Assembly: GCF_000025685.1 (NCBI RefSeq)
Contig: NC_013967.1
Location: 420,001 to 452,000 of the forward strand
Length of the DNA stretch: 32,000 bases
Direction of reading: 5' to 3'
Source of the DNA: Haloferax volcanii DS2
Lineage (GTDB): Archaea; Halobacteriota; Halobacteria; Halobacteriales; Haloferacaceae
Positions 1 through 32,000 of the stretch are shown here, one piece after another. The notes under the pieces were generated by a model. It ran no database searches. It saw only the letters and a program-made list of their open reading frames with translations, and was not told the DNA's origin. Position 1 is the stretch's first letter; each line of letters starts with the position of its first letter. A program made the position numbers and the translations under genes.

Positions 1-702
1 GCGACCTACGCCGCCCGCGCCGGCATCGACGCCGAAATCTACGTGCCCGCGTCGGTCAAGCCCTCGAAGGTCCGCGCCATCGAGCGCGCCGGGGCGAAGC
101 CGGTCCGAATCGAGGGCTCCAGACAGGCCGTGACCGACGCCTGCGTCGAGGCCGTCGAGGCCGACGACGCGTGGTACGCGAGCCACGCGTGGAACCCCGC
201 GTTCTTCGCGGGCACGGCCACCGTCGCCTACGAAATCGCCGCCCAGCGCGACTGGTCGGTCCCCGACGCGGTCGTCACGCCGCTGGGCCACGGGACGCTT
301 TTTCTCGGCGCGTACCGCGGCTTCCGTGCGCTCTACGAGGCGGGCTGGACCGACCGGATGCCCGAACTGTACGGCGCGCAGGCCGCCGGCTACTCGCCCA
401 TCGCCGACGCCCGTCACCACACGGCCGACGAGACGAACGACGTGGCCGACGGCATCCAGATTCTCGACCCCGTCCGCGAGGCCGAGATTCACGAGGCGCT
501 CGACGCCACCGGCGGCGACGCCATCGCCCTGTCGGCCGACGCGGTCGAAGACGAACTCGACCGGCTCCACCGCCACGGCTTCTACACGGAGCCAACCTGC
601 GCCGTCGCGCCCGCGGCGCTCCGCGAACTGCGTCTCTCGGGCGTCCTCGACCGCGACGCCGACGTGGTCGTGCCGCTCACCGGGAGCGGTCTCAAATCGT
701 GA
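1..702 (+). CDS. thrC: threonine synthase, C-terminal part (5' end outside window)
   Basis: Frame-1 ORF is open at the window start; track ORF 43..702 begins at an internal GTG. Blocks AGIDAEIYVP, HAWNPAFFAGTATVAYEI, PLGHGTLFLGAYRGF and LTGSGLK look like the C-terminal half of PLP-dependent threonine synthase. Confidence 0.85.
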   Translation, partial: ATYAARAGIDAEIYVPASVKPSKVRAIERAGAKPVRIEGSRQAVTDACVEAVEADDAWYASHAWNPAFFAGTATVAYEIAAQRDWSVPDAVVTPLGHGTLFLGAYRGFRALYEAGWTDRMPELYGAQAAGYSPIADARHHTADETNDVADGIQILDPVREAEIHEALDATGGDAIALSADAVEDELDRLHRHGFYTEPTCAVAPAALRELRLSGVLDRDADVVVPLTGSGLKS

Positions 703-719
703 GCCGGCTCAGAACACAG

Positions 720-2078
720 CTACCGTAGCGCTCTCCACGACCGGAGCCAGCCGACCAACGACCAGCCGCGTCCCGCGTTTTCGACGCCGGCTCTCGCTTC
801 GGCTCTCACGTTGCGGTCGCCCGCTCGGGCTTCGAGGTCGCGTCGCCGCTCGCGCTCCGCGTCGAGTTCGTCGCGGAGTCGCTCGTTTTCGTCGACGACC
901 TCGTCGAGCCGCGCCCGGAGTTCGTCGAGGCGGTCGAACCCCCCGCGACCGTCGCCCGGTGACGCGCCGGGTGAAGCCGGCGGCCGTCGCGCCGGGTCGG
1001 TCACCACGTCGTCGTCGCGCCGATTCCGGTTCGGGTGTCGGTGTCGGTCCCGGTGTCGGTCGTCGTCCGATTGCGTCGCTGACCGCCGCACCGCGCTCGA
1101 CCAACCGGACGGGTCGTAGAACTCGCTGGTCTCCCGAATCGCTCGCCGGACCGTCCTCGCGCCGTAGGTCGAGCCGTCGGCGTGGACGACTTCGTCCCAC
1201 GTCGGCCGAAAGAGTCCGGAGTCCCGAAACAGGCGGCACATCTGTCGCGCGTCGCCGGCGGTCCAGAACGCGAGCATCGAACACAGCGCCGCGTCAGCCT
1301 CGTCGCGGTCGTCGTAGCCGCTCGCGTCACCCCGCCACAGGCGGGTGAACGCCACCCCGTTGACGGCGTTCGAGGCGCGGCGGACGACCTCGTCGTCCGT
1401 GAGGTCGTTGCCCGGGCCGCTTATCTCGTCGAGACGCGCGTCGGCGGGCGCTCGGTCCGAGTTCGGAGCGTCTGGGTTGACCGAGTCGATTGAGGCGGCC
1501 GGGGCGACGGCGTCGACCGACGGCGACGGCTCCGGGTCGGTTTCGAAGTACGCACCGTGAACCGTCGCGAGCGCGTCGCTCCGTTCTGCGACCGCCGCGG
1601 GCGCGCCGTCGGCGCAGTCGCCGGTCACGGGACGGAACCGCGTGACGTCCGAGAGTTCGAGGCCGCCGGCTCGGGCGCTCCCTGACGGGAGCGTCCCGCG
1701 GACGATAACGCGGAACCCCGTTCCCGAGGGAGTCACTTCCGTGTAGGAGTCGAGTCGGTCGACGAGCGCCCGCGCCCACTCGTCGGTCGCGCCGGTCTCG
1801 GCGTCGCGGCAGTTTTCGAGCTCGATACCGACGAACGGGTCGTCGTCGGTGAACGCGAATCCCACGCCGTCGACGCGCCCCTCCCGAGCACACGCGAGCG
1901 CCTCGTCGAATGTCGCCCACGTCGAGTCGTCAGTTGCCGATGCGGGCCCGCCGTCGGTCGCGCTTCGGGGTACAACTGTCTCCTCGCCGTCGCACAGTTG
2001 CGTTCGCCACCCGACCCAGTTGGCCCGTTCGAGCAGGTCATCCGGGAGCTGTTCCCGCGTCGGGAGTGGTGGCGTCAT
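720..2078 (-). CDS. archaeo-eukaryotic primase (PrimPol)-like protein with PriCT-like domain and C-terminal coiled coil
   Basis: Track ORF 720..2294, trimmed to the ATG at 2078 (MTPPLPTREQL) because the longer form would overlap gene 2204..2479. PrimPol-like blocks: NWVGWR, VGIELENC, TPSGTGFRVIV, LELSDVTRFRPVTG. PriCT-like block: ALCSMLAFWTAGDARQMCRLFRDSGLFRPTWDE. Then a DRHR low-complexity linker and an ELRARLDEVVDENERLRDELDAERERRRDLE coiled coil. Confidence 0.7.
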   Translation of the reverse strand: MTPPLPTREQLPDDLLERANWVGWRTQLCDGEETVVPRSATDGGPASATDDSTWATFDEALACAREGRVDGVGFAFTDDDPFVGIELENCRDAETGATDEWARALVDRLDSYTEVTPSGTGFRVIVRGTLPSGSARAGGLELSDVTRFRPVTGDCADGAPAAVAERSDALATVHGAYFETDPEPSPSVDAVAPAASIDSVNPDAPNSDRAPADARLDEISGPGNDLTDDEVVRRASNAVNGVAFTRLWRGDASGYDDRDEADAALCSMLAFWTAGDARQMCRLFRDSGLFRPTWDEVVHADGSTYGARTVRRAIRETSEFYDPSGWSSAVRRSATQSDDDRHRDRHRHPNRNRRDDDVVTDPARRPPASPGASPGDGRGGFDRLDELRARLDEVVDENERLRDELDAERERRRDLEARAGDRNVRAEARAGVENAGRGWSLVGWLRSWRALR

Positions 2079-2203
2079 CGCTACCGCTGGTCTCTGGAGC
2101 GATGCAAAAGCTGTTTCCCGCGAGATGTCAGATTTGATAGTCAGCCCCCGGTCTCGCGCACTCGTCGGTCCGGCCGGGTCCGAGTGACGAGTCGAAGAAA
2201 CGC

Positions 2204-2479
2204 TTACTGCGCGCGGGGTTTGCCCGCGGATTCGGTCTCGGTCGCCGTCGCGCCCTCGTAGGTGTCGACGCCCAGCAGGTCGTTGGGCGGGCACTTCTGG
2301 GTGACCGCCGTGGTCGCGAGGACCGCTCCGACGAGGAGCGCCGCGACCGCGATGACGAGTCCGAGGGTGCCGGCCGCGATGGTCAGGAAGCCCGCGAGAC
2401 TCGCCGCCCCGACGACGATGAGCACCGGTCCGAGGACGGCGCGCGCGATACGGTCGTAACCGCCGACGTTCTTCTCCAT
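2204..2479 (-). CDS. DUF2892 (YgaP-like) small membrane protein
   Basis: 91 aa. N-terminal NVGGYDRIARAVLG, two hydrophobic helices, then a conserved C-P near the end of helix 2. This is the typical DUF2892 layout. Confidence 0.75.
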   Translation of the reverse strand: MEKNVGGYDRIARAVLGPVLIVVGAASLAGFLTIAAGTLGLVIAVAALLVGAVLATTAVTQKCPPNDLLGVDTYEGATATETESAGKPRAQ

Positions 2480-2617
2480 GGTTGATTCACCGATACCTAG
2501 GTACGCGCTCTGCGGCTAAATCGTAGATTGGTGATTCCCGCGCCCGGAGACGCGTGACTGTCACGCCGGCCGACACGTCGACAAAAGCTAACTCCCTCGG
2601 CCGCGTCTCCCCCGCGT

Positions 2618-2818
2618 ATGCCCCGGCTCTCGTTCCTCCTCCCCGGCGAAGACGACACAATCGGTCGGTTTCTGACGCTCACGCTCGTCATTTACGCCGT
2701 TATCAGCGGTTTCGAAATCCTCGGCGTCCTCTGGGCGATGTGTCTCGCGATGGCGGTCTGGACGCTCGCCACCGCGATTCAAGGGTTCCGGTACGGTTAC
2801 CTCGAAGGCGCGACGTAG
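2618..2818 (+). CDS. small hydrophobic protein (2 predicted TM helices)
   Basis: 66 aa ATG-initiated ORF in an otherwise gene-free gap. An AT-rich box AAAAGCTAAC (2583-2592) lies ~30 nt upstream. No recognisable family. Confidence 0.4.
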   Translation: MPRLSFLLPGEDDTIGRFLTLTLVIYAVISGFEILGVLWAMCLAMAVWTLATAIQGFRYGYLEGAT

Positions 2819-2869
2819 TCGGCCAACCTGCCGCGCCCGCTTCCATCCACCCGCGTCGTTCCGCCTCGT

Positions 2870-3604
2870 CTACCCGCTGCCGCCCCAGTCTATCCAGTCC
2901 TGTTCCCAACCGTGGCCGGCGTGCCAGCCGCGACCCTCGTACTCGGGGTCCTCGCGGCGCGTCCGGTTTCTGACGATGCTTCCGGTCTGTTCGCCGTCGA
3001 CGAGCAGCGGCTTGAACGACAGCGGGCCGAACGACTCGGCCACTTCGCCGTCCTCGACGGCGACGAGCGTCTGCTCGCCGACGCCCTTCGGCATGACGAG
3101 TCGGCCGCCGTCAGCGAGCTGTGCGAGGAGTCGCGCGGGCGGGCGGACCGCCGAGGCCTCGACGAGGATGCGGTCGAAGGGCGCGTAGTCGGCCAGCCCC
3201 TCCGCGCCGTCGCGGCAGTCCACGAGGACGCCGCCGTAGCCGGCGCGCTGGAGGTTCTCGCGCGCCTCGTAGACGAGCGAGCGCGTGATGTCGACCGCGT
3301 GGACGCGGGCGTCGCCGACGATTTCGGCGAGGACCGCGGCGGTGTAGCCGACGCCCGCGCCGACGACGAGCACCTCGTCGTCCGGTTGGGGGTCGAGCGC
3401 GGCGAGCAGGCGCGCGACCGTCGTCGGCGCGAGGATGGTCGTGTTCGTGTCGCGGTGCTCCGTCGGGCGGTTCTGATACGGCGAGTCGGTGACGAACTCG
3501 TGTCGCGGGACGCTGCGCATGGCGATGGAGACGGCCTCCGGGAGCAACTCCAGCGAGTGCTCCAAGCCGTCGACCATGTCGTCGCGCAGCACCGAGTTGT
3601 CCAT
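2870..3604 (-). CDS. pcm: protein-L-isoaspartate O-methyltransferase
   Basis: 244 aa. PRHEFV block, SAM motif VLVVGAGVGYTAAVLAEIVG, DRILVEASA and GGRLVMP are typical PIMT signatures. Confidence 0.85.
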   Translation of the reverse strand: MDNSVLRDDMVDGLEHSLELLPEAVSIAMRSVPRHEFVTDSPYQNRPTEHRDTNTTILAPTTVARLLAALDPQPDDEVLVVGAGVGYTAAVLAEIVGDARVHAVDITRSLVYEARENLQRAGYGGVLVDCRDGAEGLADYAPFDRILVEASAVRPPARLLAQLADGGRLVMPKGVGEQTLVAVEDGEVAESFGPLSFKPLLVDGEQTGSIVRNRTRREDPEYEGRGWHAGHGWEQDWIDWGGSG

Positions 3605-3625
3605 AGTCGACCTCGGAGGTCGGTC

Positions 3626-4564
3626 CTAATCAACCGCACGCTCGCCAACGACCGCCTGGAGGTCGGTCCCCGGCACGTCTCGAACCGTACAGCCATCGAA
3701 TCCGGCCGATTCGACCCACGAGCGAACGGTCTCCTCGTCGTGGAGGTCGCCGCGGCCGGCGGCGAGCGCGTTCACCGCCCGCCCCGCAGTCGCGTCGGTC
3801 GAACACCGGCCGTGCAGGCTATCGACGAACACCGCCGCGCCGCCGGGTTCGAGAGCGTCGAACGCGCCCGCGACGAGGGCCCGCGCGTCGTCCGGGTCGC
3901 GCCCGGCGAAGGCGTCGCCGGCGAAGACCAGTTCGACCCCCGATACCGGCGGGTCGGCCGGGTCGCCCGCGACGAGATCCACGCCGGCCCGGGAGAGGAG
4001 CGGCCGGGCGACTTCCACGGTCTCCGCGTCGTCGACGAGGGTCACGTCGCGGCCGCGGGCGACGAACTCGCGGGCGAAGACGCCCGACGCGCCGCCGAGG
4101 TCGAGGACGCGCGTCGCGTCGGGAGCCGCGCGGACCGCGGCGGTCACGCAGGCCCGGACGACCGACTCCTCGGTGGCGTCGTGCGCGCCGAGTCGGTTCC
4201 GAAGCCAGTCGTCCGGGAACGCGGGTGGCTCGCCGGTCGCCATCGTCTCCGGGAGGTCGGCGTAGAGCGAAAAGCGGTCCAGCGCGTGCGGGAGGCGGCC
4301 GATGGAGCGCACGTCGCGCTTGGCGAGGAAGCCGAGCGCGCGGTTGGTTATCTCGTACTCGTCGCCGACGCGCTTGATGAAGCCCATCGCGGCCAGCGCC
4401 TCCACCGCGATGCGGGCGGCTCGGGGGTCGATACCGGCGGTGTCGGCCACGGCCTCGGCGGTGCCGGCGCTCGTCGTGAGCGCGTCGATGACGCCGCTCT
4501 CGCGGGCGGCCCACAGGAGCGCGAGCGATTCGACCGACGACTGCGACCGGTCGCGGGTAGGCAT
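3626..4564 (-). CDS. class I SAM-dependent methyltransferase with N-terminal winged-helix (O-methyltransferase-like) domain
   Basis: 312 aa. N-terminal wHTH-like segment (LLWAARESGVIDAL...AEAVADTAGIDPRAARIAVEALAAMGFIKR) and SAM motif RVLDLGGASGVFAREF. Lies 21 nt downstream of pcm on the same strand. Confidence 0.75.
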   Translation of the reverse strand: MPTRDRSQSSVESLALLWAARESGVIDALTTSAGTAEAVADTAGIDPRAARIAVEALAAMGFIKRVGDEYEITNRALGFLAKRDVRSIGRLPHALDRFSLYADLPETMATGEPPAFPDDWLRNRLGAHDATEESVVRACVTAAVRAAPDATRVLDLGGASGVFAREFVARGRDVTLVDDAETVEVARPLLSRAGVDLVAGDPADPPVSGVELVFAGDAFAGRDPDDARALVAGAFDALEPGGAAVFVDSLHGRCSTDATAGRAVNALAAGRGDLHDEETVRSWVESAGFDGCTVRDVPGTDLQAVVGERAVD

Positions 4565-4660
4565 GGTCGCACCGACGGGGCGGGAACAAAAAGGTCGTGC
4601 GTTGGGCAGGCGGTATCGTCCGGCGTCGGCGGGGCGGAGCGTTTCGGCGTCGGAGTTCCC

Positions 4661-5317
4661 TTACCAGGCCGACCACGCGGTCGAGGTCTGGTCGCGGGCG
4701 TAGACGCGTTTCGCGTCCTTCGCGTACACCATGTCGCCGGGGTGGTCGAGCTTGCCGTGGCGGTACTCAGGGGCGTCCGAGCGGACGACGAGGCCTTCGA
4801 TTTCGACCTCCTCGTCGCCGAACGCCTCCGTCTCGCCGACGACGAACTCGTAGTCGCCGGGGACGTTGACGGTGACGCTCCGGGTGTCCTCGCGCTTGCC
4901 GTCCTTCGGGTGGATAGTGACGTTGACCGCGACGTTGTCGACGACGCGGGTCCAGACGGTCTTCACGTCCGCGACTTCGGCCTCGTCGGCACGCTGTTCG
5001 GGGCCGACTTCGATGCCCGTGATGCGCACGAGCTGAATCGCCTCGGGCGTGTCGACGATGAACTCGTCGCCGACCTCGATGGTCGTGCCGACCGGCACGG
5101 GCACTTCGGTCGAGACGGAGTCGCCGTCCTGCGAGACGACGACGTTCATCTCGGTCTCGTCGGGAATCTCGACTTTCTCCTTGTGGACGTGGCTGCATTC
5201 GGTACACCGGACGGTCGAGTGACCGCCGGGCTTCAGCACCTCGTGGACGGTGGGTTCGTCGGGCGAACACGTCGGACAGGAGAGGGGGACGCGCTCGCCG
5301 GCGTCGGGTAGGCTCAT
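4661..5317 (-). CDS. HVO_0476-family zinc-finger protein
   Basis: Track ORF 4661..5398, trimmed to the ATG at 5317 (MSLPDAGERV). A TATA-like GCTTTTTAC lies ~27 nt upstream on the minus strand. N-terminal zinc ribbon CPTC...CTEC. Family name is from memory of haloarchaeal annotation. Confidence 0.75.
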   Translation of the reverse strand: MSLPDAGERVPLSCPTCSPDEPTVHEVLKPGGHSTVRCTECSHVHKEKVEIPDETEMNVVVSQDGDSVSTEVPVPVGTTIEVGDEFIVDTPEAIQLVRITGIEVGPEQRADEAEVADVKTVWTRVVDNVAVNVTIHPKDGKREDTRSVTVNVPGDYEFVVGETEAFGDEEVEIEGLVVRSDAPEYRHGKLDHPGDMVYAKDAKRVYARDQTSTAWSAW

Positions 5318-5455
5318 ACGGGTCGCTAGCCCATCAGGCCGTAAAAAGCCGCCTTTCTCCGCCTCGGCGTGGGACTCGGTGGCAGGACGCTCGCTCAACG
5401 AACGGGGCGAGCCGACCGACCGGACCGGCCGGTCACGGGCGCGGCGTGCGCCCGC

Positions 5456-6415
5456 TTAGGGTTGCGGCAGGTCGACTTCCTCGCCGTCGGCGTACACCGC
5501 CGGCTCGCGGATGATGCCGTCGAGGTGGAGCGGCGCGTCGGTGTCGCCGCCGATGCCGGCGTCGTCGCCGACGGCGATGTGGACCGTGCCCGCGGCCTTC
5601 TCGTCGAGCAGGACGGAGCCGACGAGGTCGGTGACGCCGACGTTGGTGCCGATGCCGATTTCGGCGAGGTTGTAGGCGTCGTCGCCAACCTCCTCGGCCG
5701 CGGCCTCGACCTGCTCGCGGATGTCGTCGTCGGAAATCTCGGTAACGTAGCCGTCTTCGACTTCGAAGCGGAGTTCCCGTCCCTCGTCGAGGAGGCCGTG
5801 GGGCATCATCGTCCCGTCGACGACGTAGGTGCCCGTCGCGGACGCGGGGCTGAGGAAGATTTCGCCCGCGGGGAGGTTCGAAAACGAGCCGGCCTCCGCG
5901 ATTGCGCCGGTGTCTGCGAGCCACTCGCGGTCGCCGCGGACGAACGTGATGTCCGTGCCTTTCTCGGTCGTGACGCGGAGTTCGTCGGCGCCGCCGACGG
6001 CGTCGAGCATCGCCGCGCTGTGGTCGTAGATGGCGTCGTAGTCGGCGTCGAGGCCGGTGACGAACACCTCCTCGGTGATTCCGGGAAGGGTCGCGCCGCG
6101 AGCGCCGGCGTCGCAGGCGTCGCCGCGAGCGCGGGTGTGGCTCAGGCTCTTCGTCGTCGGCGCGAGGAAGGCGTCGCAGGCCTGCATCGCGGCGGCGACC
6201 GGCGCGGGCGGCTCCTCGCCGTGTTGGTTCCCCGGGGGATAGCGGACGATGGTCGCGTCGTCGGTCACTTCGCCTGCGACCTCGTAGAGCGCCTCGCCGA
6301 TGCGCTCGCGCTTGTCATCGGTGACGACGACGAGCGACTCGTCGGGCTGGAGGTCGAGACACTGACGGACCGCCGTCTCGCTGGCGGCGCGGAGGTCGGC
6401 GTCGGCTTCGGTCAT
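5456..6415 (-). CDS. M29-family aminopeptidase
   Basis: Track ORF 5456..6454. I prefer the ATG at 6415 (MTEADADLRAASETAVRQCLDLQPDESLVVVTDD), a typical M29 N-terminus. Conserved NLPAGEIF, GTYVVDG, AEIGIGTN and DEKAAGTVHIAVG blocks. Confidence 0.8.
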   Translation of the reverse strand: MTEADADLRAASETAVRQCLDLQPDESLVVVTDDKRERIGEALYEVAGEVTDDATIVRYPPGNQHGEEPPAPVAAAMQACDAFLAPTTKSLSHTRARGDACDAGARGATLPGITEEVFVTGLDADYDAIYDHSAAMLDAVGGADELRVTTEKGTDITFVRGDREWLADTGAIAEAGSFSNLPAGEIFLSPASATGTYVVDGTMMPHGLLDEGRELRFEVEDGYVTEISDDDIREQVEAAAEEVGDDAYNLAEIGIGTNVGVTDLVGSVLLDEKAAGTVHIAVGDDAGIGGDTDAPLHLDGIIREPAVYADGEEVDLPQP

Positions 6416-6604
6416 GTGGACACCTGCGCCGCCGGCGCTGTTAGGCGTTCCCATCTGCCCCCTCGCGTTCGGTTTCCGCCCCGTCGCCCCGAATCGGGGG
6501 TTTCACTCGCCTCGGAGGTAATCGAGGGACTCACTCGCCCGAGAGTTAATTTCTAAGTATTAGCCATCGAAATAACTATGGTTGGGCCCGGTCGTTTGTC
6601 TCCC

Positions 6605-7672
6605 ATGATACGAGTGGGTGTCAACGGCTACGGCACAATCGGAAAGCGCGTCGCCGACGCGGTCCACGCGCAGCCCGACATGGAACTCATCGGCGTGGCC
6701 AAGACCCAGCCCAACTTCGAAGCGCACACCGCGGGCGAACGCGGCTACCCGATGTACGCCGCGATTCCCGAACGCTCGCCGCTGTTCTCCGAGGCCGGCG
6801 TCGACCTCGCCGGCGAGGTGGACGAACTGGTTGCCAAGGCGGACATCATCGTCGACTGCACGCCGTCGGGCATCGGAGCAGAGAACCGCGAACTGTACGA
6901 GACGCACCACACGCCCGCCATCTTCCAGGGGGGCGAGGACGCCGACGTGGCCGACGTGAGCTTCAACGCGCGGGCCAACTTCGACGCCGCCCGCGACGCC
7001 GACTACGTCCGCGTCGTCTCCTGTAACACGACCGGCCTCTCGCGCATCATCGCGCCGCTCGAAGCCGAGTACGGCGTCGAGAAGGTTCGGGCGACGCTCG
7101 TCCGCCGCGGCGGCGACCCCGGCCAGAACTCCCGCGGGCCGATAAACGACATCCTGCCGAACCCAATCGAGATTCCGTCGCACCACGGCCCCGACGTGAA
7201 GACCATCTTCCCCGGCCTCGAAATCGACACGCTCGGGCTGAAGGTGCCGGCGACGCTGATGCACGTCCACGCGCTCAACGTCACGCTCGAAGACGACGTG
7301 ACCGGCGCGCACGTCCGCCAACTGCTCGAAGGCGAGAACCGCGTCTACGTCATCCCCGAGGGGATGGGCATCGACGGCGCGGGCAAGCTCATGGACTTCG
7401 CGCTCGACGCGGGCCGCCCGCGCGGCGACATGTGGGAGAACTGCGTGTGGGGCGAGTCCATCGGCGTCAACGGCCGCGACCTCTATCTGTTCCAGGCCAT
7501 CCACCAGCAGTCCGACGTGATTCCCGAGAACGTCGACGCTATCCGCGCGATGTTCGACACCGAAGACCAGCAGGACAGCATGGCGCTCACCGACCGGACG
7601 CTCGGCATCGGCATCTCCGGCGACCCTTCTGGGTTCTCTGAGCAGGCGCGCGCGGAGTTCGCCGACGACTAA
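6605..7672 (+). CDS. gap: type II (archaeal) glyceraldehyde-3-phosphate dehydrogenase
   Basis: Track ORF 6578..7672, trimmed to [20 protein letters not shown] (ATG 6605). Active-site VSCNTT and the IPSHHGPDV block are characteristic of the archaeal type II enzyme. Confidence 0.9.
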
Positions 7673-7713
7673 CGGCGAATCGTCTGTTCAGTTCGGTGCG
7701 GTGCGGTTCGGAT

Positions 7714-7738
7714 GCGGTTTTTCACCCATTCGGTTTTG
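7714..7738 (+). terminator. oligo-T termination signal downstream of type II GAPDH
   Basis: GCGGTTTTTCACCC (T5 at 7718-7722) plus a second T4 (7734-7737), in the 69-nt gap between convergent genes. The same CGTTTTTCAC-type signal follows both csp genes. Confidence 0.4.
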
Positions 7739-7741
7739 CTC

Positions 7742-8230
7742 TCACAGCGACCGCGACGCCACGTTCCCCGTGTCGAGGTCCACGACCGCGACGTGGAACG
7801 CGTCGTCAGCGCCGGGAATCGGCAGGCCGCCGGGGTTGATGTGCGTCGTCGCCCCGCGGTGTTCGACCACCCGCTCGTGGCTGTGGCCGCGCAGGACGAA
7901 GTCGTACGTCCCCGAGTCGACGAGCGCGTCCACCAGTCCGGCTTCCGTGCCGTGGTACACCGCTATCTCTTGGCCGTCGAGCGTCAGGTGCGCGAAGTCG
8001 CCGTGGTAGGTGCCGAACGACTCGACCGCCTCGCGGAGCGCCCACTCGCCGTCGTTGTTGCCGCGGACGGCGTGGAAGTCGAAGTCCGCGTCGAACGGCG
8101 CGGCCGAGAAGGGCGCGACGATGTCGCCGCAGTGGACGACCGCGTCAACGCCCTCGGATTCGAAGTGCGAGACCGCGGCTTCGACGTAATCGAGGTTGTC
8201 GTGCGTGTCGGAGACGGCGCCGAGTTTCAT
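7742..8230 (-). CDS. metallophosphoesterase (MJ0936/YfcE family)
   Basis: Track ORF 7742..8260, trimmed to MKLGAVSDTHDN (ATG 8230). Motifs DTH, HCGD, GNND and GHSH. Confidence 0.85.
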   Translation of the reverse strand: MKLGAVSDTHDNLDYVEAAVSHFESEGVDAVVHCGDIVAPFSAAPFDADFDFHAVRGNNDGEWALREAVESFGTYHGDFAHLTLDGQEIAVYHGTEAGLVDALVDSGTYDFVLRGHSHERVVEHRGATTHINPGGLPIPGADDAFHVAVVDLDTGNVASRSL

Positions 8231-8337
8231 GCGCGTCGGTTCGGCGGCGTCGGCTATCAACGTTGGGTGACACTTTTATCCCGAGCGCCCGCTGTCGCCG
8301 GTATGTGCCATCTCGCCATCGACTCGGAGGCCGGGAA

Positions 8338-8637
8338 ATGAGCGACGACCCAAACCGTCACGGCGACGACATTCCCGACGACGAGCCGACAGCCGCGACC
8401 GACTCGGACGGTCTCGTCCTCGAAACCGGCGACCACGGGACCGTCTTCACCGGCGCGGTGCTCGTCGGTGTGACGACGTACAGCGCGGCTCATACACTCG
8501 CAGTCCGCGCGGCCGGTTCGTTCCCGGACGGCGGGCTTCTCACCGCGGTTTTGACGCTCGGCGTCTTCGCAACTGGCGTGGGGTTACTCGTCGACGGGGC
8601 CGCCGGGCTCGTCGCAAAAAGGGATGCGGATCTCTGA
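8338..8637 (+). CDS. small membrane protein (2-3 TM)
   Basis: Track ORF 8263..8637, trimmed to the ATG at 8338 (MSDDPNRHGDD). Acidic N-terminus followed by hydrophobic helices. Preceded by a 12-codon uORF (see findings). Confidence 0.5.
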   Translation: MSDDPNRHGDDIPDDEPTAATDSDGLVLETGDHGTVFTGAVLVGVTTYSAAHTLAVRAAGSFPDGGLLTAVLTLGVFATGVGLLVDGAAGLVAKRDADL

Positions 8638-8645
8638 GCGCGGCT

Positions 8646-9851
8646 TCAGTCCTGCTTCAGCGCCTCGACGCCGGCCAGCGGCGCGCCGGTCAGCGCGCGG
8701 ATGTACGCGCCGCCGGCGATGGAGACGTGGCCGAAGTCGGCTTCGTCCATGCCGTACATCCCGATGGCGCGGGAGGTGTCGCCGCCGCCGACGACGGAGA
8801 AGCAGTCGGTCTCGGCGATGGCGCGGAGGACGCCGGTCGTGCCGACCGCGAAGCGCTCGTCTTCGAACAGGCCGAGCGCGCCCTTCACGAAGACGGCCTC
8901 GGAGTCGCGGATGATGGGGTCGTACTCGTCGACCGTCATCGAGCCGACGTCGAGGTAGGCGCGGTCCTTCTCCGTGATGTTGGCGACCGCGATTTCGCCG
9001 CGGTCGTCGGTCTCGTCCTCGTAGGCGAGGTCGACGGCGAGCTTAATCTGGTCGCCGCGCTCGTCGAGCAGCGACTCGATGGTCTCGCGATTGGCCTCCC
9101 ACTGGTCGTCGAAGAAGTCCATGCCCTCGAGGTCGAAGCCAACGTCGTTGCCGGCGGCGCGGAGGAACAGTTCGCCGGCGATGCCGCCTAAGAGGAACTG
9201 GTCGACCTTGTCGCCGAGGTTGTTCATGACGTCGATGACGTCAGTGGCCTTCGTCCCGCCGACGACCATCGTCACCTGTCCGTCGAACTCGCGGGTGGCG
9301 ATGGAGGAGTTCGCCTCGTACTCGGTCTGCATCACGCGGCCCGCGTAGGCGGGGAGCACGAGCGGGAAGCCGACCAGCGAAGCGTGCGAGCGGTGGGCCG
9401 CCGAGTAGGCGTCGTTGACGTAGGCGTCGACGTGCTCGGCGAGGGTTCGGACGAACTCGGTGTCGGCCTTGACCTCGGGGTCCTCCTCGGGGAGTTCCTC
9501 GTCGCACATCCGCGTGTTTTCGAGGAGGAGCACGTCGCCGGCTTCGAGCGCGTCGATGGCGGCGATGGCGTCGTCGCCGTAGGTGTCGGCGACGAACCCC
9601 ACCTCGCGGTCGATGTGCGAGGCGAGGATGTCGGCGTGCTGTTCGAGCGAGACGAAGTCGTCGCCGCCGGGGCGGCCCTGATGGGCCATGAGGACGACGC
9701 GGTGGCCGGCCTCGGCGAGTTCGCGGACGGTCTCCGCGTGGCGGTCGAACCGTCGGTTGTCTTGGACCTCGCCGTCTTCGACCGGCGAATTGAGGTCGAG
9801 TCGGACGAGTACGCGCTGCTCCGGGTCGAGGTCATCGAGGGTCTTGAACAT
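8646..9851 (-). CDS. pgk: phosphoglycerate kinase
   Basis: 401 aa, full-length archaeal PGK pattern (RLDLNSP, MAHQGRP, VGGTKATD, GGGDT). A TATA-like CTAAGTAAC lies ~29 nt upstream of the ATG on the minus strand. Confidence 0.95.
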   Translation of the reverse strand: MFKTLDDLDPEQRVLVRLDLNSPVEDGEVQDNRRFDRHAETVRELAEAGHRVVLMAHQGRPGGDDFVSLEQHADILASHIDREVGFVADTYGDDAIAAIDALEAGDVLLLENTRMCDEELPEEDPEVKADTEFVRTLAEHVDAYVNDAYSAAHRSHASLVGFPLVLPAYAGRVMQTEYEANSSIATREFDGQVTMVVGGTKATDVIDVMNNLGDKVDQFLLGGIAGELFLRAAGNDVGFDLEGMDFFDDQWEANRETIESLLDERGDQIKLAVDLAYEDETDDRGEIAVANITEKDRAYLDVGSMTVDEYDPIIRDSEAVFVKGALGLFEDERFAVGTTGVLRAIAETDCFSVVGGGDTSRAIGMYGMDEADFGHVSIAGGAYIRALTGAPLAGVEALKQD

Positions 9852-9926
9852 CGGGTGGAAGAACGTAGAGGAGTTACTTAGTGGTGGGTAAGTCGCGCTG
9901 AAAGGGCGGGCGATTCGTGGGGGCGT

Positions 9927-10979
9927 CTACTGGTGGGTGACGAAGTGGGCGACGTCGAGCATCCGGTTGGAGAAGCCGTACTCGTTGTCGTACCACGTCA
10001 GTATCTTGTAGAGGCCGCCGTCGTTGACCTGGTTGGTCGTGTTGAGGTCGACGGTGCTGGAGAACGGCAGGCCGAGGATGTCACGCGAGGTGACCTCGTC
10101 GTCCGTGTAGCCGAGGACGCCCGCGAGCGGGCCGGAGTCGGCCGCGGCGCGGAAGGCGTCGTTAATCTCCTCGACGGAGGGCTTGTCTTCGAGACGGACG
10201 ACGAGCTCGGTGAGCGAGCCGTTCGGCACGGGGACGCGAATCGCCATGCCGTCGAGCTTGCCGTCGAGCTGGGGCAGAATCTCGGTGGCCGCCTGCGCCG
10301 CGCCGGTCGTCGTCGGGACGATGTTCTCGGCGGCGGCACGCCCGCGGCGCTGTTTCGCGTGGGGGCTGTCGATGAGGTTCTGGCTGCCCGTATAGGCGTG
10401 GACGGTCGTCAGGAGACCGTTCTCGATGCCGAACTCCTCGTCGAGCACCTTCGCGACCGGCGTGACGGAGTTGGTCGTACAGGAGGCGTTCGAGACGATG
10501 TCCTCGCCGTCGTACTCGTCGTGGTTGACGCCGTAGACGATCTGCTTGACCGGCTCGTCGCCCTTCGGCGGCGCGGAGATGACGACCTTGTCCGCGCCCG
10601 CTTCGAGGTGTGCGGAGGCGTCTTCCTTCGTACGGAAGATGCCCGTACATTCGAGCGCCACGTCCACGTCGAGTTCGCCCCACGGAAGCTCCGCGGGGGA
10701 CTGGACGTTGTAGAGGCTCACCGAGGTGCCGCCGATGGACAGCGAGTCGCCGTCTCGCTCGACGCCGTCGAGCCGGCCCATGACGGAGTCGTACTTCGCG
10801 AGATACGCCATGTCGTCGAAGTCCATGACGTCGTTGATGGCGACCAGTTCGACCTTCGGGTTGTCGAGGACGGCACGGAAGATGTTCCGGCCGATGCGGC
10901 CGAAGCCGTTGAGTGCCACCCGCACCACGTCCGATTCATCCACGTTCTCGCCCGCGCTGAGGTAGGATTTTTCACTCAT
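9927..10979 (-). CDS. gapA: type I (bacterial-type, phosphorylating) glyceraldehyde-3-phosphate dehydrogenase
   Basis: 350 aa. NGFGRIGRN Rossmann motif, active-site SNASCTTN, and WYDNEYGFS near the C-terminus. Confidence 0.95.
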   Translation of the reverse strand: MSEKSYLSAGENVDESDVVRVALNGFGRIGRNIFRAVLDNPKVELVAINDVMDFDDMAYLAKYDSVMGRLDGVERDGDSLSIGGTSVSLYNVQSPAELPWGELDVDVALECTGIFRTKEDASAHLEAGADKVVISAPPKGDEPVKQIVYGVNHDEYDGEDIVSNASCTTNSVTPVAKVLDEEFGIENGLLTTVHAYTGSQNLIDSPHAKQRRGRAAAENIVPTTTGAAQAATEILPQLDGKLDGMAIRVPVPNGSLTELVVRLEDKPSVEEINDAFRAAADSGPLAGVLGYTDDEVTSRDILGLPFSSTVDLNTTNQVNDGGLYKILTWYDNEYGFSNRMLDVAHFVTHQ

Positions 10980-11193
10980 GTTCGAGTAGTATCCGTATAG
11001 ATATCTCGGGGGCAGGAGTATATCTGTTTCGGTAAATCAGACTGAATCGAACGTTACCTTTCATTCACAATCACAACCTAGACAGAAACGAACATAACCG
11101 GTCAGACACGGGCGGCGATTGACACGCCCGCACGGGGGCGAGTAGTCAGGTTGTAGACGGTCGCTCGCGGCCGAATCCTGGCGATTCGCTGGC

Positions 11194-11225
11194 AGGTGAC
11201 TGTCACAGGCAGAAACGTTTTATCC
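11194..11225 (+). promoter_or_regulatory. hsp20 promoter: GTGACTGTCAC palindrome plus BRE/TATA (GAAACGTTTTATCC)
   Basis: TTTTAT at 11218-11223 lies 26 nt upstream of the ATG at 11247 (leaderless spacing). A 5-1-5 palindrome at 11196-11206 sits immediately upstream. Confidence 0.5.
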
Positions 11226-11246
11226 TCCGATTTCATAGCGCCCCTC

Positions 11247-11609
11247 ATGGTCAGAGACGACCGCGACGACCCGTTCGACAACATCTTCGACGAAATCGAA
11301 CGGATGATGAACGACATGACCGGAGGCGACGCCGGATTCGCCTCCGAGACCCACATCGACATGTACGATGAGGGCTCTACACTCCGACTCGTCGCGGACC
11401 TCCCGGGCGTCGACAAAGACGCCATCGACCTCAAGTGCGACGGTGAGACGTTGACTATCAGCGCCGCCGGTGACCGCCGCGAGTACGACGAACGCATCCG
11501 CCTCCCGGCCCGCGTCGACGAACACTCCGCGTCGGCCACGTTCAACAACGGCGTCCTGCAGGTCACGTTCGACCGCGCCGAGGACTCCGCCGCCATCGAC
11601 GTCGAGTAA
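11247..11609 (+). CDS. hsp20: Hsp20/alpha-crystallin small heat-shock protein
   Basis: Track ORF 11196..11609 (GTG), trimmed to the ATG at 11247 (MVRDDRDDPFD). Alpha-crystallin blocks LVADLPGVDKDAIDLK, LTISA and ATFNNGVLQVTF. Confidence 0.85.
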   Translation: MVRDDRDDPFDNIFDEIERMMNDMTGGDAGFASETHIDMYDEGSTLRLVADLPGVDKDAIDLKCDGETLTISAAGDRREYDERIRLPARVDEHSASATFNNGVLQVTFDRAEDSAAIDVE

Positions 11610-11633
11610 CCACTCGGCTTCGGTACGGCCCGC

Positions 11634-12506
11634 TCAGGACTTCTTTGCGACCCGCTCGACGAGCGCCGCCAGTCGGTCGAAAAAGCCGTCGTCGTACTTC
11701 GCGTCGTCGTCGATGGTCGGCCGGGCGTTCGTCTCCGAGACGACGACCCGCCCGTCGGATTCGAGCAGGTCGACTCCGAGATAGCGGATGCCCAGTTCGT
11801 CGGCGACCGACTCGACGAGTTCGCGGTGGCTCTTCGGGAGGGTCACCCCGACCGCCTCCGCGCCGCGGTGGACGTTGTGCTTCCAGCGCCCGCCGTCGCG
11901 CGCGCCGTCGGACAGGCGGCGCTCGACCGCGCCGACGACCTCGCCGTCGAGCACCATCGCTCGGTAGTCTCGCGCCTCCGGGAGCCACTCCTGAATCAGA
12001 AACGACTTGTCGCCGGTCGCTCGGAAGTCGTGGACGAGCCCCAGCACGTCCGCGTGCCCTGAAAGCGAGTCCGGGTCGTGGGCCTTGGCGATGCCGACGC
12101 CCCGCGTCGTCGAGTTCGGCTTGACCACGACCGGGTAGTCGAGGCCCGCCGATTCGACGGCGTCGAGCAGGTCCGACTCGTCCGACGGGTTCGAGACGCA
12201 GACGCTCCGCGGGACCGGCAGGCCGGCGCGTTCGAGCGCCGCGATGACGCCCGCCTTGTTCCGCGAGGTGAGTACGTCCTCGCGCGTGTTCACCCACGGA
12301 ACGTCGTGTCTGGCGGTGACGACGCCGCCTTCCATCGGCCGCGTGGGGTAGACGAAGCCAACGTCGAACGACTCGGCCGGCGGCGTCGAGAGGTCGAGCG
12401 CGAACTCCTTGGCGCGGAGGTGTCCTACGTCGATGCCGCGGTTTCCGAGCGGGCCGCGCATTCGCTCGAACGTCTCGCTGGAGGTGGTGACCGCCAACCG
12501 AAGCAT
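11634..12506 (-). CDS. RimK-family ATP-grasp ligase (alpha-L-glutamate ligase-like)
   Basis: 290 aa ATP-grasp pattern: NKAGVIAALERAGLPVP, YPVVVKPNSTTRGVGI, FLIQEWLP, GVDLLESDGRVVVSETNARP. Confidence 0.85.
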   Translation of the reverse strand: MLRLAVTTSSETFERMRGPLGNRGIDVGHLRAKEFALDLSTPPAESFDVGFVYPTRPMEGGVVTARHDVPWVNTREDVLTSRNKAGVIAALERAGLPVPRSVCVSNPSDESDLLDAVESAGLDYPVVVKPNSTTRGVGIAKAHDPDSLSGHADVLGLVHDFRATGDKSFLIQEWLPEARDYRAMVLDGEVVGAVERRLSDGARDGGRWKHNVHRGAEAVGVTLPKSHRELVESVADELGIRYLGVDLLESDGRVVVSETNARPTIDDDAKYDDGFFDRLAALVERVAKKS

Positions 12507-12591
12507 ACGCTACGAGGCGGGGTCCCGGGGCAAAAATGGTGGGTTCGAGGCGAGGCGCGTTCCGAGCACGCGCCGACGCGCCGACGCGAAC

Positions 12592-13122
12592 TTACGCGAC
12601 GAGCAACTCTTCGCCGCGGTCGACGACGATGCGGCACGGCGGCGACATCTTGTTGTACGCGCGGCGGAAGGCGTCCTTCGCCGTTTCGGCGTCCTCGACG
12701 TCGCAGTAGATGGTGAACACCGTCTCGCCCTTGGGGATGCGAGCGGCGGTCCCGACGACCTTCCCGAACGACTGGCGCATCCCGTCGGAGACGCGGTCCG
12801 CACCCGCGCCGGTCGCCTGCTTGTTCTCGCGGATGACGTGGTGCGGGAACTTGCGCAGAATCATCTTGTACTGCTTTTCGCCCGCGTGCTTGAGCATGAG
12901 GCGGTTGGCAGACAGACGCGCGGATTCGAGCGACCCGTGGCGAATCTGCACTTCCTCTTCGACCTTCAGGCTAATCTGGACGGGGTAGTCCTCGGGGTCG
13001 GCCTGCAGGTCGCCCATATTGTGCTGTGCGATCTTCGAACCGGGGATACCCGTGATGTACTCGCGTCGGGTGTACGCCGGGTTCGTAATCTCCCGGTACA
13101 TAGAGGCGGGTTTGTCTGACAT
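12592..13122 (-). CDS. rpl10e: 50S ribosomal protein L10e (uL16)
   Basis: Track ORF 12592..13176, trimmed to [12 protein letters not shown] (ATG 13122). Strongly conserved uL16/L10e sequence ([27 protein letters not shown]). Confidence 0.95.
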
Positions 13123-13282
13123 GGTTACTTGTGAAACCGAAGGGTCAGGCGGGCTAAAAACGCTTCGAAGCTTCATTCGCCCGCCGCGGTCGTGTCAGCT
13201 CCTCGCACGCCGGTTCGTCGCAGCGACCGACCGTCCCGGCCGGGAGACAGTCTTATGCGCCGCCGCCGCCACGGTTCTGTCC

Positions 13283-13930
13283 ATGCTGCTCGTCTGCGAC
13301 TGTATGCCTGCGGACGGCCCCGCGTACTTCACCGACGCGCTCGCCGACCTCGCGCTCGACGGCCGCGAGGGGGCCGTTCACTCGATTCCCGCCGACGGCC
13401 TCCCGACGCTCTCGGACGTCGACGCCGTCGTCCTCACCGGGAGCACCGCGGGCGTTTACGAGACCGACGGGCGACCGTGGCTCGACGACGCGCGCCTGCT
13501 CGCCCGCGACCTCGTCGCCCGCGAACTGCCCACGCTCGGCGTCTGTTTCGGCCACCAACTCGTCAACGACGCCCTCGGCGGCACGGTCGAAGCCGGCGAC
13601 CAGCGCCGCGGTATCACCGACGTGAACCTCGACGACGACCCGCTGTTCGACGGCGTCTCCGGACGTATCCCGATGGTTCACGGCGACTACGTCGTCGCCC
13701 CCGGCGACCGCATGGAGACCGTCGCCTCCGCGGACTACTACGACCACCTCGCCACCCGCCACGAGGACGCGCCCGTCTGGACGGTCCGGTACCACCCCGA
13801 GTTCACAGCCGGCCTTCTCGACCGTATCGCCGACGACTTCGGTTGGCCCGACGACGACGCCGACCGCGACTTCGACGACGTGACGGCCGACCGAACCCTC
13901 GAGAACTTCGTCGCCGCCGGTCTGGACTGA
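13283..13930 (+). CDS. class I glutamine amidotransferase-like protein
   Basis: Track ORF 13019..13930 overlaps rpl10e, so trimmed to the ATG at 13283 (MLLVCDCM). GATase1 nucleophile-elbow block LGVCFGHQL and a downstream HPEF block. Confidence 0.75.
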   Translation: MLLVCDCMPADGPAYFTDALADLALDGREGAVHSIPADGLPTLSDVDAVVLTGSTAGVYETDGRPWLDDARLLARDLVARELPTLGVCFGHQLVNDALGGTVEAGDQRRGITDVNLDDDPLFDGVSGRIPMVHGDYVVAPGDRMETVASADYYDHLATRHEDAPVWTVRYHPEFTAGLLDRIADDFGWPDDDADRDFDDVTADRTLENFVAAGLD

Positions 13931-14725
13931 TTAGGCGTCCGCGTCGGCGTCGTCTGCTTTCTCGCTCTCTTCGGCTTCTCCTTCGTCCTCCTCGACCGGC
14001 GGTTCGCCCGTCTCGGGGTCGAGCGCGACGAACTCCAGCCCCTCGCGGTCGAGCATGTCGCCCGCTCGCTCGGTCACCGAGGGCGCGACGAGGACGCCGC
14101 GAATCGGCTCGTCGTCACCGAACTCGCGGTGGAGCGCGTCGACGTACCGGCGAAGCTGACTCGCCGCCGAGGGACCGACGCGCCGCCGTTTCAACTCCAC
14201 GACGACCGGAACGCCCGCTGCGTCCTCGCCGAAGATGTCGATAGCGCCCGCGTCGCTCTGTCGCTCGGTTTCGAGCGGCTCGAACCCCGGTTCGAGGACA
14301 TCGGGGTCCGAGAGGATGTGCTGACGTAGGTCCTCCTCGCTGCCGACGAGTTCGAGGTCGCTCCGGTCGTTGACGGCGTAGGCCGAACACTGCTCGACGC
14401 GCTCGAACTGTACGTCGAGGCGCTCGTCGGGGCTCGTGCGCGTGCTTCTGACCCGAAGCCGGCCGTCGCGGACGCTCGCGGAGTGGGTACAGCCCGGCGG
14501 CTGCCAGTTGACGGGCGTCCGCTTTTCGTCGGTGTGGACCAGAATCGAGCCGTCCGGCTTCAGGACGACGAGCCGGTCGCCGGGGCCGAGTTCGCTCGTC
14601 GCGCGGCCGTCGTAATCGACCGTACACCGCCCGAATATCGTCATCATGTCACCGCGCTCGAAGGCGGCTTCGAGGTGGACGAGGGCGTCGCGGTGCGTCG
14701 GCCGGTGGAGTGTGTTCACCGTCAT
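13931..14725 (-). CDS. nucS: endonuclease NucS (EndoMS)
   Basis: 264 aa. N-terminal beta-barrel half (FGRCTVDYDGRA...VLKPDGSILVH) and C-terminal RecB-like nuclease half (DIFGEDAAGVPVVVELKRRR). Ends in a ~30 aa acidic tail. Its stop abuts the GATase stop (13930/13931). Confidence 0.9.
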   Translation of the reverse strand: MTVNTLHRPTHRDALVHLEAAFERGDMMTIFGRCTVDYDGRATSELGPGDRLVVLKPDGSILVHTDEKRTPVNWQPPGCTHSASVRDGRLRVRSTRTSPDERLDVQFERVEQCSAYAVNDRSDLELVGSEEDLRQHILSDPDVLEPGFEPLETERQSDAGAIDIFGEDAAGVPVVVELKRRRVGPSAASQLRRYVDALHREFGDDEPIRGVLVAPSVTERAGDMLDREGLEFVALDPETGEPPVEEDEGEAEESEKADDADADA

Positions 14726-14847
14726 CCGGGTGTCGTCCCGCGGTTCGTCGTCGCCGGGGATAAGCCCCGCGTCGCCGCGTCGGGGGACGCTGGTGAGACG
14801 GGTCAGTTCGCTGGCAGGCTTATGGTCTCTCCGTGCGTATCTCTCCC

Positions 14848-15303
14848 ATGGCCCCTGACTTCGCCCAACACAACCGCATCGAGATGCCGGCCGAGGAGAT
14901 AGACCGCCTGCTCCGCGAGGAGGGCGTCGGCGTCCTCTCGCTCGCGGACGACGGCGTCGCCTACGGGATTCCCCTCTCGTTCGGCTACGACGCCGACCGG
15001 GGGCGGCTCTACTTCGTCTTCCTCCGCCCCGGCGAGTCCTCGAAGAAGGCCGAGTTCGCGGAGCGGACCGCCCGCGCGAGCTTCACCGTCTGGAACGCCC
15101 CGTCGCGGGACCAGTGGGAGAGCGTCGTCGTCGACGGCGAACTCCACCAGGTCGACGACGGCGACTGGGACCGCGTCCGCGACGCGCTCGAAGACAACGC
15201 GTGGTATCCGACCCTGTTCTCGGAGACGGAGCCGATGCAGGACATCCTCGGCTGGGAGCTTCGCATCGACTCCCGGTCGGGGCTTCAGCGCCGGCGCGCG
15301 TGA
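14848..15303 (+). CDS. pyridoxamine 5'-phosphate oxidase (PPOX)-family flavin-binding protein, copy 1
   Basis: Track ORF 14833..15303, trimmed to the ATG at 14848 (MAPDF); TATA-like GCTTATGG lies 27 nt upstream. Block GVGVLSLADDGVAYGIPLSFGYD. Paralogous to 16448..16909. Confidence 0.75.
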   Translation: MAPDFAQHNRIEMPAEEIDRLLREEGVGVLSLADDGVAYGIPLSFGYDADRGRLYFVFLRPGESSKKAEFAERTARASFTVWNAPSRDQWESVVVDGELHQVDDGDWDRVRDALEDNAWYPTLFSETEPMQDILGWELRIDSRSGLQRRRA

Positions 15304-15431
15304 GCGCCGAGTTCGAACCCCGCGGTGCCCCGCAGACTGGCCCGACTCGAAGCCTTCGACGGGTCGAGTACTTAAACCTCCCCGGATAGCGCGGGCGGAG
15401 ATACCTCCCGCTGTCGGTCGTCTATCGAAGT

Positions 15432-15830
15432 ATGAACACGTCATCTGCCTCCGCCGTCGAACAGTCGTTGACCCGAAACTCGCGCCGCAGCCACGTCCTC
15501 TCTGACCCGTCGAGTGCCCTCTCGGCGCTCAGCGACGGCGACAGCCGGCGAATCCTCGCCGCCTGCGACGAGGCTCCGAGAACCGCACAGGAGTGCGCCG
15601 AACTCTGTGACGTGCCGCTGTCGACGGTCTACCGGAAGCTCGACCTGCTGACCGAGGCGTCGCTCCTCGACGAGCGACTGCGGGTCCAGACGGCGACGCA
15701 CCACCCGCGGGAGTTCGCGACCAACTTCGACACGCTCTCGTTTTCGTTCGACGACGCCGGCGTGTCGCTCGCGTTCCGGCAGATCGCCACCGACGGCGGC
15801 GAAGACGGCGCGGAGGGCCGGTCGCGATGA
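15432..15830 (+). CDS. winged helix-turn-helix (ArsR-like) transcription regulator, copy 1
   Basis: 132 aa. RRILAACDEAPRTAQECAELCDVPLSTVYRKLDLLTEASLL is a wHTH core. Paralogous to 17774..18166. Confidence 0.7.
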   Translation: MNTSSASAVEQSLTRNSRRSHVLSDPSSALSALSDGDSRRILAACDEAPRTAQECAELCDVPLSTVYRKLDLLTEASLLDERLRVQTATHHPREFATNFDTLSFSFDDAGVSLAFRQIATDGGEDGAEGRSR

Positions 15831-15900
15831 CCGCGACGCGCGCCGCCGCGCGGCGGACGGAGCGAACCGAGACGGCGCTCGCCTCGCCGGAGGTGGACTG

Positions 15901-16059
15901 ATGAGCGCGACGACGACGGACGACTACGAGTTCACGTGTTCGCAGTGCGGCGAGGGCTTCGCCGTCAACGGCGGGATGCGCGCCGCGGTCCTCGAACGCG
16001 GCTGTCCCATCTGCGGAAGCCCCGTCTCGGCTGACGCCTTCGACCCATGTCCCGCGTGA
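15901..16059 (+). CDS. small zinc-finger protein (52 aa, CxxC...CxxC)
   Basis: Below the ORF-track length cutoff. My translation: MSATTTDDYEFTCSQCGEGFAVNGGMRAAVLERGCPICGSPVSADAFDPCPA. Clear paralogue of 16184..16330. Its ATG overlaps the stop of a 24-codon upstream ORF (TGATG). Confidence 0.6.
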   Translation: MSATTTDDYEFTCSQCGEGFAVNGGMRAAVLERGCPICGSPVSADAFDPCPA

Positions 16060-16063
16060 GTCT

Positions 16064-16090
16064 CGCTTTTCGGTCGCGCCCGCGACCGAA
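16064..16090 (+). terminator. T-tract plus perfect 8-bp palindrome after zinc-finger gene 1
   Basis: CTTTT (T4 at 16067-16070) is followed by CGGTCGCG-CC-CGCGACCG (16071-16088). The next gene has its own TATA-like CATATAC (16152-16158). Confidence 0.35.
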
Positions 16091-16183
16091 CCGGCGCTCG
16101 GTCGGGGCGCTCGCCTCGCCGCGTCCCCGGCACTCGAAAAACAGTAGGCTACATATACGTGTGCCACGCGTACTACGAACCAC

Positions 16184-16330
16184 ATGAGTGACAGCGCGGA
16201 CTACACATTCGTCTGCCCTGAGTGTGCGGAGTCCATGCTGGTCAACGACTCCATGCGCGACGCTCCCCTCGAAAACGGCTGTGTCGTCTGCAGCGCCGCG
16301 CTCACGACCGACGCCTTCTCGGCTACTTGA
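16184..16330 (+). CDS. small zinc-finger protein (48 aa, CxxC...CxxC)
   Basis: Below the ORF-track length cutoff. My translation: MSDSADYTFVCPECAESMLVNDSMRDAPLENGCVVCSAALTTDAFSAT. TATA-like CATATAC lies ~28 nt upstream (leaderless spacing). Confidence 0.6.
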   Translation: MSDSADYTFVCPECAESMLVNDSMRDAPLENGCVVCSAALTTDAFSAT

Positions 16331-16447
16331 GCGCGCGCCTGCGACCGAGTCGCGACCGGGTCCGCCGATATCACCCGACTCGACTCTCTCGGGCGTGCCG
16401 AGAAGTAACAGTAATTACGTCGGCCGCGAGTCTGGTGGTACGAACCG

Positions 16448-16909
16448 ATGTCTCTGGACCAACAGACCGAACTCTCGCCCGACGAGATACGCGAGGTCCT
16501 GTCCCGTCACGAGACGGGCGTCCTCTCGCTCGCGAAGGCGGACGAACCATACGCGATTCCCATCTCCTACGGCTACGACGGCGAGAGCGGTCGGTTCTAT
16601 CTCCGACTCGTCTCCACACCCGAAAGCGAAAAACGGCAGTTCCTCACGTCGTCGCCGCGGGCCCGACTCGTCGTCCACGAGTCGAACGACGGGAGCTATC
16701 GGAGCATCATCGCCGAGGGGACGCTCGAACGCGTCGACCCCGACGAGCTGACCGTCGAACGAATCGTCCAGTACGGCAAGGCAAAGCGTCCGCTGTTCGA
16801 AATCTGGGGCGAGACGAAGCGCGACCTCGACATCCAACTGTTCGAACTCGACCCCGAGACGCTGGGCGGGCGCGCCGTCGAACTGGACGCCCCGGAGTCC
16901 GACCAGTAA
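16448..16909 (+). CDS. pyridoxamine 5'-phosphate oxidase (PPOX)-family flavin-binding protein, copy 2
   Basis: 153 aa. Block ETGVLSLAKADEPYAIPISYGYD aligns with copy 1. AT-rich AGTAATTACG lies ~30 nt upstream. Confidence 0.8.
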   Translation: MSLDQQTELSPDEIREVLSRHETGVLSLAKADEPYAIPISYGYDGESGRFYLRLVSTPESEKRQFLTSSPRARLVVHESNDGSYRSIIAEGTLERVDPDELTVERIVQYGKAKRPLFEIWGETKRDLDIQLFELDPETLGGRAVELDAPESDQ

Positions 16910-17011
16910 TGCCCGCGGTCGTCGCCTCCGAGGCGGCCCCCATCGCGACGGTCGTCGCTGCGGCGGGCAGCGCGTCCCGCGGCGAACCCCGACCCGCCCG
17001 CTCGTAACCTC

Positions 17012-17659
17012 ATGCCCGCCGGTATCCGCGCCACGGTCGAGTTCGACTCACCGTCGGTCTGCCCCGTCGCCTCGGTCGCCCACTCGACGGACTCCGTCGT
17101 CGATTCCGTCTCGACCAGCGTCGTCTCCACCCCCGGCGAAGTGAGCGTCTCCGAGTTCGTCCTTGAGGCCGACGACCCGCCGGACGCGTCCGCGCTCGAA
17201 CCCATCTTCTCCTACGGTTCGAAGCACCTCTACCGCTACACTCACGACGGGAGCGCCGACTGTCCCTGCGAGTGCCTCGGGGAGTTCGGCTGTCCGGTCG
17301 ACCGCTACTTCGCCCAGCGCGGCAGCCTGACGCTCGTCTTCCACGCCGCCGACTACGAGCAGTTACAGGCCGTCATCGGTGAGCTTCGCGACCGCTTCCC
17401 CGGCCTCGACATCAAGCGCCTCGTGCGCTCGCCCACCGGCGACGCCCCCGGCGACAGCGTCTTCGTCGACCGCGGGAAGCTCACCACCCGCCAACTCGAA
17501 GTCCTCCAGACCGCCTACGACATGGGCTACTTCGAGCGCCCGCGCGGGGCCAACGCGACCGAGGTCGCCGCCGAACTCGACATCAACCAATCGACGTTCT
17601 CGGAACATCTCGCCGCCGCCCTGACGAAACTGCTCGGCGACGTGCTCGAAGAAGGATAG
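17012..17659 (+). CDS. HTH_10 (Bat-type) family transcription regulator with Cys-rich sensor-like domain
   Basis: 215 aa. C-terminal LTTRQLEVLQTAYDMGYFERPRGANATEVAAELDINQSTFSEHLAAA is the bacterio-opsin-activator-type HTH. N-terminal domain carries CPV and CPCECLGEFGCP. Confidence 0.8.
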   Translation: MPAGIRATVEFDSPSVCPVASVAHSTDSVVDSVSTSVVSTPGEVSVSEFVLEADDPPDASALEPIFSYGSKHLYRYTHDGSADCPCECLGEFGCPVDRYFAQRGSLTLVFHAADYEQLQAVIGELRDRFPGLDIKRLVRSPTGDAPGDSVFVDRGKLTTRQLEVLQTAYDMGYFERPRGANATEVAAELDINQSTFSEHLAAALTKLLGDVLEEG

Positions 17660-17710
17660 CGACCCGCCGCCGTCGCCGCCGGCCCCCTCGCCACCCGAGT
17701 CCGACGGGAG

Positions 17711-17718
17711 TATATAAA
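17711..17718 (+). promoter_or_regulatory. TATA box (TATATAAA) upstream of wHTH copy 2
   Basis: The strongest AT-rich octamer in this GC-rich stretch, 56 nt upstream of the ATG at 17774. This implies a ~30 nt 5' UTR. Confidence 0.45.
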
Positions 17719-17773
17719 CGTCCCACGCTATCGGGGTTGTCAGTTGGTCCCCGTTCGCCGGTTCTACAACAGT

Positions 17774-18166
17774 ATGAGTCAGGCTTCGCTCCCGTTCGAT
17801 TTCCGCTCTGCAACGGCCGCCTCCGAACCCCGCGTCGTCGACGACCACGACGAGGTCGACGCGCTGTTTTCGCTTCTCGAAGACGACGACTGCCGACGCA
17901 TCCTCGACGCGACCGACGGTATCGCCCGCTCTGCGAGCGAACTCTCCGAGGCGTGCGACCTTCCGCTTTCGACCACCTACCGAAAGCTCGACCCGCTCGT
18001 GGACGCCGGCCTCCTCTCGAAGCGCCTGCGCATCTCGCGGTCCGGAACTCACACGGCCGAATACGAACGCACCGTCGACGACGTGACCGTCTCCGTCACC
18101 CCGTCGGGCGTCGAGGTCCGCGTCTCGCACCGCGACGTGGCGCAGTCGGCGTCGGTGACCGCCTGA
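17774..18166 (+). CDS. winged helix-turn-helix (ArsR-like) transcription regulator, copy 2
   Basis: Track ORF 17744..18166 (TTG), trimmed to the ATG at 17774 (MSQASLPFDF). Core CRRILDATDGIARSASELSEACDLPLSTTYRKLDPLVDAGLL. Confidence 0.7.
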   Translation: MSQASLPFDFRSATAASEPRVVDDHDEVDALFSLLEDDDCRRILDATDGIARSASELSEACDLPLSTTYRKLDPLVDAGLLSKRLRISRSGTHTAEYERTVDDVTVSVTPSGVEVRVSHRDVAQSASVTA

Positions 18167-18283
18167 GCGTCGGCCCGTCTGAGCGCCGCGCTCGCGCGGC
18201 TCCCGTCCCGTACTCGCCATCGACAGCGCCGAACGACGCGGTTCGCTGTGCCTACTTAAGATTCTCCTCGTCGTATCGTCGTC

Positions 18284-19078
18284 GTGTACTCCAACCGCAT
18301 TCCCGTCTTACTTATCGCAGTCCTCGTGCTTCTCGCCGGGTGCGCCGGCGGCGCGGATGTCGCCCCGGCCGCCGACGCCGACGACACCGATACCCCCACC
18401 GACGGCGGTGGCAGCGCGGACACCGGCGCGTCGAGCGACGGCGACGACTTCGAACTGAGCGACCCCGAGCGCCTGCTCCGCGACGCCGGGAGTTTCACCG
18501 TCAGTTGGTCGTACACCGGCGTCGAAACCGCGGTCACCCGCGAGTTCGCCGCCGACCTCGACGCCGAACGGTCGTACAGTCGCACGACCTCGACGACCGA
18601 CGGGCAGTCCGACGCGGGCGGCGTCGAGCAGTACGTCGCCGACGGCGTGACGTACGTCCGCGTCGGCGGCGACGACGAGGCCACGTACACCTCGTACGAG
18701 GGGTCGACGGAGGTCCTCGCCGCCGCCATCGCGCTCTCGCAGGCTCGCGCGTACGGTGCTGACGACGACCTGACGTTCGCCGGCACCGAGACGTTCGACG
18801 GCGCGTCCGTCGAACGCTACGAACTGTCGGCCGCGAACGAGGCGCTGATTCTCGCCGGGTCGGCCGCGGCGCAGGGCGAGCCCGGAACTCTGGAGGTCAC
18901 GAGCTTCGAGTACGTCGTCCTCGTCGACGAAGACGGCCTCTCGCGCCACGAATCGTGGTCGTTCTCGGGGCGGATGGACGACGGGTCCGAGGTGAGCGGG
19001 TCGTGGGAGTACTCGCTCACGGGCGTCGGCTCGACGACCGTCGAGGAACCCGCGTGGCTCGACGAAGCGCGGGCGTAG
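18284..19078 (+). CDS. secreted lipoprotein (lipobox LAGC), acidic, unknown function
   Basis: GTG start. Signal peptide MYSNRIPVLLIAVLVLLAGC followed by a D/T/G-rich linker. TATA-like TACTTAAG lies ~27 nt upstream. Confidence 0.7.
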   Translation: MYSNRIPVLLIAVLVLLAGCAGGADVAPAADADDTDTPTDGGGSADTGASSDGDDFELSDPERLLRDAGSFTVSWSYTGVETAVTREFAADLDAERSYSRTTSTTDGQSDAGGVEQYVADGVTYVRVGGDDEATYTSYEGSTEVLAAAIALSQARAYGADDDLTFAGTETFDGASVERYELSAANEALILAGSAAAQGEPGTLEVTSFEYVVLVDEDGLSRHESWSFSGRMDDGSEVSGSWEYSLTGVGSTTVEEPAWLDEARA

Positions 19079-19112
19079 GGTGCCGGTTTGGGGTCCGAGT
19101 CTTGGTCTTCAA

Positions 19113-19228
19113 TGAGGCCTCCCGGATTTGAACCTCACTCGCCCGCTCACTTTGTTCGCGTCGCTCGCGGGAACGGGGACAGCTCACTCTTCAGTCGAGT
19201 TCGTACCACTCTCGAATGAGAATCGCGT
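19113..19228 (-). pseudogene. degenerate tRNA-Phe copy interrupted by a 40-nt insertion in the T-stem
   Basis: 19117-19134 equals the tRNA-Phe 3' portion GCCTCCCGGATTTGAACC (18/18). 19175-19200 matches the variable loop and anticodon arm including GAA (24/26). 19135-19174 has no tRNA counterpart. The acceptor strands cannot pair. Confidence 0.6.
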
Positions 19229-19238
19229 AGAAACCGGA

Positions 19239-19312
19239 TGCCGCCTCCCGGATTTGAACCGGGGACAGCTCGATCTTCAGTCGAGTGCTCTCCCAGTCTG
19301 AGCTAAGGCGGC
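19239..19312 (-). tRNA. tRNA-Phe (anticodon GAA), copy 1
   Basis: Minus strand folds as GCCGCCT-TA-GCTC-AGACTGGGA-GAGC-A-CTCGA-CTGAAGA-TCGAG-CTGTC-CCCGG-TTCAAAT-CCGGG-AGGCGGC-A. Full cloverleaf, no encoded CCA. Confidence 0.95.
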
Positions 19313-19335
19313 GCGATTCGACAGACGCGCAGGAG

Positions 19336-19355
19336 CGAAAAAACCATTTCGAATT
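19336..19355 (-). promoter_or_regulatory. tRNA-Phe copy 1 promoter (BRE/TATA-like ATTCGAAATGGTTTTTT)
   Basis: On the minus strand a T6 tract (19338-19343) lies 26-31 nt upstream of the mature 5' end, preceded by TTCGAAA. Copy 2 has the same architecture. Confidence 0.45.
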
Positions 19356-19361
19356 GCGGCG

Positions 19362-20087
19362 CTACGACCCGCCGTACTCCGACTCTTCCCACCCCGTCAC
19401 GTCGCTCGGGATGAGTTCGCCGTTGACGTGCCACTCGCGCGGGCGGAACGAGATGCCGAGCAGCGTCGCGTAGAACCCGGCGACGAACGCGACGATGATG
19501 TTTCCGGGGACGCCGCCGATGCCGGCGCTCCCGACGGGGGTCGTTCCGTCCGTGTACGTCGTCAACTGGATGACCCACGCGGCGAGCATCACGAGGAACA
19601 GCGGCAGGTACACCCGCCGGAGCCGGTGGGCCAGCGCCTCCTCGAAGGGGATTTTCATGTTCGGCGTGCGGTAGTCCTCGCCGAGTTTCTCCCGCCAGTT
19701 CTCGTCGAGGACGCCGCCGTCCGGGTCGAGCGCGTACGCCCAGACGTTCTGCTGAATCAGCCGAACCCGAGAGCGCCAGATGTCGTACGCGCGGAAGCGA
19801 CGCGCCTCGATACTGAGGAAGATGCTCAGCGTCACCACTCCGAGCAGGATGAGGTAGTGCGGATGCGTTTGTGCGGAAAACGACCACGTCAGAATCCCGG
19901 CCATCAGCGTGATCGCCCAGTTGCTGGTCCGGTCCAGCCGCTCCCGCCACGATTTCATCCGGTGTATCTCTCCCCGATAGAGGTGCGCAAACGACGACCC
20001 CGGCCCCATCGTCTCGTCAAAGACGCCCGCGCCGATGTGGGTGTCGTCCATTCCCGCGGGAGGTTCCAGCTCCCCGTCGTCAGACAT
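19362..20087 (-). CDS. DUF2270-family integral membrane protein
   Basis: Track ORF 19362..20180, trimmed to the ATG at 20087 (MSDDGELEPP). Block YRGEIHRMKSWRERLDRTSNWAITLMAGILTW and four hydrophobic helices resemble DUF2270 as I remember it. Confidence 0.75.
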   Translation of the reverse strand: MSDDGELEPPAGMDDTHIGAGVFDETMGPGSSFAHLYRGEIHRMKSWRERLDRTSNWAITLMAGILTWSFSAQTHPHYLILLGVVTLSIFLSIEARRFRAYDIWRSRVRLIQQNVWAYALDPDGGVLDENWREKLGEDYRTPNMKIPFEEALAHRLRRVYLPLFLVMLAAWVIQLTTYTDGTTPVGSAGIGGVPGNIIVAFVAGFYATLLGISFRPREWHVNGELIPSDVTGWEESEYGGS

Positions 20088-20204
20088 TGTTGTTCGTTTG
20101 ATGCACAACTGCCAGAGGATAAGAGCCTTCTGGGTTACGGACCGAGGAAGGTGTCTCCTGCGCTCCGGCCGGCCTCGCACCGGACGGTCCCGTAGTTCAA
20201 GGGT

Positions 20205-20216
20205 GTGAAAAAACGC
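20205..20216 (-). terminator. oligo-T terminator of csp copy 1
   Basis: Minus strand GAGCGTTTTTTCAC (T6 = plus 20208-20213), 44 nt after the stop. A TTCGG-TTT-CCGAA hairpin sits directly after the stop codon. Confidence 0.5.
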
Positions 20217-20256
20217 TCAGAAATCGATTCGTCTGGTACTGAATTCGGAAACCGAA

Positions 20257-20451
20257 TTACAGGCGCGTGACGTTCGTCGCGCGCGGGCCCTTGGGGGCCT
20301 GTTCGATGTCGAACTCCACTTCCTGACCCTCTTCGAGGTCCGGACCGCCAACATCTTCCATGTGGAAGAACACGTCGTCGTCCGCGTCGTCAGTAGAGAT
20401 GAAACCGTAACCGCCAGTGTCGTTGAAGAAGTCGACCTTACCTTTCGCCAT
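20257..20451 (-). CDS. cspA: cold-shock protein (CspA family), copy 1
   Basis: 64 aa: MAKGKVDFFNDTGGYGFISTDDADDDVFFHMEDVGGPDLEEGQEVEFDIEQAPKGPRATNVTRL. RNP-1-like GYGFI and RNP-2-like VFFH motifs. Confidence 0.95.
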   Translation of the reverse strand: MAKGKVDFFNDTGGYGFISTDDADDDVFFHMEDVGGPDLEEGQEVEFDIEQAPKGPRATNVTRL

Positions 20452-20551
20452 TGCGACTGTACAACGACCCTGCGGACGGATAACCTTTCCGCATGTGTGG
20501 GTATCGCTCGCCCAGTCGACGACTCGCCACCGAGCGCCGCCGCTCGCGGTC

Positions 20552-20562
20552 GTGAAAAACGG
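20552..20562 (-). terminator. oligo-T terminator of csp copy 2
   Basis: Minus strand CTCCGTTTTTCAC (T5 = plus 20555-20559), ~52 nt after the stop. Confidence 0.5.
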
Positions 20563-20610
20563 AGGAAAGTTCGTCAGTCTGTGAATGTACTGCGGTGAAC
20601 GGAAGCCTGC

Positions 20611-20805
20611 TTAGAGGCGGGTGACGTTCGTCGCGCGGGGGCCCTTGGGGGCCTGCTCGATATCGAATTCGATTTCCTGACCCTCTTCGAGGTCCGGACC
20701 GCCAACATCTTCCATGTGGAAGAACACGTCGTCGTCCGCGTCGTCAGTAGAGATGAAACCGTAGCCGCCAGTGTCGTTGAAGAAGTCGACCTTACCTTTC
20801 GCCAT
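20611..20805 (-). CDS. cspA: cold-shock protein (CspA family), copy 2
   Basis: Track ORF 20611..20898, trimmed to MAKGKVDFFN (ATG 20805). 63/64 aa identical to copy 1 (V to I). Confidence 0.95.
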   Translation of the reverse strand: MAKGKVDFFNDTGGYGFISTDDADDDVFFHMEDVGGPDLEEGQEIEFDIEQAPKGPRATNVTRL

Positions 20806-20991
20806 TGCCTTTGAAACCAACGACCTCACGCTGATAAGTCTTCTGAAGCACGCCTCGGCTTCCCGTAGTGCGGTATAGACGACTCTCCGTGGTTGCACCG
20901 CCCAGATTCCGCGTCGTTCGTATTGCGTCGTTGAGAATTCGGTCGTCGTTTTTCCGAGGTGACTCTCGGCCCCGACGTTCTATGTCGCTCC

Positions 20992-21235
20992 CCGCCTCCC
21001 GGATTTGAACCTCACTCGCTCGCTCACTTCGTTCGCGTCGCTCGCTGGTTCAGAACCCGGTCGGGTCGCATTTTCACTGCTCACGACTCGGTCGCTACGC
21101 TCCCTCGGTAGTTCGCAGGAAAATGCCGCCTCCCGGATTTGAACCGAAAGAAGGCTCACTACGTTCGAATTCTTGGGTTCAAATCGGTCCGGCGTCGTTT
21201 CTTCGATTCTTCGCGTCGCTCAGAATCTCAGAATA
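20992..21235 (-). repeat. two tandem tRNA-Phe-3'-end-anchored repeat units (A 20992-21123, B 21124-21235)
   Basis: 20992-21011 (20 nt) and 21124-21146 (23 nt) are identical to the 3' end of the adjacent tRNA-Phe. Each is followed by GCTCACTNCGTTCG (21022-21036, 21154-21168) and an imperfect inverted T-arm copy. Confidence 0.7.
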
Positions 21236-21309
21236 TGCCGCCTCCCGGATTTGAACCGGGGACAGCTCGATCTTCAGTCGAGTGCTCTCCCAGTCTGAGC
21301 TAAGGCGGC
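21236..21309 (-). tRNA. tRNA-Phe (anticodon GAA), copy 2
   Basis: 74/74 identical to 19239..19312. Confidence 0.95.
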
Positions 21310-21335
21310 TCGCACTCTCCCGAAACCGGACCGCA

Positions 21336-21355
21336 TCAAAAAGACTTTCGAATCG
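21336..21355 (-). promoter_or_regulatory. tRNA-Phe copy 2 promoter (BRE/TATA-like ATTCGAAAGTCTTTTTG)
   Basis: On the minus strand a T5 tract (21338-21342) lies 29-33 nt upstream of the mature 5' end, preceded by TTCGAAA. Confidence 0.45.
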
Positions 21356-21370
21356 CCCGTCGGCGCTGGG

Positions 21371-22048
21371 TCAGCGGTGCCGACCGCCGGTCGCGCTCGC
21401 CCGCGCCCGCTCCGCCCGCGAACGAATCCCTTTGAGCATCTTCCGTTCCATGGTGAACTGGACCGGCTCGACGACTAACCGATTCACCGCGCGCTCGCGG
21501 AGCGTCTCCGACCGCCCGCGGAATCTGACGACCAACCGCGTCGCACCGGGTACCACCTCGTGCAGCGCGAAGCTCCACGTCGCCCGGCTCTCGCCGGTCT
21601 CCCACCCCGGCGCGCTCAACACGAGGCAGCGTTCGGTGTCCACGAAGGCGACCCGGAACGACGGCGCGCCCGACCCCGGCGGGCCGAGCCGTATCTCGTC
21701 GCCCACGTCGAGTCGCTGGTGTTGCGGGAGGATTCGGTCCGCGTTATGAATCTGCAAGCCGAACAGGTTCTCCAGTCGCTCGTAGCTGTAAAAGCCGCCG
21801 CGGCCCTGTCCCAACTGGACGAGCCACGGCCAGACCGCTCGCGCGGGGGCCATAATCGTAATCGCCCGCGTCGAAGAAACGTCCGCGTCGCCGGCGAAGT
21901 CGTCGCCGGGGAGCCAGCCCGTCGCCTCGTCGTCGGTCGTCCCCCAGCGTCTGTGCCACGGCCGAACCGCGAGGAGGTACGTCCCGACGACGCCGATTCC
22001 CGCGAGACCGAGTGCCCGGATGAGTCGTCTCGTGCCCATTGCCTTCAC
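21371..22048 (-). CDS. SRPBCC (START/polyketide-cyclase-like) family protein with N-terminal TM anchor
   Basis: 225 aa from the GTG at 22048; an ATG alternative is at 22039 (MGTRRLIRALG). Block AVWPWLVQLGQGRGGFYSYERLENLFG is typical of SRPBCC-fold proteins. Confidence 0.7.
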   Translation of the reverse strand: MKAMGTRRLIRALGLAGIGVVGTYLLAVRPWHRRWGTTDDEATGWLPGDDFAGDADVSSTRAITIMAPARAVWPWLVQLGQGRGGFYSYERLENLFGLQIHNADRILPQHQRLDVGDEIRLGPPGSGAPSFRVAFVDTERCLVLSAPGWETGESRATWSFALHEVVPGATRLVVRFRGRSETLRERAVNRLVVEPVQFTMERKMLKGIRSRAERARASATGGRHR

Positions 22049-22084
22049 CGTTCGTGCCCCCCTTGGAGAGGGGGTGAGATAACC

Positions 22085-22546
22085 CTACCCCCGAGCGTCC
22101 GCGACCCGAACGGCCGCGACCCAGACGACCCCGCCGAGGACCGCGCCAGCGAGGTTCGCTCCCGCGTCAGCGACGCCGAACGACCGGTACGGGAGCACCG
22201 CCTGCACGAGTTCGATACCCGCTCCGAACGCGCCGGCGGCGAGGACGGCCGCCGCGACCTCGTCGCGCCCCCTCGCACGCACCGCGGACGCGAAGGCGAA
22301 GCCGAGACCGGCGTACCCGGCCGCGTGGACCCATTTGTCGAGGCCGACGACTCCGAGCGGTCCCATCGGTGCGAGGCTCCCCGGCGGCGTCGGCGCGACC
22401 GACGCCGCGAAAACGCCGAGCGCGCACCCGAGGGCGACGGCCGCCCACCGCGGGTTCTCGCGGAGTCGCGTGATTGGGTTCACTACCCGGTTGTGGGTCC
22501 GTCTCGGGTAAAGGGTTCGTGTCTTCGTGGCTTCGAACGCGACCAC
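22085..22546 (-). CDS. VanZ-like membrane protein
   Basis: 153 aa from the GTG at 22546; start uncertain, with an alternative GTG at 22483. Blocks DKWVHAAGYAGLGFAF and GIELVQAVLPYRSFGVADAGANLAGAVLG fit VanZ. Lies 36 nt upstream of the SRPBCC gene, so probably an operon. Confidence 0.65.
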   Translation of the reverse strand: MVAFEATKTRTLYPRRTHNRVVNPITRLRENPRWAAVALGCALGVFAASVAPTPPGSLAPMGPLGVVGLDKWVHAAGYAGLGFAFASAVRARGRDEVAAAVLAAGAFGAGIELVQAVLPYRSFGVADAGANLAGAVLGGVVWVAAVRVADARG

Positions 22547-22586
22547 ACGGAACTAAATAGCAGGTGGAAGACACGTTTCGACTACC

Positions 22587-22790
22587 GTGTCACTACTCCC
22601 CCGCTGGTTCACGTCGAAGAACTTCGCAGTACAGCTCGTCATCCTCGCGTTGGTGCTCGACCCGGTCGGGTTCGTCGGCGGCTACCTCCTCGGTCCGTCG
22701 CTGGGCGTCGACCCGCTCGTCGGCGGCGCGTTCGGTCTCGTCGCCGCCAGCGTCCCGATGTCGCTGCTCGTGATGCAACGGAGCGTGTGA
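22587..22790 (+). CDS. small hydrophobic protein (2 TM)
   Basis: 67 aa GTG-initiated ORF. TATA-like ACTAAATAGC (22551-22560) lies ~28 nt upstream (leaderless spacing). No recognisable family. Confidence 0.4.
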   Translation: MSLLPRWFTSKNFAVQLVILALVLDPVGFVGGYLLGPSLGVDPLVGGAFGLVAASVPMSLLVMQRSV

Positions 22791-22802
22791 GTCGGCGGTT
22801 TG

Positions 22803-23017
22803 GTTGCTCGGGCGGATTCGAACCTCGGTCGCTCACTCCGTTCGCTCCCTGATTCGAATCGCCCTCGATCCACGAGTTCGTGCCCGCTGTCGCTCGCACA
22901 GAATTAGTGGGCTCGGGCGGATTCGAACCACTCCGTCAACCTCGCTTCGCTCGGTTGCCGCAAGGTTCTCCCGCCCTCTCGACAGAAAATCACGCTCGCT
23001 GCGCTCACGGATTTTCA
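22803..23017 (-). repeat. two tandem tRNA-Val-3'-end-anchored repeat units (V1 22803-22907, V2 22908-23017)
   Basis: 22806-22824 (19 nt) and 22908-22930 (23 nt) are identical to the 3' end of the adjacent tRNA-Val. V1 carries GCTCACTCCGTTCGC (22831-22845). V2 carries a CAACC-TCGCTTCGCTC-GGTTG hairpin (22937-22957). Confidence 0.7.
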
Positions 23018-23091
23018 TGGGCTCGGGCGGATTCGAACCACCGACCTCAGCCTTGTAAAGGCCGCGTCATAACCAACTAGACCACGAGCCC
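23018..23091 (-). tRNA. tRNA-Val (anticodon UAC)
   Basis: Minus strand folds as GGGCTCG-TG-GTCT-AGTTGGTTA-TGAC-G-CGGCC-TTTACAA-GGCTG-AGGTC-GGTGG-TTCGAAT-CCGCC-CGAGCCC-A. TATA-like CGTTATGA lies ~32 nt upstream. Confidence 0.95.
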
Positions 23092-23184
23092 TGCACCTCA
23101 ATCGAACCGGTTCGCGCTCATAACGGTTTTCGTTTCGACCGGTCCCCGGAACCCTTAGACCCGCGGCGACCGTCACGTCCGGCA

Positions 23185-23682
23185 ATGACCTCTCGAGCGC
23201 GAACCGCGCTGCTCGTCGTCGCGGTCGTCGTCGCGGTCGCGAGCGTCGCGTATCTCACCAACCCCGCGGTCGTCCCCGGCTCGACCGACGGCTACGAACG
23301 GACCACGCTCACCGTCGTCGACGACGAGACCGGCGAGACGCTGGCGACAGTCAACGCCCGCGTCGCTGACACCCGCGCCAAGCGCTTTACCGGCCTGAGC
23401 GACACCGAATCGCTCGCCGAAAACGAGGGGATGTGGTTCGTCCACGACTCCTCGGGCACCTACGCCTACGTGATGCGCGACATGGACTTCCCGCTGGACA
23501 TCGTCTTCGTCGCCGAAAACGGCACCATCACGCGCATCCACCACGCCGAACTCGATCCCGAGGGGACGAGCGAGTCCGACCTCACCCGCTACCGCGGAAC
23601 CGGGAAGTACGTCCTCGAACTCCCCTACGGCTACACGAACGAGACCGGAATCGACGCGGGCGACCGAGTCGAAGTCGAGTAG
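23185..23682 (+). CDS. DUF192-domain protein with N-terminal signal/anchor
   Basis: 165 aa. Blocks RFTGLSDTESLAENEGMWFVH, MDFPLDIVFV and YVLELPYGYT match the DUF192 pattern. Confidence 0.8.
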   Translation: MTSRARTALLVVAVVVAVASVAYLTNPAVVPGSTDGYERTTLTVVDDETGETLATVNARVADTRAKRFTGLSDTESLAENEGMWFVHDSSGTYAYVMRDMDFPLDIVFVAENGTITRIHHAELDPEGTSESDLTRYRGTGKYVLELPYGYTNETGIDAGDRVEVE

Positions 23683-23722
23683 AAGCGAAACGCCCGAAGG
23701 GCCGGCGACCGTTGACCCGACC

Positions 23723-23992
23723 ATGACAGCACACGTCGCGGCGCTCTCCGAACTCGAAGGCTGGCGCGCCGAGGAGTTCGCCGCGCGGGTCCACTACCGC
23801 GGGGCTGACGACGCTTACAGCATCGAGTACTACGAACCGTCCGACTGCGTCCTCTACTGGAAGGTGAAAGGCGACGGCGAGGTCGCGGTCCCCGTCGGCC
23901 GCGACACGGTTCCCGACCCGCTGCGCGAGCGCGTCCGACAGGACCTCGTCGAGGCCGGCGTCGACCCCGAGGTCGAAGACCGAGTCGTCTGA
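23723..23992 (+). CDS. small acidic hypothetical protein
   Basis: 89 aa ATG ORF with haloarchaeal acidic composition, filling the gap between DUF192 and the ABC transporter. No family recognised. Confidence 0.5.
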   Translation: MTAHVAALSELEGWRAEEFAARVHYRGADDAYSIEYYEPSDCVLYWKVKGDGEVAVPVGRDTVPDPLRERVRQDLVEAGVDPEVEDRVV

Positions 23993-24096
23993 GCGCCCCG
24001 GACGCGCCCGGCCCGTCAAGAACACCCGGTTTAATCTACCGGCGGCTCGCTCCCTCACCCGAGTACTTTACTGCGAGCGCCCCCTGAACGGTTGTC

Positions 24097-26034
24097 GTGT
24101 CCCCTGAAACCGACGACGACCCGTTCGAGGACCAACGCGAGCGGGTCGACAACCCGATGCGGCGGTTGTTTGCCGAGTACGGCCGCGAGAACACCTTCGA
24201 GTTCGTCGTGGGCGTCCTCGCGAGCGTCGCCGCTCGCGTGCTCGACCTCATGCCGCCGGTCATCCTCGGCCTCGCCATCGACGCCATCATCCGGCAGGAG
24301 ACGTCGTTCGCGGCCGGCTTCCCCGTCCTCCCCGAGGCGTGGATTACCCCGTACGTCCCGGCGACCAGAGACGGCCAGTTCCTCTTGGCGGTCGGCATCA
24401 TCGTGTTCAGTTTCACCGCCGGCGCGGTGTTCCACTGGCTCCGCAACTGGGGATGGAACGCCTACGCCCAGCAGATTCAACACGACGTTCGGACCGACAC
24501 CTACGACCGGATGCAGCTGCTCAACATGGACTTCTTCGCCGACAAGCAGACCGGCGAGATGATGTCCATCCTCTCGAACGACGTGAACCGCCTCGAACGG
24601 TTCCTCAACGACGGGATGAACTCCTTTTTCCGCCTGTTCGTGATGGTCGTCGCCATCGCGGTGGTCCTCCTCTCGTACAACTGGCAGCTCGCGCTCGTCG
24701 CCCTGTTGCCGGTCCCGCTCATCGCGCTTTTCACGTGGAAGTTCGTCGATATCATCCAGCCGAAGTACGCCGACGTGCGCTCGTCGGTCGGCAAGCTCAA
24801 CTCCCGGCTGGAGAACAACCTCGGCGGCATTCAGGTCATCAAGACGTTCAACGCCGAGTCCCACGAGTCCGACCGCGTCGACGGCGTCTCGATGGACTAC
24901 TTCGACGCCAACTGGGACGCCATCAACACCCGCATCAAGTTCTTCCCCGCGCTCCGCATCCTCGCCGGTATCGGCTTTTCGCTCACCTTCGTCGTCGGCG
25001 GCCTGTGGGTCATCAACGGGCAGGGCCCCGGCCCCTTCACCGGCGACCTCGAAATCGGGGAGTTCGTCACCTTCATCCTGCTTACCCAGCAGTTCGTCTG
25101 GCCGCTCGCCCAGTTCGGGCAGATTATCAACATGTACCAGCGTGCCCACGCCTCCAGCGCCCGTATCTTCGGCCTGATGGACGAGCCCGCGCGGCTGGCC
25201 GAACAGCCCGACGCGCCCGACCTCGCCGTCTCCGAGGGCCGCGTCGAGTACGACGACGTGACCTTCGGCTACGGCGACGGCGAGACCGTCGTCGAGGACA
25301 TCTCCTTCGAGGTCGACGGCGGCGAGACGCTCGCGCTCGTCGGCCCCACGGGCGGGGGGAAATCGACGATTCTCAAGCTCCTGATGCGCATGTACGACCC
25401 CGACGAGGGGCACGTCAACATCGACGGCCAAGACGTGCGCGACGTGACCATCTCCAGCCTCCGGGAGTCCATCGCCTACGTCAGCCAGGAGACGTTCCTG
25501 TTCTACGGGACCGTCCGCGACAACATCACCTACGGCACGTTCGACGCCGACGACGAGGCGGTCGTCGCGGCCGCGAAAGCCGCCGAGGCTCACGAGTTCA
25601 TCTCGAACCTCCCCGAGGGGTACGACACCAAGGTCGGCGAGCGCGGCGTGAAGCTCTCGGGCGGCCAGCGCCAGCGCGTCTCCATCGCCCGCGCCATCCT
25701 GAAGGACCCGGACATCCTCGTCCTCGACGAGGCGACCTCGGACGTTGACACCGAGACGGAGATGCTCATCCAGCGCTCGCTGGACGAACTCACGGCCGAC
25801 CGGACGACGTTCAGTATCGCCCACCGCCTGTCGACTATCAAGGACGCGGAGCAAATCGTCGTCCTCGAAGACGGGCGCATCGTCGAGCGCGGGGCGCACG
25901 ACGACCTCCTGTCGGAAGACGGCCTCTACGCCCATCTCTGGGGGGTTCAGGCGGGCGAAATCGACCAACTCCCCGACGAGTTCGTCGAGCGCGCCGCCCG
26001 CCGGCAGGCCGAGGTCGACGCCGGCGACGACTGA
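24097..26034 (+). CDS. ABC transporter, fused permease/ATP-binding protein (MsbA/exporter type)
   Basis: 645 aa. Six-helix TMD followed by an NBD with Walker A GPTGGGKST, signature LSGGQRQR, Walker B ILVLDEATS and H-loop IAHRLST. Confidence 0.9.
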   Translation: MSPETDDDPFEDQRERVDNPMRRLFAEYGRENTFEFVVGVLASVAARVLDLMPPVILGLAIDAIIRQETSFAAGFPVLPEAWITPYVPATRDGQFLLAVGIIVFSFTAGAVFHWLRNWGWNAYAQQIQHDVRTDTYDRMQLLNMDFFADKQTGEMMSILSNDVNRLERFLNDGMNSFFRLFVMVVAIAVVLLSYNWQLALVALLPVPLIALFTWKFVDIIQPKYADVRSSVGKLNSRLENNLGGIQVIKTFNAESHESDRVDGVSMDYFDANWDAINTRIKFFPALRILAGIGFSLTFVVGGLWVINGQGPGPFTGDLEIGEFVTFILLTQQFVWPLAQFGQIINMYQRAHASSARIFGLMDEPARLAEQPDAPDLAVSEGRVEYDDVTFGYGDGETVVEDISFEVDGGETLALVGPTGGGKSTILKLLMRMYDPDEGHVNIDGQDVRDVTISSLRESIAYVSQETFLFYGTVRDNITYGTFDADDEAVVAAAKAAEAHEFISNLPEGYDTKVGERGVKLSGGQRQRVSIARAILKDPDILVLDEATSDVDTETEMLIQRSLDELTADRTTFSIAHRLSTIKDAEQIVVLEDGRIVERGAHDDLLSEDGLYAHLWGVQAGEIDQLPDEFVERAARRQAEVDAGDD

Positions 26035-26077
26035 GGCTTCGCGTACCACTAAGGAGGGGGCAAACACTTCTTTCGGC

Positions 26078-26800
26078 ATGCGACTCTCCGAAGCCACTTG
26101 GACCGAGGTCGCTGACCTCGACGGCGACCTCGCGCTCCTCCCGGTCGGAAGCACGGAACAGCATGGCCCGCACGCGCCGCTCGGCACCGACGCGCTCAAC
26201 GCCGAATCGGTCGCCGAGGTCGGTGCCGACGCGTTCGACGGCGAGGTCGTCGTCGGCCCGACTATCCCGGTCAGCGTCGCCGAGGAACACCGCGCCTTCG
26301 ACGGCACGCTCTGGGTCTCGCCGGACACCTTCCGCGCGTACGTCCGCGAGACTATCGAATCGCTCGCCCACCACGGCTTCGACCGCGTCGTCGTCGTCAA
26401 CGGCCACGGCGGTAACATCGACGCGCTCGCGGAGCTCTGTCGGCGCGTCTCGCGGACGGGCGACGTTTACGCGGTCGCGTTCACGTGGTTCGACGCCGTC
26501 GGTGACCACTCCTCGGACATGGGCCACGGCGGCCCGTTAGAAACCGCCTTACTCCGCCACACGCACCCCGAACTGGTCCGTGAGGACCGAATCGACGAGG
26601 CCCGCGATGGAGGTGCCGACCGCTGGGGCGAGTGGGTCTCGGGCGTCAACCTGGCCCACGACTCCGACGAGTTCACCGACAACGGCGTCGTCGGCGACCC
26701 CGCCAAGGGTGACGCCGACCGCGGCGCGGAACTGGAATCGCTCGCGGCCGACTCGCTCGCGTCGCTCCTCGACGCGGTCGAAAGCCGGAAACTCGACTGA
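26078..26800 (+). CDS. creatininase-family amidohydrolase (ArfB-like)
   Basis: Track ORF 25745..26800 overlaps the ABC gene, so trimmed to the ATG at 26078 (MRLSEATWTEV). Motifs LLPVGSTEQHGPHAPLGTD, VVVNGHGGN and GHGGPLETA. Confidence 0.85.
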   Translation: MRLSEATWTEVADLDGDLALLPVGSTEQHGPHAPLGTDALNAESVAEVGADAFDGEVVVGPTIPVSVAEEHRAFDGTLWVSPDTFRAYVRETIESLAHHGFDRVVVVNGHGGNIDALAELCRRVSRTGDVYAVAFTWFDAVGDHSSDMGHGGPLETALLRHTHPELVREDRIDEARDGGADRWGEWVSGVNLAHDSDEFTDNGVVGDPAKGDADRGAELESLAADSLASLLDAVESRKLD

Positions 26801-26838
26801 ACGGCCCGCGGACGCGGACCGGCGAGTCGGTCTACGGA

Positions 26839-27285
26839 TTACTCCTCTTCTTCGTCTTCGTCTTCGTCTTCGTCCGCGCTGGCGGCTTCCGCCGCTTCGG
26901 CCGCGTCGGTGAGCGCGCCGCGAAGCTGCGGCATCGTGTTGGTGAGTTCCCCGACGAGTTCGTGGGCCTCCTCGACCATCTCGATGAGTGCTTCGAGCTC
27001 TTCGATGGCCGCTTCGAGGTCCTCGGGGTCGTCGAACGCCTCGGCGCGCTGGCCGATGACGTACCACTTCTTGGCCTGTCGGACGTGCTCGGCCGCACCC
27101 TCGACGTCGAGCGAGGAGCGGAGGCCGTTGAGGACGCCGAGGACGTTGTCGGCGTCGGCCTCCCACACGTCGTCCGGGTCGGGAAGCGCCGACCGGGCCT
27201 CGCCGAGATGTTCCTCGACGTCGGCGCGCATCTCCGCCGCCGCCTCTCCGAACAGGTCGTCGTCGCCGAGCGTGCTTTGACTCAT
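26839..27285 (-). CDS. acidic helical hypothetical protein
   Basis: Track ORF 26839..27450, trimmed to the ATG at 27285 (MSQSTLGDDDLFGE) because the longer form overlaps the NUDIX gene. Ends in DEDEDEDEEEE. Confidence 0.6.
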   Translation of the reverse strand: MSQSTLGDDDLFGEAAAEMRADVEEHLGEARSALPDPDDVWEADADNVLGVLNGLRSSLDVEGAAEHVRQAKKWYVIGQRAEAFDDPEDLEAAIEELEALIEMVEEAHELVGELTNTMPQLRGALTDAAEAAEAASADEDEDEDEEEE

Positions 27286-27373
27286 GCTCACACGTTCGGC
27301 GCGCGGGGGTTTAAAAACGACCCCGAAAGTGAAAGTGAAATCGAACGACTCCGGAGTCGTCGCCGCCGGATTC

Positions 27374-27841
27374 TCAGTCCACGTCGCCGAGGTAGACCGC
27401 GCCGCGTGCGTCGCCCATCTCGTCGGAGTCGCCGCTCCGGAGTCGGTCACCGAGCGGGCCGGGGAAGAACCGGACCTCCCCGAGTTCGTCGAGGGGGAGC
27501 CACCGCACGCCGACCTGGACCGAATCGCGCTCCGTCGGGTCGTCCGGCTCGTCTCCCACTCGCTCGCACCAGAAGAAGTGGTCTACTTGATGGCCGTCGT
27601 CTCTATCTTCGTAATGCGTCGAGGGCACGAAGTCCCTGACGTACGCGAGCGACCCGACGGCGACCTCGTAGCCGGTTTCCTCGTACACCTCTCTGCGGAC
27701 CGTCTCCGCGAGCGACTCGCCGCGCTGCTGGCCGCCGCCGGGTGCGACGTACCAGTCCTCGCCGTCGGTGCGGTACTGAATCGCGAGGAGTTCGCCGTCG
27801 CGGACGAGGAGTCCGCGGGCGGCGCTTCGCGGGCGGGTCAT
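27374..27841 (-). CDS. NUDIX hydrolase
   Basis: 155 aa with NUDIX box GGGQQRGESLAETVRREVYEETGY. Its ATG overlaps the stop of the upstream MptD-like gene by 4 nt (ATGA, 27838-27841). Confidence 0.85.
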   Translation of the reverse strand: MTRPRSAARGLLVRDGELLAIQYRTDGEDWYVAPGGGQQRGESLAETVRREVYEETGYEVAVGSLAYVRDFVPSTHYEDRDDGHQVDHFFWCERVGDEPDDPTERDSVQVGVRWLPLDELGEVRFFPGPLGDRLRSGDSDEMGDARGAVYLGDVD

Positions 27842-28179
27842 TCAACCGACACGATTTTCATCAGCGGGTAGCCGTCTTCCATTTCCATTTCGGTCCGGAC
27901 GCGGACGCCCTCGTAGTCGATTTCCATCTCGACTTCCATGAACCGCCCCGTGAGTTCCGTGTAGTCGGCGGTCGACCCGGCGAGTTCGGCGTCCAGCGCG
28001 TCGTCGAGAATGTGGACGGAGACCGACTCGCAGTGCGGTTGGTTCTCGATGGCCTCGGCCATGGCCCGTTCGAGGCTCCGGGCGCTGTCGGGCGAAACCG
28101 GCGTGCCGGCGAACTGGTGATAGAGCGTCCCGAACTTGATGCCCGCCTCGAAGCAGGCCGTCTGCGGGTCTGTGACCAT
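27838..28179 (-). CDS. archaeal dihydroneopterin aldolase (MptD)-like protein
   Basis: 113 aa. N-terminal FEAGIKFGTLYHQF matches my recollection of the archaeal DHNA/MptD family (PF04038). Not verified by search. Confidence 0.6.
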   Translation of the reverse strand: MVTDPQTACFEAGIKFGTLYHQFAGTPVSPDSARSLERAMAEAIENQPHCESVSVHILDDALDAELAGSTADYTELTGRFMEVEMEIDYEGVRVRTEMEMEDGYPLMKIVSVE

Positions 28180-28280
28180 ACCGGGAACACCGTCGCTCTG
28201 GGTTAAAGTTCGGCGGTCCGAAGGGTCCAGCGAGCGCGAACCGGACCTTACTTAGCCTCCCTCGCCGGACGTTACACCGA

Positions 28281-29069
28281 ATGGACCAGCCGGTTTTGCT
28301 GACGGGGGCTGGCGGGCGCGTCGGCCAGGCGATACTAGGGCACATCGGCGACGCCTACGACTGGCGGCTGTTGGACCGCGAGCCACTCTCCGACGAGAAG
28401 ATTCCCGATTCGGTCGACTCCACGGAGGTGTACGTCGCCGACGTCACCGACGAGACCGCCGTGCGAAACGCCATGGACGGCGTCCACGCCGTCATCCACC
28501 TCGCGGGCGACCCGCGTCCCGAAGCGCCGTGGGACAGCGTCCTGCGGAACAACATCGACGGCACCCAACAGATGTTCGACGCCGCGGTCGACGTCGGCGT
28601 CGAGAAGTTCGCGTTCGCCTCCTCGAACCACGCCGTCGGGGCGTACGAAACGACGGACCGGACGCCCGATATGTACCGCCCGCACCACGAGTTCCGACTC
28701 GACGGGACGGAACTACCGCGCCCGAGTAACCTCTACGGCGTGAGCAAGGCCGCCGGCGAGACGCTCGGCCGCTACTACCACGACCACCACGACATCTCGG
28801 TCGTGAACGTCCGCATCGGCAACCTCACTCAGCACCACCCGCCGAAGGAGTACGAACGCGGGCAGGCGATGTGGCTGTCGTACCGCGATTGCGGGCATCT
28901 CTTCGAGTGCTGTATCGAGGCCGACTACGACTACGAAATCGTCTACGGTATCTCCGACAACGACCGTAAGTACTACTCCATCGACCGCGCTCGGGCGGTG
29001 CTCGGCTACGACCCGCAGGACAACTCCGCCGAGTTCACCTTCGAGGGCGAACCGCTGGACGAAGCGTAG
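28281..29069 (+). CDS. NAD(P)-dependent epimerase/dehydratase (extended SDR)
   Basis: 262 aa. Rossmann motif LLTGAGGRVGQAI and catalytic YGVSK. TATA-like TTACTTAGCC lies ~29 nt upstream. Confidence 0.85.
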   Translation: MDQPVLLTGAGGRVGQAILGHIGDAYDWRLLDREPLSDEKIPDSVDSTEVYVADVTDETAVRNAMDGVHAVIHLAGDPRPEAPWDSVLRNNIDGTQQMFDAAVDVGVEKFAFASSNHAVGAYETTDRTPDMYRPHHEFRLDGTELPRPSNLYGVSKAAGETLGRYYHDHHDISVVNVRIGNLTQHHPPKEYERGQAMWLSYRDCGHLFECCIEADYDYEIVYGISDNDRKYYSIDRARAVLGYDPQDNSAEFTFEGEPLDEA

Positions 29070-29133
29070 GTTTCAGGGCTGGCGCATTTTTTCGGAGCGA
29101 CGGATTCCACAGCCAGCAGCGTACCCGCCGTGG

Positions 29134-29559
29134 TCAGGACGTCCGAGTCTCGCCCCGCCCACGGTGTGGGTTCGCCCGATTCCAGACCCAGTAACTGTAC
29201 ACGACGAGCACGACCGCGAGCGCCGTATCGACGACTTCGATAGCGAACAACAGCGGCGGCATCGCGTCCGGCGACGTTGGGAAGATGCCAGCCAAATCGA
29301 GGCCGTAGACGGCGATGTAGAGTACGCCGGCGACGACCGCAACGAGTAGCGCGTCAGTATTCCCCGACCAGAGGCGATACGCGGTGGCGAAGCTCCCCAG
29401 CCCCAGCAGGATGAGAAAAGCGTTGAATCCCCAGTAGACGACTGGGGAGAGATGTTCGAACGACCGCGTCTCGATTGGTCCCCACGGCGCGAGCGAGACG
29501 AGAAGCAGGGTGACGACGGTCAACAAGAGTGCGATTCGTCGAGCGGCGGTTGCTGCCAT
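29134..29559 (-). CDS. integral membrane protein (4 TM), unknown family
   Basis: Track ORF 29134..29715, trimmed to the ATG at 29559 (MAATAARRIALLL). Four hydrophobic helices. Divergent from the HTH_10 gene. Confidence 0.55.
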   Translation of the reverse strand: MAATAARRIALLLTVVTLLLVSLAPWGPIETRSFEHLSPVVYWGFNAFLILLGLGSFATAYRLWSGNTDALLVAVVAGVLYIAVYGLDLAGIFPTSPDAMPPLLFAIEVVDTALAVVLVVYSYWVWNRANPHRGRGETRTS

Positions 29560-29613
29560 AGCTACACTTTCGTCCACTGACGAGATGTGGCTGACTCCGA
29601 GCATACGAGGTGC

Positions 29614-29623
29614 ATTTATAAAT
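29614..29623. promoter_or_regulatory. palindromic TATA element ATTTATAAAT in divergent intergenic region
   Basis: Perfect 10-bp AT palindrome, 55-64 nt from the minus-strand start (29559) and 45-54 nt from the plus-strand start (29668). It could serve both directions. Confidence 0.45.
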
Positions 29624-29667
29624 CCAGTCTTCCGACTCTGCGCCAACATCACTGCCGCACTTGGAAG

Positions 29668-30342
29668 ATGAGATACACCACACTGCGGCTCGGCTGGGAC
29701 GACACCGAACTGCACCCGTTGACAGAAGCGTTCACCGACGACGCGGGCGTCACCATCGAGTCACTCCACTACGTGAATTCGGTCGATGACGGCGGCTACA
29801 CCGAACTGAGTCGCCTCCGGGGCGACCTCGACGCGGCGCGGGAGATCCTCGATTCGATTTCCGAAGTCCGGGCGTTCGACGTCTCTGCTGCTGGTATCGC
29901 GTATATCCACTACGAGTCGTCGCCGCTCATGGACCGACTGCTGGCGGTCGTCTTCGACCACGCAGTCGTCCTCACGTGGCCGGTCACCTTCGCCCGGCCG
30001 AACGGAAACCTCTCGGCGCAACTCACGTTGCTCGGCACCGAGGACGCACTGAGCCACGCGATTGCGACCATCCCGGCCGAAATCGACGTCTCGCTCGTTC
30101 GCACCGGCCGATACGAGGCGTCTGTCCACGACCCGTTGTCGTCGCTCACAGACCGCCAACGCGAGGTTCTCGACGTCGCAGTCCGGGCTGGCTACTACGA
30201 GGTCCCCCGAGAAGCGACACACCGGGAAATCGCCGCCGAACTCGCCGTGGCACCCGGCACTGTGAGTGAGCATCTGCAACGAATCGAAGCCAATCTCGTG
30301 TCGGCACTGGTCGGTGCGACCGGAGCCGACGGCGAGCCGTAA
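29668..30342 (+). CDS. HTH_10 (Bat-type) family transcription regulator
   Basis: Track ORF 29587..30342, trimmed to the ATG at 29668 (MRYTTLRLGW). C-terminal LTDRQREVLDVAVRAGYYEVPREATHREIAAELAVAPGTVSEHLQRIE. Confidence 0.8.
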   Translation: MRYTTLRLGWDDTELHPLTEAFTDDAGVTIESLHYVNSVDDGGYTELSRLRGDLDAAREILDSISEVRAFDVSAAGIAYIHYESSPLMDRLLAVVFDHAVVLTWPVTFARPNGNLSAQLTLLGTEDALSHAIATIPAEIDVSLVRTGRYEASVHDPLSSLTDRQREVLDVAVRAGYYEVPREATHREIAAELAVAPGTVSEHLQRIEANLVSALVGATGADGEP

Positions 30343-30348
30343 CGAGAG

Positions 30349-30960
30349 TCAATCGAACAGGCCGCTCACGTCGTCTTCGCGGCGTCGCCGCCGGCGGACG
30401 TGCTCGCTCAATCGCTGAAACACCAGTCCGCGCTGGGCTTCGTTCCGCACGAAGTCGAACACCATCGCCGTGAACTGCGTCTGTTCCCCGTCGGCGACCT
30501 CTTCGTGGGCGTACCCGACCGCGTCGGCGACGACCGACTCGTCGTAGCCGTCCAGTTCCTCCGCGAGCGTCTCGGCCGCGACCGCGACGGCGTCGAAATC
30601 GAGGTCGTCGTACGTGACGACCCGGTCGTCGAGTCGGAGCGCGGGCGGGTCGGCGGCGACGCCGGGGTCGGCTTCGAGGCGCGCGAGAGATTCTCGAACG
30701 CCGGCGAGGTCGACGCCGCGGTAGTCGTCTGCGAGGCCGTCAAGGTACTCCCGCGCGCTCCGAGCGAGGCCGACCGCGCCGGAGTCGTTGCCGTCGCGGG
30801 CGTGGTGGACCGCCGCGGTGAATTGGATAAGCCCGTGGAGAAACCGCTCGTCGTCGGTGTCGCGTTCGAGCGACAGCCACTTCGACTCCCACGCGCCGTG
30901 GGCCGCCCGGTACGCGCCCGCGTTGTAGATGGCGACGCCTGCGCGAAGCGAATCGTCCAT
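30349..30960 (-). CDS. DUF309-domain protein
   Basis: Track ORF 30349..31191, trimmed to the ATG at 30960 (MDDSLRAGVAIYN). Block YRAAHGAWESKWL...FLHGLIQFTAAVHH is DUF309-like. TATA-like AATCTTTAC lies ~27 nt upstream. Confidence 0.7.
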   Translation of the reverse strand: MDDSLRAGVAIYNAGAYRAAHGAWESKWLSLERDTDDERFLHGLIQFTAAVHHARDGNDSGAVGLARSAREYLDGLADDYRGVDLAGVRESLARLEADPGVAADPPALRLDDRVVTYDDLDFDAVAVAAETLAEELDGYDESVVADAVGYAHEEVADGEQTQFTAMVFDFVRNEAQRGLVFQRLSEHVRRRRRREDDVSGLFD

Positions 30961-31104
30961 GCGAACCGTTCGCCGTCCACGAGTAAAGATTCCGCGAAGG
31001 GCGCGCTCCCGCGGCGTAGGGCTTGCATACTTATCCCTCTCGGGAACATATGAGGTATGATAGCACATGAATACCCTCGAAACCCTCGTCCGAGGTGTCG
31101 AACG

Positions 31105-31329
31105 ATGACCCAGTCCCCGGTTTGTATCCGCTGCGGTGAGCAGTATCTGTTCACGCGGGCGTACAAAGGCAACTACTGTCGGGACTGCCACGGGTCGTGG
31201 GCCGCGAAGCCCCGGTCAGAGGAGGCGCCTCGCCCCCGTCCACAGCGGTCGCGCACGACCTCGTCGGTCCGCCGCCGCGAGGACGACGAGCGGTCGCCCG
31301 GCCTCGAACCGCCGTACGACGAGGCGTAA
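31105..31329 (+). CDS. small zinc-ribbon protein (74 aa) with charged disordered tail
   Basis: Track ORF 31057..31329, trimmed to the ATG at 31105 (MTQSPVCIRCGEQYLFTRAYKGNYCRDCHG). A T5 tract (31335-31339) follows the stop directly. Confidence 0.5.
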   Translation: MTQSPVCIRCGEQYLFTRAYKGNYCRDCHGSWAAKPRSEEAPRPRPQRSRTTSSVRRREDDERSPGLEPPYDEA

Positions 31330-31493
31330 GTTCATTTTTCGGTCCGGACTGCCGAGTGCGCTCGGCGCTCCGTCGGTCGGTCCAACGCCACGTCCCGGCG
31401 GGTAGGCACCCGTTAGCGACGGTTAGGCGCTGATTTTTCCGTCGACTGACCCGACCGGAGTCACTATACGTCGCCCGGACGGGCGCTATCGAA

Positions 31494-32000
31494 ATGTCGT
31501 CCGAGTCGATTACCGTCCATCTCGTCGGGGATTCCACCATGGCCGACAAGGAGGCGCACGAACGCCCGGAGACCGGGTGGGGAATGCCCTTTGCCGACCG
31601 CTTCGACGACGCCGTCACGGTGGCGAACCACGCCCGAAACGGTCGCAGCACCCGCACGTTTCTGGAAGAGGGTCGCTGGCGTCCCGTCGCCCGCCAGTTG
31701 ACCGAGACCGACTACGTGTTCGTCCAGTTCGGCCACAACGACGAGGTGCCGTCGAAAGAACAGCACACGACCGAGGCGGCGTTCGTCGACAACCTCCGGA
31801 AGTTCGTCGGTGAGACGCGCGAACAGGGGGCGACGCCCGTGTTTCTCACGCCCATCGCGCGCCGCCAGTTCGACGACGGCGGCGTCCCGAAAGACACCCA
31901 CCGCGCGTACGCCGACCTGACGAGAACCGTCGCGCTCGACCGCGACGTGCCGCTCATCGACATGGACGAGCGAACGCGGGCGCTCTTGGCTGAACTCGGC
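31494..32000 (+). CDS. SGNH/GDSL hydrolase (rhamnogalacturonan acetylesterase-like), 3' end outside window
   Basis: Absent from the ORF track because it has no stop in the window. My translation from the ATG at 31494: MSSESITVHLVGDSTMADKE...ARNGRSTRTF...VQFGHNDE...VFLTPIARR (SGNH blocks I-III). TATA-like CACTATACG lies 27 nt upstream. Confidence 0.8.
   Translation, partial: MSSESITVHLVGDSTMADKEAHERPETGWGMPFADRFDDAVTVANHARNGRSTRTFLEEGRWRPVARQLTETDYVFVQFGHNDEVPSKEQHTTEAAFVDNLRKFVGETREQGATPVFLTPIARRQFDDGGVPKDTHRAYADLTRTVALDRDVPLIDMDERTRALLAELG

Follow-up and report, generated by a model that had tools for sequence, protein, structure and literature searches.

Modular non-coding cassettes stacked directly behind tRNA genes in Haloferax volcanii and other Halobacteria

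A 32,000-nucleotide stretch of the Haloferax volcanii DS2 chromosome (positions 420001-452000, here called the window) contains five units of 102-132 nt each, located 3' of two tRNA-Phe genes and one tRNA-Val gene. The units belong to a Halobacteria-wide, previously uncharacterised family of non-coding cassettes, modular in build and about 55-135 nt long, that are found head-to-tail directly behind tRNA genes. The explanation we favour, with a probability of roughly 55%, is that these are DNA cassettes moving in and out at the repeat formed by the T-loop and 3' end of the tRNA, each bringing a replacement tRNA end. Table 1 lists the features of the locus. The locus tag HVO_0495.tRNA was assigned by coordinate offset. 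A further ARAGORN call, a "tRNA-Leu" at 2996-3090, sits within a methyltransferase gene and was rejected as a false positive.

Table 1. Genes, units and mapped RNA ends at the locus, in window coordinates; CM, covariance model; TTS entries from the PMC7237163 supplement.
Feature	Position	Strand	Support	Hairpin A	Hairpin B	tRNA-end copy (identity)	Fold, kcal/mol	Fold z
tRNA-Phe(GAA) copy 1 (HVO_0495.tRNA)	19239-19312	-	ARAGORN; Rfam tRNA 65.5 bits					
Phe1_u1 (T-type)	19113-19238	-	repeat search; CM 32 bits, E 1e-4			19113-19134 (20/22)		+0.37
tRNA-Phe(GAA) copy 2 (HVO_0499.tRNA)	21236-21309	-	ARAGORN; Rfam					
Phe2_u1 (a)	21124-21235	-	CM 46 bits	21199-21233	21127-21194	21124-21145 (22/22)	-39.5	-3.24 sense, -1.23 antisense
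Phe2_u2 (c)	20992-21123	-	CM 64 bits	21071-21123	20993-21065	20992-21013 (20/22)	-50	-2.61 sense, +0.35 antisense
mapped RNA 3' end	21113	-	TTS CHR 441113(-), HVO_0499.tRNA, distance 123					
second mapped RNA 3' end	21030	-	TTS CHR 441030(-), distance 206					
tRNA-Val(TAC)	23018-23091	-	ARAGORN; Rfam					
Val_u1 (v1)	22908-23017	-	CM 27 bits	22985-23016	22915-22976	22908-22929 (22/22)	-46.3	-2.91
Val_u2 (v2)	22806-22907	-	CM 65 bits, E 8e-13	22877-22903	22810-22864	22806-22824 (19/22)	-40.5	-2.32

A copy of tRNA nt 52-73 closes every unit. A repeat search recovered the partial tRNA 3'-end copies at the positions where an initial annotation, made from the sequence alone, had placed them, and the common breakpoint it described is present in all five units, directly after GAACC on the plus strand, that is, between tRNA nt 51 and 52. 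The gene-proximal copies had been called identical to the gene over 23 of 23 positions; this holds, as 22/22, behind Phe copy 2 and Val, but not for the unit behind Phe copy 1. Two hairpins, A followed by B, make up four of the five units. The 3' arm of hairpin B is the tRNA-end copy itself (T-loop, 3' strand of the T-stem, 3' acceptor strand and discriminator), and the 5' arm is its inverted complement, a feature that the initial annotation had missed. The apex stacks 2-bp Watson-Crick steps, tandem G.A pairs and a GNA triloop, and is stable on the tRNA-sense strand only; it reads GAGCGAAGCGAG in v1 and takes the consensus form GGGAGCGAACGGAGTGAGCGACC in v2. The sense strand is favoured over the antisense by 6-14 kcal/mol in four of the five units, with fold z-scores of -2.3 to -3.2 against -1.6 to +0.35. 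Hairpin A of unit c begins with TTTTCC, while the 5' end of unit a has no T-run. The stop codon of a convergent open reading frame (22587-22790) is 16 nt away from the end of unit v2.

The remaining unit, Phe1_u1, differs in type: it represents tRNA-Phe nt ~26-73 in decayed form, with an insert. A leader is followed by the nt ~26-51 portion (19175-19200), a 40-nt GA-hairpin (19135-19174) placed between nt 51 and 52 of the decayed copy, and the nt 52-73 portion; the unit is not significantly structured. Units of this T-type are common behind tRNA-Phe in metagenomes and are always distal-most in Haloferax arrays.

Two motifs reported as separate in the initial annotation are indeed shared far above chance. 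With at most one mismatch, GCTCACTNCGTTCG has four matches in the window, all within units, where dinucleotide-preserving shuffles lead to an expectation of 0.15 and none of 100 shuffles reached four. TCGCKTCGCTC has five matches against 0.5 expected from such shuffles, four of them in units and the fifth (26757) in a coding region. The motifs are not independent: each is a version of a single apex, GA-RC-NNN-GY-GA, borne by hairpins that the tRNA-sense strand forms. Searched with a covariance model derived from relatives, the window gives exactly the five unit sites and nothing else at E<0.1.

A pattern scan over one genome per species found at least 120 loci, at least about 55 of them from Halobacteria. 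Among the matches listed, at least about 35 halobacterial loci lie 57-130 nt behind a tRNA gene on the same strand, the isotypes are Val, Arg, Asp, Gly, Leu, Pro, His, Lys, Ser, Thr, Glu and Phe, and many copies match the end of the adjoining tRNA at 21 or 22 of 22 positions. That the same breakpoint and adjoining apex recur in at least twelve isotypes and many genera strongly supports the earlier proposal that a site-specific process acts at the T-arm, as opposed to decay at random. Among 95 distinct tRNA-Phe trailers sampled from metagenomes without regard to units, 51 carry one to three copies, as do 25 of 38 trailers of other tRNAs on the same contigs (20 of 27 for Val). Across 31 aligned units, 84% of cells are paired and both sides change in 10 of 16 arm pairs. 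An A/G variant in the T-loop covaries perfectly with its partner (UA in 21 units, CG in 10, unpaired in none). The covariation score of 0.236 compares with 0.134 in shuffles, none of 500 of which scored as high, and falls to 0.09 or below once the partner columns are slid. Cognate duplexes of arm and core exceed non-cognate ones (permutation p <= 1e-4). Each tRNA is accompanied by arms complementary to its own end.

Arrays differ unit by unit among H. volcanii-group strains whose flanking protein is identical at 219-222 of 222 residues. Phe1 arrays consist of T alone, b and T, a and b, or a, b and T; Phe2 arrays hold a and c or c only, so that unit a is present or absent; Val arrays hold v1 and v2, v3 and v2, or a v3/v2 hybrid whose junction lies in the 5' arms, with v1 exchanged for the different unit v3 in close strains. 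Every difference between strains maps precisely to a tRNA-end copy or an arm, and units are missing altogether from some strains or genes. Such presence, absence and exchange among near-identical strains is the outcome that the initial annotation had named as pointing to a mobile or recombinational origin. The newest unit is the gene-adjacent one. Over the three arrays of the window, proximal copies match the gene at 22/22 and distal copies at 19-21/22, and the same gradient holds in most Haloferax arrays examined. Exceptions are the Val arrays of the H. denitrificans group (L134, L135 and L137), where the gene sequence is matched better by the distal copy than by the proximal one, together with the Phe1 units that stand alone in the window (20/22) and in L136 (19/22); some metagenome arrays, in which identity was measured against the H. 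volcanii sequence, also lack a clean gradient. In L134, an inverted Val-type unit lies within a Phe trailer, its junction exactly after GAACC.

We suggest that a cassette would enter at the T-loop by recombination inside the 22-nt tRNA-end sequence, with nt 51/52 as the common left limit, through either a putative dedicated activity acting in trans or homologous exchange, and would leave in the same way. The tRNA gene would stay intact because the cassette brings its own copy of the tRNA end. The previous tRNA end and its oligo-T terminator would be displaced downstream, and older cassettes would therefore lie farther from the gene and be more decayed. Selection may act as a filter, and each tRNA would have its own arms because only cassettes whose copy matches the tRNA survive; that both arms of hairpin B match the new tRNA may reflect selection, gene conversion or fold-back copying. 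Recombination between arms, and between the repeated tRNA ends, would duplicate, delete and swap resident cassettes. Homologous recombination between 22-nt repeats together with allelic exchange among strains could, however, suffice for all of the observed polymorphism with no dedicated way of inserting, a point against this reading. The cassettes would be co-transcribed with the tRNA, as a structured trailer, as far as the displaced terminator.

The trailers are transcribed, since a mapped RNA 3' end behind HVO_0499.tRNA lies 11 nt beyond unit a's tRNA-end copy, immediately past UUUUCC; in strains without unit a, TTTTCC follows the tRNA directly. The second end falls within hairpin B of unit c, in its GAA apex loop (apex 21022-21035). 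The coordinate offset of 420000 used for RNA ends was confirmed on two csp genes, and other H. volcanii tRNAs (HVO_0288, 0458 and 0517) have RNA 3' ends at +78 to +207 (PMC7237163 supplement). The units might instead be functional parts of the tRNA transcript, namely fail-safe terminators (a hairpin with a U-run), 3'-end protection, a trailer small RNA or a protein-binding K-loop-like RNA, that arose when the tRNA end was duplicated locally and that selection retains; polymorphism would then be turnover of redundant copies. The two mapped ends agree with this, as do structure specific to the transcribed strand, compensatory variation in arms and apical stems, and units in half to two-thirds of Phe and Val genes; hairpins precede 503 reported termination sites, and a single hairpin ended 59% of transcripts in vivo (PMC7237163). 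A selected RNA would also fit the near-universal presence and transcription of the family. We nevertheless consider it unlikely. The number and identity of units vary among near-identical strains, down to none; displaced oligo-T alone accounts for the +123 end; X-type units bear the GA apex on the opposite strand; and unit lineages, such as the one with the GTTCACAATCC variant core, occur on many contigs independently of adjacent gene sequence. The suggestion of tRNA-like trailers stands as to transcription, but the units have no tRNA-like fold, match no tRNA model and belong to no Rfam family. Function and mobility are in any case not mutually exclusive.

Another source to be weighed against recombining cassettes is large elements, proviruses or genomic islands, inserted at tRNA 3' ends by tyrosine integrases, their interiors deleted so that ends and att core are left, and stacked through repetition. 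Duplication of tRNA 3' ends by integrases is established in haloarchaea: SNJ2-type integrases use 14-bp cores (PMC5861418), and integrated elements (IGEs) of H. gibbonsii have 18-42-bp repeats and "remnants adjacent to a full copy" (PMC7921747). Short X-type units with 14-nt cores exist, and at L057 a tyrosine integrase adjoins a 13-nt tRNA-end copy and a hairpin-B unit is preceded by a 2.6-kb Fic/DUF7342 segment, although the integrase element's own att sequence there is separate from that unit. About 35 of the 36 tRNA-linked matches listed have the minimal 55-135-nt form with identical boundaries; independent deletions are therefore an improbable source, as they would not repeat one product. 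One hairpin A and apex occur behind at least twelve different tRNAs, whereas an integrase subgroup keeps to a single tRNA (PMC5861418), and an element's arm would have no reason to covary with the tRNA as the 5' arm does. As first reported, the window encodes no integrase or transposase domain in its 18 largest open reading frames or in the called genes around the locus. An anticipated full-length element with these ends and an integrase was absent from the genomes, viral contigs, phages and plasmids searched; the viral contigs, phages and plasmids also yielded no free or full-length element of any kind with these ends, and no virus, provirus or plasmid searched carries the junction. We judge deletion scars quite improbable; of the earlier suggestions, stacked att-like miniature cassettes came closest, short of being simple deletion scars. 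The units are best read as something other than ordinary integrase scars, MITEs, attC sites or tRNA-like t-elements.

An insertion sequence targeting the T-arm, in the usual sense, is not supported: the units have no terminal inverted repeats, short target duplication or conserved terminal oligonucleotide. Derivation from IS200/IS605 palindromes (PATE, "solo") would make hairpins A and B subterminal palindromes, moved as single-stranded DNA by TnpA in trans and inserted beside a tetra- or pentanucleotide of the T-loop. Haloarchaea are rich in PATEs, which lack terminal inverted repeats, have palindromes near both ends and include terminal-only 52-bp forms, and small mobile repeats of ~110 bp insert into palindromes (PMC3119063; PMC7921747 supplement). 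The two palindromes, strand-specific hairpins and missing inverted repeats of the units are as expected for single-strand recognition; a second non-coding family that shares this apex ("class 2") occurs dispersed at the ends of genes, and inserts recur right at GGTTC, nested ones directly after GGTTCA in L086 and L054. This derivation is nonetheless very doubtful, because the apex is absent from the Haloquadratum palindrome tables, no link to any tnpA/tnpB end has been established, and the ends of the units have no conserved 4-5-nt stretch in common that could serve for cleavage or as a target. Moreover, IS200/IS605 elements insert without duplicating their target, whereas each unit is flanked by a 22-nt repeat specific to its tRNA, and the hairpin B arms differ from one tRNA to another.

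The tRNA-end copies that the initial annotation had described behind the three tRNA genes were recovered by repeat search as 22-nt repeats, 19-22/22 identical to the tRNA end and separated by 80 to 110 nt of non-coding sequence. All five units share one breakpoint at the same tRNA coordinate, nt 51/52. Complete identity to the gene, claimed for every gene-proximal copy, holds behind tRNA-Phe copy 2 and tRNA-Val (22/22) but not behind tRNA-Phe copy 1, where 20 of 22 positions match. Folding of the units, read on the tRNA-sense (minus) strand, found that four of the five consist of two hairpins each. Hairpin A begins directly after the discriminator base. Hairpin B closes the unit. The tRNA-end copy (GGTTCRAATCC followed by the 3' T-stem and acceptor strands) forms its 3' arm, and the inverted complement of the copy forms the 5' arm. 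In the upper part of hairpin B, 2-bp Watson-Crick steps alternate with tandem G.A juxtapositions and a GNA triloop sits on top, so that the apex in the second unit behind tRNA-Val (Val_u2) is laid out as GG-GA-GC-GA-AC-GGA-GT-GA-GC-GA-CC. The predicted fold would draw the T-loop of the unit into a long helix; no unit is matched by ARAGORN or by the tRNA model of Rfam.

Two motifs that had been reported as separate, a 14-mer and an 11-mer, proved to be two instances of a single structural apex. The 14-mer is the reverse complement of the hairpin B apex, and the 11-mer is the hairpin A apex, which is of the same kind (GA-GC-NNN-GC-GA). Their enrichment is real: GCTCACTNCGTTCG occurs four times with at most one mismatch (0.15 expected) and TCGCKTCGCTC five times (0.5 expected), and no shuffle reached either count. 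The fifth match of the latter type, TCGCGTCGCTC at 26757, lies within a creatininase coding region and is attributed to chance. The pattern GARCNNNGYGA is found 37 times in the window, against 13.8 expected, with eleven instances inside the five units, all on the minus strand. For the four two-hairpin units, the sense strand folds at -39.5 to -50 kcal/mol (z -2.3 to -3.2), while the complementary strand is weaker by 6-14 kcal/mol (z -1.6 to +0.35). Since G.A juxtapositions become C.T on the opposite strand, the relevant structure is, judged from the sequence, single-stranded and on the tRNA-sense strand, and would suit RNA and single-stranded DNA alike.

The unit behind tRNA-Phe copy 1, designated T-type, is of another type, contrary to the description of all five as one kind. 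It represents tRNA-Phe from the anticodon arm on, in decayed form, with a 40-nt GA hairpin inserted exactly before G52, and it folds without significant structure (z +0.37). Such units are widespread behind tRNA-Phe in metagenomes, where a conserved leader (..ATTCTACGCGATT..) precedes nt 26-52 of tRNA-Phe, often in a perfect copy, then one or two GA hairpins and nt 52-73. We found no terminal inverted repeats at unit ends (TTTTCCTGCG... / ...GCGAGTGA and others), and no terminal oligonucleotide is shared among T, the units a and c behind tRNA-Phe copy 2, the units v1 and v2 behind tRNA-Val, and the units b and v3 of relatives. A gathering-score search of Rfam 15 with the window and 16 related loci returned only tRNAs and unrelated families, and left the units without a match.

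Features of the window that bear on the analysis, with coordinates as window positions
Feature	Coordinates	Strand	Support or remark
ORF with NrS-1 polymerase helix-bundle domain	720-2294	minus	E 2e-27
Protein-L-isoaspartate methyltransferase gene	2870-3604		PCMT E 1e-36
tRNA-Leu(GAG), 95 nt, rejected	2996-3090	minus	fourth ARAGORN call; inside the PCMT methyltransferase gene, without Rfam tRNA support; false positive
T-type unit	19113-19238	minus	
tRNA-Phe(GAA) copy 1, HVO_0495.tRNA	19239-19312	minus	ARAGORN and Rfam
csp-csp-DUF2270 segment	19313-21235		
First copy of the csp tandem pair	20246-20454		
Second copy of the csp tandem pair	20600-20808		
RNA 3' end, +206 of HVO_0499.tRNA	21030	minus	PMC7237163
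RNA 3' end, +123 of HVO_0499.tRNA	21113	minus	PMC7237163
tRNA-Phe(GAA) copy 2, HVO_0499.tRNA	21236-21309	minus	ARAGORN and Rfam
SRPBCC protein gene	21371-22039	minus	product 222/222 identical to H. volcanii ADE03382.1
tRNA-Val(TAC)	23018-23091	minus	ARAGORN and Rfam

A scan of one genome per species, with the apex followed by GGTTC within 4-12 nt as the query, found at least 120 loci; among the matches listed, about 55 are from Halobacteria of many genera, and about 35 of these sit 57-130 nt behind a tRNA on the same strand. At least twelve isotypes carry a unit among the matches listed (Val, Arg, Asp, Gly, Leu, Pro, His, Lys, Ser, Thr, Glu, and Phe), with nt 51/52 as the left limit in all of them. 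In the tRNA-linked matches listed, the sequence past GGTTC is the 3' end of that very tRNA, often at 21-22/22. The shortest units listed are 54 nt long, and Haloarchaeobius baliensis has four tandem copies behind tRNA-Leu. The scan demanded an exact apex, so apex conservation among these matches exists by construction, and variation in the apex is visible only in sets not selected for it. The census drew on 8-kb blocks around pattern matches and on metagenome contigs rather than complete genomes.

An alignment of 31 hairpin-B sequences was examined for covariation, with pairs counted for a structure that we specified. Paired cells make up 84% of the total, against 78% in shuffled alignments and 18-41% when partner columns were slid, and ten of the 16 arm pairs change on both sides. 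The 5' arm follows an A/G polymorphism of the T-loop without exception: 21 units have U-A, 10 have C-G, and no unit is unpaired there. Covariation scored 0.236, against 0.134 in shuffles, and none of 500 shuffles reached that value. In a permutation analysis resting on 22 units, with loci L046 and L089 left out, the 5' arms pair better with their own tRNA-specific tails than with those of other units (p <= 1e-4); the arms therefore track tRNA identity, and hairpin A and the apex are constant. In the 32-kb window, a covariance model built from the 31-sequence alignment had its only matches at E<0.1 in the five units, every one of which it recovered (E 8e-13 to 1.7e-3). Together with the shuffles, this census rules out an origin of the units by chance or from low-complexity sequence.

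To obtain a sample not selected for the motif, metagenome contigs were scanned with the 5' 49 nt of tRNA-Phe, and at least 300 nt of downstream sequence was required. Within 600 nt, 51 of 95 distinct tRNA-Phe trailers contain tRNA-end copies (one in 36, two in 11, three in 4), where a copy means at least 16-17/22 identity, an arbitrary threshold though far above chance. In several of the copy-free trailers, decayed units or other small elements abut the tRNA. Other tRNAs on the same contigs have a copy in 25 of 38 cases, including 20 of 27 for tRNA-Val(TAC), and the inverted arm is present in 18 of those 25.

Orthologous loci were compared in four other Haloferax species and in eight genomes of the H. 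volcanii group (flanking protein 219-222/222). All have the same three tRNAs with different trailers. Behind tRNA-Phe copy 1, DS2 has T alone where relatives have b-T, a-b, or a-b-T; behind tRNA-Phe copy 2 the array is a-c or c; behind tRNA-Val it is v1-v2 in DS2 and v3-v2 in most relatives, with three units in H. mediterranei. In two relatives the tRNA-Val trailer is a hybrid, with hairpin A from v3, hairpin B from v2, and the join inside the 5' arms. The differences always start and stop at a tRNA-end copy or arm; units are gained, lost, and swapped whole. The initial annotation had proposed presence or absence between strains as a check, and arrays that differ among close strains favour an origin by mobility or recombination, as opposed to a conserved trailer of the ordinary kind.

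The arrays also show an age gradient. The order a-b-T is invariant, with a always adjacent to the gene and T always distal-most, and in the window and most Haloferax arrays examined the proximal copy matches the gene at 22/22 positions, the distal one at 19-21/22. Exceptions are the Val arrays of the H. denitrificans group (L134, L135, and L137), where the distal copy is nearer to the gene sequence than the proximal one, and the single units behind tRNA-Phe copy 1 of DS2 (20/22) and of the related locus L136 (19/22). Apical stems vary between species as fully compensated blocks (AAATC-GAA-GATTT, AACGC-GAA-GCGTT, AACTC-TCC-GAGTT) within near-identical flanks, a pattern of replacement and not of point mutation. 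In one species (L134), an inverted Val-type unit lies inside a Phe trailer, with its junction exactly at GAACC|.

The 2-kb csp-csp-DUF2270 segment between the two tRNA-Phe genes, whose csp genes form a 94%-identical tandem pair of 209 nt each, is absent in one H. volcanii-group genome (L258) and in an H. volcanii sequencing run (L270). The loss resembles a deletion between the direct repeats of tRNA-Phe, and illustrates how the cassettes create repeats able to delete intervening genes. Three draft assemblies (L261, L262, and L269) show an N together with apparent extra tRNA-Phe copies or truncated csp calls at cassette arrays; the repeats evidently break short-read assembly, and copy numbers from drafts need care.

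Published mapping of H. volcanii RNA 3' ends (Berkemer et al., PMC7237163) records two ends behind HVO_0499.tRNA, at +123 and +206. Ends were placed by subtracting 420000 from the published coordinates, which puts those 56 and 57 nt after HVO_0497 and HVO_0498 at 56 and 57 nt after the csp stops 20257 and 20611. The exact fit of this offset identifies the window as positions 420001-452000 of the H. volcanii DS2 chromosome. The +123 end follows directly on UUUUCC, 11 nt beyond the tRNA-end copy with which unit a closes. Unit a itself starts with TATTCT and lacks a T-run, and in strains without a, TTTTCC stands directly 3' of the tRNA. The tRNA transcript of DS2 therefore runs through a, which is co-transcribed, to what looks like the displaced original terminator. 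The +206 end falls in the GAA triloop of hairpin B of unit c, a position that is odd for exonuclease trimming and hints at cleavage in the loop, or else at a mapping artefact caused by so stable a hairpin. The same table contains strong ends behind three other tRNA genes (+145/+207, +137, and +78/+133) and none behind tRNA-Val or tRNA-Phe copy 1; according to the study, 503 termination sites have a hairpin upstream, and a single hairpin ended 59% of transcripts (PMC7237163).

The simplest account, to which we assign a probability of roughly 0.55, is a cassette system operating at the DNA level at tRNA 3' ends. A cassette would recombine with the tRNA gene inside the 22-nt tRNA-end sequence and would bring a replacement tRNA end, by which the gene survives, while the former end and its terminator would be shifted downstream. 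A replacement that did not match would ruin a tRNA that is often single-copy, so that cognate insertions alone would persist, and selection acting as such a filter would yield matched arms without a separate recombinase for each tRNA. For later duplications, deletions, and hybrids, recombination between direct repeats and between arms would suffice. The agent of entry might be a trans-acting site-specific or single-strand-specific enzyme, or foreign DNA might be taken in by homologous exchange, with arms provided by the tRNA and the repeat that follows it. Searches for the cassette junction gave no haloarchaeal match in viral contigs and no BLAST match in phages and plasmids, the plasmid set being one that may hold few archaeal replicons.

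A far-reaching extension of the cassette account, speculative and in our view rather improbable, takes hairpin B as a folded single-strand recombination site like integron attC or the attP(+) of CTX phage. Its stem would recreate a double-stranded T-loop and 3' end, a candidate recombinase would read GGTTCRAATCC, which is universally conserved, and the G.A/GNA apex, and cassettes tried at any tRNA would survive at the cognate one, an archaeal tRNA-anchored cassette capture. Integron arrays likewise have short tandem cassettes at one fixed site, and attC is an imperfect hairpin whose structure is kept while its sequence varies, with one strand folding well and GTT/AAC at the base. However, the R'/R'' boxes GTTRRRY / RYYYAAC are unmatched, the base of hairpin B being ...TTYGAAYC / GGTTCRAA with C at an R position; the units contain no ORFs and come with no IntI, no integrase being found in the window, and integrons are bacterial. 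If the folded-site reading were true, the same 17-nt apex behind Saccharibacteria and Omnitrophota tRNA genes would point to a cross-domain mechanism.

The units might instead be maintained for a selected role as RNA, as a fail-safe terminator, a protective 3' structure, a trailer small RNA, or a K-loop-like protein site, a role compatible with mobility. The strand bias of the fold and the transcription data are in its favour, and yet units appear and vanish between near-identical strains, and the +123 end needs oligo-T only; we consider this explanation fairly unlikely. The apex GA-RC-GNA-GY-GA, with tandem G.A and a 7-nt segment between, would resemble the L7Ae-binding K-turn or K-loop, in which tandem sheared G.A pairs flank a loop or bulge, though as a likeness only. 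The t-elements upstream of H. volcanii 5S rRNA and in plant mitochondria are similar in being tRNA-derived sequence in a transcript flank and a potential target of tRNA-processing enzymes, but the units have neither the 5' acceptor strand nor the 5' T-stem strand, and are predicted to form no cloverleaf or acceptor-stem/T-arm minihelix.

That the units are ordinary scars of tyrosine integrases at the tRNA 3' end seems to us doubtful. Integrase scars would explain the direct repeat, and real integrase elements do occur at such tRNAs, both in the haloarchaeal literature and at locus L057 of Halovenus halobia. They leave unexplained why one hairpin set serves a dozen tRNAs, why the 5' arm covaries, and why a minimal form with constant boundaries is so prevalent. 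The absence of an integrase or transposase noted at first holds up, with no Phage_integrase match in the 18 largest window ORFs or neighbouring called genes. In the cis-mobilisable miniature integrative elements (CIMEs) of Streptococcus, att sites flank DNA that lacks recombination genes, and the integrase acts in trans. CIMEs are likewise non-autonomous, are bounded by att-like repeats where a tRNA or other gene ends, and can stack in tandem, but they are kb-sized deletion derivatives of a known ICE, whereas the units are about 100 nt long with conserved hairpins and no known parent. Haloarchaeal integrase elements (SNJ2-type, PMC5861418; XerC/D-type IGEs, PMC7921747) share with the units a direct repeat of the tRNA 3' part that keeps the gene intact, a newest insertion adjacent to the gene with older ones further off, and the tRNA 3' flank as hot spot. 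They differ in being kb-sized with an integrase beside a complete tRNA, against 55-135 nt of non-coding sequence, and in repeats of 14-42 bp, against 22 nt with a fixed start at nt 52; the units moreover have one conserved hairpin set for at least twelve tRNAs and a tRNA-end copy embedded in a hairpin with its own inverted complement, with no integrase found in the window. At L057 (2529-3539 on the minus strand, 3633-3656, 4005-5978, and 6192-6272), a tyrosine integrase gene lies beside a 13-nt tRNA-end copy, followed by a 2.6-kb segment with Fic/DOC and DUF7342 genes and then by a hairpin-B unit that splits a second short copy; classical integrase elements and hairpin cassettes are there stacked at one tRNA target. 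The ORF with the NrS-1 domain in our window belongs to a primase-polymerase type usually found on mobile elements or viruses.

Among the small elements described from haloarchaea, those nearest to the units are PATEs, palindrome elements derived from IS200/IS605, and SMR-A, which are transposase-free, 50-110 bp long, and strain-specific in Haloquadratum and other haloarchaea (PMC3119063). Size, palindromes near both ends (here hairpins A and B), the lack of terminal inverted repeats, insertion into hairpin-forming sequence, a length too short to code, and strain-specific presence are all common to them and the units (PMC3119063). Nevertheless, PATEs cause no target duplication and have a conserved 4-5-nt target and conserved terminal oligonucleotides, while a 22-nt repeat of the tRNA end bounds every unit and unit termini are not conserved; a sequence search of the Haloquadratum PATE tables did not find the apex. 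We therefore judge an origin as PATEs or similar small mobile repeats distinctly improbable. Other identities were set aside: MITEs (no terminal inverted repeats, and a 22-nt flanking repeat that is always the tRNA end rather than a short target-site duplication); intact, intron-containing, or split tRNAs (no 5' half, no ARAGORN call); a BHB splice motif at the nt 51/52 junction (by eye, no two 3-nt bulges around a 4-bp helix); retro-copies of mature tRNA (haloarchaeal copies lack CCA, although an Omnitrophota copy does have CCA after it); and, for the apex, sarcin-ricin, hammerhead, or group II domain 5 motifs (no fit by eye). A CRISPR-like array of four 54-nt repeats at locus L034 has identical "spacers" throughout and is a tandem duplication.

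The searchable literature appears to contain no description of the hairpin architecture or the conserved apex, of their occurrence across isotypes and genera, of the turnover between strains, or of the link to mapped RNA ends. Prior mention of the cassettes is only in passing, as "partial tRNAs adjacent to a full copy", and partial tRNAs are treated generally as by-products of 9-23-kb integrations (bioRxiv 2022.07.05.498093). The 3' ends of tRNA genes are classic landing sites, but the elements described so far are kb-sized, each with its own integrase, and cassettes of about 100 nt differ from these. They are very abundant, conserved, and quick to turn over, are found on half or more of tRNA-Phe and tRNA-Val genes across Halobacteria, and are present in the best-studied haloarchaeal model organism. 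If mobile, they would imply a recombination activity aimed at the universal T-loop, with the tRNA chosen by selection and not by protein specificity; if acting as RNA, a structured, G.A-rich trailer on many archaeal tRNA transcripts. The cassettes also account for the strong published RNA 3' ends that lie 80-200 nt downstream of tRNA genes. On either reading, they are relevant to tRNA annotation (false "partial tRNAs"), strain typing, and genome plasticity.

The apex also occurs in other elements. Non-coding repeats that we call class 2, 130-270 nt long and found in many Halobacteria, start with GAGCATCCGCGAG-CGAACGNAGTGAGC-GAGCGGTTCACC, continue through variable GC hairpins, and end with CTTTTTCATGAACGTTTTTGC-[hairpin]-GCAAAAAGGTGGG. 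They were seen at L004, L012, L019, L023, L028, L035, L047, L055, L066, L073, L074, L092, L094, L116, and L119, and also behind tRNA-Phe at L142, L150, L156, L180, L205, and L245. Their place is at gene 3' ends, and the inverted form abuts the discriminator base of tRNA-Phe. Class 2 looks like a mobile module resembling a bidirectional terminator, or like an IS-derived element. A third conserved non-coding element with several hairpins and the same apex (..GACGTAAGGACCGCAGGAGCGAACGGAGTGAGCGACGAGGAGCGTGGTTCGAAAGAGC..TCGTCATC..; L005, L051, L056, L085, and L095) has no Rfam match in the two loci scanned, L005 and L056, and may be an undescribed structured RNA.

In bacteria, the apex AGCGAACGNAGTGAGCG stands behind tRNA genes at L010 (873-901), L033 (7234-7261), and L110 (3616-3638). 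Two Saccharibacteria have it behind tRNA-Asp (L010) and tRNA-Arg; at the former it is accompanied by an inverted T-arm copy, and the tRNA end together with its terminator recurs as a direct repeat of 57 nt. An Omnitrophota MAG has it behind tRNA-Gly, with a 22/22 copy followed by CCA, whereas the gene has no CCA. Either cross-domain homology or convergence would account for these cases. A REP-like repeat of Betaproteobacteria, GCGCCCCCTCGGGGGGCAG-CGAACGAAGTGAGCG-TGGGGGTTC, has an identical 15-nt apex (L006, L015, L024, L025, L049, L052, L058, L090, L101, L104 with three tandem 78-nt copies, and L105; viral L122 and L132), and related repeats of the form cctctccc..gggagagg tcg CGAACGNAGTGAGC occur in Planctomycetes and others. 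Bacterial REP/BIME sequences are, like the haloarchaeal units, abundant intergenic hairpins at gene 3' ends, and in bacteria they affect transcript ends and stability; the haloarchaeal units differ in having neither a RAYT nor a GTAG head and in being tied to tRNA-end copies.

Short units designated X-type consist of GAGTCCC-ACTCGCTTCGCTCGC-GGGACTC and then no more of the tRNA than its last 14 nt (L013, L043, L099, and L114). In their loop the GA apex stands in reverse complement, which would place the G.A hairpin on the opposite strand. At L043 and L114, the tRNA end and X unit are duplicated around a unit with hairpins A and B.
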